Positions 1 to 64,000 of a stretch of DNA of 64,000 nucleotides are shown here, in pieces. The stretch's first letter is position 1; the number at the start of each line of letters is the position of its first letter. The stretch is taken from positions 2,080,001-2,144,000 of the forward strand of contig OY969474.1 in assembly GCA_963700145.1 (NCBI GenBank), in the 5' to 3' direction. The notes beneath the pieces were generated by a model that saw only the letters and a list, made by a program, of their open reading frames with translations, was not told where the DNA came from and made no database searches. The stretch comes from an uncultured Acidobacteriota bacterium. Lineage in GTDB: Bacteria; Acidobacteriota; Thermoanaerobaculia; Multivoradales; UBA5704. Both the position numbers and the translations under genes were made by a program.

Positions 1-1580
1 CCGGGGGGCCGCCGGAGGAGGTGCCAGCGGCCGGCGGAGCGGACCTGCCAGCCGCCGAGGCCGGGGCCGAGGGCAGTGCGGACCGCGGGCCAGTCGCCGC
101 GCGCCAGGAGGTAGTCGAAACGCGGGCCGTCGCGGGCGAGCGAGAAGGCGCGCGGATGGCGGTCGGCGACTCGCATCAGGAGCTCCGGATGGGGCCCGCG
201 GCCGGGGCGGTAGCGCACCACGCTGTGCGACAGCTCGGCGAAGGAGAAGAGGAGCCGCCCGCCGCGCAACGCCTGATAGAGCGCGGGGAAGTGGGTGAAG
301 ACGGGATAACGGAGAAGGGGCCGCCCCTCGCCGGGCGGGTCGGCGTAGGGGTCGTAGACCAGGCCGGCCAGGCGCCGGCCGGGCTCGGCGGCGCGCAGGA
401 GGCCGGCCAAGCCGGCGGCGTCGCGCTCGAACGCGAGGGCGTCGGCGGCCGCCAGCCCCAGCCGCAAGACGAGGAGCCCGGCGGCGAGGCCCTTGAGGAG
501 GAACGTGCGCCGCGGAGGCGGCGCCGGCAGCGCGACCAGCGCCAGCATGGCGGCGAGAGGCGCCAGCCGCTCCGCGACGAGGTAGCCCATGAGGCGCTCC
601 GGCAAGAGCAGGTAGAGGGCAAAGAGGCCGCCGGCGAGCCAGGCGAAGCGAGCCTGGAGGACCCTGTTCCCTCTTCGCCCTACCTGCTCTTCCTGCCGCC
701 GCCGTGCCGCGAGAACCCCGAGAGCGAGGGCCAGCGCCGCGAGCGCGAGCTCTTTCAGTCCCGGATAGGCGCCGAAGACGAGCCCCGGCAGGACCAGGAG
801 CTTGAGCGGCAGCGCGTGCCAGCGCGTGCCGACAGCTTTCATGCTCAGCTCGTATGGGCTGAAGGACCGCTCGGGCGTGAGGAGGTTCGGCAGGAGGACG
901 ACCGCGACGACCAGCAGCACTCCGGGGAGGAGCGCCGAGAGCGGCCCGAGCGCCCGGCGCCATCCCGGCCGCCGCACGAGGACCAGCCAGGCCACCGCGG
1001 CGGCGAAGAGCAGGAGGAGCTGGAGGTGGACGAGGTAGAAACCGAGCGTCAGCGCCGCGAGCAGGAGCCACGCGCGGGCGCCGAAGCGCCGCTCTCCACC
1101 CAGAGCCTCCAGCAGCCGGTCGGCCACGGCCAGGCCGGCGAGGAACAGCGGGTAGGCGAAAAGGGTCCCCACGAACCCCCACGAGTAGGCGTAGTTGTAC
1201 GTCGCCGCGAGCGGCAGAAGGGCGTACCAGTCCGGCCGGCCCAGGCGGCGGGAGAGGGCGAGCGCCGCCGGCCCCACCGCCGCGATCGCCAAGGCCACGG
1301 CGAGCTTCCCCGCCACCTCGATCGGCAGCAGCCAGGCGAGCCCGGCCGTCAGCCACTCGAAGAGCGCCTGCGGCGCCGCCCAGGCGATGCAGTAGGTCGC
1401 GGCGAAGCCCCGCGCCGGGTCCCCCCAGAAGCGGAGCGCGGCCGCCATCGCCAGGTGCTGCGGGTAGTCGACCATCGGCGGGAAGGTGGTGAGCCAGACG
1501 GGAAGGGTCCAGAGCGCCGAGGCGGTGGCGACGAGGAGGGAGCCGCCCCGCGATCGCGGCGGCGCCGGAGGGGGCGGCAT
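1..1580 (-). CDS. Polytopic membrane protein, possibly GT-C-like glycosyltransferase (3' end outside window)
   Basis: Not in the ORF track. ATG at 1580 reads MPPPPAPPRSRGGSLLVATASALWTLPVWLTTFPPMVDYPQHLA followed by many hydrophobic segments; the 21..1595 + ORF is its antisense shadow. Confidence 0.7.
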   Translation of the reverse strand, partial: MPPPPAPPRSRGGSLLVATASALWTLPVWLTTFPPMVDYPQHLAMAAALRFWGDPARGFAATYCIAWAAPQALFEWLTAGLAWLLPIEVAGKLAVALAIAAVGPAALALSRRLGRPDWYALLPLAATYNYAYSWGFVGTLFAYPLFLAGLAVADRLLEALGGERRFGARAWLLLAALTLGFYLVHLQLLLLFAAAVAWLVLVRRPGWRRALGPLSALLPGVLLVVAVVLLPNLLTPERSFSPYELSMKAVGTRWHALPLKLLVLPGLVFGAYPGLKELALAALALALGVLAARRRQEEQVGRRGNRVLQARFAWLAGGLFALYLLLPERLMGYLVAERLAPLAAMLALVALPAPPPRRTFLLKGLAAGLLVLRLGLAAADALAFERDAAGLAGLLRAAEPGRRLAGLVYDPYADPPGEGRPLLRYPVFTHFPALYQALRGGRLLFSFAELSHSVVRYRPGRGPHPELLMRVADRHPRAFSLARDGPRFDYLLARGDWPAVRTALGPGLGGWQVRSAGRWHLLRRPP

Positions 1581-1589
1581 GAGGCAAGA

Positions 1590-1630
1590 TTCTAGGCGCC
1601 CGTCTCGGAAAGCGAGACGGACGCCTAGAA
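1590..1630. repeat. Long inverted repeat in a divergent promoter region
   Basis: TTCTAGGCGCCCGTCTCG-GAAAG-CGAGACGGACGCCTAGAA. Confidence 0.7.
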
Positions 1631-1685
1631 CGGTTTGATCGGAGCCCGGCGCGAAAGCCTTCGCGCCTAGAGAGAGGAGGTCCCC

Positions 1686-2516
1686 ATGACCAGAACGATG
1701 TGCCGAAGCGCTCTCCTGCTGTCGCTCGCCTGCGCCGCCTGCTCGCCCGCCGCGCCACCGGCTCACGAGCACCCGCTGATCGATCTGGCCGGCGGCGAGC
1801 TCGTCGACCTTACCCACCCCTTCGACGAGCGGACGATCTACTGGCCGACCTCGCCGTCCACCTTCCGCCTCGAGCGGCTGGCGCACGGACCGACCGAAGG
1901 GGGCTGGTTCTACTCCGCCAACGCCTTCTGCACCCCCGAGCACGGCGGCACCCACCTCGACGCGCCGATCCACTTCGCCGAGGGCGGCGACACCGCCGAC
2001 CGGGTGCCGCTGGCGCGCCTCGTCGCGCCGGCCGTCGTGATCGACGTCGGCCGCCAGGCCGCCGCCGACCCCGACTACCGACTAGCGCTCGCCGACGTCG
2101 AGGCCTGGGAGCGCGAGCACGGCCCGGTCCCCGCCGGCGCCATCGTCCTCCTCCGCACCGGCTGGTCGGACCGCTGGCCCGACCGCAAGCGCTACCTAGG
2201 CGACGACACCCCCGGCGACGCCTCCAACCTCCACTTCCCCTCCTACGGCCCCGAAGCCGCCCGCCACCTGATCGAGCGCCGCCGCGCCGCCGCCCTCGGC
2301 GTAGACACCGCCAGCATCGACCCCGGCAACTCCCCCGACTTCCCAGTCCACCGCCTAACAGGCGCCGCCAACGCCCCCGGCTTCGAGAACCTGACCCACC
2401 TAGACCAGCTGCCCCCCACCGGCGCCTGGGTAATCGCCCTACCAATGAAGATCGCCACCGGCTCCGGCGGCCCCCTACGAGCGATTGCGCTGGTACAAAA
2501 AACGCCCGGCACGTAA
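1686..2516 (+). CDS. Cyclase family metal-dependent hydrolase (kynurenine formamidase-like), probable lipoprotein
   Basis: EHGGTHLDAPIHF motif, GVDTASID, ENL..L; signal peptide with Cys; GAGGAGG Shine-Dalgarno. Confidence 0.9.
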   Translation: MTRTMCRSALLLSLACAACSPAAPPAHEHPLIDLAGGELVDLTHPFDERTIYWPTSPSTFRLERLAHGPTEGGWFYSANAFCTPEHGGTHLDAPIHFAEGGDTADRVPLARLVAPAVVIDVGRQAAADPDYRLALADVEAWEREHGPVPAGAIVLLRTGWSDRWPDRKRYLGDDTPGDASNLHFPSYGPEAARHLIERRRAAALGVDTASIDPGNSPDFPVHRLTGAANAPGFENLTHLDQLPPTGAWVIALPMKIATGSGGPLRAIALVQKTPGT

Positions 2517-2529
2517 GCCGGGCGCTACG
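2497..2529 (-). terminator. Hairpin plus T6 (REP-like), probable terminator of the tRNA operon
   Basis: Minus strand GTAG-CGCCCGGC-TTACGT-GCCGGGCG-TTTTTT; near-identical copy at 42011-42043. Confidence 0.65.
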
Positions 2530-2539
2530 AGTTCGCGAC

Positions 2540-2630
2540 CGACGGGATTCGCTCCGCCGCCCGCGAGCGTAGCGAGCGGACGGCCACCGAAGACCGTCTT
2601 CCGTCCAGCATGACGAGCGAAGCGAGGAAT
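2540..2630 (-). repeat. tRNA-linked structured repeat 3' of tRNA-Gly
   Basis: Similar to 43797-43880, which lies 3' of tRNA-Met. Confidence 0.6.
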
Positions 2631-2632
2631 GA

Positions 2633-2707
2633 TGGAGCGGGAGACGGGATTCGAACCCGCGACCAGCAGCTTGGAAGGCTGCGACTCTACCCCTGAGTTA
2701 CTCCCGC
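2633..2707 (-). tRNA. tRNA-Gly (TCC)
   Basis: GCGGGAGTAACTCAG...CTTCCAAG...GGTTCGAATCCCGTCTCCCGCTCCA. Confidence 0.97.
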
Positions 2708-2724
2708 GTAGAGAGCGAAGGGAA

Positions 2725-2811
2725 TGGTGGAGGCGGATGGATTTGAACCACCGTAGGGCTTTGCCCGGCAGATTTACAGTCTGCTGCCATTGACCACTCG
2801 GCCACGCCTCC
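2725..2811 (-). tRNA. tRNA-Tyr (GTA)
   Basis: GGAGGCGTGGCCGAGTGG...CTGTAAA, long variable arm, GGTTCAAATCC, CCA end. Confidence 0.97.
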
Positions 2812-2837
2812 GAAAGAAAGAACCCTGCGACCGGACC

Positions 2838-2912
2838 TGGAGCCGGCACCCGGAATCGAACCGGGGACCTACTGTTTACAAGACAGTTGCTCTACCGCTG
2901 AGCTATGCCGGC
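2838..2912 (-). tRNA. tRNA-Thr (TGT)
   Basis: GCCGGCATAGCTCAGCGGTAGAGC...CTTGTAA...GGTTCGATTCC, CCA end. Confidence 0.97.
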
Positions 2913-2937
2913 AGGGGCTCCCCGGAGCCGCGGCAGT

Positions 2938-3654
2938 CTAACCCCTGCCCTCGCCACCGGCAACCGCTCGCTGCCGCACGGCCTCGTAGAGGAGCGCCGC
3001 CGCCGCGGTGGCGAGGTTGAGCGACTCGACCCGGCCGCGCATCGGCAGCCCGATCAGCCGGTCGCAGAGCTGGCGGGTGCGCGCCCGCAGCCCCTTCTCC
3101 TCGCCCCCCAGACACAGTACAACCTTCCCCGTAAGGTCCACATTCCAGGGCGCTTCGCCCCCCTCGGCGGCGCCGTAGACCCAGAAGCCCTGCGCCTTGA
3201 GCGCCTCGAGGCTCTGCGCCGGGTTGACGATCCGCTCGACCGCCAGCCACTCGGCGGCGCCGGCCGCGGTCTTGACCACCGCGGGCGAGAGCGGCGCCGA
3301 GCCGCGGTCGCGCACCAGCACCCGGCCCACCCCCGCGCCTTCGCACACCCGCAGGAGGGCGCCGAGGTTGCGCGGGTCCTGGACGTCCTCGACCAGCACC
3401 AGGAGATCGGGGTCGGCGCCGGCCGCGTCCCCGGTCCCTTCCCGCACCTCGGCGGCGAAGCCGTTGTGGGCGGGGCCGGCGAGGGCGGCGAGCGCCCGCT
3501 CGGGGAGCGCCTCGAGCGCCACCCGGTGGCGGCGGCAGAGCTCCTCGATCTCGTCCCGCCGCCGGCCGCCGCGCCCGCCGGCCACCAGCACCCGCACGAC
3601 CTCGTGCGGCCGGTGGCGGAGGGCCTCGCGGACGGGGTGGAAACCGTAGAGAAG
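2938..3654 (-). CDS. rlmB: 23S rRNA Gm2251 methyltransferase RlmB (SpoU/TrmH family); start codon unclear
   Basis: LYGFHPVREAL, DPRNLGA, GGEEKGL and ESLNLA motifs; no ATG/GTG/TTG at the expected N-terminus. Confidence 0.9.
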   Translation of the reverse strand, partial: LLYGFHPVREALRHRPHEVVRVLVAGGRGGRRRDEIEELCRRHRVALEALPERALAALAGPAHNGFAAEVREGTGDAAGADPDLLVLVEDVQDPRNLGALLRVCEGAGVGRVLVRDRGSAPLSPAVVKTAAGAAEWLAVERIVNPAQSLEALKAQGFWVYGAAEGGEAPWNVDLTGKVVLCLGGEEKGLRARTRQLCDRLIGLPMRGRVESLNLATAAAALLYEAVRQRAVAGGEGRG

Positions 3655-3658
3655 CGCC

Positions 3659-4219
3659 CTACACCTCCAGGATTTGTTGCTCTTTCTTCTGCAGGGCGCC
3701 GTTGATCTCGGCGATGTGATGGTCGTGGAGCTTCTGCACCTCGTCGAGGCCGCGCCGCTCGTCGTCCTGCCCGATCTCGTGGTCGCGCTCCATCTTCTTG
3801 AGCTTGTCGTTGCCCTCCCGGCGCGCTTGGCGCACGCCATTGCGCGCGTGCTCGGCGATGTCGTGGGCCCGGCGCACGATCTCCTTGCGCCGCTCCTCGG
3901 TCAGGGCCGGCACCGGGATGCGGATCACCTTGCCGTCGTTGGCGGGGTTGAGCCCCACGTCCGACTTGCGGATCGCCCGCTCGATCGCTGCGATCTGGGT
4001 CGGGTCGTAGGGCTGGACGACGAGCATCGTGGCGTCGGCCACCGAGAGGTTGGCGAGCTGGTTGAGCGGCGTCGGCGTGCCGTAGTAGTCGGCGACGATG
4101 CCGTCGAGCAGGGCGAGCGACGCTCGGCCGGTGCGCAGGTGCTTGAGCTCGTGGTGGAGGTGGTCCACGGCGTGCTTCATGTGCTGCTCGACCTCGGTGA
4201 ACACGGCCTTCATCTCCAT
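3659..4219 (-). CDS. frr: Ribosome recycling factor
   Basis: LRTGRAS, GLNPANDG, LTEERRKE. Confidence 0.98.
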   Translation of the reverse strand: MEMKAVFTEVEQHMKHAVDHLHHELKHLRTGRASLALLDGIVADYYGTPTPLNQLANLSVADATMLVVQPYDPTQIAAIERAIRKSDVGLNPANDGKVIRIPVPALTEERRKEIVRRAHDIAEHARNGVRQARREGNDKLKKMERDHEIGQDDERRGLDEVQKLHDHHIAEINGALQKKEQQILEV

Positions 4220-4231
4220 CTCTCTCCTCCT

Positions 4232-4971
4232 TCAGGCGCGGACGATCGAGCCCACCCGCTCCCCGCACACCACCCGGCGGACGTTGCCGGGCCGCGTCAG
4301 GTTGAAGATGGCGATCGGCACCCCGTTGTCGCGGCAGAGGCTGATGGCCGCGGCGTCCATCACCTTGAGGTCCTTCTCGAGCACCTGCTGGTAGCTCACC
4401 TCGCCGAGCAGCTCGGCCTTGGGGTCGAGGTGGGGGTCGGCGGTGTAGAGGCCGTCCACCCGCGTCGCCTTGAGCAACACCTCGGCGTGGATCTCGTTGG
4501 CGCGCAGGGCGGCGGCGCTGTCGGTGGTGAAGAAGGGGTTGCCGGTGCCGGCGGCGAAGATCACCGCCCGCCCCTTCTCCAGATGGCGGATCGCCCGCCG
4601 GCGGATGAACGGCTCGGCCACCTCGTGGATCTCGACCGCCGTCTGCACGCGAGTCGGCACGCCGCGCTTCTCCATCGCGTCCTGGAGCGCCAGGGCGTTG
4701 ATCACCGTCGCCAGCATCCCCATGTAGTCGCCGGTCACCCGGTCGATGCCGCGGTGGCTGGCGGCCAGGCCGCGGATGATGTTGCCGCCGCCCACCACGA
4801 TCGCGAGCTGCACCCCGAGGGCGTGCACCTCCGCCAGCTCGTCGGCGATCCCCGCCACCACCGCTTCGTCGAGGCCGAAGGACTGCTCCCCCATCAGGGC
4901 CTCGCCCGAGAGCTTGAGCAGCACCCGGCGGTAGGCCGGCTGCGGCGCCGCTTGCGGCGCCCCGGCGTCCG

Positions 4972-4975
<4 letters not shown>
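4232..4975 (-). CDS. pyrH: UMP kinase
   Basis: [21 protein letters not shown]; ATGA overlap with the tsf stop. Confidence 0.98.
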
Positions 4976-5619
<644 letters not shown>

Positions 5620-5650
5620 CCTTCTTCTCCTTGGATTCCTGCGTGCGGAT

Positions 5651-5690
5651 AAAAGAAAAGGTCAGCTCGACCTAGGTTCGACTGACCTTT
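5651..5690 (-). terminator. Terminator/attenuator hairpin between rpsB and tsf
   Basis: Minus strand AAAGGTCAG...CTGACCTTT followed by TCTTTT. Confidence 0.6.
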
Positions 5691-5739
5691 CCCTTCCGCC
5701 GAACCGCGGCCGCGGGCGGCGGGGCGAGCCTGCCGTCCC

Positions 5740-6510
5740 CTACGCCGGGGCCGGGCTCCCCAGCGCCGGTTCCGGCCGCAGCGCCGGCCCCGGGCCCATG
5801 TCCTTGCTCTCGATCTCCATCTCCCGCTCGAGCCGCCCCGACCCTTCGAGGTAGGCGTCGGCGATGCGCGAGGTAAACAGGCGGATGGCGCGGATCGCGT
5901 CGTCGTTGCTGGGGATGATGTAGTGGATCAGCTCCGGGTCGCAGTTGGTGTCGACCAGCGCGATGACCGGGATCCCCAGCTTGTTGGCCTCCGAGACCGC
6001 GATGTACTCCTTCTTGGGGTCGACGACGAAGAGCGCGTCCGGCAGCTCCTCCATGTCGCGCACGCCCTCGAGGTTCTTGACCATCTTGTCGCGCTCGCGC
6101 TCGAGGCGCAGCCGCTCCTTCTTGGTCAGCTGGCCCTTCTCGTCGGCGAGGCGCCCCTCGATCTCCTTCCAGCGCTCGACCGAGCTGCGGATGGTGACGT
6201 GGTTGGTTAGCGTCCCGCCCAGCCAGCGGTTGGTGACCGAGAACTCGCCGCAGCGCCGGGCCTCCTCGGAGACCGCGTCGTGCGCCTGCCGCTTGGTGCC
6301 GACAAAGAGGAGCCGCTTGCCCTCGGCCGCCAGGCCGGAGACGAAGTCCGCCGCCTCCTTGAACAGCTTCAAGGTCTTCTGCAGATCGATGATGTAGATA
6401 CCGTTGCGCTTGCCGAAGATGTAAGGCTTCATCTTCGGGTTCCAGCGCCGCGTCTGATGCCCGAAGTGGACGCCCGCCTCGAGCAACTCCTTCATGGTGA
6501 CTTCGGCCAA
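5740..6510 (-). CDS. rpsB: 30S ribosomal protein S2
   Basis: [27 protein letters not shown]. Confidence 0.98.
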
Positions 6511-6520
6511 GTGATCCTCC

Positions 6521-6913
6521 TTACCGCTTGCTGAACTGGAAGCGGGCGCGCGCGCCCTTCTGACCGTACTTCTTGCGCTCCTTCTTCCGCGGGTCGCGGG
6601 TGAGGAGGCCGGCCGTCTTCAGCCGGTCGCGCAGCTCGCTGTTGAACTCGAGCAGGGCGCGCGAAATGCCGTGGCGGATCGCCCCGGCCTGCCCGGCGCT
6701 GCCGCCCCCCTCGACCGTGACGGTGATGTCGAACTTCTCGGCCGTCTCGGTCAGCAGCAGGGGCTGCTTGATGACCATCTTGAGCACCTCGTTGGGGAAG
6801 AACTCGTCGAGGCTGCGGCCGTTGACTTCGACCACGCCCGAGCCGGGGCGCAGGTAGACGCGGGCGTTCGCCGTCTTGCGGCGCCCGGTGGCGTAGTAGC
6901 GGACCTCGTTCAA
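6521..6913 (-). CDS. rpsI: 30S ribosomal protein S9
   Basis: [26 protein letters not shown]; TTG start with GAGGAG Shine-Dalgarno. Confidence 0.97.
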
Positions 6914-6945
6914 TCTGGTCTCCTCGATCGTCGCGGCGGGCCGGC

Positions 6946-7389
6946 TCAGGAGGCGGCGGCCAGGTCGTAGGGGGTGGGCTGCTGCGCCTGGTGCTTGTGC
7001 TCGCCGCCGGCGTAGACCTTGAGCTTGCGGAGCTGCTGGCGGCCGAGCTTGTTCTTGGGGAGCATCCCCCAGACGGCGCGCTCGACGAGCTGCGTCGGCC
7101 GGCGGCGGCGCAGGTGACCGGCGGTCTCCTTCTTGAGCCCTCCCGGGTAGCCGCTGTGCCGGTAGTAGACCTTCTCGTCTTCTTTGCGGCCGGTGAGCAC
7201 GGCCTTCTCGGCGTTGAGCACGATCACGAAGTCGCCGGTGTCGATGTGCGGCGCGTAGGTGGGCTTGTGCTTGCCGGTGAGCAGCGTCGCCACCACCGTC
7301 GCCATCCGCCCGAGCGGCACCCCGGCGGCGTCCACGACCCACCAGCGGTGCTCGATCTCGGCGAGCTTCGGGCTGTACGTCCTGTTCAT
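6946..7389 (-). CDS. rplM: 50S ribosomal protein L13
   Basis: [30 protein letters not shown]. Confidence 0.98.
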
Positions 7390-7462
7390 TGGGTCTCCGG
7401 TCCGAACCTGCACGCGCATGCCTCGACTGACCGAGGTTTCCCTCGCGGCGCAAAGGACCAGG

Positions 7463-7491
7463 ATCTTAGGGATTGACCCGCAGGTTGTCAA
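7463..7491 (-). promoter_or_regulatory. Sigma70 promoter of the rplM operon
   Basis: TTGACA-17 nt-TAAGAT. Confidence 0.75.
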
Positions 7492-7517
7492 GGCGCCGGC
7501 CTATACACTAACCGCCC

Positions 7518-8237
7518 ATGCCGAGCGCCGCCGGGATCGACAAGTCGGGGGCCGCGATCCGCGACATGTTCGCGGGGGTGGCGCCGCGCTACGACCTGCT
7601 GAACCATCTGCTCTCCGGCTCCCTCGACCTGGTCTGGCGCCGGCGGGCGGCGGCGGCGCTCGACCTCCCGGCGGGCTCCCGCGTCCTCGATCTTTGCGCC
7701 GGCACCGGCGACCAGGCGCTGGCGCTGCGGCGGCGCGGCCTGGCGGTCGTGGCGGCCGACTTCTGCTTGCCGATGCTGGCGCTGGCGCGGCCGAAGTTCA
7801 ACCGACCGGGTAAGGAGGATGGCCGGCGGCCGGTGCCGCTGGCGGCGGACGCCCTCGCCCTCCCCTTCCCCGCCGGCCGCTTCGACGGCGCCACCGTCGC
7901 CTTCGGGCTGCGCAACGTGGCAGATCTGGACGGGGGGCTCCAAGAGCTGGGTAGGGCGCTACGCCCCGGAGGGCGCGTCGCGATCCTGGAGTTCGCGCTG
8001 CCGCGCGCGCGGGCCCTGCGCGCCCTTTATCTCTTCTACTTCCGCCGCCTCCTGCCGCGGATCGGCAAGCTCCTCTCGCCGCGCGGCTCCGCTTACTCCT
8101 ACCTGCCCTCTTCCGTCCTGGAGTTCCCGCAGCGCGACGACTTCCTCGCCCGCATGGCGGCAGCAGGATTTAGCGATCTTTCGTCGCGTGACCTCGCTGG
8201 CGGCACCGTTTGTCTCTACCTAGGAAAACGCCCATGA
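7518..8237 (+). CDS. ubiE: Ubiquinone/menaquinone C-methyltransferase (UbiE/MenG)
   Basis: MF..VAPRYDLLNHLLS, LDLCAGTGD, FGLRNV. Confidence 0.92.
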   Translation: MPSAAGIDKSGAAIRDMFAGVAPRYDLLNHLLSGSLDLVWRRRAAAALDLPAGSRVLDLCAGTGDQALALRRRGLAVVAADFCLPMLALARPKFNRPGKEDGRRPVPLAADALALPFPAGRFDGATVAFGLRNVADLDGGLQELGRALRPGGRVAILEFALPRARALRALYLFYFRRLLPRIGKLLSPRGSAYSYLPSSVLEFPQRDDFLARMAAAGFSDLSSRDLAGGTVCLYLGKRP

Positions 8238-9178
8238 CCCGCCTACTCGACGGCCGCGCCGTCGCCGCGCAGGTACGGGCGGAAGTCGCCGCGGGCGTCC
8301 GCGAGCTGCTGGCCGCCGGCGGCCGCCCGCCGGGGCTCGCCGCCCTCCTCGCCGGCGACGACCCGGCCTCGCGCCTCTACGTGGAGACCAAGGAGAAGGC
8401 CGCGGCGGAGGTCGGGATCGAGAGCCGCACCGTCCGCCTGCCCGCCGACGCCGGCGAGGAGCGGCTCCTCGCCGCCGTCGAGGAGCTCAACCGCGACGAC
8501 GCGATCGACGGCATCCTCGTGCAGCTCCCGCTACCGGCCGGGATCGACGAGCGGCGGGTCCTCGACCGGGTGGACCCGGCCAAGGACGTAGACGGCTTCC
8601 ACCCGGTCAGCGTCGGCCGCCTCTGGCTAGGGCGCCCCGGCTTCGTGCCGGCGACGCCGCGCGGCGTCCTCGAGCTCCTCCGCCGCTCCGCGGTGCCGCT
8701 CGCCGGCCGCCACGCGGTCGTCGTCGGCCGCAGCGACATCGTCGGCAAGCCCTTGGCCGCCCTCCTCCTGCGCGAGCACTGCACGGTGACGGTCTGCCAC
8801 TCCCGCACCCGCGACCTCGCCGCCGTCACCCGCACCGCCGACCTCCTCGTCGCCGCGGTCGGCCGCCCCGGCCTCATCGGGCCGCAGCACGTGCGGGAAG
8901 GCGCGGTGGTCGTGGACGTGGGGATCAACCGCATCGACGACCCGGAGGAGTGCGAGCGCCTCTTCCCCGGCGATGCCGAGCGCCGCGGGCAGCTGGCGCG
9001 CCGGGGGCACGTCGTGGCCGGCGACGTGGACTACGCGCGCGTCGCCCCGCTGGCCGCGGCGATCACCCCCGTCCCCGGCGGCGTCGGCCCGCTGACCGTG
9101 GCGATGCTCCTGGCCAACACCCTCGACGCCGCCCGCGCCCGCCACGGCGCGGCGGCCTCCGTCCCGACCTCCCCGTGA
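8234..9178 (+). CDS. folD: Methylene-THF dehydrogenase/cyclohydrolase
   Basis: GILVQLPLP, KDVDGFHP, TPVPGGVGP. Confidence 0.97.
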   Translation: MTRLLDGRAVAAQVRAEVAAGVRELLAAGGRPPGLAALLAGDDPASRLYVETKEKAAAEVGIESRTVRLPADAGEERLLAAVEELNRDDAIDGILVQLPLPAGIDERRVLDRVDPAKDVDGFHPVSVGRLWLGRPGFVPATPRGVLELLRRSAVPLAGRHAVVVGRSDIVGKPLAALLLREHCTVTVCHSRTRDLAAVTRTADLLVAAVGRPGLIGPQHVREGAVVVDVGINRIDDPEECERLFPGDAERRGQLARRGHVVAGDVDYARVAPLAAAITPVPGGVGPLTVAMLLANTLDAARARHGAAASVPTSP

Positions 9179-9789
9179 GCGCCCTGCGCGTCGGCCTCAC
9201 CGGCGGGTTGGCGAGCGGCAAGTCGACCGTCGCCGACCTCCTCGCCGAGCGCAGCGCCCGGGTGATCGACGCCGACGAGTTGGTCGCCGATCTCTACCGC
9301 CCCGGCGCGCCGGGCGCCGCCGCGGTGCAGTCGCTCTTCGGCGACGAAGCGCTGGCGCCGGACGGGTCCGTGGATCGCGCCGCCGTGGCGCGGCGGGTCT
9401 TCGCCGACGCCGAGGCGCGGCGCGCCCTGGAGGCGGCGATCCACCCGCTGGTCCGCCGCCGCTTCGAGGAGGTCGCCGCGGACGCGGACGGCATCGTCGT
9501 GCTGGAGGCGACCCTCCTGGTCGAGGCCGGCTACGGCCCCGGCTTCGACCTCATCGTGACGGTCGAGGCGGACCCCGAGGTGCGCCTGCGCCGGGCCGTG
9601 GCGCGCGGCATGGGCGAGGAGGAGGCGCGGGCGCGGCTCGTGGCGCAGGGTGAAGGGGACGCCCGCCGCGCCGCCGCCCACCGGGTTCTCTGGAACGACG
9701 GCGACCTCGCGGCGCTCACCGCGCAGGTGGACGAGCTGGTGACCGAGCTGGGGCAGCTGGCGGCGCTGCGCGAAGGGGGCGCCGGCTGA
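9175..9789 (+). CDS. coaE: Dephospho-CoA kinase
   Basis: VGLTGGLASGKSTV, LEAAIHPLV; GTGA overlap with folD. Confidence 0.95.
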   Translation: MSALRVGLTGGLASGKSTVADLLAERSARVIDADELVADLYRPGAPGAAAVQSLFGDEALAPDGSVDRAAVARRVFADAEARRALEAAIHPLVRRRFEEVAADADGIVVLEATLLVEAGYGPGFDLIVTVEADPEVRLRRAVARGMGEEEARARLVAQGEGDARRAAAHRVLWNDGDLAALTAQVDELVTELGQLAALREGGAG

Positions 9790-10343
9790 GCGCGCGCTTC
9801 CCCTACGTCCTCGTCACCGGCAACCCCGGCAAGCTCGCCGAGACCCGCCGCCTCGCCGGCGCCGACCTCGAAGCCGTCGCCCTCGATCTCCCCGAGATCC
9901 AGTCGCTCGACCTCCTGGAGGTCCTGCACGCCAAGGCCGACGAGGCCTGGCGCCGGCTCGGCCGGCCGCTGGTCGTCGAGGAGGCGGGCCTCGAGCTCGC
10001 CGCCTTCAACGGCTTCCCGGGGCCGCTGGTCAAGTGGATGCTGGACGCGGTAGGCGCGGAGGGGATCGCCGGCGCCGCGGCGGCGCTGGGCGACGTGCGG
10101 GCCACCGCCCGCTGCGCCCTCCTCACCCGCTCGGCCGCGGGCAACCTGGTGGCGGAAGGCGCGGCCGAGGGGACTCTCGTCCTCCCCGGCCGCGGTACTC
10201 AGGGGTTCGGTTTCGACCCGGTCTTCCTGCCGGCCGGCGAGGCCCGCACGTTCGGCGAGCTCGCCGGCCCGGAAAAGGATGCCGCCAGCCACCGCGGCCG
10301 CGCCTGGCGGGCGCTGCTCGCGCGGCTGGCGGCGGAACGCTAG
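9786..10343 (+). CDS. rdgB: Non-canonical purine NTP pyrophosphatase (HAM1/RdgB), probable CTG start
   Basis: VTGNPGKLAE, LPEIQ, GFPGPLVKW, GFGFDPVF, SHRGRA; the ORF track shows only the C-terminal half. Confidence 0.88.
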   Translation: MSARFPYVLVTGNPGKLAETRRLAGADLEAVALDLPEIQSLDLLEVLHAKADEAWRRLGRPLVVEEAGLELAAFNGFPGPLVKWMLDAVGAEGIAGAAAALGDVRATARCALLTRSAAGNLVAEGAAEGTLVLPGRGTQGFGFDPVFLPAGEARTFGELAGPEKDAASHRGRAWRALLARLAAER

Positions 10344-12010
10344 CTGCAGCCCGCCATCTTGAACGAGCCGATGCGGGTCTTGAAGTCGAAGTCCTTCCGC
10401 GTGTCGTCGTTGCGCTGGTACTCCTGGGTGTACCAGAAGGTGCAGCCGTCCACCGGATCGACGCTCATCGCCGAGTAGTCGCCCCAGCGGTTGAAGGAGC
10501 TCTTCTGCACGTCCGACCCGGCGACCAGCGTCACCTCGCCGCCGGGCAGCGTCCCCAGCGGGTCCCCCGGCGTCCGCGTGGTGTAGCGGACCGAGGGGAA
10601 GACGTTCTTGCCGCTCACGCTGTAGCCCAGGGCGATGTTGCCGTTCTCGTCCATCGCCGCCGAGCCCGTCCAGCGGTGCAGGCCGTCGGCCGGGGCGAAG
10701 GTGCCGTCCTGGTGGCGCACCCAGCCGCCGCCGCTGTTGCGCAGCTCGGCCCAGCGGATCCCCGCCACGTTCGTCCCGGTGGCGTCCACCGTGGTGTTGA
10801 TCAGCAGCGTGTCGTGGGTCCCGAAGCTCCGGTACTGCGCGCGGTACATCTGCAGCTCGTCGATCGGGTCCAGCCTCTCGCCGCCCTTGGGCTGCGGGAT
10901 GCAGCCGCGCTGGAAGAAGCCGCACATCGTGTTGTCGAAGTCGGCGCCGGCCGGGACGATCGGCAGCTCGACGAAGGTCGAGTTGCCGGGCGTCGTGAAG
11001 TCGGGGTCGAACTGCCAGAGGCGGTAGCCGTCGACGCCGGTCAGCGGGCCGTCGAAGTCGTCGTCCCAGGCCTTGCTGAAGATGCCGGGCGTGCCGGCGG
11101 CGGGCGCCGGCCCCTCGAGGTGCGGCGGCTGGATGCCGTCCGGGCAGTCGTTGCTGAGGCACGGCAGGCTGAACTTGACGAAGGTCGCCGCCGGGTTGCC
11201 GGCCAGCATCGCCGCGCGGTCGAAGGCGACGGCGCTGGCGAAGGTGCCGTCGCCGGAGGGGAAGTCGCGCAGCGACAGGTAGTAGGCGTCGGGCATCAGG
11301 CCGAACTTCGGATAGTCGTTGTTCTCGCCCGGAGAGACCGCGAAGGCCCAGCGGTTGTAGGTGCCCAAGGGGTTGCCGGTCGTCGAGACGGCGACGCACT
11401 GGATCCCTTCGTTGATCGAGAACTGGCTCATCAGCCAGCGGTCGGCCAGGTGGTCGTAGAGCGTGATCGGGTCGCCGTCGTTGTTGTTCTGGCAGGGCCC
11501 GCCGAAGCCGGCCCAGAGGACGTTGCCCGCGAAGGGGCCGCCACCGGGAACGATCGTGCCAGTCGTCTTGCTGTAGACGGCGAAGATGAGGTTGATCCAC
11601 TGCACGTAGTGCGTCGCGCCCACGTCGCCTTGGGTGTCGGGCGGCACGATGCGGCCGCCGATGACCGTGGCGTTGTCGTCGTCGCTCAGGCCTTCGAAGT
11701 TGAGGATAGGCAGGGGCGTCGCCTGCGCCGACGGTCCCTGGGCCACGGTCTGGCGCAGGGGGTCTTCCTTGCCCTCGACGTCCGGCTTGCCGGCGCGCGG
11801 CGGGCGCAGGACGTTGACCTCGCGGTCGGGCTTGGCCTGCTTCGGAACGGACGCCGCTAGCTCGCTCAAGCGGGCCGAGACGTCGTGGTGCAGCGCCTGG
11901 CCGACGGTCGGCCGGTTGGCGGGCGGAGCGGCGAGAAGCACCTGCGGGGCGAGCAGCAGCAGAGCGGCCGCCGCCAGCAGGACGCTGCGAACCGAGAACC
12001 TCGGATCCAT
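10340..12010 (-). CDS. Secreted protein of unknown function (PPD..GDVG / RWGDYS family)
   Basis: Signal peptide, PPDTQGDVGATHYVQWIN, RWGDYSAMSVDPVDGCTFWYT. Confidence 0.8.
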   Translation of the reverse strand: MDPRFSVRSVLLAAAALLLLAPQVLLAAPPANRPTVGQALHHDVSARLSELAASVPKQAKPDREVNVLRPPRAGKPDVEGKEDPLRQTVAQGPSAQATPLPILNFEGLSDDDNATVIGGRIVPPDTQGDVGATHYVQWINLIFAVYSKTTGTIVPGGGPFAGNVLWAGFGGPCQNNNDGDPITLYDHLADRWLMSQFSINEGIQCVAVSTTGNPLGTYNRWAFAVSPGENNDYPKFGLMPDAYYLSLRDFPSGDGTFASAVAFDRAAMLAGNPAATFVKFSLPCLSNDCPDGIQPPHLEGPAPAAGTPGIFSKAWDDDFDGPLTGVDGYRLWQFDPDFTTPGNSTFVELPIVPAGADFDNTMCGFFQRGCIPQPKGGERLDPIDELQMYRAQYRSFGTHDTLLINTTVDATGTNVAGIRWAELRNSGGGWVRHQDGTFAPADGLHRWTGSAAMDENGNIALGYSVSGKNVFPSVRYTTRTPGDPLGTLPGGEVTLVAGSDVQKSSFNRWGDYSAMSVDPVDGCTFWYTQEYQRNDDTRKDFDFKTRIGSFKMAGCS

Positions 12011-12109
12011 GATTTCTCCTCCGGTAGGGGGCTGGGATGGAGCGCGGAGAGTACCACGGAAAACGCGCATCTCTTGTGGCACACTCCCGCCGTGCCCACC
12101 GTGCCCGCC

Positions 12110-13219
12110 GTGCAAAGATTCCCGACGCTCCTCCTCTTCGCCGCCCTCCCTTTCGCCGGCTGCGCCGCCGGCCCGCCCGCCGCCCGCACCCCCGCGGAGG
12201 GCGCGCCGGCGCCGGCCGCCTCCACCGGCTCCACCGAGCCCGCCGCCGCCGCGGCCCCGGACGACGCGGCGGCGGGCCTGCGGCAGGCGCTGGCGCGGGC
12301 CGAGACCGACCCGGCCGTGCGGGAGTCGCTGCGCCTCGCCGTCGAGTGTCGGGTCGATTCAGAGTTCCAGTCGCTGCAGGTCTTCGGCCCCGACCTCGGG
12401 ATCTGGAACGACGAGCGCCAATTCAACCTCGACCCCGAGCGGGTGCGCGCCCTCCTCGCCGCCCTACGCGCCGCGGACTTCCCCGGCCTCGCCGACAGCT
12501 ACGGCGGCGCGCCGAGCCCGCCCAAGCCGGAGCCCGAGCCCGGCGGCGCGGACGACGGCGGCGAAGCGATGGCAACCGTCCTCACCTGCCGCATCGACCT
12601 CGGTCTCGACGGCCACGAGAAGCAGGTCGTCCAGCTCGCCCGCGGCGAGCAGTCGCCGGTCTTGAAGCAGCTCGCCCACGACCTCCTGGCGGTCGGCGAG
12701 GAGGCGGCGCGCGCCGGCGGCGTCGGCGCCGCCGGCCTGCGCGAGGGGCTGGAGAAGATCGCGCGCGGCGAGCTGGCGCCCGAGACCTGGCGCCTCGTGC
12801 TGCACAGCAAGCCGGAAGAGATGGATGGGCGCGGCGAGACCGCGGGCTTCCTGCTGACGGTCGCCGGCCCGCGGGCGAGCACCCGCGAGTACAACCCGGC
12901 GACGGGCTATGCGGAGCCGGTCGTCCTGGAGCTGGCGCCGGACGAAGTCGCGGCCCTCGCCCGCGAGCTGGCGGCGCGGGACCCCGGCCCCTGGCCGGTC
13001 AACCTCTGGGCGCCGGACTACGTCGATCTCGCCGTCGAGGTCCTGAACCACGAGCGCGCCGTCCAGGCCCGCCGCTTCGCGGGCATGGCGCCGGACGCCC
13101 ACGGCCAGCGCCAGCGGGACTTCGAGGCGGTGCGCGAGGCGCTCGAGCGCCTCCACGAGGAGGTGCTGCGCCGGGGCGTCATTCCGCCCGCGCCGCCTCC
13201 CGCGCCACCTGGTCGGTGA
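12110..13219 (+). CDS. Hypothetical lipoprotein with apparent internal two-domain duplication
   Basis: Lipobox LPFAG-C, Pro/Ala-rich linker, host-like codon use. Confidence 0.7.
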   Translation: MQRFPTLLLFAALPFAGCAAGPPAARTPAEGAPAPAASTGSTEPAAAAAPDDAAAGLRQALARAETDPAVRESLRLAVECRVDSEFQSLQVFGPDLGIWNDERQFNLDPERVRALLAALRAADFPGLADSYGGAPSPPKPEPEPGGADDGGEAMATVLTCRIDLGLDGHEKQVVQLARGEQSPVLKQLAHDLLAVGEEAARAGGVGAAGLREGLEKIARGELAPETWRLVLHSKPEEMDGRGETAGFLLTVAGPRASTREYNPATGYAEPVVLELAPDEVAALARELAARDPGPWPVNLWAPDYVDLAVEVLNHERAVQARRFAGMAPDAHGQRQRDFEAVREALERLHEEVLRRGVIPPAPPPAPPGR

Positions 13220-14207
13220 CGATCAGCGTCCCGCTCTCCCCTTCGAGCGCCGCCGAGAGGTGCTCGATGTCGGTGATCAGCACCCGGCGCCCGGTGGCGG
13301 CGACGAAGTCGATCGCGGCCTCGATCTTGGGGCCCATGCTGCCGGGCGGGAACTGGCCGCGGGCGAGCAGGCGCTTGGCCTCGGAGAGCCCGAGCACCGG
13401 CAGCTCCTCCTGGTTCTTCTTGCCGTAGTTCTTCATCACCCGCGGCACGCCGGTCAGAATGATGAAGAGGTCGGCCTTGAGCTCGCGCGACAGCAGCGCC
13501 GAGGTGCGGTCCTTGTCGATCACCGCCTCGACCCCGGCGACCGATCCGTCCGGCCGCCGCACCACCGGCACCCCGCCGCCGCCGCCGGCGATGACCAAGT
13601 TGCCGCGCCCGAGGAGGTCGCGCACCGGGCCGACCCCCAGGATCTCCTGCGGCAGCGGGCTCGCCACCACCTTCCGCCAACCGCGCCCGGAGTCCTCCAG
13701 CATCCGCCAGCCGAGCTCGCGCTCCAGCACCTCGGCGCGGTAGCGCGAGAAGAACGGCCCCACCGGCTTGCTCGGCTCGCGGAAGCCGGGGTCGTCGGCG
13801 TCCACCACGACGAGCGTCAGCAGCGCCGCCACCTCCAGGTGCATGCTCTCGGCCTCGAGGCGGTTGCGCAGCGCCAGCTCGAGCAGGTACCCCATGCTCC
13901 CCTCGGTCTGCGCCACCGCGAAGTCGAGCGTCCCCGGCGGCACCTTGGTGGCCGCCTCCTCCATCTGGATCAGCACCTGCCCGACCTGCGGGCCGTTGCC
14001 GTGGACGACCACGAGGTCGAAGCCGCGGCGCACGAACTCGACCAGCCACCCGGCGCAGTCCTCGGCGCGCCGGAGCTGCTGCTCGACCGTGCCGTGGTCC
14101 TCCGGCCGCAGCAGGGCGTTGCCGCCGAAGGCGACGACGGCGAGCGGCCGCGCGATCTCCAGCCGCAGGTCGGCGACGATCGGCTGGCGCTTGAGCGCCC
14201 GTTTCAC
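13179..14207 (-). CDS. arcC: Carbamate kinase
   Basis: FGGNALL, HGNGPQVG, GVEAVIDKD, GSMGPKI. Confidence 0.96.
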   Translation of the reverse strand: MKRALKRQPIVADLRLEIARPLAVVAFGGNALLRPEDHGTVEQQLRRAEDCAGWLVEFVRRGFDLVVVHGNGPQVGQVLIQMEEAATKVPPGTLDFAVAQTEGSMGYLLELALRNRLEAESMHLEVAALLTLVVVDADDPGFREPSKPVGPFFSRYRAEVLERELGWRMLEDSGRGWRKVVASPLPQEILGVGPVRDLLGRGNLVIAGGGGGVPVVRRPDGSVAGVEAVIDKDRTSALLSRELKADLFIILTGVPRVMKNYGKKNQEELPVLGLSEAKRLLARGQFPPGSMGPKIEAAIDFVAATGRRVLITDIEHLSAALEGESGTLIVTDQVAREAARAE

Positions 14208-15484
14208 ACCGGGTCCCGCTCGACCGGCATCGTCATGCAGCGGGCGCCGCCGCGGGCGCGCGACAGCTCGTTGGAGAGCAGCGTCACGACCGCCGGCCCC
14301 CCCGAGAGGAGCGAGGCGTCGCCGTCGAGCACCTCCTGCTCGGTGAAGACCCGCCAGCCGCGGCGCGCCAGCTCCTCCACCGTCTTGCGGTTGCGGCGGT
14401 AGAGGAGGATGACGCCGGGGGCGACGGCGAAGGCGTTGGCGCCGTCGGTCCACTGCTCGCGCTGCTGATCGACGACCTCGACCGAGCCGCCGCAGGGGAC
14501 GACCTCCAGCTCCACGCCCAGCCCCGCGAGCGTGCCGAGGAGCGACTGGCGGAGGGCGAAGGTCAGCTCCTGGGCGTAGAGGTCCACGTAGTAGACGTGC
14601 GCCGACTCCGCGCCGCCGGGCTCGATGACCGGCAGGTAGGCGAGCGAGGTGTTGCGGTCGATCAGGGTGAAGACGGTGTCGAGGTGCATGTACGAGCGCT
14701 TGGCCGGCAGCTCCACCAGGATGAGATGCCGGAACGGCGTCTCCTCCAGGCGCAGGTACTCGGCGAGGACTTCCACGCCGCGCCGGTTGGTGCGCTCGGA
14801 GAGGCCGATCAGCACGATCTCGCGGTTGACCACGACCACGTCCCCGCCTTCGAGCGTCGGGTAGGGGAAGTGCGGGTTGTGGCGCGGCGCCCCGGAGGGC
14901 GGCACCTCGATCTCGAAGAGGGCGGCGTAGTCCTGGAGCTCGGGGTGGTAGTCGAAAAGCATGCGCGCCAGGAGCGGCTCGCGGCTCCGCGCCTCGGTCG
15001 CCATCGAGGAGATGACGACGCGGTTGCCCATCACCACCTGCGGGTCGCGCTGGAAGAAGTAGTTGGGCTGCGGCTGGAGGTCGAAGAACGGCGGGCGCGG
15101 GCCGGGCGGCGCCTCCTCCGGCTCCGGCAGGACCCCTTCGATGAGCGCCGCCGCCAGCTCCGCGGGCTCCAGCGCCTCGAGCCGCGCCACGGTGTCGCGG
15201 GCCACGCCGTACTCATCCTGCAGCTCGTCGAAGAGGCGCCGGCGCGGCTTCTCCAGGTCCACGACGTCGGCGAGGAGGCGCTGCGCCTCCAGCACCTCGG
15301 CCCCGGCCTTCTCCAGCACCCGGCGGAAGAGGTCGTGCTCCAGGCGGGTCTCGTCGCCGTCGAGGATGTCGTCGAAGAGGAGCTGCTCCATGCGCGAGGG
15401 GACCATGCGGTCGATCTCGCGCCCGGGCCGGTGCACGAGCACGCGGCGCAGTCGTCCGATCTCGGAGTCCACTCGGATGGCCAT
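14204..15484 (-). CDS. arcA: Arginine deiminase
   Basis: SEIGRLRRVLVHRPG, LEGGD, MHLDTV, GGARCMTMP. Confidence 0.96.
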   Translation of the reverse strand: MAIRVDSEIGRLRRVLVHRPGREIDRMVPSRMEQLLFDDILDGDETRLEHDLFRRVLEKAGAEVLEAQRLLADVVDLEKPRRRLFDELQDEYGVARDTVARLEALEPAELAAALIEGVLPEPEEAPPGPRPPFFDLQPQPNYFFQRDPQVVMGNRVVISSMATEARSREPLLARMLFDYHPELQDYAALFEIEVPPSGAPRHNPHFPYPTLEGGDVVVVNREIVLIGLSERTNRRGVEVLAEYLRLEETPFRHLILVELPAKRSYMHLDTVFTLIDRNTSLAYLPVIEPGGAESAHVYYVDLYAQELTFALRQSLLGTLAGLGVELEVVPCGGSVEVVDQQREQWTDGANAFAVAPGVILLYRRNRKTVEELARRGWRVFTEQEVLDGDASLLSGGPAVVTLLSNELSRARGGARCMTMPVERDPV

Positions 15485-15564
15485 GGCGGGATGACGAGGG
15501 GCCCCGCGGCGGGCCCCGGCGCCCCCGGCGGGAGGGGCGAGGCCGGCATTGTAGCATCGCGCCC

Positions 15565-17001
15565 ATGCCCGCCGAGCCGCCGCAGAACCCGCTCCACGAG
15601 CGCTACGCCTCGCCGGAGATGGCGCGGATCTTCTCGGCGTCGCACCGCTACGGCACCTGGCGCAAGCTCTGGATCGCCTTGGCCGAGTGCGAGGCCGAGC
15701 TGGGGCTGCCGATCCAGCCCGAGCAGCTCGCCGCCCTGCGGCAGGCGGCGCCGGGACTCGATCTGGAGCGGGTGGCCGAGCTGGAGCGGCGGACCCGCCA
15801 CGACGTCGTCGCCCACCTCCGGCACTTCGCCGAGCAGGCGGACGCGGTCGAGCCCGGGGCGGGGGGCGTCCTCCACCTCGGGGCGACCAGCGCCTACCTG
15901 ACCGACAACACCGACGTCCTGCTGATCCGCGAGGCCCTGGAGCTCCTGGCCGCGCGCCTGGCGGCGGCGATCCGCGAGCTGGCCGCCTTCGCCCGCCGCA
16001 CCCGCGCCCTCCCCAGCCTCGCCTACACCCACTTCCAACCGGCGCAGCTCACCACGGTCGGCAAGCGTGCCTGCCTCTGGCTCCAGGACCTGGCGACCGA
16101 CCACGCCGAGGTGCGCCACCGCCTCGGCACCCTCCGCTGCCGCGGCGTCAAGGGGACGACCGGCACCCAGGCCAGCTTCCTGACCCTCTTCGCCGGCGAC
16201 CACGGCAAGGTCCGGGAGCTGGACCGCCGGCTCGCCGCCCGCCTCGGCTTCCACGAGAGCTTCCCGGTCACCGGCCAGACCTACCCGCGCAAGCAGGACA
16301 GCCAGGTGCTCGCCGCCCTCGCCGGGATCGCCGAGAGCTGCCACAAGTACGGCACCGACCTCCGGCTCCTCCAGGGGGTCGGCGAGCTGGCCGAGCCCTT
16401 CGACGCCGAGCAGGTGGGCTCCTCGGCGATGGCCTACAAGCGCAACCCGGTGCGCGCCGAGCGGATGTGCGGGCTGGCCCGGCGCCTCATCACCGACAGC
16501 CTGAACGGCCCGCTCAACGCCGCCACCCAGTGGCTGGAGCGGAGCCTCGACGACTCCGCCAACCGCCGCCTGGTGCTGACCGACGCCTTCCTGACCGCGG
16601 ACGCCGTCCTGCTCCTGGCGGCGCACATCGCCGGCGGCCTCACGGTGCGCGAGGCGGCAGTCGCGGCCCGGGTCGCGCGCGAGCTGCCCTTCATGGCCAC
16701 CGAGACCTTCCTCATGGAGGCGGCGCTGCGCGGCGGCGACCGGCAGGCGCTCCACGAGCGGCTCCGCGGCTACAGCCTGGAGGCGCAGGAGACCGTCGAG
16801 CGGGGCGGCGAGAACCCGCTGGTCGCCCACGTCACCGCCGATCCGGATTTCCGGATCGCCCCCGAGGAGGCGCGGGCCTGGCTCGACCCCGCGGCCTTCA
16901 CCGGGCGGTCGGCCGAGCAGGTGGACGAGTTCCTGGCCGAGGTCGTCGAGCCGCTTCTGGCGGGGGCCAAAACCGCCGCGGTGGCGGCCCCCAGGATCTG
17001 A
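15565..17001 (+). CDS. purB: Adenylosuccinate lyase
   Basis: RYAS.EM, HLGATS, THFQPAQ, GSSAMAYKRNP. Confidence 0.96.
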   Translation: MPAEPPQNPLHERYASPEMARIFSASHRYGTWRKLWIALAECEAELGLPIQPEQLAALRQAAPGLDLERVAELERRTRHDVVAHLRHFAEQADAVEPGAGGVLHLGATSAYLTDNTDVLLIREALELLAARLAAAIRELAAFARRTRALPSLAYTHFQPAQLTTVGKRACLWLQDLATDHAEVRHRLGTLRCRGVKGTTGTQASFLTLFAGDHGKVRELDRRLAARLGFHESFPVTGQTYPRKQDSQVLAALAGIAESCHKYGTDLRLLQGVGELAEPFDAEQVGSSAMAYKRNPVRAERMCGLARRLITDSLNGPLNAATQWLERSLDDSANRRLVLTDAFLTADAVLLLAAHIAGGLTVREAAVAARVARELPFMATETFLMEAALRGGDRQALHERLRGYSLEAQETVERGGENPLVAHVTADPDFRIAPEEARAWLDPAAFTGRSAEQVDEFLAEVVEPLLAGAKTAAVAAPRI

Positions 17002-17164
17002 CGTATCCCGAAGATTCGACTGCACTTACCGCGGACCACGGGGGCCGTTCGGGCCGATCTGCTACAATAGCGATCCGGTAATACTTCGGTGCGGGGAGTC
17101 CCCCGCCAGGCAGCTCAGCTCCTCGACGCTCCGCGAGGCGCGCCGATCAGTTCAGCACGAAGGC

Positions 17165-17848
17165 ATGGACACTCCGCTCTCGACACACGCCTGGCCGCGC
17201 TCTGCACCGGCGCACCGCCTGTCCCCCCGGGGCCGGGCGCTCCTCCTGCCGCTGGCCGCTGTCCTCGCCCTCCTCGCCGCCTGCACCTCCACCCGCGTTC
17301 CCGTCCGCCCCGGCTACGGCCGCCCGATCGAGACCGGCATGGCCTCCTGGTACGGCAACCCCTTCCACGGCCGGCGCACCGCCAGCGGCGAGCGCTACGA
17401 CATGCACGAGCTGACCGCCGCCCACCGCACCCTCCCCTTCGGCACCCGGCTGGAGGTGCTCAACCCGCGCAACGGGCGGTCGGTCGTGGTGCGGGTCACC
17501 GACCGCGGCCCCTTCGCCAAGAACCGCATCCTCGACCTCTCCTACGCCGCGGCCAAGGAGCTGGGGCTGGTGGGGCCAGGGACCGGCTGGGTGGAGCTCT
17601 ACTCCGCCGACGGCCTGGAGCCCCCGGCGCCGCACTTCACCGTCCAGGTGGCGGCCTTCGCCGAGGAGTGGCACGCCGAGGAGATGCACCGCGGCCTGGC
17701 CGCCCAGTACCCCGAGGCGGAGGTCCGCACCGACGGCACCTGGCACCGGGTCCAGGTGGGCTCCTTCGACGAGCGCGGCAAGGCCGAGGCCCTGCGCCGC
17801 GAGCTGACGATCCTGGGCTTCACGCCGCTGATCGTGCAGCTCCCGTAA
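17165..17848 (+). CDS. rlpA: RlpA septal lytic transglycosylase lipoprotein (DPBB plus SPOR)
   Basis: Lipobox LAAC, ASWYG, TASGE.YDM, AAHRTLP, DRGPF, C-terminal SPOR. Confidence 0.92.
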   Translation: MDTPLSTHAWPRSAPAHRLSPRGRALLLPLAAVLALLAACTSTRVPVRPGYGRPIETGMASWYGNPFHGRRTASGERYDMHELTAAHRTLPFGTRLEVLNPRNGRSVVVRVTDRGPFAKNRILDLSYAAAKELGLVGPGTGWVELYSADGLEPPAPHFTVQVAAFAEEWHAEEMHRGLAAQYPEAEVRTDGTWHRVQVGSFDERGKAEALRRELTILGFTPLIVQLP

Positions 17849-17921
17849 CGCCCCGGCGGAATTCAGCGGGCGGCGCCCGCGGTTGTACCCCCTGCCTCCG
17901 ACATCAGCAGGACCCCCTCCG

Positions 17922-18473
17922 ATGACGCCCTTCAAGCGCCATAGAAAGCCCCCGGCGAGAGTCAACGCGGCCCCCGTGCCGACCGGCCGGCGCCTGCCGC
18001 GGGTGGCGCTGCTCGCCGGGGCCGCCTACCTGGTGCTGGTCGCCTGGCAGGGGACCGAAGCGCCGGCGCCGCTCCTGGCGCGCCAGGACGCCCCGGCCGC
18101 TGCCGCCGCCGTCCCCGCGCTTCCTTACCTGAAAGCTCCCCTGCCGGAAGAGCCGGAAAAGAGCGCCGAGGAGGGGCAGGCAACCGCCGAGCACGGCGTC
18201 GCCTCCTGGTACGGCCGCGACTTCCACGGCCGCTCGACCGCCAGCGGCGAGCCCTTCGACATGCACGGGCTGACCGCCGCCCACCGCACCCTCCCCTTCG
18301 GCACCCCGGTCGAGGTGCGCAACCCGGCCAACGGCCGGAGCGTCGTGGTGCGGATCAACGACCGCGGCCCGCACACCCGCCGGCGCCTCATCGACCTCTC
18401 CTACGCCGCCGCCCGCGACCTCGGCATCGCCGCCCGCGGCACCGCCCCCGTCGAGCTGCGCGTCCTGCGCTGA
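17922..18473 (+). CDS. Second RlpA-family DPBB protein (no SPOR)
   Basis: ASWYG, TASGEPFDM, AAHRTLPFGT, INDRGP; start uncertain. Confidence 0.88.
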   Translation: MTPFKRHRKPPARVNAAPVPTGRRLPRVALLAGAAYLVLVAWQGTEAPAPLLARQDAPAAAAAVPALPYLKAPLPEEPEKSAEEGQATAEHGVASWYGRDFHGRSTASGEPFDMHGLTAAHRTLPFGTPVEVRNPANGRSVVVRINDRGPHTRRRLIDLSYAAARDLGIAARGTAPVELRVLR

Positions 18474-18543
18474 GGAGAGGCGCCGAAAAGGCGCGCAGGA
18501 GGTGCTACGCTTCAGCGAATAGACGGGAAGCGATAGGAGCATC

Positions 18544-20157
18544 ATGCGGCGAAGCGCGGCGGCGGCGGCGGTCCTGGGGTTGGGAAGCTGGTTGTCGCTC
18601 GGGGCTTTGCCGGCCGTCGCCGTCGTGGCGCCGGGGTTCACCGACACCCTGGTCGCCAGCGTCGGCTTGCCGACCGCCCTCGCCTTCACCCCCGACGGCC
18701 GCCTCCTCATCACCACCCAGGGCGGCACCCTCCGCATCTACCAGGGGGGTGTGCTCCTCGCGACGCCGGCGCTCAGCTTCGCCTCCAACCAGATCTGCAC
18801 CGCCTCCGAGCAGGGCCTCCTCGGGGTGGCCGTGGACCCGGCCTTCGCGGCCAACAACTTCATCTACCTCTTCTACACGGCGGAGACACCGACCTGCGTC
18901 AACCGCGTCTCCCGCTACACCCTGCCGGCCGGCAACGTCATCGACCCGGCGACCCAGCTCGTCTTGATCGACAACATGCCCTCGCCGGCCGGCAACCACA
19001 ACGCCGGCGACCTGCAGTTCGGCAAGGACGGCAACCTCTACGTCTCGATCGGCGACGGCGGCTGCGACTACGCCGGCGACAGCGGCTGCGCCGGGGTCAA
19101 CGACGCGGCGCGCGACCAGCACGTGCTGACCGGCAAGGTCCTGCGCATCGCGCCGGACGGCTCGATCCCGGCCGACAACCCCTTCCAGGGGGCGGGGACG
19201 GCGCGCTGCAACGTCACCGGCTCGACCACCGCGGGGAACCGCTGCCGCGAGACCTTCGCCTGGGGCTTCCGCAACCCCTTCCGCATGGGCTTCGACCCCA
19301 ACGCCGCCGGCACCCGTTTCTTCATCAACGACGTCGGCCAGGGGGCCTGGGAGGAGATCGACCTCGGCCAGGCCGGCGCGGACTACGGCTGGAACTGCCG
19401 CGAGGGGGCGCACCAGAACCTCAGCGTCCCGCCCTGCTCGCCCACCCCGCCCAACATGGTGGACCCGGTCTTCGAGTACGTCCACGGCCAGCAGATCCCG
19501 GGCACCAGCAGCCCCACCAACTGCAACTGCATCAGCGGCGGCGCCTTCGTCCCCGCCGGCCTGTGGCCGGGGTTCGACGGCGCCTACCTGTTCGGCGACT
19601 GCGTCTGCGGCGGCATGTTCAAGCTCACCCAGTCGGGCAGCGCCTTCGCCGCCTCGGACTTCGCCTGCGGCTTGGGGACCCTGGTGCACATGCTCTTCGG
19701 TCCGCACGGCGCGACCCAGGCGCTCTACTACACGACCTACGCGAGCGGCGGCCAGGTGCGGCGCGTCACCCGCGACGACCCGTACGACTTCTTCAGCCTC
19801 AGCCCCTGCCGGCTGGCCGACACCCGCAACCCGAACGGCCCGAGCGGCGGCCCGGCCCTGCAGAACGGCGTCACCCGGAACTTCCCGGCGGCGGGCCTCT
19901 GCGGTGTGCCGGCGACGGCCAAGGCCGTGGCGGTCAACGCAACCGTGATCTCCCCCGCCGGCTCCGGCTTCCTGACCACCTACCCCACCGGGTGTCTCGT
20001 GCCCAAGACCAGCACCCTCAACTTCGGCACCGGCCAGACCCGCGCCAACAACGCCGTGCTCGCCCTCGGCACCAACGGCCAGGTCGCCGTCCTGCCGAGC
20101 GTCACCGGCAGCGGCTCGGCCCACCTGGCCCTCGACGTCGTCGGCTATTTCGAGTAG
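18544..20157 (+). CDS. Secreted PQQ-dependent glucose/sorbosone dehydrogenase family protein, copy 1
   Basis: PTALAFTPDGR, EQGLLGVA.DP, HNAGDLQFGKDG, GFRNPFR, DVGQ..WEE. Confidence 0.9.
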   Translation: MRRSAAAAAVLGLGSWLSLGALPAVAVVAPGFTDTLVASVGLPTALAFTPDGRLLITTQGGTLRIYQGGVLLATPALSFASNQICTASEQGLLGVAVDPAFAANNFIYLFYTAETPTCVNRVSRYTLPAGNVIDPATQLVLIDNMPSPAGNHNAGDLQFGKDGNLYVSIGDGGCDYAGDSGCAGVNDAARDQHVLTGKVLRIAPDGSIPADNPFQGAGTARCNVTGSTTAGNRCRETFAWGFRNPFRMGFDPNAAGTRFFINDVGQGAWEEIDLGQAGADYGWNCREGAHQNLSVPPCSPTPPNMVDPVFEYVHGQQIPGTSSPTNCNCISGGAFVPAGLWPGFDGAYLFGDCVCGGMFKLTQSGSAFAASDFACGLGTLVHMLFGPHGATQALYYTTYASGGQVRRVTRDDPYDFFSLSPCRLADTRNPNGPSGGPALQNGVTRNFPAAGLCGVPATAKAVAVNATVISPAGSGFLTTYPTGCLVPKTSTLNFGTGQTRANNAVLALGTNGQVAVLPSVTGSGSAHLALDVVGYFE

Positions 20158-20181
20158 ACAGCTCGAGCGATGGGAGCATCC

Positions 20182-21792
20182 ATGCGGCGAAGCGCGCTGG
20201 CGGCGGCGGTCCTGGGGTGGGCAGGCTGGTTGGCGCTCGCGGCCGCACCGGCCGGCGCTGTCGTGTCGCCGGGGTTCAGCGACACCCTGGTGGCCAGCGT
20301 CGGCCTGCCGACCGCCCTCGCCTTCACGCCGGACGGCCGCCTCCTCATCACCACGCAGGGCGGCACGCTGCGCGTCTACCAGGCGGGCGCGCTGCTGCCG
20401 ACGCCGGCCCTGAGCTTCGCGGCCGACGAGATCTGCACCGACTCCGAGCAGGGCCTCCTCGGGGTGGCCGTGGACCCGGCCTTCGCGACGAACGAGTTTA
20501 TCTACCTCTTCTACACCGCCGAGGAGGCCCCGGACTGCATCAACCGCGTCTCCCGCTTCACCCTGCCTGCCGGCAACGTCATCGACCCGCTGACCGAGCT
20601 CCAGCTCATCAACCTCATCCCCTCGGTGACCCCCAATCACAACGGCGGCGACCTGCAGTTCGGCAAGGACGGCAACCTCTACGTCTCGGTCGGCGACGGC
20701 GGCTGCGACTACGCCCTCAACAGCGGCTGCGCCGGGTTCAACGACGCGTCGCGCGACGAGCACGCGCTGGTCGGCAAGGTCCTGCGCATCGCGCCGGACG
20801 GCTCGATCCCGGCCGACAACCCCTTCCAGGGGGCGGGGACGGCGCGCTGCAACGTCACCGGCCTGACCACCCCGGGGAACCGCTGCCAGGAGACCTTCGC
20901 CTGGGGCTTGCGCAACCCCTTCCGCCTGGGCTTCGACCCCAACGCCGCCGGCACCCGCTTCTTCATCAACGACGTCGGCCAGGGGTTCTGGGAGGAGATC
21001 GACCTCGGCCAGGCCGGCGCGGACTACGGCTGGAACTGCCGCGAGGGGGCGCACCCGAACGTCGAGATCCCGACCTGCTCGCCTCCGCCCAGCGTGGACC
21101 CGGTCTTCGAGTACGCGCACCAGCAGCAGATCCCGGGCACCAGCAGCCCCACCAACTGCACCTGCGTGAGCGGCGGCGCCTTCGTCCCCGACGGCCTGTG
21201 GCCGGGGTTCGACGGCGCCTACCTCTTCGGCGACTGCGTCTGCGGCGGCATGTTCAAGCTCACCCAGTCCGGGAGCGCCTTGGCCGCCTCGGACTTCGCC
21301 TGCGGTTTGGGGACCTTGGTGCACATGCAGTTCGGCCCGCACGGCTCGACCCAGGCGCTCTACTACACGACCTACGCCAGCGGCGGCCAGGTCCACCGCA
21401 TCGCGCGCGACGACCCGTACGACTTCTTCAGCCTCACCCCCTGCCGGCTGCTCGACACCCGCGACCCCGACGGCCCGAGCGGCGGCCCGGCCCTGCAGAA
21501 CGGCGTCACCCGGAACTTCCCGGCGGCGGGCCTCTGCGGCGTGCCGGCCACTGCCAAGGCGCTGGCGGTCAACGCGACCGTGATCTCGCCCGGCGGCTCG
21601 GGGTTCCTCAAGACCTACCCCACCGGCTGTCTCGTGCCGGCGACCAGCACCCTCAACTTCGGCACCGGCCAGACCCGCGCCAACAACGCCGTGCTCGCCC
21701 TCGGCACCGGCGGCCAGGTCGCGGTCCTCCCCAGCGTCACCGGGAGCGGCACCGCCCACCTGGCGCTCGACGTCGTCGGCTACTTCGAGTAG
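20182..21792 (+). CDS. Secreted PQQ-dependent glucose/sorbosone dehydrogenase family protein, copy 2
   Basis: Tandem paralogue of 18544-20157 with the same motifs. Confidence 0.9.
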   Translation: MRRSALAAAVLGWAGWLALAAAPAGAVVSPGFSDTLVASVGLPTALAFTPDGRLLITTQGGTLRVYQAGALLPTPALSFAADEICTDSEQGLLGVAVDPAFATNEFIYLFYTAEEAPDCINRVSRFTLPAGNVIDPLTELQLINLIPSVTPNHNGGDLQFGKDGNLYVSVGDGGCDYALNSGCAGFNDASRDEHALVGKVLRIAPDGSIPADNPFQGAGTARCNVTGLTTPGNRCQETFAWGLRNPFRLGFDPNAAGTRFFINDVGQGFWEEIDLGQAGADYGWNCREGAHPNVEIPTCSPPPSVDPVFEYAHQQQIPGTSSPTNCTCVSGGAFVPDGLWPGFDGAYLFGDCVCGGMFKLTQSGSALAASDFACGLGTLVHMQFGPHGSTQALYYTTYASGGQVHRIARDDPYDFFSLTPCRLLDTRDPDGPSGGPALQNGVTRNFPAAGLCGVPATAKALAVNATVISPGGSGFLKTYPTGCLVPATSTLNFGTGQTRANNAVLALGTGGQVAVLPSVTGSGTAHLALDVVGYFE

Positions 21793-23699
21793 ACGGCGGC
21801 CGCCGCCAGCCGCCGCCACGCCAGGGCCGCGAGCGCCAGGGCGAGCAGGAGCAGCGCCCACTCGCTGGCGGTCGGGATGATCGCCACCACCGCCTGCGCC
21901 GCGGCGAGCTGGCCGCGGATCGCGCCGCCCCCGCCGCCCTCCACCTCGCCGGCGTGGACCTCGACGTAGAGGAACCCGGCCGCGAACTCGGCGAGCAGGC
22001 GCGGCGTCATCGGCACGTCGCCCGAGAAGCCGTCGGCCGGGTCGGCGAAGCTGAAGACGAGCGGTCCGTTGAACCCCCGCGGCGCCTGGTGCAGGTGGGC
22101 GGCGTCCGTCCCCGGCAGGTCGTGCGTGCACTGCACCAGGAGCGCCGTCGCCGGGTCGTTGAGGTCGGTGAAGCAGCTGCCGGTCGCGGCGGTGCTCCCG
22201 GGGGGGACCACCTGGCCGCCTTCGAGCGGGAAGGTGAGGGAGTCGACGGTGCGCGGCAGGATTTGGCCGCGGATCTCGCCGTCCGGCCGGCCGCCGGTGT
22301 GGATGTTGACGTAGAGGTTGCCCGCCAGCAGGTCGGCGAGGTCGGCCGGCGTCATCCCCGTCCAGACGGCCTCGACCGGGCTCGTCGGATCGCCGAGGTC
22401 GAAGGCGATCGGGCCGTTGACCCCCGCCGCGGCGCGGTGGATGTGCATGATCGTGGGGCCCGATACGTCGTGGACGCAGAGGATCGCCAGCTCGCCGGCG
22501 CCGGCGTCGAAGCTCGCGAAGCAGCCGCCGGAGGCGGCGCTCGGCACCGGCGGCACCTCCTGCTCGCCGGAGAGGTGGAAGATGAAGATCTGGTCGGTCG
22601 GCGCCGACGCGAAGTTGCGGAAGGTGCAGGTCACCACCTCCCCGGCCGCGAGCCGGATCGCGGCGGTGCGGGCGAAGGGGTCGCCGGTGCTGTCGTCGTC
22701 CTCGCAGGTCACGTCGGCCAGCGTGAAGCCGCCGGGCGCGACGGCGGGATCGAGCTCGGTCACCGTCCAGGTGCCGGGGCCGACGTTGGCGAAGACCCGG
22801 GTCTCGCCGTCGGCGAGGGAGAAGGCGGCGGGCCCGCCCGGGACGTCGTCGGTGAAAGCGAAGCCGGCGCCGCCGGGCGGGGTCGTCTCCTTGACGATGC
22901 GGATCGTGCCGGTGGTCGGCAGCGCCGGCGGCTCGCCGATCTGGCCGCGGATGTCCAAGAGCGGCTCGCTCTCGTCGGCCGGCGGCTGGCCGTGGATCTC
23001 GACGTAGAGGAACGTCGCCGCGAACGCCGCCACCAGCTGCGGCGTCATCGGCACGCCGGCGGAGAGCGGGCTGGCCGGCGACGGGAAGGTGAAGACGACG
23101 GGGCCGTTCTGCCCCGCCGGCGCCTGGTGGACGTGGGCGCTGTCCGGCGACGGCACGTCGTGGGTGCACTGGACCAGGAGCGAGGTCGCGGGGCCGTCGA
23201 GATCGGCCGAGCAGCTGGCGGTCGAGGGCGAGCCGCTCGGCGGCACCAGCTGCGCGCCGTCGGCGGTGAAGGGGACGGTGTCGACGGTGCGCGGCAGGAT
23301 CTGGCCGCGGATCTCGCCGTCGGGCCGGCCGGCGGTGTGGATGTTGACGTAGAGATTGCCGTCCAGCAGGTCGTCGATGTCGGCCGCCGTCATGCCGGTC
23401 CAGGTGGCCTCGACCGGGCTCGCCGGGTCGCCGAGGTCGAAGACGATCGGGCCGATCGCCCCCGCCGGCGCGCGGTGGATGTGCATGATCGTCGCGTCGG
23501 TGACGTCGTGGACGCAGGTCAGATCGAATTCGCCGGCAAGCTGGTCGAGCACGCCGTGGCAGCCGCCGGAGTGGGCGCTCGCCACCGGCGGCACCTCCTG
23601 GTCGCCGCGCAGGTGGAAGACGAAGGTCTGGCCGGCCGCGGGGGCGGCGGCGAGGCCGAGGAGCAGGGCGAGACAGGAGAAGAGCGCACGCGGCGTCAT
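21780..23699 (-). CDS. Multi-CHRD domain surface protein with IPTL-CTERM sorting signal
   Basis: Signal peptide; four CHRD-like repeats (L.G.QEVPP...HIH...LYVNIHT...GEIRGQ); central beta-rich domain; C-terminal IPTASEWALLLL..WRR. Confidence 0.88.
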   Translation of the reverse strand: MTPRALFSCLALLLGLAAAPAAGQTFVFHLRGDQEVPPVASAHSGGCHGVLDQLAGEFDLTCVHDVTDATIMHIHRAPAGAIGPIVFDLGDPASPVEATWTGMTAADIDDLLDGNLYVNIHTAGRPDGEIRGQILPRTVDTVPFTADGAQLVPPSGSPSTASCSADLDGPATSLLVQCTHDVPSPDSAHVHQAPAGQNGPVVFTFPSPASPLSAGVPMTPQLVAAFAATFLYVEIHGQPPADESEPLLDIRGQIGEPPALPTTGTIRIVKETTPPGGAGFAFTDDVPGGPAAFSLADGETRVFANVGPGTWTVTELDPAVAPGGFTLADVTCEDDDSTGDPFARTAAIRLAAGEVVTCTFRNFASAPTDQIFIFHLSGEQEVPPVPSAASGGCFASFDAGAGELAILCVHDVSGPTIMHIHRAAAGVNGPIAFDLGDPTSPVEAVWTGMTPADLADLLAGNLYVNIHTGGRPDGEIRGQILPRTVDSLTFPLEGGQVVPPGSTAATGSCFTDLNDPATALLVQCTHDLPGTDAAHLHQAPRGFNGPLVFSFADPADGFSGDVPMTPRLLAEFAAGFLYVEVHAGEVEGGGGGAIRGQLAAAQAVVAIIPTASEWALLLLALALAALAWRRLAAAAVYSK

Positions 23700-23704
23700 G
23701 AGCC

Positions 23705-24784
23705 TCACCGCGCCAACTCCGCCAGCCACTCCTTGATCCCGGCGTCGAGGCGCCGGCGGTCGCGGTGGCGGTCGAGGGCGATCTGGACCAGGCGGTCCAC
23801 GAGCTTCGGCAGCGGCACGCCCGAGAGCTCCCAGAGGCGGGGGTACATCGAGATGGCGGTGAAGCCGGGGAGGGTGTTGATCTCGTTGACGAAGAGGCCG
23901 TCCTCGCCTTCGAGCAGGAAGTCGACGCGCGCCATGCCGCTGCCGCCGAGCGCCGCGAAGGCGGCGACCGCGAGCTCGCGCAGCCGCGCGCTCGTCGCCT
24001 CCGGCAGCTCGGCCGGGGCGATCAGGCGGGCGTTGTCCTCCAGGTACTTGTCGGCGTAGTCGTAGAACTCGCGGCCGGGGACGATCTCGCCGACGACCGA
24101 CGCCTCCAGCGTGCCGTAGCCGAGCACGGCGCACTCCAGCTCCCGGCCGACGACCCCGCGCTCGACGAGCACCGCGTCGTCGAAGCGCAGGGCGAAGCGC
24201 ACCGCCTCCTCGAGGTCTCGGTACCGCTCCACCTTGCGCACCCCGACGCTCGAGCCGCCGACGCTCGGCTTGACGAAGAGCGGCAGCGGCAGGCGTTCGA
24301 CGCGGGCGAGGAAGGCCGCCGGGGCGCGCTCGAAGTCGGCGCGGCTCGCGGCCTCGGAGTCCACCACCGGCACGCCGGCGGCGGCGAGTTGGCGCTTCGA
24401 GAGCAGCTTGTCCATCGCCAGCGCGCTGGTCGTCACCCCGGGGCCGGCGTAGGCGACGTCGAGCATCTCGCAGAGGCCCTGGAGCGTGCCGTCCTCCCCC
24501 CAGGTGCCGTGGACGATCGGGAAGAGCACCTCGACGCCGGAGGCCACGAGGTGGCGCAGCGTCGGCGCCACCGGCATGTCGAGCGGCTCGATGGCGCGCC
24601 CGTCGCCGCGCAGCACCTCGGCCGCCGCTTCCGGCGAGATCCAGCAGCCATCCTGGGCGATGCCGAGCGGCGTCACCTGGTGGCCGGCGTCGGTCAGGCC
24701 GCGCGCCACCGTCCGCGCCGAGACGATCGACACCTGGTGCTCGACGCTGCGTCCCCCGAAGACCACTCCGACGTGCGCCATCAA
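23705..24784 (-). CDS. ddl: D-alanine-D-alanine ligase
   Basis: FGGRSVEHQVS, HGTWGEDG, FYDYADKY, NEINTLPGFT. Confidence 0.97.
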   Translation of the reverse strand: MMAHVGVVFGGRSVEHQVSIVSARTVARGLTDAGHQVTPLGIAQDGCWISPEAAAEVLRGDGRAIEPLDMPVAPTLRHLVASGVEVLFPIVHGTWGEDGTLQGLCEMLDVAYAGPGVTTSALAMDKLLSKRQLAAAGVPVVDSEAASRADFERAPAAFLARVERLPLPLFVKPSVGGSSVGVRKVERYRDLEEAVRFALRFDDAVLVERGVVGRELECAVLGYGTLEASVVGEIVPGREFYDYADKYLEDNARLIAPAELPEATSARLRELAVAAFAALGGSGMARVDFLLEGEDGLFVNEINTLPGFTAISMYPRLWELSGVPLPKLVDRLVQIALDRHRDRRRLDAGIKEWLAELAR

Positions 24785-26391
24785 CGCCCCTTCCGCGCGG
24801 CCGGGCCGCGCCCCAGATCGACCAGTTGCACCCGCCGCACCTCCGGCAACGCCGCGAGCTTCGCCAGCACCTCGGGCCCCGGCTCCTGGTCGAGCCGCAG
24901 CACCGCCAGCGCCTCCCCCTCGGAGTCGCTGCGCGCGAGATGGATGTCGGCGATGTTGATCTGCGCCTCGCCGAGGAGCGTTCCCAGCCGGCCGACGACC
25001 CCCGGCACGTCGCGGTTCTCCAGCACCAGCAGGCGCCCCTCCGGTCGGAACTCCAGCCGGTAGCCGCCGAAGCGCACGACGCGCGGGTCGCGCTCGCCGA
25101 AGAGCGTCCCCTCGACCTCCACCCGCGCCCCGGCCGGCCCGGCCAGCGCCACCTTGACCAGGTGCGGGTAGTCGCCGGCCGCGCTGTGGTCCGAGCGCAC
25201 GATCTGCAGGCCCCGGCTCTCGGCGATGCGCTCGGCGTTGACGTAGTTGACCGTCTCGCCGAGGTGCGTCGCCAGCGCCCCCTTGACCACCGCCACGGCC
25301 ACCGGCCGGCGCACGCCGTCGTCGATGCCGGAGGTCTCGACCCGCAGCTCGTGCGGCGGCCCGGCGAGGAGGAGGGCGGCGAGCCGACCGAGCTGCTCGC
25401 CGAGCGCCAGGAACGGCTCGCCGTGCGCCCCCGCCGGGCGGAACGGCAGGTTCACCGCCGCCACCGCCAGCGAGCCGTCGAGCGCGGCGAGCACCATCTC
25501 GGCGGTCTCGGTGGCGATCCGCTCCTGCGCCTCCAGGGTCTGGGCGCCCAGGTGGGGCGTCGCCACCACCTTGGGGTGGCGGACCAGCGCCAGGTCCTTG
25601 GGCGGCTCCTCGGCGAAGACGTCGAGGGCGGCGCCCGCCAGGTGCCCGGAGTCGAGCAGCTCGAGGAGGGCCGCCTCGTCGACCAGCCCGCCGCGGGCGC
25701 AGTTGACCAGGAGCGCGCCGCGGCGCATCGCCTGGAGGCGCGGCCGGTCGAGCAGGTTGCGCGTCTGCTCGGTGAGCGGCACGTGGAGCGTCACGACGTC
25801 GGACGTCGCCAGGAGCTCCTCGAGCGGCAGCAGCTCGACGCGCAGGCGGGCGGCCGCCGCGGGGTCGAGGAACGGGTCGTGCGCCACGACCTCCATGCCG
25901 AAGGCGCGGGCGCGCTCGGCCACCTGCTGGCCGATGCGGCCGAAGCCGACGACGCCGAGCCGCTTGCCCTGCAGCTCCTGCCCCTGGAAGCGGCCGCGCT
26001 CCCAGCCGCCCCCCTTGAGCGAAGCGTCGGCCGCCGGCACGTTGCGGGCGAGGGCGAGGAGGAGAGCGAAGGTGTGCTCGGTCGCCGACAGCAGGTTCGC
26101 GGTCGGCGCGTTGACCACCAGCACGCCCATCTCGGTCGCCGCCTCGACGTCCACGTTGTCCACGCCGACGCCGGCGCGGCCGACGACGCGGAGCTTCTTG
26201 CCGGCGCGCAGGAGGTCGGCCGTGACCTTGGTCATGCTGCGCACCACGAGCGCATCGGCGTCGGCTAGAAGTTCCGGCAGGCGCGGCCGCTCGTCGGCGG
26301 CCAGCTCGTGCACCTCCGCGCCGCCGCGCCGGAGGATGGCGATCCCCGACGGCTGCAGCGGGTCGGCGACCAGGATCTTGGCGGCCGTCAC
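24781..26391 (-). CDS. serA: D-3-phosphoglycerate dehydrogenase (ASB plus ACT)
   Basis: GRAGVGVDNVD, GFGRIG, TPHLGAQT.EAQ, C-terminal ACT. Confidence 0.95.
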   Translation of the reverse strand: MTAAKILVADPLQPSGIAILRRGGAEVHELAADERPRLPELLADADALVVRSMTKVTADLLRAGKKLRVVGRAGVGVDNVDVEAATEMGVLVVNAPTANLLSATEHTFALLLALARNVPAADASLKGGGWERGRFQGQELQGKRLGVVGFGRIGQQVAERARAFGMEVVAHDPFLDPAAAARLRVELLPLEELLATSDVVTLHVPLTEQTRNLLDRPRLQAMRRGALLVNCARGGLVDEAALLELLDSGHLAGAALDVFAEEPPKDLALVRHPKVVATPHLGAQTLEAQERIATETAEMVLAALDGSLAVAAVNLPFRPAGAHGEPFLALGEQLGRLAALLLAGPPHELRVETSGIDDGVRRPVAVAVVKGALATHLGETVNYVNAERIAESRGLQIVRSDHSAAGDYPHLVKVALAGPAGARVEVEGTLFGERDPRVVRFGGYRLEFRPEGRLLVLENRDVPGVVGRLGTLLGEAQINIADIHLARSDSEGEALAVLRLDQEPGPEVLAKLAALPEVRRVQLVDLGRGPAARKGR

Positions 26392-27476
26392 GCGGCGCTC
26401 CGGCCGGCGGCCGTCAGCTCGTCGATGACGGTCAGCAGGTCGTCGAGGTCGCGCTCCCGTACCTCCCCCATGTGCCCGATACGGAAGGTCGTGGGCTTCC
26501 AGTCGCCGTAGCCGCCGCCGACCGTGAAGCCGCGCCCGGCGAGCGCCTTGACCAGCCCCGGCGCATCCACTCCGGCCGGGGGCTTGAGGCAGCTCACCGT
26601 CGGCGAGCGGGCATCGGGCGCGGTCGGGAAGGTGAAGCCGCGCTCGGCGGCCCACGCCGCGGTTCGCGCGGCGAGCCGGCGGTGGCGCTCCCAGCGCGCC
26701 TCCATCCCCTCGGCGAGGACGCGGTCGAGCTGGCGGTCGAGCGCGTAGTAGAGCGGGATCGCCGGCGTCGTGATCGCCCCGCCCTCGCGGTGCTTGTCGC
26801 GGTAGCGCAGCAGGTCGGTGTAGAAGCCCCGGTACGGCACCGCCGCGGCGCGCGCGGCGGCGCGGTCGGAGAGGGTAAAGAGCGTGAGACCGGGGGGAAG
26901 GGCCAAGGCTTTTTGCGTGCCGGCGAGGACGACGTCGAGGTACCAAGCGTCGGTCTCGACCGGCGCGCCGCCGAGCGAGGAGACCGTGTCCACGAGGACG
27001 AGGGCGTCGCTCTCTTCGTGGACGGCGCGAGCGATCTCCGCCAGCGGCGATAGCGCGCCCGTCGAGGTCTCGTTGTGAACGACGGTCACCGCCTCGTAGC
27101 GCTTGCGCCGAAGCGCCGCGCGCACGAGGTCGGGATCCACCGCCTCGCCGAACGGAAACGCCACCCGGTCGGCGCTCTTGCCCAGGGAGAGGCTGATCGC
27201 GTGCCAGCGCTCGGAGAAGGCGCCGTTGGTGAGGTTCAAGACCTCGGCGCGCACCGTCGAGGCGACGGCGGCCTCCATGATGAGCGTCGAGCTCCCGGTC
27301 GCGATCATCGCGTCCCCAGCGGTGCGGAACACCCGCGGTAGCCGCGCGGAGAGCGAGAGCGTGAAGTCCCGGAACCCGGCCGACCGGTGCCCCACCATCG
27401 GCCCCGTCATCGCAGCGCGCACCTCCTCCAGCACGTAGCTCGGGCCGGGGAGGAAGAAGCGGATCGGTTCGGTCAT
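26388..27476 (-). CDS. Class V PLP aminotransferase (serine-glyoxylate/phosphoserine type)
   Basis: LPGP, VHNETSTG, VDTVSS, GTQKALALPPG, FRIGHMG. Confidence 0.92.
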   Translation of the reverse strand: MTEPIRFFLPGPSYVLEEVRAAMTGPMVGHRSAGFRDFTLSLSARLPRVFRTAGDAMIATGSSTLIMEAAVASTVRAEVLNLTNGAFSERWHAISLSLGKSADRVAFPFGEAVDPDLVRAALRRKRYEAVTVVHNETSTGALSPLAEIARAVHEESDALVLVDTVSSLGGAPVETDAWYLDVVLAGTQKALALPPGLTLFTLSDRAAARAAAVPYRGFYTDLLRYRDKHREGGAITTPAIPLYYALDRQLDRVLAEGMEARWERHRRLAARTAAWAAERGFTFPTAPDARSPTVSCLKPPAGVDAPGLVKALAGRGFTVGGGYGDWKPTTFRIGHMGEVRERDLDDLLTVIDELTAAGRSAA

Positions 27477-27543
27477 AAGGGGAGCCCGCAAGCGCAAGAA
27501 GAGTGCCCGCGCGGCGGGGAGGGGCATCTTAGCGTGGCGCTAA

Positions 27544-27604
27544 GGCGGAGGCCACGCCCTCATCGGCGGGAGCCACGCCCCCTCGGCGGAAAACCACGCC
27601 CTCC
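27544..27604. repeat. Three-copy 21-bp tandem repeat
   Basis: CCACGCCC at 27552, 27573 and 27594. Confidence 0.7.
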
Positions 27605-27605
27605 T

Positions 27606-27640
27606 TGTCATCCCGAGCGAAAGCGAGGGATCTGGGCGGG
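27606..27640. repeat. GTCATCC(C/T)GAGC...GGATCT REP-like half element
   Basis: Matches elements at 37509, 43897 and 47651. Confidence 0.8.
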
Positions 27641-27678
27641 GGGCGGCGTGGCAGCCGCTGGCCGGAGCCGGCGGCGAG

Positions 27679-30180
27679 CTACTCGATGCGGGCGCGGAGC
27701 GCCGCCAAGTGGGCGGCGTACTTCTCCGAGTCGGGATGGCCGATCGATCGCTCGTAGTCGACCAGGACCTGCATGAGGTCGGCGGCACGGGCTAGGTCGC
27801 CTTCCTGCTCGTAGATCAGGCCGGAGTACCAGCAGGTGTTGGCCTCGCCGACCCGGTCGCCGATTTCGCGCGCGATGGCGCGCGCCTGTTCGTAGTGCTC
27901 GATCGCGCGTCGCGGCTCCCCGAGATCCGCGTAGGCGAGGCCCAGGTTGCCTAGGGCCGTGCCCTCCCCGTGCCGGTCGCCGATCCCGCGATCGATCACG
28001 AGCGCCTGCTCGTAGTGCTCGATCGCGCGCCGCGGCTCCCCGAGATCCGCGTAGGCGAGGCCCAGGTTGCCCAGGGTGGCGCCCTCCCCGTGCCGGTCGC
28101 CAATCTCGCGATCGATCACGAGCGCCTGCTCGTAGTGCTCGATCGCGCGCCGCGGCTCCTCGAGATTCGCGTAGGCGAGGCCCAGGTTACCCAGGGCGTT
28201 GCCCTCCCCACGCCGGTCGCCGATCTCGCGGACGATGGCGAGCTGACGCTCGTAGAGTTCGATCGCACGCCGCGGCTCCCCGAGATCCTTGTAGGCGATG
28301 CCCAGGTTGCCCAGGGCGCTGCCCTCCCCACGCCGGTAGCCGATCTCGCGCATGATAACGAGGTCTTGCTCGAAGTGGTCGATCGCGCACCGCGGCTCCC
28401 CGAGATCCACGTAGGCGAGGCCCAGGTTGCCGAGATGATTGCCCTCCGCCTTGCGGTCCTGCCCGCTGCGGGCGGCCGCGAGGGCGGAGTCCAGCCAAGC
28501 GATCTGTTCGCGCGGATGGAGGCGGAGGGAGAGGCAGTAGACCCCGGCATCGGGGTAGTCGCTGCATAGGCCCCCCGCCTGGGTGTCCTCGGCGGCGCGC
28601 GCGGCGGCCCAGGACTGCCCGGCCTTGACGTTCCCCCACTCGGCATCGAAGAGGGCCAGGCCGGCGAGCAAGGAGGCGCCCCCCTTGAGGTAAAGGTCGC
28701 TCGTGTCGCTCAGCACGCGCTCATAGTGAACGGAGTGTCGGCGTCGGGCTGACTCGCGCTCGGTGCCGCTCAGGTGGGAATCAGCGAAGACGCGGGCGAG
28801 GTCGTGGAGGCGGTAGCGCTCGCCCTCGTACTCGACGAGGCTCGCACCGATCAGCTCGCCCAGCGCGTCACGAGCCGAATCGACTTCCACCTCCCACACC
28901 GCCGCGGCGCCGGCGGCGTCGAAGCTGCCGGGGAAAACGGCGAGCCGACGCCAGCGTTTGCGCTGCTTTTTGTTGAGGAGGTCGTAGCTGGTGGCGAGGG
29001 AAGCCTCGATTAAACCGAGGCGCTCACCCTTGGTCTCCGTAAGCCGGTTGGCGTAATCGCCCGGGGAGAGCCACGCCTTCTCTGCAAGCGCGCTGCCGGC
29101 GAGACGGAGGGCGAGCGGGAGGCGGCCGCAGAGGGCCGCGACCTGCTCCGCCGCCTCGCCGATCCGCGGAGCGACGCTTCGCAGGAGGGCTTCAGCGTCG
29201 TCTTGGGGCAGCTCGTCGAGATCCTTGGTGACGATCCCCGGCAGGGCGAAGTGGAACCGCGACGTGACGAGCAGAGTGCAACCGGCAGGCGGGATCAGCG
29301 GCTCGACCTGCTGGCGGTTTGCGGCGTTGTCCATCAGCAGGAGGACGCGCTGGCCATGGAGCACCGAGAAGTAGAGCCCCGCCAGCGCTTCTTCCCCTTC
29401 AGGGAGCTGAGCAGTGGGATGGTAGGCGCGGATGACGTGCGCCATTGCCTGCGCGGTCGTGAGCGGCTGCTGGCTCACACCCTTCAAGTCGAGATAAAGC
29501 TGCGCGTCCGGATACAGCGGCTCGAGTTCCTCGGCGAGCCTGAGCGCGAGCGCCGTCTTGCCGATACCGCCCGCGCCGCGAAGGCCGGAGATGGTCGCGC
29601 CGCCCGCGCGCAGCGCCTCCCGTAGATCCGCCAACTCCTGCTCGCGGCCTGTGAAGTCGCCGGGCGGCGGTGGAATCTGGTGTAGGGGCTGGGGTAGGGC
29701 AGACGGTGGAGAGATCGGCTGGCGGAGGGCCTTGCCCTCGATGAGCTCGAGCACCTCCTCGGCGATCTTCACCAACTCACTGTCGCGCTGGTCGCTCCTG
29801 AAGGTGGCGAGAGGCTTGCCACCCTTCGGTCGCACGTGCATTGCCGCGAGCCACGGCACTTGCTTCCAAGTGCAGGCTTTGACGATCACGGGAAGGATGT
29901 GGACGCCTTCTTTGGCGCGCCGCTCGAGGAGTCGTTCGACCTCGACGTCGAGGATGAAGTTGGAGGTCAGAAAATCCGCCGAGACCAAAAGCACGGCGAC
30001 CTGCGCGCCTTCCAGCGCCGAGCGGATCTCTTCGCGCCAGTCCGCTCCGCCGCCGATGCGGCGGTCGTCCCAGGTCTCCAGCCGGCCTTGCCGCTCGAGG
30101 ACGGCAAGGTGAGATCTCAGACGCTCCATCCAGACCTCGTCCTCGTGGCTGTAGCTCAGGAACACGCTCGGTCCAGGCAT
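27679..30180 (-). CDS. TIR - NB-ARC (STAND NTPase) - TPR NLR-like protein
   Basis: TIR (VFLSYSHED...WDD..I..G...SxFI...E); Walker A GAGGIGKT; Walker B LLLMDNA; CGRLPLAL; YRLHDL; about six 40-aa TPRs. Confidence 0.93.
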   Translation of the reverse strand: MPGPSVFLSYSHEDEVWMERLRSHLAVLERQGRLETWDDRRIGGGADWREEIRSALEGAQVAVLLVSADFLTSNFILDVEVERLLERRAKEGVHILPVIVKACTWKQVPWLAAMHVRPKGGKPLATFRSDQRDSELVKIAEEVLELIEGKALRQPISPPSALPQPLHQIPPPPGDFTGREQELADLREALRAGGATISGLRGAGGIGKTALALRLAEELEPLYPDAQLYLDLKGVSQQPLTTAQAMAHVIRAYHPTAQLPEGEEALAGLYFSVLHGQRVLLLMDNAANRQQVEPLIPPAGCTLLVTSRFHFALPGIVTKDLDELPQDDAEALLRSVAPRIGEAAEQVAALCGRLPLALRLAGSALAEKAWLSPGDYANRLTETKGERLGLIEASLATSYDLLNKKQRKRWRRLAVFPGSFDAAGAAAVWEVEVDSARDALGELIGASLVEYEGERYRLHDLARVFADSHLSGTERESARRRHSVHYERVLSDTSDLYLKGGASLLAGLALFDAEWGNVKAGQSWAAARAAEDTQAGGLCSDYPDAGVYCLSLRLHPREQIAWLDSALAAARSGQDRKAEGNHLGNLGLAYVDLGEPRCAIDHFEQDLVIMREIGYRRGEGSALGNLGIAYKDLGEPRRAIELYERQLAIVREIGDRRGEGNALGNLGLAYANLEEPRRAIEHYEQALVIDREIGDRHGEGATLGNLGLAYADLGEPRRAIEHYEQALVIDRGIGDRHGEGTALGNLGLAYADLGEPRRAIEHYEQARAIAREIGDRVGEANTCWYSGLIYEQEGDLARAADLMQVLVDYERSIGHPDSEKYAAHLAALRARIE

Positions 30181-30246
30181 GCCCTTCTATTGTAGTGACG
30201 GCTGGTCGAACGACAGCGCGGGGGACACCGCCCCTATACTCATCGA

Positions 30247-30492
30247 ATGAACTCTGAACGGACGCGGACGCAAGGCACCACGCCTGAATCGCTCGACATC
30301 CCGCCTGAGTGGCTGGCCGAGTTCGAGGCTGCCGCACGGCGGCCGCTGCGGACGCGGTTTCGTTACGCCTTCATCCACACCTACAAGCCGGTGCTCGACG
30401 ACGCGCCGTTTCGCGCGTTCGACACGACCGCCGACTACCGGCGCTGGTGCGAGGAGAACCTGCCCGACTGGCTGGGATATGGGCGCGTTTGA
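30247..30492 (+). CDS. Small hypothetical protein, probable partner of the downstream nucleotidyltransferase
   Basis: TATACT -10 box 6 nt before ATG; overlaps the next gene. Confidence 0.7.
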   Translation: MNSERTRTQGTTPESLDIPPEWLAEFEAAARRPLRTRFRYAFIHTYKPVLDDAPFRAFDTTADYRRWCEENLPDWLGYGRV

Positions 30493-30967
30493 GTACCGGC
30501 AGGCCGAGGAGATCCGCGACGCCTTCGCCCGTCACGGCGTGCGCTATCTCTTCATCGGCAGGTCGGGCGCCATCCTGCTCGGCTTCCCCGACACCACGCA
30601 GGACGCCGACCTCTTCGTCGAAAAGAGTCCCGAGAACGGCCGGGCCATCGTCGCCGCCCTGCGCGAGCTGGGCTTCGCGCTCGACGACGATCAGGCGGCC
30701 CAGATCGAGCGCGGCAAAGACTTCGTCCAGCTCAAGAACGGACCGTTCGACCTCGACCTGGTCTTCGCGCCCGACGGCATCGAGCGCTTCGCCGACGCAT
30801 GGCGGCGGCGCGTCGAGGTGGAAGGCTTTCCGGTCTGCCATCCCGACGACATCATCGCCAGCAAAGAAGCAAGCGGCCGCCCGCGGGACCTCGAGGCTCT
30901 GCCTCGGCTGAGGTCCTTCCGCGAGTACTGGCTGCAACGGCGCCGCGGCGAGCCGACCCCGGGCTGA
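30479..30967 (+). CDS. Pol-beta superfamily nucleotidyltransferase (AbiEii/DUF6036-like)
   Basis: IGRSGAILLG..TTQDADLF, LDLVF, IIASK..SGRPRD. Confidence 0.8.
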   Translation: MGAFEYRQAEEIRDAFARHGVRYLFIGRSGAILLGFPDTTQDADLFVEKSPENGRAIVAALRELGFALDDDQAAQIERGKDFVQLKNGPFDLDLVFAPDGIERFADAWRRRVEVEGFPVCHPDDIIASKEASGRPRDLEALPRLRSFREYWLQRRRGEPTPG

Positions 30968-30970
30968 CGG

Positions 30971-31486
30971 TCAGGAGCTGGCCGGCGCCTCCCTCTCCTT
31001 CGTGTACAGCGCCTCCCAGTGCGGCCTGCCGGGGCGGGATTGGTGGATCTTGCCGAGGCGGAGCATGCGGCGGAGGACGATGGAGACTTGGTCGACGCGG
31101 ACCGGGCGGCGGAGGCGCTCAGCGAAGCGGTGGTTGACTTCGCGGGCGAGGCCGACGGGGCCGAAGTGTTCGGTGGCTTCTTTCTCTTGGATGATCAGGG
31201 CGACCATGCGGCCGAGTTTGGGGCGGGAGGCGGAGCCGAGGTCGGCCTCCTTCACCGCCGGCGCGGCGGCGGGGGCCTGGCGGGCGGCGAGCTCGATGGC
31301 TTCGGCGGCGGCGGCGCGGAAGGCCTCCAGCCGGCGGTCGATCTCGGCCAGCTCGGCGGCGTAGCCGCTGCGCTGCTCGCGGTGGCGGGCCTCGTGGCCG
31401 GCGTGGAAGGCCTCGCGCTCGCGGAGGACCGCCGCCTGCTTCTCGAGGCTCGCCAGCACCGCGCTCACCGACCAAGTCGTGTCCAT
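30971..31486 (-). CDS. Coiled-coil plus putative winged-helix DNA-binding protein
   Basis: Heptad-rich N-terminus; C-terminal FGPVGLAREVN...VSIVLRRMLRLGKIH; GAGGAG Shine-Dalgarno. Confidence 0.75.
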   Translation of the reverse strand: MDTTWSVSAVLASLEKQAAVLREREAFHAGHEARHREQRSGYAAELAEIDRRLEAFRAAAAEAIELAARQAPAAAPAVKEADLGSASRPKLGRMVALIIQEKEATEHFGPVGLAREVNHRFAERLRRPVRVDQVSIVLRRMLRLGKIHQSRPGRPHWEALYTKEREAPASS

Positions 31487-31497
31487 GGCTCCTCCTC

Positions 31498-31890
31498 TGC
31501 CGCGAATTCTTGTCCACCGGCGGCTCAGGCGTGCTTTGCAGCCGCGAAATCGGTCATTTCAAGAATCCGAGGATGATTTTCGAGCCGCGACGCCGATCAG
31601 GCATGCCGCGGAGGAAGGATCATTTGCGGCTGCGGAAGCTTCCCCTCGTCGACTGGTTGGTTCACTCGCGTCGGAGGCTAACACATTAGCGGCTTCTGAT
31701 CGAGCCACCGCAGTCGCGGTGAGCTAGTTCACGGCTTCGGCGTTCTCGCCGGCGCCTGCGGCGAGAGAGCCGCGCACCGCCTCGGGCGCCTGCGCCGCGA
31801 ATTGTCGAGCCGCGAGTCTCGCGGAGAGTTCATCCCGCGGCAGATCCTTCTTATTCCGCGGTCCCGGCGAGAGGATTCGCGGCGTCTGGG
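31498..31890. repeat. Degenerate ~21-bp periodic array
   Basis: CGCGGCTGCGG-like cores at 31625, 31667, 31688, 31709, 31730, 31751 and 31836, 31857, 31878. Confidence 0.5.
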
Positions 31891-32306
31891 CTCTCCGCGC
31901 CCCAGGGGTGCGGCTTCCGGAGGAGGGCGAGAAGCTCTGGAGTGGTCAAGGTACGCACGGGGGAGGACGCCGGTGCGACCCTCCAGGCCTCGCCGTCCGC
32001 GGCGAGCGCCGGGGCGTCCACCTCACCGCGCACCAAAACCACCCGGCAGCCGAGGAAATGCTCCCGCAGCAGGTCGCGGAGGACCGGCGGGCCCGCGATC
32101 GGCTTGACGGCGACCGCCCGCCCCTCCCCCACCGCCACGGCGCGCAGGCAGCCGAGGGCGGCGGCGGCTTCGAGCGTCGCGGGAGCCGGGCCGGCGGACG
32201 CCAGCTCCAGCCACCCCACCCGGATTCCTTCGGCCCGGCAGGCCGCGACCAGCGCCGCGAAGCGCTCCGGCCCCTCCTCCACCCGCAGCAGGTGCGGCGT
32301 CTTCAC
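31851..32306 (-). CDS. Hypothetical protein, possibly degenerate MobB-like
   Basis: GTGA overlap with the DUF1343 gene; G.RVG and LL..HF.G..VVLVRG pattern; no Walker A. Confidence 0.5.
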   Translation of the reverse strand: MKTPHLLRVEEGPERFAALVAACRAEGIRVGWLELASAGPAPATLEAAAALGCLRAVAVGEGRAVAVKPIAGPPVLRDLLREHFLGCRVVLVRGEVDAPALAADGEAWRVAPASSPVRTLTTPELLALLRKPHPWGAESPDAANPLAGTAE

Positions 32307-33520
32307 GCGCCGTCGTCCTCGGGGTAAAGCAGGATCTCCCGCCGCTCCTCGCGGAACGCCGCCTCGTCGGCGGGCCAGGTCGCGACCCAGTCGTCGAGGA
32401 TGCGGGCGTCGCCATCGAGACCGCGGCGCAGGGCGTCGCTGCCGGCGAGGAGATCGATCGCCGGCTGGTCGCCGACGAACTCGTAGGGCGCCGCCCGCCA
32501 GGCGAAGGCCTGCGGCGCCGCGTCGCGAAAGGCGGCCAGGAGCTCGACGCCCAGCCGGTAGGCCGCGAGCGCCGCGCGGTCGGTCGCGACCAGCTCGACG
32601 CCGCCGCAGTTCTCCCCCTTGTGCTTCTGGAACTGCGGCCGGAAGTAGGTCGGGATCGCGGCGACGCCGCGCACGCCGGCCGCCGCCAGCCGTTCCTCCA
32701 GCTGCACCGCGACCCGCGGCGGCTCGACCTCCGGCGCGCCGACGAGCAGGAACGGCCGCGTCGTGCCGCGCCCTTCCGACAGCGCGGTGCCTTCGACCAG
32801 GCAGAGCCCGGGGTAGACGGCCGCCGTCGCCGGCGTCGGCACGTTGGGCGACGGCGCGATCCATGGCAGGCCGGTCTCCTCCCAGAGCATCGACCGCCGC
32901 CACCCCTCCATCGGCCAGACCTCGAGGCCGGCGCCCCAACCGCGCCGCCGCGCCTCCAGCCGCACCAGCTCGGCCGCCGTCAGGCCGTGGCGCACCGGCA
33001 GGCGGAAGGCGCCGACGAAGGACTCGAACTCGTCCTCGCGCAGGTTGCCTTCGACGACCGCGCCGCCCAGCGGGTTCGGGCGGTCGAGCACCCAGACCGC
33101 GCAGCCGGCGGCGAGCGCCGCCTCGGCCGCCCAGACGGCGGTGGCGGCATAGGTGTAATACCGCGCGCCGACGTCCTGGACGTCGACGACCAGGAGGTCG
33201 AGGCCGGCGAAGGCGGACGGATCGGGCCGCAGGCTCGTCTCGGCGTCGCCGTAGAGCGAGTGCAGCGGCGCGCCGGTCCAGGGGTCGGCGCCGCCGGCCG
33301 CCGCCACCATGTCCTGCTCGACGCCGTAGAAGCCGTGCTCGGGGCCGAAGAGCGCGGCCGGCGGGCCGGCCGGCGACGCCGCGAGGGCGAGGTGGATGGG
33401 GCGGAGGTCGGCGGTGATCGAGGCGCCGTGGGCGAGGAGGCCGTAGCGCCGGCCGGCCAGGCGGCGCGGCTCGGCGAGCAGGCGGTCGAGGCCGGTGCGG
33501 ACGGCCGCCCGCGCGCTCAA
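32303..33520 (-). CDS. DUF1343 / NamZ exo-beta-N-acetylmuramidase
   Basis: LFGPEHG, DVQDVGARYYTY, LDRPNP, SEGRGTTRPF. Confidence 0.92.
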   Translation of the reverse strand: MSARAAVRTGLDRLLAEPRRLAGRRYGLLAHGASITADLRPIHLALAASPAGPPAALFGPEHGFYGVEQDMVAAAGGADPWTGAPLHSLYGDAETSLRPDPSAFAGLDLLVVDVQDVGARYYTYAATAVWAAEAALAAGCAVWVLDRPNPLGGAVVEGNLREDEFESFVGAFRLPVRHGLTAAELVRLEARRRGWGAGLEVWPMEGWRRSMLWEETGLPWIAPSPNVPTPATAAVYPGLCLVEGTALSEGRGTTRPFLLVGAPEVEPPRVAVQLEERLAAAGVRGVAAIPTYFRPQFQKHKGENCGGVELVATDRAALAAYRLGVELLAAFRDAAPQAFAWRAAPYEFVGDQPAIDLLAGSDALRRGLDGDARILDDWVATWPADEAAFREERREILLYPEDDGA

Positions 33521-33996
33521 GGAGATTGCCGCCGGAAGTCGCCGCTGCGGCCGCCGCTCTTCGCCTCCAGCCGCAGGTCGGTGACGACGGCGCCGCGCTC
33601 GACCGCCTTGACCATGTCGTAGAGCGCGAGGGCGGCGGTGGCGCAGGCGACGAGCGCCTCCATCTCGGCGCCGGTGCGGGCGGTCGTGACGACGCGGCTG
33701 CGGATCTCGACGCCGCCGGCCGCGGGCACCACCTCGACCTCCACCTGGTCGAGCGGCAGCGGGTGCGCCAGCGGGATCAGCTCGGCGGTCCGCTTCGCCC
33801 CCTGGATGCCGGCCAGGCGCGCCACCGCGAAGGCGTCCCCCTTGGGCAGGGCGGCGAGGCGGATCACGGTTTGCGCGGAGAGCAGGACGCGGCAGGAAGC
33901 GACCGCCTCGCGCCGGGTGACCGGCTTGTCCGAGACGTCCACCATGTGCGCTGCGCCCTCGCCGTCGAGGTGAGAGAAGGACTTGGGAAAGGTCAT
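33517..33996 (-). CDS. moaC: Cyclic pyranopterin monophosphate synthase MoaC
   Basis: SHLD..G.A.MVDVS.K, LIPLAHP, TG.EMEAL, YDMVKA, KSGGRSG. Confidence 0.96.
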   Translation of the reverse strand: MTFPKSFSHLDGEGAAHMVDVSDKPVTRREAVASCRVLLSAQTVIRLAALPKGDAFAVARLAGIQGAKRTAELIPLAHPLPLDQVEVEVVPAAGGVEIRSRVVTTARTGAEMEALVACATAALALYDMVKAVERGAVVTDLRLEAKSGGRSGDFRRQSP

Positions 33997-34063
33997 GCGT
34001 TCCGCGGCGCGATCGGAGCGCATGCTAGCATCCGCGCGCTCCCCGACTCCGTAGACGAGCAGC

Positions 34064-34735
34064 ATGCGAGCGGCCATCGTCGTGCCGACCCTGGACGAGG
34101 AGGAGGCGCTCGCGCGCCACCTGCCGGCGGCGCTCCTGGCGGCCGACGAGGTGGTGGTGTCCGACGGCGGCAGCCGCGACGGCACCGTCGAGCTGGCGCG
34201 GCGGCTCGGGGCGCGCGTCGTCGAAGGGCCGGCGTGCCGCGGCGGGCAGCTCAACCGCGGCGCCGCCGCCTGCTCGGCCGATCTCCTCCTCTTCCTCCAC
34301 GCCGACACGTCCCTGCCGCCCGGCGGGGTCGACTTGGCGCGCGCCGCCGTCGCGGCCGGCGCGGTCGGCGGCGGCTTCCGCGTCCGCTTCGACGTCGATC
34401 GCCCGGCGCAGCGGCTGGGCGCGCGCCTCATCAACCTGCGCACCCGGCTGACCCGCGTGCCGCTCGGCGACCAGGCGCAGTTCGCCACCGCCGAAGCCTT
34501 CCGCGCCCTCGGCGGCTACCGCGACTGGCCGATCCTCGAGGACCTCGACTTCGCGCGCCGCTTGAAGCGCCACGGGCGGGTGGCACTCGTCGAGCAGCCG
34601 GTCATCACCGCCGCCCGCCGCTTCGTCGAGCGCGGCGTGGTGGCGACCGTGGCCACCAACTGGCTGATCTGGGGGCTCTTCGTCGTCGGCGTCTCGCCCC
34701 ACCGGCTGGCCGGGCTCTACCGGCAGATCCGCTGA
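34064..34735 (+). CDS. GT2 glycosyltransferase (TIGR04283-like)
   Basis: VSDGGS.DGT, RGGQLNRGA, LFLHADT, GDQAQF, LED. Confidence 0.9.
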   Translation: MRAAIVVPTLDEEEALARHLPAALLAADEVVVSDGGSRDGTVELARRLGARVVEGPACRGGQLNRGAAACSADLLLFLHADTSLPPGGVDLARAAVAAGAVGGGFRVRFDVDRPAQRLGARLINLRTRLTRVPLGDQAQFATAEAFRALGGYRDWPILEDLDFARRLKRHGRVALVEQPVITAARRFVERGVVATVATNWLIWGLFVVGVSPHRLAGLYRQIR

Positions 34736-34751
34736 GCGGGGTACTTGCGCG

Positions 34752-35054
34752 TTACTTGCGTTTGGCGGCGCGCTTGACGGCGTTGACCGCGTCGCGCAGC
34801 TCTTTGCCGACCTTGAAGCGGACGCTCTTGCTGGCCTTGATGTCGATCGCCGCGCCGGTCGAGGGGTTGCGCCCCTTGCGCGCCGAGCGCTGCGCGACGC
34901 TGAACGAGCCGAAGCCGGGAAGCTTCACCGTCTCTCCGCGGCGCAGGGCCTCGCTGAAGGAGTCCACCACCGCGTCGTAGGCGTCGGAGGCCTGCTTGCG
35001 CGAGAGCCCTGCGCTGTCCGCAATTTTCGCAACGATGTCTGCCTTCCCAGCCAT
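34752..35054 (-). CDS. hup: HU family DNA-binding protein
   Basis: GFGSF, RKGRNPSTG, VRFKVGKEL. Confidence 0.96.
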   Translation of the reverse strand: MAGKADIVAKIADSAGLSRKQASDAYDAVVDSFSEALRRGETVKLPGFGSFSVAQRSARKGRNPSTGAAIDIKASKSVRFKVGKELRDAVNAVKRAAKRK

Positions 35055-35106
35055 CTTTTTCTCCTCCGAGCTCAGGGGTAAAAGTTTTCAGAAGGGTGCG
35101 GCGCCC

Positions 35107-35135
35107 AAGATAAGGCTTGGTCCTGGGGCTGTCAA
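35107..35135 (-). promoter_or_regulatory. Sigma70 promoter of the HU gene
   Basis: TTGACA-17 nt-TATCTT. Confidence 0.65.
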
Positions 35136-36514
35136 TGGCGAGGCGAATCGCCGCGGCGCAGGACGTGGACGGTGAAGCCGTCGTGGTCGCCGCCGGTCAG
35201 GACGCGCCAGAGGCCGGGTGCCTCGACGCCGCGGTCGAGCGGCGGCGGCAGCGCGGCGGCGAGCGGCGCCGGCGCGAAGTCGGAGCGCGCGGCGAGGAAG
35301 CGGCCGACGACGTCCTCGTTCTCCTCCGCCTCCAGCGAGCAGGTGATGGCGACGAGGAGGCCGCCCGGCGCCACCAGCGGCGCGACGCCGTCGAGGAGGC
35401 GCAGCGCCTGCGCGCTGAGGCGCCCGATCTCGCCTTCGCTGATCCGCCACTTGAGCTCGGGGTGGCGGCGCAGCGTGCCGGTGCCGCTGCACGGCAGGTC
35501 GAGGACGACGCGGTCGAACGGGCCGGCGGCGGCCGGCGCCGCGGCGTCGGCGACGTGCAGCGGCAGCGGCCGGCCGAGGCGGCGGAGGTTGGCGCGCACG
35601 ATCGCGGCGCGCGCCGGGGCGACGTCGCCGAGGAGGAGCCGGACGCGCGGCTCCCAGGCCAGCAGCGCGAAAGCCTTGCCGCCCGGCGCCGCGGCGGCGT
35701 CGAGCACCCGCTCGCCGGGCTTCGGCGGCGGCAGCAGCGCCGCCGCCTGGCTCGCCGCGTCCTGGACGTAGAAGTCGCCGCGGCGGAAGGCGGCGGTCGC
35801 GAGCGGGTTGCCGCGCCGCACGGTGAGCCCGAGCGGCGAGAGCGCCGCCGGTTCCACCTCCAGCCCCTCGTCGATCAGCGCCTCGGCCAGCAGCTCGCGC
35901 CCGCCGCGGTCGCGGAAGGCGAGGAGCTGGAGCGGCTTCTGGCGGTTGTTGGCGTTGAGCAGGTCGAGCGTCCGCGCGGTCCCGAAGCGGGCGAGCCAGC
36001 GGGCGACGAGGAAGTCGGGGTGCGAGAGCTCGATCCCCAGCCGCCGCACCCGGTCGCTCTCGCGCACCGGCCAGGCGTCGAGGCGCGGCGCCCGCGCGAT
36101 GCGCCGCAGCACGCCGTTGACGAAGCTGGCGCCGCCGCGGTGGGTGACCTGGTGCGCCTGCTCGACCGCCTCGGAGACCGCGGCGTGCGCCGGCACGCGG
36201 TCGAGGAGGAGGAGCTGGTAGGTGGCGATGCGCAGCGGCGCGTGGAGCGCCGGCTCGATGTCCTCGAAGCGGCGGCTGCTGGCGGCGGAGATGACGTGGT
36301 CGAGCCGCCGCAGCCAGCGCAGGCTGCCGAGCACCAGCTCGCGCAGCAGCGCCTGGTCGCGCTCGTCGAAGCGCGCCAGGGCGCTGTCGAGGAAGGCGTC
36401 GGCGGGGGCGTGCGACAGCAGCGTCCGCTCGAGCACCCAGCCGGCCGCCACCCGCACGTCGTTCTGCGGCGTGCGGCGCGGGGTCGTGCGCCGGGGACGC
36501 GCCGGGGCGCGCAT
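35132..36514 (-). CDS. rsmB: 16S rRNA m5C967 methyltransferase RsmB/Sun
   Basis: NusB-like N-terminus, QDAASQ, AAPGGK, PCSGTG, TCS. Confidence 0.93.
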   Translation of the reverse strand: MRAPARPRRTTPRRTPQNDVRVAAGWVLERTLLSHAPADAFLDSALARFDERDQALLRELVLGSLRWLRRLDHVISAASSRRFEDIEPALHAPLRIATYQLLLLDRVPAHAAVSEAVEQAHQVTHRGGASFVNGVLRRIARAPRLDAWPVRESDRVRRLGIELSHPDFLVARWLARFGTARTLDLLNANNRQKPLQLLAFRDRGGRELLAEALIDEGLEVEPAALSPLGLTVRRGNPLATAAFRRGDFYVQDAASQAAALLPPPKPGERVLDAAAAPGGKAFALLAWEPRVRLLLGDVAPARAAIVRANLRRLGRPLPLHVADAAAPAAAGPFDRVVLDLPCSGTGTLRRHPELKWRISEGEIGRLSAQALRLLDGVAPLVAPGGLLVAITCSLEAEENEDVVGRFLAARSDFAPAPLAAALPPPLDRGVEAPGLWRVLTGGDHDGFTVHVLRRGDSPRH

Positions 36515-37470
36515 CAGGAGAACCTCTCGCCGGGCTGGAGGCGCTCGCCGTTGGCGAAGGTGGCGGCGTCGAGCGCGCGGCGGCCGGGGCGCTGCAACGT
36601 TTCGATCCCGAGCGCCGTGCCGCCGCCGCAGGCGACCGCGAGACGGCCGCCGGCGAGGCCGAGGATGGTTCCCGGAGGGTCCTGCCGCGGCGTAGCCGCT
36701 TTCAAATCAACCGCGGCGACGAGCTTGACCGGCTCCTCGCGCAGCGTCGCCCAGAGGCCGGGCCAGGGGGTGTAGGCGCGCAGGCGGTCGAAGAGCGCCG
36801 GCCCCGGGAGCCTCCAGTCGGCGCGGCCGCTGGCGCGCGTCAGGCGCGGCGCGAAGGTGGCGTCCGCCTCGCGCTGCGGCGCCGGCGAGAGAGTCCCGGC
36901 TGCGAGCGCCGCGAGGGTGCGCACGACGAGGCCGGCGCCGCGCTCGGCCAGCCGGGCGCCGAGCTCCCCCGCCGTCTCCTCGGCGCCGATCGCCACCTCC
37001 TCCTGGAGGAGGATCGGGCCGGCGTCGAGCCCGGCCTCCATCTGCATCGTGGTGACGCCGGTCGTGCGGTCGCCGGCGGCGATCGCCGCCTGGATCGGCG
37101 CCGCGCCGCGCCAGCGCGGCAGGAGCGACGCGTGCAGGTTGATGCAGCCGTGGTCGGGGAGGTCGAGGAGGGCGCGCGGGAAGATCTGGCCGAAGGCGAC
37201 GACGACGGCGACCTCCGGCCGCAGGGCGGCGAGCTCGGCCAGGAAGGGCTCGGCGCGCACCTTCTCGGGCTGCAGCAGCGGCAACCCGAGCGCGCGGGCG
37301 CGGCGGGCGACCGGCGGCTCCTCGAGGCGCCGCCCGCGCCCCACCGGCCGCGCCGGCTGGCTCACCACCGCGACCGGCGCGCGCCCGGCGGCGACCAGCG
37401 CGTCGAGGGTCGGCAGCGCGAAGTCGGGCGTGCCGAAGAACACCACTCGCTCGAGCGCCTCCCCCGCCAT
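36514..37470 (-). CDS. fmt: Methionyl-tRNA formyltransferase
   Basis: GTPDFA, INLHASLLPRWRGAAPIQ, GLDAGP. Confidence 0.97.
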   Translation of the reverse strand: MAGEALERVVFFGTPDFALPTLDALVAAGRAPVAVVSQPARPVGRGRRLEEPPVARRARALGLPLLQPEKVRAEPFLAELAALRPEVAVVVAFGQIFPRALLDLPDHGCINLHASLLPRWRGAAPIQAAIAAGDRTTGVTTMQMEAGLDAGPILLQEEVAIGAEETAGELGARLAERGAGLVVRTLAALAAGTLSPAPQREADATFAPRLTRASGRADWRLPGPALFDRLRAYTPWPGLWATLREEPVKLVAAVDLKAATPRQDPPGTILGLAGGRLAVACGGGTALGIETLQRPGRRALDAATFANGERLQPGERFS

Positions 37471-37508
37471 GCGGGGATGGTAACGGAAGGGGATTAACGG
37501 TGAGGACT

Positions 37509-37587
37509 TGTCATTCCGAGCGCAGCGAGGAATCTGGGGGCCGGGCTTCGTCCCCCGCCCAGATCCCTCGCTACGCTCGGGATGACA
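37509..37587. repeat. Full palindromic REP-like element
   Basis: TGTCATTCCGAGCGCAGCGAGGAATCTGGG...CCCAGATCCCTCGCTACGCTCGGGATGACA. Confidence 0.88.
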
Positions 37588-37593
37588 TAGCGA

Positions 37594-38802
37594 TCAGTTT
37601 CCTGGATTCACCACCACAAACCGCCGCTCGCCCAGCAGCGTCGTGCCGCCGACGTCGTCCACCACGATCACCTGCAGGAAGTGCTCGCCGTTGGCGATCT
37701 TGGTCGTGTCGACCGCGAACACCCAGCCCGGCACCGCACTGTCCGGGTAGCCGGGGTAGAGCGACGACACCGCAGGTCGCACCAGGCTGAGCGTCGTCGA
37801 GCCGACGAGCACGCCGTCGACGTAGAAGTCGAGCCGCGACACCCCGTTGATGTCGAGCGCCCAGCCGTGGGCGGTCATGATGCCGCTGTACTGCTGGCCG
37901 TTGAGCGGCCCGCCGATCAAGCCGAAGGCGTCCTCGTTGCCCAGGTCCTCGTCGCAGATGAAGGAGACCGGGATGCTGTCGATGTTCGCCACCTGGCCGT
38001 TGAAGTCGCCCGCCCGCACGGTCAGCAGGTGATGGCCGGGCGTGTAGCCGAAGGCCATCAGCAGGCCGATGTCGAGCACGAAGCGGAAGCCGCTCTGCGG
38101 GCTGTCCTTGAGGCTGGGGAAGAAGGGCTGGATGTCCACGCGCCGCAGCCCGTAGCAGTTCGAGAGGCCGCCCGTGAGGGTCGAGAAGAAGCAGTCGGTC
38201 TTGCTGTTGGCGAACTCGCCGCCGTCGATCAGCAGCTCGACGTAGCCGACGCCGTGGTCGTCGGCCTGGACGCCGGCGTCGAGCGCGTAGCCGGAGATGA
38301 CCGAGTAACGGCGCGCCGCGGTGGCCAGGTTGCAGTGGCCGCGCAGCTCGGCGTTCTCGTTGGGGAACTCGATCCTGCCGAAGGGGGCGAGGTTGTGGGT
38401 GACGTTGCTGAACTGGAAGGTGCGCGAGCCCACGAACGCGAACTCGCCGGTCTTGCTCTTGACCCGCACGCTCACCGTGTGCAGGCCGTTGAGGTAGTGG
38501 GTGGTGTCGAGGCCGTAGGAGAAGCCGGCGGCCTTGGCGTCCGGGAAGGTCGGGAAGCGCGCCGCCACCCCCGGCCGGGCGCGGCCGTAGGCGGCGCGGC
38601 CGGCGATCACGCCGTCGACGAAGACGTCCACGGAGTCGACGCCGTTGTCGTCCAGAGCCCAGCCGAAGAGGGGGATGACCCCGGCGCCGGCGTTGCCGCC
38701 GCCCACGATGCCGCCGAAGGAGCCGAAGGGCGGGGCGGCGGCGGCCGGCAGCGCCGCCAGCAGGACAGCCCCGATCGTCGTCAGGAGGATCTTGCGCCGC
38801 AT
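37594..38802 (-). CDS. Secreted protein with three tandem Ig-like G(W/Y)ALD domains
   Basis: Signal peptide; three G(W/Y)ALD..GV..V...(V/I)DG...DT...NG.H repeats. Confidence 0.8.
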   Translation of the reverse strand: MRRKILLTTIGAVLLAALPAAAAPPFGSFGGIVGGGNAGAGVIPLFGWALDDNGVDSVDVFVDGVIAGRAAYGRARPGVAARFPTFPDAKAAGFSYGLDTTHYLNGLHTVSVRVKSKTGEFAFVGSRTFQFSNVTHNLAPFGRIEFPNENAELRGHCNLATAARRYSVISGYALDAGVQADDHGVGYVELLIDGGEFANSKTDCFFSTLTGGLSNCYGLRRVDIQPFFPSLKDSPQSGFRFVLDIGLLMAFGYTPGHHLLTVRAGDFNGQVANIDSIPVSFICDEDLGNEDAFGLIGGPLNGQQYSGIMTAHGWALDINGVSRLDFYVDGVLVGSTTLSLVRPAVSSLYPGYPDSAVPGWVFAVDTTKIANGEHFLQVIVVDDVGGTTLLGERRFVVVNPGN

Positions 38803-38928
38803 CGCTTGCCTCCGCCTCACACCGCGCCCGGGCCCTGCTGCGCCCCGCGCATAGAAGGCCTTGAATTTGTGAAGCTTTACTCGAAACAGTGGGCGGGATG
38901 TTAGCGACGCCAATAGCAGAAAGTCAAT

Positions 38929-39894
38929 TTAAGCTTGCTTTAAGCCCCCTAACCCCTGCAGATGGGCCTCGACGAGGAGCGGCAGGTGGGCCAGGTCGTA
39001 GCCTCCTTCGAGCACCGCCAGCACCCGTCCTTCGGCTACCTCTTCGGCCAGCTCCCCCAGCCAGGTTCCCCAGTCGGCGAAGCCGCGCTCGGTGACCGCG
39101 AGCCCGCCGAGCGGGTCGCCCTGCCAGGCGTCGAAGCCGGCCGAAAGCAGCAGGACCTCGGGGGCGAAGCGGCGGAGGGCCGGGAGCACGCGGCCGCGGA
39201 TCGCCTCCTCCAGCTCCTGGTCGCCGGCGCCGGCCGGCAGCGGCACGTTGAGGGTGAAGCCGGCGCCCGGGCCGGTGCCGGTCTCGGAGGCGGCGCCGGT
39301 GCCGGGGTAGAAGGGGTACTGGTGGGTGCTGGCGTAGAAGACGTCGGCGCGGGCCTCGAAGAGGTGCTGGGTGCCGTTGCCGTGGTGGACGTCGAAGTCG
39401 AAGATCGCCACCCGCCCGACGCCGTGCCGCGCCCGCAGGTGCTCGGCCGCCACCGCCACGTTGTTGAAGAAGCAGAAGCCCATGGCGGTGGCGCGCTCGG
39501 CGTGGTGCCCGGGCGGGCGGACGGCGGCGAAGGCGCGGCGGCCGGGGGCGGCGGCCACCCAGTCGGCCGCCGCGAGCGTCGCCTCGACCGCCCCCCAGGC
39601 GCCGCGCCAGGTGCCGGTCGAGAGCGGGTTGTCGGCCGAGTCGAGGAGGCCGTCGCCCCGCTCGACGGCGCGCCGGAAGCGGTCGACGTACTCCGGGGCG
39701 TGCAGGCGGACGACCGCCTCGCGGCTGGCCGGCGCCGGCTCGTCCGTAGCAGCACCGGCGGGGGCCGCCGGCTCGACGATCGGATAGCCCCGCTGCCGCA
39801 GGTGCGCGACGACGGAGGCCAGCCGCTCCGGTCGCTCCGGGTAGCCACGCGGCGCCGTGTGCTCCAGGCACCGGCTGTCGGTGAAGACCTGCAC
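38929..39894 (-). CDS. Histone deacetylase family Zn amidohydrolase
   Basis: RPPGHHA, GFCFFNN, DFDVHHGNGT, SAGFD, LEGGY. Confidence 0.95.
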   Translation of the reverse strand: MQVFTDSRCLEHTAPRGYPERPERLASVVAHLRQRGYPIVEPAAPAGAATDEPAPASREAVVRLHAPEYVDRFRRAVERGDGLLDSADNPLSTGTWRGAWGAVEATLAAADWVAAAPGRRAFAAVRPPGHHAERATAMGFCFFNNVAVAAEHLRARHGVGRVAIFDFDVHHGNGTQHLFEARADVFYASTHQYPFYPGTGAASETGTGPGAGFTLNVPLPAGAGDQELEEAIRGRVLPALRRFAPEVLLLSAGFDAWQGDPLGGLAVTERGFADWGTWLGELAEEVAEGRVLAVLEGGYDLAHLPLLVEAHLQGLGGLKQA

Positions 39895-39905
39895 GGCGCG
39901 CGATC

Positions 39906-40514
39906 CTAGCCGGGCGCCGCGATTTCCGCTTCCTGCGCCGCCAGCCGCCGCTTCATGCGGTGGAGGATCGAGGCGACGCTGCCGGGCGCCAGCCGGCCCC
40001 CCGCCGCGCGCGAGATCTCGCGGCAGGTCCAGCCTTCGAGGACGGCGAGCTCCAGGATGAAGGCGTCGCGCCCCGCCCGCGCTCCCGGCCGGGCGGCGGC
40101 GCGGCAGCGGGCCCGCGCCTCCAGCCGCCGCTCGACGGCGAGGAGGCGGTCCTCCGGCGTGCCCGCGGGATCGGCCGCCCGCTCCGCCAGCTCGTCGGGG
40201 CAGAGCTCGACGATCCGGCCGCCGCCGCGCTTGCCGGCGCCGGCGGTGCGCAGCTGGTCGAGCACCACCCGCTCGGCGACCCGCCCGAGGTAGGCGGCGA
40301 GCGTCCGCTCCCCCGCCGCCGCGCGGCAGGCCGCGAGCCGCCGGCCGCCCGCGGCGAGGAGGCGACAGTAGACCTCCTGCACCATCTCCTCGACCTGCTC
40401 CGCCCGCACCCGCGCGCCGGCCCCGGCGAGCGTCTGCCGCACGCGCCGCCGCAGCCCGGCGCCGTGGCGCTCGACGAGCGCCGTCCAACCCAGTTCACCA
40501 AGCGTCGTGTCCAT
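39906..40514 (-). CDS. ECF-type sigma-70 family factor
   Basis: Sigma2-like (EEMVQEVY, AYL..VA...VLD.LR) and sigma4-like (EGWTCREIS...VASILHRMKRRL) regions. Confidence 0.8.
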   Translation of the reverse strand: MDTTLGELGWTALVERHGAGLRRRVRQTLAGAGARVRAEQVEEMVQEVYCRLLAAGGRRLAACRAAAGERTLAAYLGRVAERVVLDQLRTAGAGKRGGGRIVELCPDELAERAADPAGTPEDRLLAVERRLEARARCRAAARPGARAGRDAFILELAVLEGWTCREISRAAGGRLAPGSVASILHRMKRRLAAQEAEIAAPG

Positions 40515-40616
40515 CTCCGCTCCTTTCTGGAGCGGAGGCGGGAAACCTGTGGATGGAGCGCGCGGGCGGGCGCCCGCGGACAGGAGAGATCGCTAGTGTA
40601 CCATCCGCCCTCCCGC

Positions 40617-42011
40617 ATGCGCCGTCCGCGTCTCGCCCTCGCCTTTCTCCTTCTCCTGTTCTCCCTCGTCGCCTGCCGCGGCCGCGGCGCCGAAAAGGAC
40701 GCCGTGCCTCCCCTCGCCGGCGCGGCGCGGGGGTGGAACGTCCTGCTGCTCTCGATCGACACCCTGCGCGCCGACCGCCTCGGCGCCTACGGCTACGCCG
40801 CGCGGCCGAACAGCCCGCGGCTCGACGCCCTCCTCGGCTCGGGGGTGCGCTTCGCGGCGGCGATGGCGCCGCGCGCCAGCACCTGGCCGGCGCTGGCCTC
40901 GACCCTGACCGGCCTCTACCCGGTGGCGCACGGCGTGCTCGAGAACGGCTACGCCTTCCCGGAGGCGCTCCCCACCCTCCCCAAGCGCCTGCACGGCGCG
41001 GGCTACGAGACCGGCGCCTTCCTCTCCAACATGTGCCGCGCCGGGCACCGCGGCTGGGACGCCTTCGCGTGCAGCGGCGGCGAGGACGGCAAGACGGTGC
41101 GGCGGGCGGTCGAGTGGGCGCGGGGGCGGGGGGGCGAGCGGCCGTTCCTGCTCTGGGTCCACCTCTTCGGCGCCCACTCCCCCTACTACAACGGCGGCGA
41201 CGGCGCGGCGCGGCTCGACCCCGGCTACCGCGGGCCCGTCGGCCCCAAGAAGTGGCAGCTCGACCGCATCATGCGCGAGCGGCTGCCGCTCGGCCCGCGC
41301 GACGTCGCCCACCTCGACGCGCTCTACGACGCGGCGGTGGCGGGGAGCGATCGGCTGGCCGGGAACCTCCTCGACGGCCTGCGCGAGGCCGGAAAGCTGG
41401 AGCGGACGGTCGTCGTCTTCCTCTCCGACCACGGCGAGGAGCTCTACGACCACCACGGCTACCTCTACCACGCCTGCTCGGTCTACCAGGCGGGCCTCCA
41501 CGTGCCGCTCGGGATCGCCGCGCCGGGCCTGCTGCCGGCGGGCGGGGTGGCGCGCGACACCGTCGAGCTGGTGGACGTGGCGCCGACGCTCCTCGCCCTC
41601 CTCGGCCTGCCGCCGTTCGGCGAGACGCAGGGACGGTCGCTCCTGCCGCTCCTCGAGCGGCCGGCGGCGGAGCGGGAGGAGCGGCCGGCCTTCTCGCAGT
41701 ACGGCGCCGAGCCGCTCCACACCGTGCTGGCCGGCGGCTGGAAGCTGGTCTACAACCCGCGCGGCTTCTCCCCGGTCTGCATCCCCGGCGCGCCGCCCGA
41801 CCACTTCCCCATCGCCCGCGCCGAGCTCTACGACCTGGCGCGCGACCCCGGCGAGACCGCGAACCTCGCCGAGCGCGAGCCGGCGCGGGTGACGCGCCTG
41901 GCGCGGCTCATCCGCCAGCGCTTCGCCGGCGTGCGCAACCGCGCCGTGCGCCAGGAGCTGCCCGAGCAGCTTGAGGAGGAACTCAAGAGCCTCGGGTACG
42001 CGGTGCCGTGA
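40617..42011 (+). CDS. Sulfatase-like / alkaline phosphatase superfamily lipoprotein
   Basis: Lipobox LVAC, NVLLLSIDTLRAD, TWPAL at the nucleophile site, SDHGE, ELYDL..DPGE..NL, LKSLGY. Confidence 0.88.
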   Translation: MRRPRLALAFLLLLFSLVACRGRGAEKDAVPPLAGAARGWNVLLLSIDTLRADRLGAYGYAARPNSPRLDALLGSGVRFAAAMAPRASTWPALASTLTGLYPVAHGVLENGYAFPEALPTLPKRLHGAGYETGAFLSNMCRAGHRGWDAFACSGGEDGKTVRRAVEWARGRGGERPFLLWVHLFGAHSPYYNGGDGAARLDPGYRGPVGPKKWQLDRIMRERLPLGPRDVAHLDALYDAAVAGSDRLAGNLLDGLREAGKLERTVVVFLSDHGEELYDHHGYLYHACSVYQAGLHVPLGIAAPGLLPAGGVARDTVELVDVAPTLLALLGLPPFGETQGRSLLPLLERPAAEREERPAFSQYGAEPLHTVLAGGWKLVYNPRGFSPVCIPGAPPDHFPIARAELYDLARDPGETANLAEREPARVTRLARLIRQRFAGVRNRAVRQELPEQLEEELKSLGYAVP

Positions 42012-42043
42012 AAAAACGCCCGGCACGTAGGCCGGGCGCTACG
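42011..42043. repeat. GTAG-type hairpin repeat
   Basis: 32 of 33 nt identical to 2497-2529. Confidence 0.8.
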
Positions 42044-42049
42044 GGAACG

Positions 42050-42078
42050 TTGACTTGCTACCGTCGGTTCAATAGGAT
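42050..42078 (+). promoter_or_regulatory. Sigma70 promoter of the tRNA-Val/Asp-rpmG operon
   Basis: TTGACT-17 nt-TAGGAT. Confidence 0.7.
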
Positions 42079-42097
42079 GGACTGCCTTGGAGGCGAG

Positions 42098-42173
42098 GGG
42101 AGGTTAGCTCAGCGGTCAGAGCACCTGCCTTACACGCAGGGGGTCGCGGGTTCGATTCCCTCACCTCCCACCA
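42098..42173 (+). tRNA. tRNA-Val (TAC)
   Basis: GGGAGGTTAGCTCAG...CTTACAC...GGTTCGATTCC...ACCTCCCACCA. Confidence 0.95.
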
Positions 42174-42206
42174 GCACGGCGGCTGGCGCCGCCAAACCCA
42201 GAACGC

Positions 42207-42283
<77 letters not shown>

Positions 42284-42308
42284 TTTACCACCCGCTGGAG
42301 AGACGACG

Positions 42309-42464
42309 ATGCGCGACAAGATCAAGCTGGTTTCGAGCGCCGGGACCGGCTACTACTACACGACGAGCAAGAACAAGAAGGCTTCGACCGAGAAGCTGCG
42401 CCTGAAGAAGTACGACCCCAAGGTGCGCAAGCACGTCGAGTTCGTCGAAGAGAAGCTGCGCTAG
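42309..42464 (+). CDS. rpmG: 50S ribosomal protein L33 (Cys-free form)
   Basis: [22 protein letters not shown]...[13 protein letters not shown]. Confidence 0.96.
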
Positions 42465-42474
42465 GAGGCCCCCC

Positions 42475-43081
42475 ATGCACGAGCTCCCCCCTGCCCTACG
42501 CCTTCGACGCGCTCGAGCCGCACATCGACGCGCAGACGATGCAGATCCACCACGACAAGCACCACGCCACCTACGTCACCAAGCTCAACGAGGCGCTGCA
42601 GGCGCACGCGGACCTCCAGGCGAAGAGCGTCGAGGACCTCCTCCGCGGCTTCGACGCCGTCCCGCAGGCGATCCAGACCGCGGTCAAGAACCACGGCGGC
42701 GGCCACGCCAACCACTCCCTCTTCTGGCAGGTGATGGGCCCCGGCGGCGGCGGCGAGCCGGACGGGGACCTGGCCACGGCCCTCACCGAGCAGTTCGGGG
42801 GCTTCCAGCCGTTCAAGGAGAAGCTGACCAACGCCGCCGCCAACCAGTTCGGCTCCGGCTGGGGGTGGCTGGTCTTCTCGAACGGCAACCTGGAGGTCGT
42901 CGCCAAGCCCAACCAGGACAGCCCGCTGATGGAGGGGAAGACCCCGCTCCTCGGCGTCGACGTCTGGGAGCACGCCTACTACCTCAAGTACCAGAACCGC
43001 CGCCCGGACTACCTCGCCGCCTGGTGGAACACGGTGCGCTGGTCCGAGGTCGCCGACCGCCTCCGCCGCGCCCGCGGCTGA
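42475..43081 (+). CDS. sodA: Fe/Mn superoxide dismutase with an apparent frameshift in a C run near 42486-42491
   Basis: MHELP and [25 protein letters not shown] are in different frames; [22 protein letters not shown]. Confidence 0.9.
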
Positions 43082-43327
43082 CGCCGGTCCCCCAAACCCC
43101 CCGTTTCGCCCCCGACGGCCGGCCCAGAGCCGGCCGTTTCGTTTCCCGCCCGAAAACGGCTAACTCTTCGTTATAGAGAAGTTTGCACATCTCTGCCCTG
43201 GCTGTGAGCGGCAAAAGTCGCGCACGTGCGCGTGTTGCCAATTCCTTTTCAACTCGGGTCGGGGTACGATGGACCGCAGCATCACGAGACGGCGCAGCGC
43301 CTCTCGAATCTGGGGGGAAACAGCCCG

Positions 43328-43651
43328 ATGGCCAGCATCGACCGCAGTCACGGCTTCGGACGCGAGGAGAGGCACCTCACGAAGGTCTTCAAGGCCCTCT
43401 CCGACGGCACGCGCCAGGAGATCCTGCGGCTCCTCGAGACGCAGCAGCGCACCGTGGGCGAGATCGTGGGCAACTTCAACCTCTCCCAGCCGACCATCTC
43501 CCGGCACCTCTCGGTGCTCAAGGAGGCGGATCTGGTCCTCGACCAGCGGCACGGCCAGAACGTCATCTACCGCCTCAACAACGAGGCCCTCTCCGGCTCG
43601 ATGCAGGAGTTCTTCGGGCAGTTCCGCAGCTGTCAGGAAGTCCTCCGCTAA
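43328..43651 (+). CDS. ArsR/SmtB family transcriptional regulator
   Basis: VFKALSD.TR.EIL, LSQPTISRHL.VLKEADLV. Confidence 0.92.
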   Translation: MASIDRSHGFGREERHLTKVFKALSDGTRQEILRLLETQQRTVGEIVGNFNLSQPTISRHLSVLKEADLVLDQRHGQNVIYRLNNEALSGSMQEFFGQFRSCQEVLR

Positions 43652-43660
43652 GCGGCGGGT

Positions 43661-43669
43661 TGGTATAAT
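43661..43669 (+). promoter_or_regulatory. Extended -10 promoter for tRNA-Met
   Basis: TGgTATAAT. Confidence 0.65.
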
Positions 43670-43719
43670 CCCGCGCCCGACCGCCCGGCACCCGCCGGGC
43701 GGTCCGTCGTTGTCTCCGT

Positions 43720-43795
43720 GGCGGTGTAGCTCAGTTGGTAGAGCAAGCGGCTCATATCCGCTGCGTCAGGGGTTCGAGTCCCTTCACCGCCACCA
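43720..43795 (+). tRNA. tRNA with CAT anticodon, most likely elongator Met
   Basis: GGCGGTG/CACCGCC acceptor stem, CTCATAT loop, paired 1:72 position, CCA end. Confidence 0.92.
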
Positions 43796-43796
43796 T

Positions 43797-43880
43797 CCCT
43801 CGCTTTGCTCGGTCTGTTGGCAGTGAAGGGACTCGGTGGCCCACCGCTCGCTGCGCTCGCGGAGGGCGGAGCGAGTCCCG
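43797..43880 (+). repeat. tRNA-linked structured repeat
   Basis: Homologous to the element 3' of tRNA-Gly. Confidence 0.6.
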
Positions 43881-43896
43881 GCCATGACCCCTCGCA

Positions 43897-43930
43897 TGTC
43901 ATCCTGAGCGAGAGCGAAGGATCTGGGCGG
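43897..43930. repeat. REP-like half element
   Basis: TGTCATCCTGAGCGAGAGCGAAGGATCTGGG. Confidence 0.8.
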
Positions 43931-43959
43931 GCGGGTGGCGCGGCAACCTCTGACTACCT

Positions 43960-45024
43960 GTGACTCTGGAAGCCACACTGGAGCGCTTTTTCGGCGAGAA
44001 GGCACCGCTCGCCGCGGAGGAGGGCGTGCTGGTGGCCTTCTCCGGGGGCACGGATTCGACGGCTCTGCTTTGGGGGATGACGCGGCTGACGGCACGCCGG
44101 GACTGCCGGCTCTACGCCGCTCACCTGGACCATGGGATGGATCCTGAGTCCGCCGTGCGTGCCGCGGCAGCGGCGCGGACGGCGGAGAGGCTCGGCGTGC
44201 CGTTCCGCCAGGAACGGCGCGACGTGACCCGGCGACGCGGGGAGAGCCGTGAGGAGGCCGCACGCCGCGTCCGCTACGCCTTTCTAGAGGAGATGCGGGC
44301 GGCGGTGGGGGCGCGGTGGGTGGCTACGGCGCATCATCGGGACGATCAGGCGGAGACGGTGCTCGTGCGGATGCGGCAGGGGAGCGGGGTGACGGGGCTG
44401 GGGGGGATCCGGGCGGTGCAGGGGCGGGTGGTGCGGCCGTTGTTGGAGGTGCCGCGGGCGGTGTTGGTGGAGGCGGTGCGGGGGGCGGGGATCGCGGCGC
44501 TCGACGATCCGACGAACCGCGACCTGGCGGCGGCGCGGAACCTCGTGCGGCATCGGCTGCTGCCCGCGCTCTCTGCAGAGGACCCCGATGTCGCCGCGCG
44601 GCTGGCGCGGCTGGCCGCGGCGGCGCAACGGGCCGAGGGAGTCATTGCGCGGCGGCTGGCGCCGCTGCTCGATGGCACGGCGGCCGTGCCCGGCGGGGTG
44701 GCGGTGCGCGCCGGGGAGCTGTTCGCGCTGCCGGAGGCGCTCCTGCCGTTTGCGCTCGCCGCGCTGCATCGGCGCGCCGGCGCGCCGTACCCGGCCGGCG
44801 GGGCGGCGCGGCGCGAGCTGCTGCGGCAGCTCGCGCGCGGCGCGCGCGTCGGCTGCGACTGCGGCCGCGGCTGGCGCTGGGAGCGGCGGCGCGAGCTGCT
44901 GGTGCTGCGCCGCGCGGCGCCCGCCGCGCCGCCGCGGACGCCGTCGGCCTTCGCTTATACTCTCGACGCCCCTGCCCATCCCGAGCGCCGACCGCCGGGG
45001 TCGTCGGGACCCGCGAGCCGATGA
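43960..45024 (+). CDS. tilS: tRNA(Ile)-lysidine synthetase (short C-terminus)
   Basis: VAFSGGTDS, EEAARRVRY, TAHHRDDQAET, RPLL, DPTN. Confidence 0.95.
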   Translation: MTLEATLERFFGEKAPLAAEEGVLVAFSGGTDSTALLWGMTRLTARRDCRLYAAHLDHGMDPESAVRAAAAARTAERLGVPFRQERRDVTRRRGESREEAARRVRYAFLEEMRAAVGARWVATAHHRDDQAETVLVRMRQGSGVTGLGGIRAVQGRVVRPLLEVPRAVLVEAVRGAGIAALDDPTNRDLAAARNLVRHRLLPALSAEDPDVAARLARLAAAAQRAEGVIARRLAPLLDGTAAVPGGVAVRAGELFALPEALLPFALAALHRRAGAPYPAGGAARRELLRQLARGARVGCDCGRGWRWERRRELLVLRRAAPAAPPRTPSAFAYTLDAPAHPERRPPGSSGPASR

Positions 45025-45572
45025 GCGCCGACGCCAACCAGTCTCTGCCGAGCCCCCCTGTCGAGCCGCTCTTCGACGCCCCCGCCCTGGCGGCGCGCGT
45101 CGCCGAGCTGGGGCGGGAGATCGAGCGCGACCTGGCGCCCGAGGACCCGCTCCTCCTCGCCCTCCTCGGCGGCTCGGTCGTCTTCCTGGCCGACCTCGTG
45201 CGCGCGATCGAGCGGCCGCTGCGCTTCGAGTTCGTCTCGGTCGGCGCCTCCGACGCCCCCGACGCCGAGATCACCGACCTCCTCTACCCCATCCCCGTCG
45301 AGCTCGCCGGGCAGAGCGTGCTGCTGATCAAGGACGTGGTGGCCTCCGGCATCGTCGAGAGCTATCTGCAGCAGCAGATCCGCAGCCGCGGCGCCGCCTC
45401 GGTGCGCTTCGCCGTCTTGATCGACCTGCCTGAGGAGCGGAAGACCGAGCTGCACGTCGACTACCGCGCCTTCAGCGCCCGCCGCGTCGGGACGCTGGTC
45501 GGCTACGGCCTCAAATACCAGGGGCGCTGGGGCAACCTGCCGTTCGTCGGCCGGCTGGCGCCGGGGGCCTGA
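45021..45572 (+). CDS. hpt: HPRT-like phosphoribosyltransferase with degenerate catalytic motifs
   Basis: tilS-hpt-ftsH synteny; F.ADL.R, VGYGL and NLPF retained. Confidence 0.8.
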   Translation: MSADANQSLPSPPVEPLFDAPALAARVAELGREIERDLAPEDPLLLALLGGSVVFLADLVRAIERPLRFEFVSVGASDAPDAEITDLLYPIPVELAGQSVLLIKDVVASGIVESYLQQQIRSRGAASVRFAVLIDLPEERKTELHVDYRAFSARRVGTLVGYGLKYQGRWGNLPFVGRLAPGA

Positions 45573-45629
45573 GGTCCCGCGAGTGGAATCCTTGCCACGG
45601 ATCGATCGTTACTCTGGCGGGAGAGCACG

Positions 45630-47627
<1,998 letters not shown>

Positions 47628-47650
47628 CCCGGCCGCGTCCAGCGGCGCGG

Positions 47651-47685
47651 GTCATCCTGAGCGAGCGCAGCGAGCGAAGGATCTC
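47651..47685. repeat. REP-like half element
   Basis: GTCATCCTGAGCGAGCGCAGCGAGCGAAGGATCTC. Confidence 0.75.
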
Positions 47686-47726
47686 AGCAGGGTACACTTG
47701 GGGGCCGGCGCGAACGCCGCCCGTGC

Positions 47727-48641
47727 ATGGAGACCGCCACCCTACCCGCAACATCCCGCTCCTGGACCCTCGCCCTCCCCGGCGGCCGCGCGCTCCTGCT
47801 CGGCGGCAGGCCGCGGGTCATGGGCGTCTTGAACCTCACCCCCGACTCCTTCAGCGACGGCGGCCTGTTCGCCGAGCCCGCGCGGGCCGTCGAGCGCGGC
47901 CTGGCGATGCTCGCCGAGGGCGCCGTCCTCCTCGACCTCGGCGCCGAGTCGACCCGCCCCGGCGGCGGCGTCTACGGCGCCGGCGCGCGGGAGGTGCCGG
48001 CCGACGAGGAGTGGTCGCGCCTCCAGCCGGTGCTCGCCGGCCTGCGGCGGGCGACGGGGGCGCCGCTCTCGGTCGACACCCGCAAGGGGGAGGTGGCGCG
48101 GCGCGCCCTCGCCGCGGGGGCCGACCTGGTCAACGACGTCGCCGCCGGGGCCGACCCGGCGCTGCTCGCCGCCGTCGCGGAGGCCGGCTGCCCGCTCGTC
48201 CTCATGCACAGCCGCGGCGAGCTGGCCACCATGCAGCGCGGCATCCACTTCGCCGACCCGGTGGGCGAGGTGCGCGCCGAGCTGGCGGCCGCCGTCGCCC
48301 GCGCCCGCGCCGCCGGCGTCGCGGAGGAGCAGCTCCTCGTCGATCCCGGCATCGGCTTCGGCAAGACAGCGGCGCAGAACCTCCTGCTGCTGCGGCGGCT
48401 GGACGACTTGGCCGAGCTGGGCCGCCCCGTCCTCGTCGGGGCCAGCCGGAAGAGCTTCTTGGGCACGGTGACCGGCGCCCCGCCGGCGGAGCGGCTGGCG
48501 GAGAGCCTCGCCGCCGCGGCCTGGGGGGCGGCAGGGGGAGCGGCGGTGCTGCGCGTCCACGACGTCGCCGCGACGGCGCGCTTCCTCGCCGTCTGGGCGG
48601 CGATCGGCGAGGCGGCGGACCCCGAGGAGACGGCGCCTTGA
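47727..48641 (+). CDS. folP: Dihydropteroate synthase
   Basis: MGVLNLTPDSFSDGG, ESTRPG, DPGIGFGK, SRKSF, RVHDV. Confidence 0.97.
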   Translation: METATLPATSRSWTLALPGGRALLLGGRPRVMGVLNLTPDSFSDGGLFAEPARAVERGLAMLAEGAVLLDLGAESTRPGGGVYGAGAREVPADEEWSRLQPVLAGLRRATGAPLSVDTRKGEVARRALAAGADLVNDVAAGADPALLAAVAEAGCPLVLMHSRGELATMQRGIHFADPVGEVRAELAAAVARARAAGVAEEQLLVDPGIGFGKTAAQNLLLLRRLDDLAELGRPVLVGASRKSFLGTVTGAPPAERLAESLAAAAWGAAGGAAVLRVHDVAATARFLAVWAAIGEAADPEETAP

Positions 48642-49426
48642 GCTTCGCGCGCCTCGCCGAGCTGCTGACCTGGCGCGACCTGATCGACGTCCTCGCCGTC
48701 GCCTTCATCATCTACCGGCTGCTGCTGCTGATCCGCGGCACGCGCGCGGCGCAGATCGCCGTCGGTCTGGTGTCGCTGGCCGCGGTCTACCAGCTCGCGC
48801 GCCTGCTCGAGCTGCCGACCCTCGAGGCGATCCTCGAGAGCCTGCTCATCGTCCTCCCCTTCGCCGTCATCATCCTCTTCCAGCAGGAGATCCGCCGCGC
48901 TCTCGCCAACGTCGGCCGCAACCCGCTGGCGCTGACCGAGAAGAAGCCGGTCGAGACCTTTGCCGAGATCGTCCTCGCCGCCACCGCGCTCTCGACGCAG
49001 AAGGTCGGCGCGCTGATCGTCGTCGAGCGCCAGCAGGGGCTGCGCGACTACGTCGAGAACGGCGTCCGGCTCGACGCCCTCCTCTCCTACGACCTGCTGA
49101 TCAGCATCTTCAGCCCCGACTCGCCGCTCCACGACGGCGCCGTCATCATCCAGGAGGACCGGGTGGCGGCGGCGGCCTGCTTCCTGCCGCTGACCTCCAA
49201 CCCCGCGCTGTCGAGCGAGTACGGCACCCGCCACTCGGCGGCGCTGGGGATCAGCGAGGAGACCGACGCCGTGGCGGTCGTCGTCTCCGAGGAGACCGGC
49301 GCGATCTCGGTCGCCTTCGACGGCCGGATGGAGAGCGACCTCGACGGCAAGGACCTGCGCAACGCGCTCTACAAGTACCTGATCACCGACCTCTACCCGC
49401 AGCGGGCGCGGGGGCGAGCGGCATGA
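48638..49426 (+). CDS. cdaA: Diadenylate cyclase CdaA/DacA
   Basis: Three N-terminal TM helices, FQQEIRRAL, PLHDGA, GTRHSAA, VSEETG. Confidence 0.93.
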   Translation: MSFARLAELLTWRDLIDVLAVAFIIYRLLLLIRGTRAAQIAVGLVSLAAVYQLARLLELPTLEAILESLLIVLPFAVIILFQQEIRRALANVGRNPLALTEKKPVETFAEIVLAATALSTQKVGALIVVERQQGLRDYVENGVRLDALLSYDLLISIFSPDSPLHDGAVIIQEDRVAAAACFLPLTSNPALSSEYGTRHSAALGISEETDAVAVVVSEETGAISVAFDGRMESDLDGKDLRNALYKYLITDLYPQRARGRAA

Positions 49427-49515
49427 CCGAAGTTGATCTCCACACCCCCCCTCCTGGCCTCCCCCCGCAAGGGGGGGAGGGACGCGGCCGCACCCGAGAG
49501 AGCGCAAGCCGATGA
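49423..49515 (+). CDS. 30-codon bridging mini-ORF carrying a palindromic repeat
   Basis: MTEVDLHTPPPGLPPQGGEGRGRTRESASR*; ATGA overlaps with both the cdaA stop and the cdaR start. Confidence 0.5.
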   Translation: MTEVDLHTPPPGLPPQGGEGRGRTRESASR

Positions 49516-50198
49516 CGGAGGTAACCCGCCTCTGGGGCATCCGCCTGCTGGCGCTCGCCATCGCCGTGGCGATCTGGTTCAGCGTCTCGCTCGACGAGCG
49601 GCGGAAGCTGTCGGAGAAGGTCGTCGAGGCGAGCGTCAGCTACAACCGGCCGCGCGGCATGATCATCCTCGACCCGGTGGGGACCGTCGAGGTGCGGCTG
49701 CGCGGCACCGAGCGGGCGATCCGCCAGCTCAACCCCGACCTGGTGGACGTGGAGATCAACCTGGCGCGCACTCCCGAAGGCCAGGTCACCGTGCCGCTGG
49801 GCCCGGACGACGTGCTGACGCCCGACGGCCTGGAGGTCGTCTCCATCCGTCCCAACGCCATCCGCGTCGAGCTCGACCGCGAGATCACGCGGCGCGTGCC
49901 GGTCGAGCCGGTGCTGGTCGGCGAGCCGGCCGCGGGCGCGACGGTCGGCCCGCCGGAGGTCCTCCCCAACCAGGTGCAGGTGACCGGGCCCGAGTCGCTG
50001 CTCAGCCGCCTGCGCTCGCTGCCGACGGCGCCGATCGGCCTCGACGGCCACGCCGTCCCCTTCGACGTGCTGGTGGCGGTCGAGGCGCCCGACCCGCTGA
50101 TCCAGATCGTGCCGCCGTCGCGGGTCAGCGTGCACGTGCCGATGACCCCGCCCGAGATCCGCCCCGACGCCCTGCGCAGCGAGCCGGACGAGCGGTGA
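49512..50198 (+). CDS. cdaR: CdaR/YbbR-domain protein
   Basis: N-terminal TM (LLALAIAVAIW), V.V.LRG, P..V.V.GP; synteny. Confidence 0.88.
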   Translation: MTEVTRLWGIRLLALAIAVAIWFSVSLDERRKLSEKVVEASVSYNRPRGMIILDPVGTVEVRLRGTERAIRQLNPDLVDVEINLARTPEGQVTVPLGPDDVLTPDGLEVVSIRPNAIRVELDREITRRVPVEPVLVGEPAAGATVGPPEVLPNQVQVTGPESLLSRLRSLPTAPIGLDGHAVPFDVLVAVEAPDPLIQIVPPSRVSVHVPMTPPEIRPDALRSEPDER

Positions 50199-51541
50199 GC
50201 GGCCGCCTCTTCGGCACCGACGGCATCCGCGCCCCCTTCGGCGAGCCACCGCTCGACCGCGCGACCGTCACGGCGGTGGGGCGGGCGCTCGCCGCGACGC
50301 TGCACGACGAAGGGCGGGAGACGACGGTCGTCCTCGGCGGCGACACGCGCGAGAGCACGCCGGCGCTGTGCCGCTGGCTGGCCTCCGGGCTCGCTGCCGG
50401 CGGCGTCGCCACGCTCTACGGCGGCGTCGTCCCGACGCCCGGCGTCGCGTACCTCACGCGGCGGCGGGGCGCCGGGGCGGGCGTCGTCGTCTCGGCGAGC
50501 CACAACCCCTACCCCGACAACGGCATCAAGCTGATCGACGGCGACGGCTTCAAGTGGAGCGAGGCGGCGGAGGCGGCGCTGGAGGAGCGGATCGAAGACC
50601 GGATGGGTGAGAAGGACGGGGCGGCGGAATCGCCGCTCGCCGAGGACCCCTCACTCCGCGAGGAGTACCTGGCGCACCTCGCGGACAGCGTCCCCGGCGA
50701 TCGGCCGCTGGCCGGCCTGGCGGTCGTGCTCGACGCCGGCAACGGCGCCACCTCGGCCTACGCCGAGGAGGCGTTCGCGCGCCTCGGGGCGCGCACCACC
50801 CTCCTCCACGCCGCCCCCGACGGCCGCAACGTCAACGCGAGGTGCGGCTCGACGGTGCCGGACGAGATGGCGGCGGCGGTGCCGGCCGCCGGCGCCGACC
50901 TCGGCGCCGCCTTCGACGGCGACGGCGACCGCTGCATCCTGGCCGACGAGACCGGTGCGGTGCGCGACGGCGACGCCATCCTCTACCTCTGGGGCACCGC
51001 CCTCGCCGCCCGCGGCGAGCTCGAGCCGCGCAAGGTGGTGGCCACCTCGATGAGCAACCTCGGTCTCGAGCGGGCGCTCGCCCGCGAGGGGATCGAGCTG
51101 CTGCGCACCGGCGTCGGCGACCGGCTGGTCGTCGAGGCAATGCGGCGGGAGGGGGTCCGGCTCGGCGGCGAGCAGTCCGGGCACGTCGTCGAGACGTCGC
51201 TCGCCACGACCGGCGACGGGCTGCTGACGGCGCTGCAGATCGCGCGGCTGGTGCGCGAGTCCGGGCAGCCCCTGTCGCGGCTCCTGGCCGGCTTCCGCCG
51301 CTACCCGCAGGTGCTGCTCAACGTCCGCGTGGCGCGCAAGCCGGACCTCGCGACCGTGCCCCGCGTCGCCGCCGCCGTCCGCGCCGCCGAGGAGACCCTC
51401 GGCGCCGACGGCCGCCTAGTCCTCCGCTACAGCGGCACCGAGCCCCTAGCCCGCGTCATGATCGAAGGCCCCGAACAGGCCGAGATCGACGCCTTGGCCG
51501 GCACGATCGCCGGCGCCATCCGCGACGAGCTGGGAGCCTGA
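50195..51541 (+). CDS. glmM: Phosphoglucosamine mutase
   Basis: FGTDGIR, SASHNP, FDGDGDR, GGEQSGH, RYSGTEP. Confidence 0.97.
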   Translation: MSGRLFGTDGIRAPFGEPPLDRATVTAVGRALAATLHDEGRETTVVLGGDTRESTPALCRWLASGLAAGGVATLYGGVVPTPGVAYLTRRRGAGAGVVVSASHNPYPDNGIKLIDGDGFKWSEAAEAALEERIEDRMGEKDGAAESPLAEDPSLREEYLAHLADSVPGDRPLAGLAVVLDAGNGATSAYAEEAFARLGARTTLLHAAPDGRNVNARCGSTVPDEMAAAVPAAGADLGAAFDGDGDRCILADETGAVRDGDAILYLWGTALAARGELEPRKVVATSMSNLGLERALAREGIELLRTGVGDRLVVEAMRREGVRLGGEQSGHVVETSLATTGDGLLTALQIARLVRESGQPLSRLLAGFRRYPQVLLNVRVARKPDLATVPRVAAAVRAAEETLGADGRLVLRYSGTEPLARVMIEGPEQAEIDALAGTIAGAIRDELGA

Positions 51542-51550
51542 CGGCGCCGC

Positions 51551-51737
51551 CGGGACCGTCGCCTGCGGCAGGCGACGGTCGTTTGCGGCAGATGACCGTC
51601 GTTTACTCTAGACGACCGTCGTGTGTAGTAGACTACCGTCGCTCAGTACAGATGATAGTCGTCTGGAGTAAACTACCGTCGTTTAGGCCAAACGACGGTC
51701 GCCCGGCTCAAACGACCGTCGTCCGGAGCAGACGACC
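51551..51737. repeat. Array of about 9.5 units at exact 20-bp period: 15-bp palindrome (AGACGAC-C-GTCGTYT) plus 5-nt variable spacer
   Basis: Invariant GTCG at 51558+20n (n=0-8) and invariant A at 51570+20n. Confidence 0.93.
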
Positions 51738-52130
51738 ATGACCATGCGCGGAATCAACTCCTTGGCCGACAAGCTCAAGCTCTGGCAGCAGCTCCGCGCC
51801 GGCACCGGCCGCCTTCTCGACGACCTCCCCCACCTGCGCCCGGAGGTCACGACGTTCGAGACGGAGCTGCGGGACCTCGTGGCGATCGACGAGGAGCACG
51901 CCGCGACGACCGCCCGCCTGCGCGAGCTGACCCGCCGCCGCGCCGAGGCCCAGGTCCGCGTTCGTGGCCTGCGAAACCGCATCGCCGCGACGCTCCAAGG
52001 CCACTACGGCCCAGAGAGCGACACCCTGATCGAATACGGTATAGCCCCCCGCCGCCGCCGCCCGCGCCGCAAACCGGAGCCGGAGACCCCCACTATCTCC
52101 GAAGTACCTACCGAGCCGGTCGAGGAGTAG
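51738..52130 (+). CDS. Uncharacterised coiled-coil protein with basic C-terminal tail
   Basis: LPHL, long amphipathic helices, HYGPESDTLIEYGIAP followed by RRRRPRRK; GGAG 10 nt upstream. Confidence 0.8.
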   Translation: MTMRGINSLADKLKLWQQLRAGTGRLLDDLPHLRPEVTTFETELRDLVAIDEEHAATTARLRELTRRRAEAQVRVRGLRNRIAATLQGHYGPESDTLIEYGIAPRRRRPRRKPEPETPTISEVPTEPVEE

Positions 52131-52208
52131 GCCTCTACCCACCCGAGTATCTAGGATATCTTCGACGCCTGAATTGGATATCCGGCCCCTGCCGGAAGGA
52201 GCGCGGCG

Positions 52209-52424
52209 ATGAGCGTGCGCAAAACCAGCGTCGAGATCAACGAGGACCTCCTGCAGGAGGCCCAACGGGTGCTTTCGACGACGACCATCAAGGACACTAT
52301 CGAGGAAGCCCTCCGCGAGGTCCTGCGCGTGGAAGCTCGGCGTGAGGAGATCGAAGCGCTCTCGGCGATGCGCGGAATGGACCTCGCCGATCCGGAGGTG
52401 ATGTCCGGGGCCTGGCGCCCGTGA
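52209..52424 (+). CDS. vapB: VapB-type antitoxin (RHH)
   Basis: RKTSVEINEDLLQEA...TTIKDTIEEALR; overlaps the PIN gene. Confidence 0.88.
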   Translation: MSVRKTSVEINEDLLQEAQRVLSTTTIKDTIEEALREVLRVEARREEIEALSAMRGMDLADPEVMSGAWRP

Positions 52425-52834
52425 GGGCGCGGTACCTCGTAGACAAGAGCGCGCTGGCGCGGATGCCGCTCGAGCCGGTGCGCGAGGTGCTGGCGCCGAT
52501 CATCGACGCCGGCGAGGCCGCCACCTGCGCCATCATCGATTTGGAAGTTCTCTTCAGTGCCAGGAACCGCGAGGACCACGATCGCATCCGCGAGCGCCGC
52601 GCCCTCGCCTACCACTCGGTGCCGATTACCGAGGAGATTTTCCAGCGAGCGATCGCGATCCAGTCCGCGCTCGCCCGCAGCGGCCGCCACCGGGTGCCGA
52701 TCCCGGACCTGATCATCGCCGCCACCGCGGAAGCCGCCGAGCTGGTGTTACTGCACTACGACCACGACTATGACGTTATCGCCGAGGTAACCGGGCAGCG
52801 CGCGGAGTGGGTCGTCGAGCGCGGCGTGCTCTAG
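52421..52834 (+). CDS. vapC: VapC PIN-domain toxin
   Basis: YLVDKSA, LE.L.S, DLIIAATA, LHYD.DYD. Confidence 0.92.
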   Translation: MRARYLVDKSALARMPLEPVREVLAPIIDAGEAATCAIIDLEVLFSARNREDHDRIRERRALAYHSVPITEEIFQRAIAIQSALARSGRHRVPIPDLIIAATAEAAELVLLHYDHDYDVIAEVTGQRAEWVVERGVL

Positions 52835-52847
52835 CGCCGGCCTTGCT

Positions 52848-53063
52848 TCACCGCTCGATCTCCAAGTCCGCCGAGTGCGGCTGCTCCGGCTCGCGCTGGA
52901 TGAGGACCGTGGCGGCGATCGGGAAGAAGGCGCGGTGGAGGCGCTCGCCGAACTGGCAGTTGACTTCGTAGTAGCCGTCGCCGCTGACCTGGAGCAGGGT
53001 CGCCCTGCCTCCCTTGATCCCCAGCAGCTCGTTATGGATCAGCACCTCGGCCGGTAGCTCCAT
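52848..53063 (-). CDS. Small hypothetical protein
   Basis: GGAG Shine-Dalgarno, host-like codon use, directly after the response regulator. Confidence 0.65.
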   Translation of the reverse strand: MELPAEVLIHNELLGIKGGRATLLQVSGDGYYEVNCQFGERLHRAFFPIAATVLIQREPEQPHSADLEIER

Positions 53064-53072
53064 CGCACTCTC

Positions 53073-54461
53073 CTAATCCGTGTAAAAACCCGCGTCCTTG
53101 TACTCCTTGAGCTTCCGCTGCAGGGTACGCAGGCCGATCCCCAAGAGGTCGGCGGCCTTGGCGCGGTGGCCGGCGGTGCGGGCGAGGGTCTCGAGGATCG
53201 CCTGGCGCTCGATCTCCTCCATCGTGCGCGTGCCGCCGACCGCCGACTGTACCCGCCCGCCCGCCGCCGAGACGGTGGCCGCGTCGCGCACCTCGGCGGG
53301 CAGGTCCACCGGCTCCACCACGTCCCCCTGGTGGAAGACGACCACCGACTCGATCACGTTCTTGAGCTGGCGCACGTTGCCCGGCCAGGGGAAGCGGGCG
53401 AGAAGCTCCAGCGCCTCGGGGGCGAGGCGCTTGGGGGGCTTCCCGTGCTCCTCGGTGAAGAGCGCCAGGAAGTGCTCGGCCAGGAGCGGCACGTCCTCCG
53501 GCCGCTCGCGCAGCGGCGGGATGCGCAGCGTCACCACCTTGAGCCGGTAGTAGAGGTCCTCGCGGAACTTCCCCTCCGCCACCACCCGCTCGAGGTCGCG
53601 GTTGGTGGCGGCGAGGAGGCGAAAGTCGACCGGGATCACCTCGCCACCGCCGACGCGCATGATCTGCCGCTCCTCGAGGACGCGCAGGAGCTTGACCTGG
53701 AGCTCGGGGTAGAGCTCGCTGATCTCGTCGAGGAAGAGGGTGCCGCGGTGGGCGAGCTCGAACTTGCCGATCTTGCGCGCGATGGCGCCGGTGAAGGAGC
53801 CGCGCTCGTGGCCGAAGAGCTCGCTCTCCAGGATGTCCGGGGGGATGGCGCCGCAGTTGATGGCCAAGAAGCGCTCGTTGCGCCGCGGGCTGGCGCGGTG
53901 GATCGCCGCCGCGACCAGTTCCTTGCCGGTGCCGCTCTCGCCGACGACCAGCACCGTCGACCGCGTCGGGGCGACGAGCTGCATCTGCTCGAAGAGGCGC
54001 TCCATCGGCGCCGAGTGGCCGATGATGCTCTCGAAACCGTAGCGCTTGTCGAGCTGCTGGCGCAGGCTGGTGACCTCCTCGCGCAGCTGCTGCTTCTCGA
54101 TCAGGTTCATCACCCGCTGCCGCAGCTCGTAGAGGTCGACCGGCTTGGTCAGGTAGTCGTCGGCGCCGACGCGCATCGCCTCGACCGCCGACTCGATCGA
54201 GCCGTAGCCGGTCACCAGGACGACCGCCAGCTCGTCGCCGCGCTCGCGCACTTCCTGGAGGAAAGCGAGGCCGTCCGTGCCCGGCATCCGCAGGTCGCAG
54301 ACCGCCAGCCGCGCGCCTTCGTTCTCCGCCAGGTAGTCGAGCGCCTTGCGCGCGTCGTCGAAGGTGCGCACCGCGAGCCCCGCCTTCTCGAGGGCGATCG
54401 CCATCGACTCGCGCGAGCCGCTCTCGTCGTCGATGACGAGAACGAGGGGTTTCTCGGCCAT
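53073..54461 (-). CDS. Sigma54-dependent response regulator (NtrC/ZraR type)
   Basis: REC domain, GESGTGKE, ESELFGHERGSFTGA, WPGNVR, Fis-type HTH. Confidence 0.96.
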   Translation of the reverse strand: MAEKPLVLVIDDESGSRESMAIALEKAGLAVRTFDDARKALDYLAENEGARLAVCDLRMPGTDGLAFLQEVRERGDELAVVLVTGYGSIESAVEAMRVGADDYLTKPVDLYELRQRVMNLIEKQQLREEVTSLRQQLDKRYGFESIIGHSAPMERLFEQMQLVAPTRSTVLVVGESGTGKELVAAAIHRASPRRNERFLAINCGAIPPDILESELFGHERGSFTGAIARKIGKFELAHRGTLFLDEISELYPELQVKLLRVLEERQIMRVGGGEVIPVDFRLLAATNRDLERVVAEGKFREDLYYRLKVVTLRIPPLRERPEDVPLLAEHFLALFTEEHGKPPKRLAPEALELLARFPWPGNVRQLKNVIESVVVFHQGDVVEPVDLPAEVRDAATVSAAGGRVQSAVGGTRTMEEIERQAILETLARTAGHRAKAADLLGIGLRTLQRKLKEYKDAGFYTD

Positions 54462-54495
54462 GCCGAGCCATTTTGGCACAAGGAGAGGGGAAGGC

Positions 54496-55746
54496 TCAGC
54501 CCGGGTAGCGGACGACCATGACCGTGCGGTCGTCTTCCTGCGGCGTCTCGCCGTCGAACTCCTGGACGCTCCGGAAGATGGCGTCGACGATCGCCTCGGC
54601 GGACTCGGCGCGCCGCTCGGTGGCGACGCGCAAGAGGCGCGCGACGCCGAACTCCTCCATCTTGCCGTCCTCGCCCCGGCCGCGCGCCTCGACGATGCCG
54701 TCGGTGTAGAAGACCAGCGTGTCCCCGGGCTTCATGATGACGAAGCCGCGCTCGTAGCTGGCGTGGGCGAGCGGCCCGAGCACCGGGCCCCCCTCCTCGA
54801 GGAAGCGCACGGCGCCGTCGCGCGCCAGGTGGAACGGCGGCGGGTGGCCGGCGTTGACGTAGATGAAGACGCCGTTCGGCTCCAGCTCGCCGTAGAACAT
54901 CGAGACGAAGCGGCTGGTCAGGGTGCTCTGGTGGATGATCTTGTTCATCCGCTCGACGGTGCGCACGATCTTGAAGTCGCGCGCCAGCCCCATCCGCAGC
55001 CCCATGTAGACGTCGCGCACCTGCAGCGCCGCCGGCAGGCCGTGCCCCGAGACGTCGGCGATGGTCAGGCCCAGGATCTTCTCGGTCACCGGGATGTAGT
55101 CGTAGTAGTCGCCCCCCACCTCCTCCATCGACTCCGAGCGGCCGCAGAGGTCGAAGTCGCCGTACTCCGGCACCCGCCGCGGCAGGATCGAGGCCTGGAT
55201 CTTCCGCGCCTCCTCGAAGATCCCCTGCATGCGGTCGCGGCGAATCTTCTGGTTGATCGAGTGGCGGAGGATGCCGAGCGAGAACAGGACGTCGTCGGGG
55301 TGGTGGCCGGGGCGGACGTCGAAGGCGAGGATGTACTCCTCGTCGCCGACTTCGATGGCGGCGAAGTCGCCGGCGCCGAGCTGCTCCTCGAGGCTGCGGT
55401 CGACGTGCGGGTCGTCGGGGCCCATGTAGACGGCGCCCTGCTCGAGGAGGAGCTTGATCGGCCGGTAGCTGACCGGGATCTTGAGTCCCGCCGGCACCTC
55501 CTTGGCGTCGCCGAAGGTGCCCTGCAGCACGTAGGAGCGGCCGCTCCGCCGGTAGAGCCGCCCGCCGTAGATCCCCAGCTCGTCGCGGAATTTCTGGACG
55601 ATCGTGGCGACGATCGACTGGATGGTCGCACCGGTGTCCTCGCCGCGGTCCATGACCGCGACCACCTGCTCGACCTTCTTCATCAGCCCCCGATAGTCGA
55701 CCGGGGGGGCGTCGGTGGTAATCAAATGCGCTCTCCTGGCGTTCAA
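54496..55746 (-). CDS. PP2C/SpoIIE (RsbU-like) phosphatase with GAF-like N-terminus
   Basis: VGGDYYD, DVSGHG, NAGHPP, YTDGIVEA, DDRT; start uncertain. Confidence 0.92.
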   Translation of the reverse strand: MNARRAHLITTDAPPVDYRGLMKKVEQVVAVMDRGEDTGATIQSIVATIVQKFRDELGIYGGRLYRRSGRSYVLQGTFGDAKEVPAGLKIPVSYRPIKLLLEQGAVYMGPDDPHVDRSLEEQLGAGDFAAIEVGDEEYILAFDVRPGHHPDDVLFSLGILRHSINQKIRRDRMQGIFEEARKIQASILPRRVPEYGDFDLCGRSESMEEVGGDYYDYIPVTEKILGLTIADVSGHGLPAALQVRDVYMGLRMGLARDFKIVRTVERMNKIIHQSTLTSRFVSMFYGELEPNGVFIYVNAGHPPPFHLARDGAVRFLEEGGPVLGPLAHASYERGFVIMKPGDTLVFYTDGIVEARGRGEDGKMEEFGVARLLRVATERRAESAEAIVDAIFRSVQEFDGETPQEDDRTVMVVRYPG

Positions 55747-55777
55747 GGATAGCGGAGGGAGCCCTGGTGTAGCATCA

Positions 55778-55997
55778 GTGCAACCAGCGGAAACAGAAAC
55801 AGGGGCCGCGAAGGCGGCGAAGACCTACCGCCAGGGAGCCAAGCTCCGCCAGAAGGGAGAAGACCACCGACGCGGCGGAGCGCGAGGCGCTCTACAAGCA
55901 CGAGGCGCTCAAGGCCTGCAGCATGGCCAAGGCCCTGAAGCCGCGCAACGAGAAGGCCAAGAAGTGCTTCACCGACGCCGGGGGCGTGGAGGGCTAA
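55778..55997 (+). pseudogene. Possible frameshifted remnant of a helical/TPR-like gene
   Basis: Coding-like codons that switch frame near 55860 and end ...AKKCFTDAGGVEG*. Confidence 0.3.
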
Positions 55998-56099
55998 CCG
56001 CCGTAGCGGCCCGTCCGCCGATTCGGGCGGCCGGTTCGCCGATCCGATCTCTCCTCGGCCGCTGGCGTGGGGTACCAATGCGGCGAGGAGGAGACCGAG

Positions 56100-57296
56100 A
56101 TGAAACGAACCCGAGTCTGGCTGTGCGCGGCGGTCTTGCTGGTGGGCTGGACGATCACGCTGCCGGGAGCCGCGCGGGGGGACGGCGCGCTCCTGATCGA
56201 CGACTTCGAGGACCGCGACCTGGAGGCGGCGCCGGGCGTGTCGTGGATCGTCATCGGCGACGAGCTGATGGGCGGCGAGAGCACCGGCCGGCTCGAGATC
56301 GTCGCCGGCGGCGGCAGCCGCGGCGCGCTCGCCTTCGCCGGCGAGCTGGTGCCGGGCGCGCGCGGCGCCTTCACCGGCGCCTGGACGGCGATCGGGGCGG
56401 CGGGGGCGCCGCGCGACCTCACCGGGTACACCGGCCTGCGCTTCCGGACGCGCGGCACTCCCGGCCGCTACACGGCCGGCGTGCGCGGCGCGGGCAGTCT
56501 GGGCAACTTCATGGCACCGTTCGAGGTCGGCGCCGAGTGGCGGGAGGTCGAGCTGCCGTTCGCCGACCTGCGGCCCCTGCCGCCGCCGCCGCAGGAGGTC
56601 GCGTGGAGTGCCGCCGCCCTCGCCTGGATCGGCGTCTCGGCGGCCGCCGCGCCGGGCGCCCCGAGCGGCTTCCGGATCGAGCTTGACGACGTCGCCTTCG
56701 TGCCGGCCGCGGTGCCCACCCCCATGGTCGCGAAGACCGCGCTCGCGGACGCCGGGCCGCTCGCGGCCCTCGCCTGGCGCCCGCTGGTCTCCGATCCGGC
56801 CGGCGACGGCACCGCGCCGCGCCTGCCCGACGCGGCGGCGCTCGCCTGGGCGGCCGACGCCGAGGGCCGGGTGTGGTTCCGCCTCGGCCTCCACGGCCCG
56901 CCGCCGGAGAAGTGGCTGGGCCTCAACGTGGCCCTCGACGTGGACGGCGATCCCACGAACGGCACCGCCTGGTGGGGCGCCAACAAGGCCTTCCACTTCG
57001 ATCGGCTGGTCACCGCCTACCTCTGGCCCGGCGCCGGCTACTGGCAGGGCATGCTGGGCGTGGCGGACGCCGAGGCCGTCGGGCGCATGGTCATGGACGA
57101 CGTCAGCCGGGACGTGCGGGTGGCGGTCGACCGCGACGGGCAGGCCCTCTTGGTGGGCGTGCCGGCCGCCGCCCTCGCCGGCGGCCGCACGACGCGGCTG
57201 ATCGCCACCGTCGGCTCGCCGATGACCTGGAACGACGACCTGCCGGACAGCGGCGCGGCCGAAGCGGATCTGCCGGCCGGCCCCGGCGGCCGCTGA
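56100..57296 (+). CDS. Secreted CIA30/CBM11-like domain protein with a second beta domain
   Basis: Signal peptide, IDDFED, D..MGGES.G, DL.GY.G..F, W.EVELPF.DL. Confidence 0.8.
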   Translation: MKRTRVWLCAAVLLVGWTITLPGAARGDGALLIDDFEDRDLEAAPGVSWIVIGDELMGGESTGRLEIVAGGGSRGALAFAGELVPGARGAFTGAWTAIGAAGAPRDLTGYTGLRFRTRGTPGRYTAGVRGAGSLGNFMAPFEVGAEWREVELPFADLRPLPPPPQEVAWSAAALAWIGVSAAAAPGAPSGFRIELDDVAFVPAAVPTPMVAKTALADAGPLAALAWRPLVSDPAGDGTAPRLPDAAALAWAADAEGRVWFRLGLHGPPPEKWLGLNVALDVDGDPTNGTAWWGANKAFHFDRLVTAYLWPGAGYWQGMLGVADAEAVGRMVMDDVSRDVRVAVDRDGQALLVGVPAAALAGGRTTRLIATVGSPMTWNDDLPDSGAAEADLPAGPGGR

Positions 57297-57347
57297 CGGC
57301 AAGCGGCGCGGCCGCCGGCGGATCGGCGGGATATCGTCGCCACGACG

Positions 57348-58517
57348 ATGGAGCGGCCCGCCGGCGGCCCGACCCCGCGCCTGGATCAGAGCCCGGCGCG
57401 AAAGCACCTTGCCTGGCTCTATCCCCTGGCCTGGCTGCCGTACCTGGCGCTCTACTGCGTGGCGCTGGGCTACGGCCTGGCGCTCGATCCCGCCCTCGCC
57501 CTCCTCGCCGCCGCCGCCAACGTGCTGCCGCCGGCCCTGCTCGGGGTGGCGGTCCTGCGGCTCTGCGCGCGGCTGCCGTGGGACCCGCGCCCGAGGCGCG
57601 AAGGCTTTCGCGCCGGGCTCGGTCGGCGGCGCTTCTTCGCCGTCCACGCCGGGCTCGCCCTCCTCTACGCCGGCCTCTCGGTGGCCGGCACGTGGGGCCT
57701 CTTCCAGATCGCCGACCGGGTGCGCAAGGGCACTTGGTCGGGCGGTTCCTACGACGTGCGGGTGGCCGCCTGGCAGTTCTTCATCGGCCTCCTCCTCTAC
57801 GCGCTCCTCGCCAGCCTGGCCTACGCCGCCGCGCTGGTCGTCCGCCTGCGCGACGAGGAGGCGCGGCTGGCGCGGCTCGCCGAGCTCCAGACCCGCGCCG
57901 AGCTCAAGGCGCTGCGCGCCCGGCTCGACCCGCACTTCCTGTTCAATACGCTGCACAGCCTGCTCGCCCTGGTGCGCCGCGACCCGCGCGCCGCCGAGGA
58001 GGCGCTGGAGCGCTTCGGCAGTCTCCTGCACTACGTGCTGCGCGGGCAGGAGGAGGGCGAGGAGGTCCGCCTGGTGGAGGAGTGGAGCTTCGTGCGCGAC
58101 TACCTGGAGATCGAGGCCCTGCGGCTGGGCGAGCGGCTGCGTGTCGAGGCGGCGGTCGACGCCGACGCCGGCGCCTGCCTGGTGCCGGCCTTCACGCTCC
58201 AGCCGCTGGTCGAGAACGCGATCCGCCACGGCATCGCCACCCGCGCCGGCGGCGGGCGCCTCTCGGTGCGCGCTTCGGTCGCCGGCGGGCTCCTGCACGT
58301 CGAGGTGGCCGACGACGGCCCCGGCGCCGAGCCGGACGAGGTGAGCGACGGCGGCCACGGCCTCGCCCTGGTCCGCGACCGCCTGCGCGCCGCCCACGGG
58401 GCGCGCGGCGAGCTGGCGGTGGAGACCGCGCCGGGGGCGGGCTTCGTCGTGCGGCTGCGGCTGCCGGCCGTGCCGTCTACGGCACTGGAGCTACCGGCGC
58501 CGGAGGCCGAGGCGTGA
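57348..58517 (+). CDS. LytS/YehU family sensor histidine kinase
   Basis: TM segments, PHFLFNTL, QPLVENAIRHG, V.DDG.G. Confidence 0.94.
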   Translation: MERPAGGPTPRLDQSPARKHLAWLYPLAWLPYLALYCVALGYGLALDPALALLAAAANVLPPALLGVAVLRLCARLPWDPRPRREGFRAGLGRRRFFAVHAGLALLYAGLSVAGTWGLFQIADRVRKGTWSGGSYDVRVAAWQFFIGLLLYALLASLAYAAALVVRLRDEEARLARLAELQTRAELKALRARLDPHFLFNTLHSLLALVRRDPRAAEEALERFGSLLHYVLRGQEEGEEVRLVEEWSFVRDYLEIEALRLGERLRVEAAVDADAGACLVPAFTLQPLVENAIRHGIATRAGGGRLSVRASVAGGLLHVEVADDGPGAEPDEVSDGGHGLALVRDRLRAAHGARGELAVETAPGAGFVVRLRLPAVPSTALELPAPEAEA

Positions 58518-59248
58518 GGGTGCTGGTCGTCGAAGACGAGGTGCTCGCGCGCCGCGAGCTGCGGCGGCTGCTCGAGGAGGCGGGCGGCCTGGAAGTGGTG
58601 GGCGAGGCGGCCGACGGCCGCAGCGCGGTCGAGCAGATCGACGCGCTGCGCCCCGAGGTCGTCTTCCTCGACGTCCGCCTGCCGGAGCTCTCGGGCCTGG
58701 AAGTGCTGGAGCGCGTCACGCATCGCCCGGCGGTCGTCTTCACCACCGCCTACGACCGCTACGCCGCGGCCGCCTTCGAGGTCGAGGCGGTGGACTACCT
58801 GGTCAAGCCGTTCGGCCGCGCGCGCCTGGAGGCGACGCTGGAGCGGGTGCGCCGCCGCCTCGCCAGCGGCGCCCCGGCGGCGCCGAGCGCCGCCCTGCGC
58901 GAGGGCATGGGCGCCTGGCCGCTGCGCCGCCTCTTCGCGCGGCGCGGGGACCGCATCGTGCCCCTGCCGGTCGAGCGCATCGACCGCATCGAGGGGGCCG
59001 ACGACTACGCCGTCGTCTGCTGCGCCGGCGAGCGCCACTTGGTGGCGCTGCGCATCCGCGACCTCGAAGAGCGCCTGGACCCCGAGCGCTTCGTGCGCAT
59101 CCACCGCTCGCACATCGTCAACCTCGACCGCGTCGCGGCGCTGCAGCCCTTCGACGAGCACCGCCTGGCGGTGCGCCTGACCAGCGGCGAGACCCTCGTC
59201 GCCAGCCGCGCCGGCTCGGCCCGCCTGCGCCGGCGGATGAGCGGGTGA
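58514..59248 (+). CDS. LytTR family response regulator
   Basis: VEDE, FLDV, TTAYD, DYLVKP, FVRIHRS.IVN. Confidence 0.95.
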   Translation: MRVLVVEDEVLARRELRRLLEEAGGLEVVGEAADGRSAVEQIDALRPEVVFLDVRLPELSGLEVLERVTHRPAVVFTTAYDRYAAAAFEVEAVDYLVKPFGRARLEATLERVRRRLASGAPAAPSAALREGMGAWPLRRLFARRGDRIVPLPVERIDRIEGADDYAVVCCAGERHLVALRIRDLEERLDPERFVRIHRSHIVNLDRVAALQPFDEHRLAVRLTSGETLVASRAGSARLRRRMSG

Positions 59249-59287
59249 GCACGCGCACCGACGTCTCCGTGCTAGCATTCTGCAGTC

Positions 59288-59515
59288 ATGGCGACTCTCA
59301 CGATCCGCAACCTCCCGTCTGAGACCGTCAGCTCGCTCAAGGAGCTCGCCCGCCGTAACCATCGCTCGATGGAGCAGGAGGTCCGCGAGATCCTCGAGCT
59401 CCACGTCGGCGACCGCCTATCGGCGATCGAGCAGATCGAGCGGGCCTGGGCGGAGCAGAGTCGGACACCCTCGGCCGAGGAGATCGAGTCCTGGATCCAG
59501 GAAGGGCGCCGCTGA
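59288..59515 (+). CDS. FitA/Arc-like RHH antitoxin
   Basis: MATLTIRNL...LK..A....RSMEQEVR.IL. Confidence 0.9.
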   Translation: MATLTIRNLPSETVSSLKELARRNHRSMEQEVREILELHVGDRLSAIEQIERAWAEQSRTPSAEEIESWIQEGRR

Positions 59516-59928
59516 GAGCGGTCGTCGACACGAACGTCGTCGCCTACTTCCTGCTCGGCACGGAGCCCTTCAAGGAGGAATGCGACGCCTTCTGGCGCGC
59601 TGTCGAGGAGCCGCTGGCCCCGGCTTCCTGGGAGGCCGAGCTGACGAACGTGCTCTGGATGGCGGCGAAAGCCCGGGTCGTCGATCTCCCGGGAGCGGTC
59701 AGGCGCCTCGACCTCGCCCGGTCGCTCGGCGTCTTGTCCGTCCCGGTCCCGAGCCTCTGGCACGGTGCCCTCCTGCGCGCGCACGGTTCCGGTATCGCGG
59801 CCTACGACACTCTCTTCGTCGAGCTCGCGGAGCGCGAAGCCCTACCGCTAGCGACGTTCGACGACGCGGTTCTGCGCGCTTTTCCTGCGGTTGCGAATCG
59901 TCCCCGGAGCCTCCTGCAGACCGGCTAG
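59512..59928 (+). CDS. vapC: VapC PIN toxin, probable CTG start
   Basis: CTG AGA GCG GTC GTC GAC ACG AAC gives AVVDTNV; E..NVLW, AYDTLFV.LA, LATFD. Confidence 0.87.
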   Translation: MRAVVDTNVVAYFLLGTEPFKEECDAFWRAVEEPLAPASWEAELTNVLWMAAKARVVDLPGAVRRLDLARSLGVLSVPVPSLWHGALLRAHGSGIAAYDTLFVELAEREALPLATFDDAVLRAFPAVANRPRSLLQTG

Positions 59929-59941
59929 GGACACCTGGCCT

Positions 59942-60051
59942 GCTCAGCCGTTGTCCACCAGCCATGACGATGCGGTCCTGGGCTTGGCGGGCGTCGGCGG
60001 CGCTGCGGGCCTGGTTACAGAGGATCGAGAAGGTCGAGACCTTGCCGGAGA
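59942..60051 (-). repeat. Degenerate duplicate of the dacB 3' end (att-like scar)
   Basis: Direct repeat of 61565-61676 with a 2-nt deletion and about six substitutions. Confidence 0.92.
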
Positions 60052-60128
60052 TGGCCTCCAGACGGACGGCGTCGAACATCACTCGACGAAGCGAAGCTCT
60101 CCACCGCGAGGAGCGGCTGGCATCCTCT

Positions 60129-60770
60129 TCAGTTGCTAGCCTCCGCAGTCGCCGCAACCTTATTCCTGTGGATGGCATGAAGCAGCGCAGAAAGACCCCC
60201 TGTATAATCTGAGCGGAAGTCTGCGTACACGCGATCCGATAGCTCCGCTGGAGGATGATCACCTTTGTAGAGAGCGGGGAGGATAAGCGGGCGGCCGCGG
60301 CGCTTTTCCTCTAGGAGCGCCATCTTCAACTCCGTCTGAAACCACTTTGATCCGATAGCTTCTGGTGACAGGACAGCCACAATCCACTGGCTCGCGTCCA
60401 TTGCCTCCTCGAGTTTAGCAGAGAGTCTATCGCCTACGGTAATCTCACGCTCGTCAAACCAGACTGGGATATCACGTCTCTCTAGATCTGTTACGAGCTG
60501 CCGAGCGAACTCTCGATCAGCCGCTCCGTAGGTCAAAAACACTCTAGGATGTTTCTGGAGTTGACGAGTAATCATTTCCAGGCGATTCAAACTCTTGTCT
60601 ATGTTATTCGGACTGAGTTCCACCTTCATCGGGCCAATTTCAACTGTGTACTTTCCTCTTCGCAATTTGAACCAGTAATCTAGAGCGGACATGAGTATGC
60701 CTGCGAGAGCCGCTCCCGCAAGAGCAAGGGCAACTGCTGTGAATATTTCCGCCATGTATTTAGCCTTCAA
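60129..60770 (-). CDS. Membrane-anchored TIR domain protein (low GC)
   Basis: N-terminal TM helix; VFLTY...D.EFA..L...L....I.VWFD..EI.VGD...VLSP....SKW...EL. Confidence 0.9.
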   Translation of the reverse strand: MKAKYMAEIFTAVALALAGAALAGILMSALDYWFKLRRGKYTVEIGPMKVELSPNNIDKSLNRLEMITRQLQKHPRVFLTYGAADREFARQLVTDLERRDIPVWFDEREITVGDRLSAKLEEAMDASQWIVAVLSPEAIGSKWFQTELKMALLEEKRRGRPLILPALYKGDHPPAELSDRVYADFRSDYTGGLSALLHAIHRNKVAATAEASN

Positions 60771-61336
60771 AGGACGTTGGCAACTACAAGGAAGCTCGAA
60801 AGCAAGACCAAGAAGCCCAGGCTATTACCGAGTACCATCCACATGTTCTGACCTAGCCATCCTCTCTGGAACAAGTCGGCCAGCTTAGACGCCTCTACAC
60901 TTTCAATCCGGTCCCCATGGAAGTGCTTGAGAATGATTGAGAGGAAAAGCAGGACGAGATGTACGAATAGCAGCGCCAGCCAAATACCAATGGCCCGATC
61001 TGTAGCTTGTGTATTCCAGCGCTGGAAAAACGGAAAGAGTGAGTGGTTTGCCATCCACAGCCCAAGTATCGCAAGGTCGAGACCTATCGCTACAGCCGCC
61101 AGATCAGCGCCCCATGCCAAGCTCGCCACTTGACGTGCGCGAATCCGAAGCAGTTCGTCTTTCACGCGTCCCATTGGATCGCCTGTCGCTGCTGCTGTTT
61201 CGACCGCTCTCCGAATGCTGGCGACTCCTCGCGTCAGCAAGATAAGCCTACCTGCGATCCAATCTGCAAGGATTGTCGCCAGGGTTATCAGGAGTGTCCA
61301 GAGGATGCTGATCCAGAAGTCAAACATGGTATTCAC
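60767..61336 (-). CDS. Four-TM membrane protein of unknown function (low GC)
   Basis: Four hydrophobic helices; TTGA overlap with the TIR gene; TACTCT -10 box 7 nt upstream. Confidence 0.8.
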   Translation of the reverse strand: MNTMFDFWISILWTLLITLATILADWIAGRLILLTRGVASIRRAVETAAATGDPMGRVKDELLRIRARQVASLAWGADLAAVAIGLDLAILGLWMANHSLFPFFQRWNTQATDRAIGIWLALLFVHLVLLFLSIILKHFHGDRIESVEASKLADLFQRGWLGQNMWMVLGNSLGFLVLLSSFLVVANVL

Positions 61337-61566
61337 AAATGCCAGAGTAACGCAGGTAGCAGCTGTCGGTAGGCCGGCTGGAGCCTCTCTACGCCAGGGA
61401 ACTTCCTAGGCCTGTTCGATGCGCGGCACTTTGTCGAGGAGTTCGCCCGCATGGCAAGCGTTGGAGAAGGCATTGGTCTGACTCTTAAGCCAGAGTCAAA
61501 GTATACACCGAGATCTCCTCAAGAGGCTATTAGAGCTTCGGCGATAGGCCGACGTTTTTGCGCCGC

Positions 61567-63033
61567 TCAGCCGTTGTCCACCAGCGCCATGACGATGCGG
61601 TCCTGGGACTGGCGGGCGTCGGCGGCGCTGCGGGCCTGGTTGCAGAGGATCGAGAAGGCGTAGACCTTGCCGGAGACCGCCTTGGCGTAGCCGGAGAGGG
61701 TGGAGACTCCGTCGAGGGTGCCGGTCTTGGCGTAGACGTTGCCGGCGTAGGGCGCCTCGGCGAGGCGCTTCTTCCACGAGCCGTTGTCCTCGCCGCCGTA
61801 GGGCATGGACTGGACGAACTCCGTCCCCGCCGGGTGGAAGTACATATGGCGCAGCAGCGTCGTGAGCTGGCGCGGGCTGAAGCGGTTCTCGCGGCTCATG
61901 CCCGAGCCGTCGCTCATCACGAAGCCGGCGCCCGGCGCCACGCCGATCGACGCCAGCCACTCCTCCACCGCCTTGACCCCGGCCTGCCAGCTCCCCTCGC
62001 CGCAGCGCTCGGCGGCGAGCAGCTTGAGCAGGCTCTCGGCGTAGAAGTTCTGGCTCCGCTTGTTGGTGACGCGGATCGCCTCGACGAGGTCGCTGCGGTG
62101 GACCGCCACCCGCTCCCAGAGCGGCCCCGGCAGGCGCTCGACCGGCACCAGTCGCCCGCGCAGCTCCACCCCCTCGCGCGACAGCGCGTCGCGCAGCCCG
62201 GCGCCGAACCAGGCCACCGGGTCCGGCACCGTCACCCAGGTCTCGACCGGCCCCGAGCCGTACCAGATCCGCCCGCCGACCTCGATGACGCCGCCCTGGC
62301 GGTCGATGTGCACGAACTGGCCGCGCGCCGAGGGCGTCGTGCGCGCCGTGTTCTCGATCGGCAGGAGCGGCGCGGGCGGCACCAGCTCGACGCGCGGCGG
62401 CCCGCCCAGCGTCCCCGGCCAGACCCGCACCAGGACGCAGTTGTCGCTGAACGAGAGCCCGTCGACCGGCGCCTCGTACCAGCGGGTGAGCTGGTCGCGC
62501 GGCCAGTCGGGGTGGACGGCGAGGCCGTCGAAGAGGCCGTGGTCGAGGAGCAGGTCGCCCTCGACCCGCGCCACGCCGCGCTCGCGCAGCGCCGCCGCCC
62601 ACTGGCGGAAGACGGCGTAGGGGTCGCCCTCGAAGCTGCGCCCCGAGATCTGCGGGTCGCCGCCGCCGACGACGCCGAGGTCGCCGCGCAGCACGCCGTC
62701 GGCGACCGTGCCGCGCAGCAGCAGGCGGGTCTCGAAGAGGTAGCCGGGGCCGAGGGCGTCGAGGACGGCGGCGGTGGTGAGGAGCTTGGTGTTGGAGGCC
62801 AGGATGCGCGGCTCGTCGGCGGCCCAGGCGTAGACGGTCTCGCCGCTGTCGAGCTCGACGACGTGGACGCCCAGGGCTGGTGCGGTGCCGCGGGCGGCGC
62901 GGACCTGGCCGTCGAGAGCGGCGGTGAGGCGGGGGGCGAGAGGGGTATCGGATGTCGGAGCCGCCGCGGCCGCGGCCACGGCGAGCAGAGGCGGCAGGAG
63001 CGCCAGCCGCCAGCTTTTCCTCCGGTGCGTCAC
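61567..63033 (-). CDS. dacB: D-Ala-D-Ala carboxypeptidase/endopeptidase PBP4 (S13)
   Basis: SNTK (SxxK), SQN (SxN), KTG, DGSGMSR. Confidence 0.95.
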   Translation of the reverse strand: MTHRRKSWRLALLPPLLAVAAAAAAPTSDTPLAPRLTAALDGQVRAARGTAPALGVHVVELDSGETVYAWAADEPRILASNTKLLTTAAVLDALGPGYLFETRLLLRGTVADGVLRGDLGVVGGGDPQISGRSFEGDPYAVFRQWAAALRERGVARVEGDLLLDHGLFDGLAVHPDWPRDQLTRWYEAPVDGLSFSDNCVLVRVWPGTLGGPPRVELVPPAPLLPIENTARTTPSARGQFVHIDRQGGVIEVGGRIWYGSGPVETWVTVPDPVAWFGAGLRDALSREGVELRGRLVPVERLPGPLWERVAVHRSDLVEAIRVTNKRSQNFYAESLLKLLAAERCGEGSWQAGVKAVEEWLASIGVAPGAGFVMSDGSGMSRENRFSPRQLTTLLRHMYFHPAGTEFVQSMPYGGEDNGSWKKRLAEAPYAGNVYAKTGTLDGVSTLSGYAKAVSGKVYAFSILCNQARSAADARQSQDRIVMALVDNG

Positions 63034-64000
63034 TTCGTCAGGTGCTCCTCGAACCAGCGCACGATCGCAACGTTGGCGCGCATCCGGTTCGGGAGCTTGC
63101 GAAACCCGTGCCCCTCGTCGGGGAAGAGGACGTACTCGACCGGCACCCCGCGGCCCTTCAGGCTCGCCACCACCTGCTCGGCCTCGACCACCGGGACGTT
63201 GGTGTCGTTGGCGCCGTGGAGGACGATCGTCGGCGCCTTCACCCGGTCCACCTGGTGGATCGGCGAGAGGTCGCGCAGCATGGCGCGCTGCGTCGCGGGG
63301 TCGCCGTACTCGACGGTCGAGATCGCCGCCATCCACCCCTCGGTGTGCTGGAAGAAGGTCTCGAAGTTGACCACCCCGAAGAGGTTGGCGCCGGCGGCGA
63401 AGAGGTCGGGGTAGGCGGTCAGGCCGGCCATCGTCATGTAGCCGCCGTAAGAGCCGCCCATGATGCCGAGCTTGCCGGGCGCCGCCGCGCCGCTCCCGAC
63501 CAGCCAGTCGGCGGCGGCCCGGATGTCCTCGACCGCCCCCGTCCGCAGCGGCCCATTGTCCAGGTTGACGAAGCGCTTGCCGAAGCCGAAGGAGCCGCGC
63601 ACGTTGGGCGCGAAGACGCCGATGCCGCGCGCCAGCAGGGCCTGGTAGTCGGCGCGGAACGACGGGCGCTCCTGCGCCTCGGGGCCGCCGTGGAAGGAGA
63701 GGACGTAGGGGCGCGGGCCGGCGGCGCCGGGCGGGCGGTAGAGCCAGCCCGAGAGCTCGAGGCCGTCCTTGGCCGGGAACCGCACCAGCTCCGGGCGCAC
63801 CAGGGCGTCGAGGTCGACACCAGCGTGCGGGCTGAAGGTGACCTGGGTCAGGCGGCCGCTGACGCGCTCCAGCACCCAGACGTCGGACGGGCGGGTCGAG
63901 CCCGAGAGGTTGAAGGCGAGGAGCTTGCCGTCGCGCGAGAAGGTGAGGCCGCCGGCGATGTCGGCCGGCAGCGCCGGGCCGGGGGTGACGCGGCCGCTCG
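63030..64000 (-). CDS. S9 prolyl oligopeptidase family peptidase (5' end outside window)
   Basis: HGGPE, PNVRGS, GGSYGG, HGAND, DEGHGF. Confidence 0.93.
   Translation of the reverse strand, partial: SGRVTPGPALPADIAGGLTFSRDGKLLAFNLSGSTRPSDVWVLERVSGRLTQVTFSPHAGVDLDALVRPELVRFPAKDGLELSGWLYRPPGAAGPRPYVLSFHGGPEAQERPSFRADYQALLARGIGVFAPNVRGSFGFGKRFVNLDNGPLRTGAVEDIRAAADWLVGSGAAAPGKLGIMGGSYGGYMTMAGLTAYPDLFAAGANLFGVVNFETFFQHTEGWMAAISTVEYGDPATQRAMLRDLSPIHQVDRVKAPTIVLHGANDTNVPVVEAEQVVASLKGRGVPVEYVLFPDEGHGFRKLPNRMRANVAIVRWFEEHLTK

Follow-up and report, generated by a model that had tools for sequence, protein, structure and literature searches.

A lineage-specific set of two-helical-turn repeat arrays, some of which adjoin genes for predicted coiled-coil proteins, in the chromosome of a soil acidobacterium

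The tandem array that lies between glmM and a small open reading frame (ORF) in the window is one of more than 100 repeat arrays of two-helical-turn period in the same genome, a set that was previously undescribed. By the window we mean the whole stretch of 64,000 nucleotides that was analysed (C1:2080001-2144000 of genome G000, a single-contig Thermoanaerobaculia genome of 5.46 Mb and 71.5% GC). The ORF belongs to a protein family that is confined to one taxonomic family (f1), a lineage of soil Acidobacteria. As a tentative reading, quite possible though short of probable, we propose that the array is a phased set of double-stranded DNA sites, belonging to a dispersed and proliferating family, and that it is accompanied by a protein acting regardless of unit sequence.

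The features of the locus, in window coordinates, are the following.

50198-51541, plus strand: glmM (phosphoglucosamine mutase), the upstream core gene, from the ORF list, with orthologues 81-94% identical in G001, G002 and G004
51551-51744, no strand: 20-bp-period array forming the left end of a 1.3-kb insertion, from the sequence, TRF and core-motif enrichment
51725-51728, plus strand: GGAG ribosome-binding site inside the last linker, from the sequence
51738-52130, plus strand: 130-aa helical-hairpin-family gene with no annotated relative, from its coding signature, paralogues and fold model
52209-52424, plus strand: vapB-type antitoxin gene within the inserted block (PF09957, E 3.4e-07)
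52421-52834, plus strand: PIN-domain vapC-type toxin gene, which closes the inserted block on the right (PF01850, E 4.8e-10)

The array occupies the gap between glmM and the ORF, its first unit starting 9 bp past the glmM stop (51541). Ten head-to-tail units extend from 51551 to about 51744, nine of them full 20-mers and one partial; each is made of a 15-bp dyad core (consensus AGACGAC-C-GTCGTYT) and a 5-nt variable linker. The original prediction had described ten units at an exact 20-bp period without indels, and both inspection of the sequence and TRF (which for 51554-51737 reported periods of 20 and 40 and 0% indels) bore this out; the linkers GCGGC, GCGGC, ACTCT, GTAGT, AGTAC, GGAGT, AGGCC, GGCTC and GGAGC were also all as it had listed them. 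Conservation along the unit follows the string 77986999975666356969. With up to two mismatches allowed, the core ACGACCGTCGT was matched 56 times in the window, compared with 33.6 ± 6.7 times in shuffled sequences (0 of 100 shuffles reached 56), and 14 of the 56 matches fall within the array.

The last linker supplies a GGAG ribosome-binding site (51725-51728), 9 nt ahead of the ATG (51738-51740), which the partial last unit reaches; TAGACT and TAAACT boxes are both found in the array. The ribosome-binding site, the run of the last unit into the ATG and the two boxes had all been noted at the outset. The stretch from glmM to the ORF shows neither a consensus promoter nor a terminator, so the array is probably carried on a glmM-to-ORF mRNA. 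The coding signature of the 130-aa ORF (GC1/2/3 = 0.73/0.50/0.89) is normal for a genome of this composition.

Array, ORF and vapBC together form a 1.3-kb insertion that is absent from two congeners. The empty site is seen in G002 and G004, where a convergent 71-aa gene (window position 52848) comes within 8-15 bp of the glmM stop, while in G000 and G001 about 1.3 kb, made up of array, ORF and vapBC, lies between the two genes. The array is the extreme left end of this block, and comparison of G000 and G001 with G002 and G004 revealed neither terminal inverted repeats nor target duplications. Only about 1.5 units are left in the G001 copy, which has also lost the ATG: the array may be dispensable there, the copy may be decaying, or the assembly may be at fault, and this orthologue counts against our preferred explanation. 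A relative of about 94% identity, from an independent run, keeps the array free of gaps: one contig spans 51548-51773 with 14 differences, the comparison being based on contigs that in some runs left parts of the stretch without cover.

Whole-genome analysis by TRF returned 224 tandem-repeat regions of at least 80 bp, and 154 of them had a base period of 20 or 21 bp or a multiple of it. Dropping 19 regions that lay almost wholly within called genes left 135 arrays. Of these, 130 could be sliced into units (period 21 in 112, period 20 in 18; median 9 units, maximum 25), a few of the 130 being doubtful because they are GC-only low-complexity stretches or belong to a separate 42-bp element family. 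Conservation within an array reaches 85% or more at a median of 10 of the 20-21 positions, while the other positions drift, and many consensus units form dyads (7 or more of 10 pairs). Single-linkage clustering on shared 9-mers yielded at least 25 unit classes, which recur at 2-15 loci; the class of the window array is also found at positions 159123 and 1252622 of G000. The idea that the arrays are AT-rich silencer targets was rejected, the arrays having 65.3% GC and other intergenic DNA 65.7%.

Because two codon-model gene callers missed most small genes, genes were called with a positional-GC model (4198 genes, 84% of the genome), so that "intergenic" labels and gene distances are approximate. 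Genes flank the arrays in tandem (62), convergent (39) and divergent (34) orientation, a nearly random distribution that is unlike promoter control. No other called genes are as enriched beside arrays as the helical-hairpin family: 14 of its 16 members were called with the start codon facing an immediately adjacent array (15 by TRF), compared with 53 start-facing neighbours within 150 bp among all 4198 called genes.

The window ORF has 15 paralogues in the genome (24-48% identity), the members of the family ranging from 125 to 141 aa. A profile search of all six-frame ORFs recovered exactly the same 16 members; a word-based protein search had the query as its sole match. When the 400 bp upstream of each member were analysed, TRF detected a 20/21-bp array immediately 5' of the gene, 16-128 bp from the start codon, in 15 of 16 cases, and the sixteenth showed, by eye only, a degenerate four-unit 21-bp periodicity. 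Two loci have a 20-bp and the rest a 21-bp period, with about 6-15 units per array, and all loci differ in unit (GGAGATCGATCTCC, CCGTTACGGTAACGG, GGAAGCTTCC, GGATGTATCC and GTACGCTTGTAC are examples). AGGAG/GGAGG-type sites lie 6-9 nt ahead of the start codon in all 16.

The arrangement also recurs in other genomes. Among 45 distinct homologue genes elsewhere (three duplicate loci were removed beforehand, and up to 1.5 kb was covered on either side of the gene), 26 had a TRF array, so that the proposal of array and ORF as a recurrent genetic pair holds both for the paralogues and for these homologues. The array is upstream in 17 of the 45 and downstream in 9, and the remainder have no TRF array within the stretch of up to 1.5 kb that was covered. 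About 115 further, mostly intergenic arrays of the same architecture lack the gene (arrays outnumber family genes by about 8 to 1). This tells in part against the interpretation of the original prediction, which had named a genome-wide occurrence of arrays independent of the gene as evidence against itself.

The protein family was found in 22 of 24 other genomes of f1, in up to 38-39 copies. Samples of 16 genomes from other families of the order and of 200 more from the phylum contained no member. A library of 1.84 billion proteins held 1312 representatives at E ≤ 0.001. A search with a five-row sub-alignment, the full 16-row alignment being too divergent, retrieved five Thermoanaerobaculia MAG loci.

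In 400-kb samples from six genomes, all relatives of one another, in which tandem-repeat regions of at least 100 bp were counted, the density of 20/21-bp arrays co-distributes with the protein family. G000 (16 family copies) has 9-13 regions of the 20/21 type per 400 kb; in G010 (38 matches) all 16 of 16 tandem-repeat regions are of this type; and G006 (6 matches) has about 5 regions of period 20. The family is absent from the other three. G022, a member of f1, has mixed periods of 22, 24 and 27 bp with two purely 21-based regions, and, from other families, G031 has REP-like units at 27-59 bp spacing and G034 REP-like 63-bp units with no 21-bp sub-period. Tight linkage and co-distribution together tie the coiled-coil family to the arrays.

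One unit, GGAAGCTTCC, was found at 21-bp spacing in 16 of 24 f1 genomes, spread over eight genera, from which we conclude that array classes are old. It gave 0 matches in the two f1 genomes that have no member of the protein family and, outside f1, one match each in 2 of 16 genomes, which is the level of reversed-pattern controls (0-2). Six genomes possess the protein family without GGAAGCTTCC arrays of this spacing, and this counts against the preferred explanation. The window class is confined to its own genus (25 matches in G000, 20 in G002, 5 in G004, 2 in G003 and 0 in G001).

Recurring classes with shared flanks, random orientation, a mobile-gene neighbourhood and the insertion polymorphism all indicate that the arrays proliferate as dispersed repeats. 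Outside the repeats themselves, 57 of the 115 arrays that lack the gene have flanks homologous to those of other arrays, 18 of them to flanks of gene-linked ones; the genes next to arrays encode, among others, IS256-like, IS3 and IS5 transposases, PIN toxins and many antitoxins; and G015 has identical 31-mers at 10 or more loci. In tblastn searches of array flanks, short N-terminal remnants of the gene were found beside three arrays, most matches to the paralogue query p7 being artefacts, since that query contained translated array. These data, together with the empty site in G002 and G004 and the position of the array at the very end of the insertion, would also suit a purely selfish or structural family of dispersed repeats (REP/BIME- or MITE-like), with the gene as a hitch-hiker, a landing site or a "master-copy" passenger whose product need not touch the array. 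We regard this as unlikely, though a serious competitor. The genome has no Y1/RAYT transposase, and the lack of terminal repeats and target duplications at the insertion speaks against it as well; a two-turn period maintained over dozens of unrelated units with conserved cores demands some constraint beyond copying; and the occurrence of an array at 16-128 bp from 15 of 16 family members is left unexplained.

Covariation of the unit with the protein, which the original prediction had suggested looking for, was not seen (Spearman 0.09, p 0.35, over 105 paralogue pairs). Among the three most similar paralogues, with 73-78% identity, units agree at 10-11 of 21 positions, no better than the null mean of 11.05. 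Orthologues do keep the class, as in the window ORF and a homologue in G002 with 55% identity to it, or in p1 and its G004 orthologue. A one-to-one pairing of paralogues with classes was not obtained, as single-linkage 9-mer classes chain and several classes have no member that adjoins a paralogue. Given this result, the protein cannot be a unit-specific reader that keeps the cores constant. Class-specific core readers are thus far hypothetical, a point that counts against the preferred explanation.

In another reading, a class-specific regulator encoded elsewhere, for example of the XRE HTH type, would use the array as its operator or enhancer-like platform, and the small gene would be its target, with one paralogue per regulator. 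The many dyad cores would suit dimeric regulators, each paralogue differs in class, and 7 of 16 paralogue loci have a divergent XRE HTH gene (PF01381); arrays in this genus abut the ribosome-binding site with no intervening sigma-70-like promoter. The 39 arrays between convergent gene ends do not fit this role, the window locus has no HTH gene except vapB, and the 25 or more dedicated regulators that would be required were not found. In other genera, moreover, a terminator separates the gene from an array on its 3' side (the gene of G010 and G016 is equipped with a promoter-like sequence and a terminator of its own, beyond which the array lies). This arrangement argues against the operator platform, which we consider distinctly unlikely, and it also means that the simple autoregulatory operator of the original prediction is not general.

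The array had also been read, as one of two alternatives, as a multi-hairpin RNA, with compensatory changes noted in the hairpin arms. In the window array, however, arms pair within a unit (42 of 56 cells) or across a linker (37 of 49) no better than between non-adjacent units (60 of 84). The same holds for the clear-dyad arrays of the genome, where arm complementarity is 0.74-0.75 within units, 0.73-0.75 across linkers and 0.73-0.74 between non-adjacent units, and where G-U and A-C pairs are about equally frequent. In the 15 gene-linked arrays, oriented by the gene, G-U (0.044-0.069) did not exceed A-C (0.053-0.066), and adjacent arms showed no excess.

It is accordingly improbable, in our judgement, that the transcribed array acts as RNA, forming 7-9-bp hairpins across linkers in the 5' leader of the ORF that an Arg-rich helix would bind. 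The missing promoter and terminator consensus ahead of the ORF, the folding z-score of the window array (-7.0) and the Arg-rich stretch of the long helix (residues 60-81) would be consistent with such a role, but the opposite strand folds equally well (z -6.3), so that there is no strand preference. Many units, such as GGAAGCTTCC, would leave no loop, and arrays occur in every orientation and behind terminators. No Rfam family fits the window array; the match to MIR6136 (34.7 bits on the plus and 33.1 bits on the minus strand, for a gathering score of 99) was dismissed as an effect of the palindromes. The strict two-turn period, the conserved cores with drifting linkers, the age of the classes and the lack of hairpin covariation point to a double-stranded DNA element under constraint, and we infer from these sequence features that the arrays work as DNA.

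Some arrays show higher-order periods of 42 and 63 bp, indicative of block duplications, as would be expected of neutral, functionless minisatellites born of replication slippage. This explanation, already disfavoured, is hardly credible in view of the position-specific conservation, the classes common to several genera, the equal period of unrelated units and the tight linkage to one gene family. Unit number is also stable between relatives; the p1 array, for one, is collinear unit for unit (by eye) in the congener G004.

Sequence searches of Pfam, NCBIfam, PHROGs and PDB gave no relative of the protein family. Foldseek found nothing in PDB either (best E-value 4.2), and the look-alikes in the Atlas were Acidobacteriota "hypothetical protein" clusters. 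The expected long helical hairpin was reproduced by an AlphaFold2 model of the 130-aa product (pLDDT 86.6), which comprises a helix at residues 9-29, a 60-residue helix at 31-90, a short helix at 95-100, no strand, and a low-confidence, disordered basic/Pro tail at the C-terminus. The motif GHYGPESDTLIEYGIAP is present in the product, as had been reported.

Modelling supports self-association of the protein as an antiparallel coiled-coil dimer. The predicted homodimer reached an ipSAE of 0.78 in three runs, whereas the best control gave 0.00. Among solved structures, 20 of 30 homo-pairs but 1 of 23 single chains attain this value, counts that apply roughly here because the prediction used an alignment made for this analysis. 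The runs agree in at least 88% of contacts with pLDDT of at least 89, and the long helices are predicted to lie antiparallel, with the axis near residues 57-61.

Residues 55-90 contain 6-10 Arg/Lys in all 16 paralogues, R62 being invariant, and a basic cluster follows the invariant Pro104 in all 16, while the remaining tail is often acidic and Pro-rich. Two features of the protein count against the preferred explanation: several paralogues have acidic, Pro-rich tails with a KK cluster only, and no recognisable DNA-binding domain was detected by sequence or fold searches.

Since linkage and co-distribution connect the family to the arrays, and yet protein and unit do not covary, we propose a class-independent partner that would read array architecture. 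The array would be a row of candidate binding sites phased at two helical turns, all facing one side of the helix, and would belong to a lineage-specific, dispersed and proliferating family (about 130 in the genome, in at least 25 unit classes). The ORF would encode an elongated antiparallel coiled-coil dimer from an array-coupled gene family, which would act on the architecture of the array rather than on unit sequence, contacting the phased sites or their occupants through its Arg/Lys stripe and the basic cluster past the Pro, and which might load preferentially on the array beside its own gene. Hypothetical class-specific readers would keep the unit cores constant. At the window locus the array would additionally be part of the glmM-to-ORF transcription unit and would supply the ribosome-binding site of the ORF.

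Support for this proposal comes from the period, the core constraint, the age of the classes, linkage, co-distribution, the evidence for DNA over RNA, and the predicted dimer with its Arg/Lys stripe. The excess of arrays over genes, the near-random gene orientation and the absent covariation between protein and unit weigh against it. As for binding itself, we infer from sequence patterns that some protein may occupy the arrays and that the family protein may do so.

If the arrays are bound, nature would have provided here a library of 25 or more orthogonal repeat units, about 15 bp long and presumably each recognised by its own reader, along with a compact protein family whose coupling to phased DNA arrays involves no reading of sequence. 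Two questions become accessible, namely how a genome builds, spreads and keeps more than 100 phased arrays without a known transposase, and what role might fall to small coiled-coil proteins of a new nucleoid or mobile-element class. Even as selfish repeats, the arrays would be a new kind of dispersed repeat, marked by a strict structural period and by the gene linked to it, from a soil phylum that has been little studied.

A search of main texts in one literature library returned no description of such arrays or of the protein family, and none was found in the passage of PMC12306157 that it covered. No known system fits the arrays and the gene family together. REP/BIME-RAYT systems (REPINs) have hundreds of intergenic copies in several classes, with regular spacing and alternating orientation, and a gene flanked by its own repeats. 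The present arrays, 130-135 in number, are similar in being mostly intergenic, in having palindromic units and multiple classes, and in the repeat-flanked gene. Published accounts describe REP/BIME elements as short palindromic units present in many copies in extragenic DNA (PMC2817692, PMC3333891; see also PMC3116915), and another states that the REP palindrome carries a GTAG or CGTC tag at one end (PMC3733652). CGTC/GACG is present in the window unit. Unlike REP/RAYT, G000 has no Y1 transposase (0 matches to PF01797, a control search having given matches in 6 of 14 reference genomes); the period is exactly 20/21 bp, with up to 25 units and at least 25 classes; and the linked gene encodes a 125-141-aa coiled-coil protein that does not covary with class.

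Iterons and plasmid centromeres, such as the 22-bp iterons of R6K, ParR/parC of R1 and pSK41, or SopB/sopC of F, consist of tandem units of about 20-22 bp with a conserved core and a variable linker, lie beside the gene of a small dimeric protein, and have a replicon-specific unit. Direct repeats phased at two helical turns (period 20, 0% indels), each with core and linker, recall these systems, as does the location of the array before or after the gene of a small, predicted dimeric protein. An iteron origin, however, would have an adjacent Rep initiator, and the neighbours here are glmM, the 130-aa ORF and vapBC. In contrast to plasmid elements, the arrays are chromosomal and number more than 100 per genome, with no Rep, ParA or ParM among the neighbours examined; at the 16 paralogue loci, the recurrent neighbour families, from which eight proteins were Pfam-scanned, included no ParA, ParM or TubZ. 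The protein model also differs from ParR, being all-helical with no ribbon-helix-helix or winged-helix, and the unit does not track the protein.

A repeat with a variable linker next to a gene is also reminiscent of CRISPR and TIGR-Tas. The linkers, at 5-7 nt (5 nt in the window array), are too short for CRISPR, as had been anticipated, guides being about 25 nt or more. The absence of a Nop gene was likewise confirmed (PF01798, 0 matches in G000), which together with units that read equally on both strands sets the arrays apart from TIGR-Tas; no Piwi-domain (Argonaute-type) protein was found in the genome.

Finally, H-NS, Lsr2 and MvaT are proteins of about 110-140 aa with N-terminal coiled-coil oligomerisation, a basic C-terminal part and paralogues on accessory DNA. 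The present family resembles them in size, in predicted coiled-coil self-association, in the basic C-terminal part and in its multiple paralogues, but differs in having no folded C-terminal DNA-binding domain, in arrays that are not AT-richer, and in its 16-39 paralogues per genome. In this one family of Thermoanaerobaculia, the dozens of array classes (more than 100 arrays per genome) and the 16-39 predicted coiled-coil dimers, each encoded next to an array, may form a chromosome-wide system of a hitherto unknown kind, either self-propagating or DNA-organising and distinct from REP/RAYT, iteron or partition, CRISPR-like and H-NS-like systems, a possibility that we advance with some doubt.

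The 1.3-kb insertion that carries the window array and its small gene (the window ORF) also includes a vapBC pair, whose two reading frames overlap by 4 bp:

Window 52209-52834, directly 3' of the small gene: vapB (PF09957) and PIN/vapC (PF01850)

Antitoxin or PIN genes also adjoin many other arrays of the source genome (G000). Within the window array, Rfam MIR6136 was matched on both strands (window 51594-51680), with scores of 34.7 and 33.1 bits as against a gathering score of 99; we rejected this identity, the matches being artefactual and due to the array's long palindromic sequence.

The orthologue found 3' of glmM in a relative, G001 (locus L017, G001:C593), is 87% identical to the window ORF. 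Its array is down to ~1.5 units, no ATG is present at the expected position, and the junction coincides with a CGG microhomology. The loss of array and ATG is due to a genuine deletion or else to a collapse in the assembly.

In another relative, G010, two copies of a block lie 26 kb apart (L089-L090), each made up of a promoter-like TTGACA..TAGTCT, the small gene and a terminator, plus an array of 400 bp:

G010:C3 ~412300-413500, block copy
G010:C3 ~438000-439250, block copy

The two copies are near-identical, and the arrangement suggests a larger duplicated or mobile unit. An IS256/Mutator-type transposase (400 aa) occurs in ~28 copies throughout the source genome, 10 of them within two genes of an array.

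One small-gene subfamily is embedded in a conserved gene cassette, present at five loci:

G000:C1 ~3106287-3106709, cassette
G000:C1 3889926, 3204348, 3387763 and 2032990, similar cassettes

Among the cassette members are TPR proteins that also bear an N-terminal Cys/His motif, an XRE HTH (PF01381) in divergent orientation and a short pterin-4a/DCoH-like protein, which ends just before the array, the small gene following it. Further 3' lie proteins of 137, 315, 247 and 204 aa, none of which gave a Pfam match.

The source genome holds other repeats:

G000:C1 32886, 409618, 409768, 1365071 and 1929398, a further dispersed element, whose unit is 42 bp long (AACCGCGTAGGTTGAGGAC...)
Window 27853-28431, tandem repeat of 120-bp period (4.8 copies, 86% matches)

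The 42-bp-unit element, whose flanks are conserved over ~250 bp (73-95% identity), is distinct from the 20/21-bp array family. Judging from the minus-strand translation of its unit, the 120-bp repeat is probably a coding, TPR-like repeat on that strand.

Three relatives without the protein family contain intergenic repeats of other types: arrays with periods of 22, 24 and 27 bp in G022, from the same taxonomic family (L049-L068), and, in two genomes of other families, a 63-bp unit, CGTCCCCTTCCCCCCCGTGGGGAGGGAAGGGGATCGAGGGGA (G034, L129-L148), and a REP-like GGGTGCGCCGGCGTCCCCGCCGGC element spaced at 27-59 bp (G031, L069-L088).
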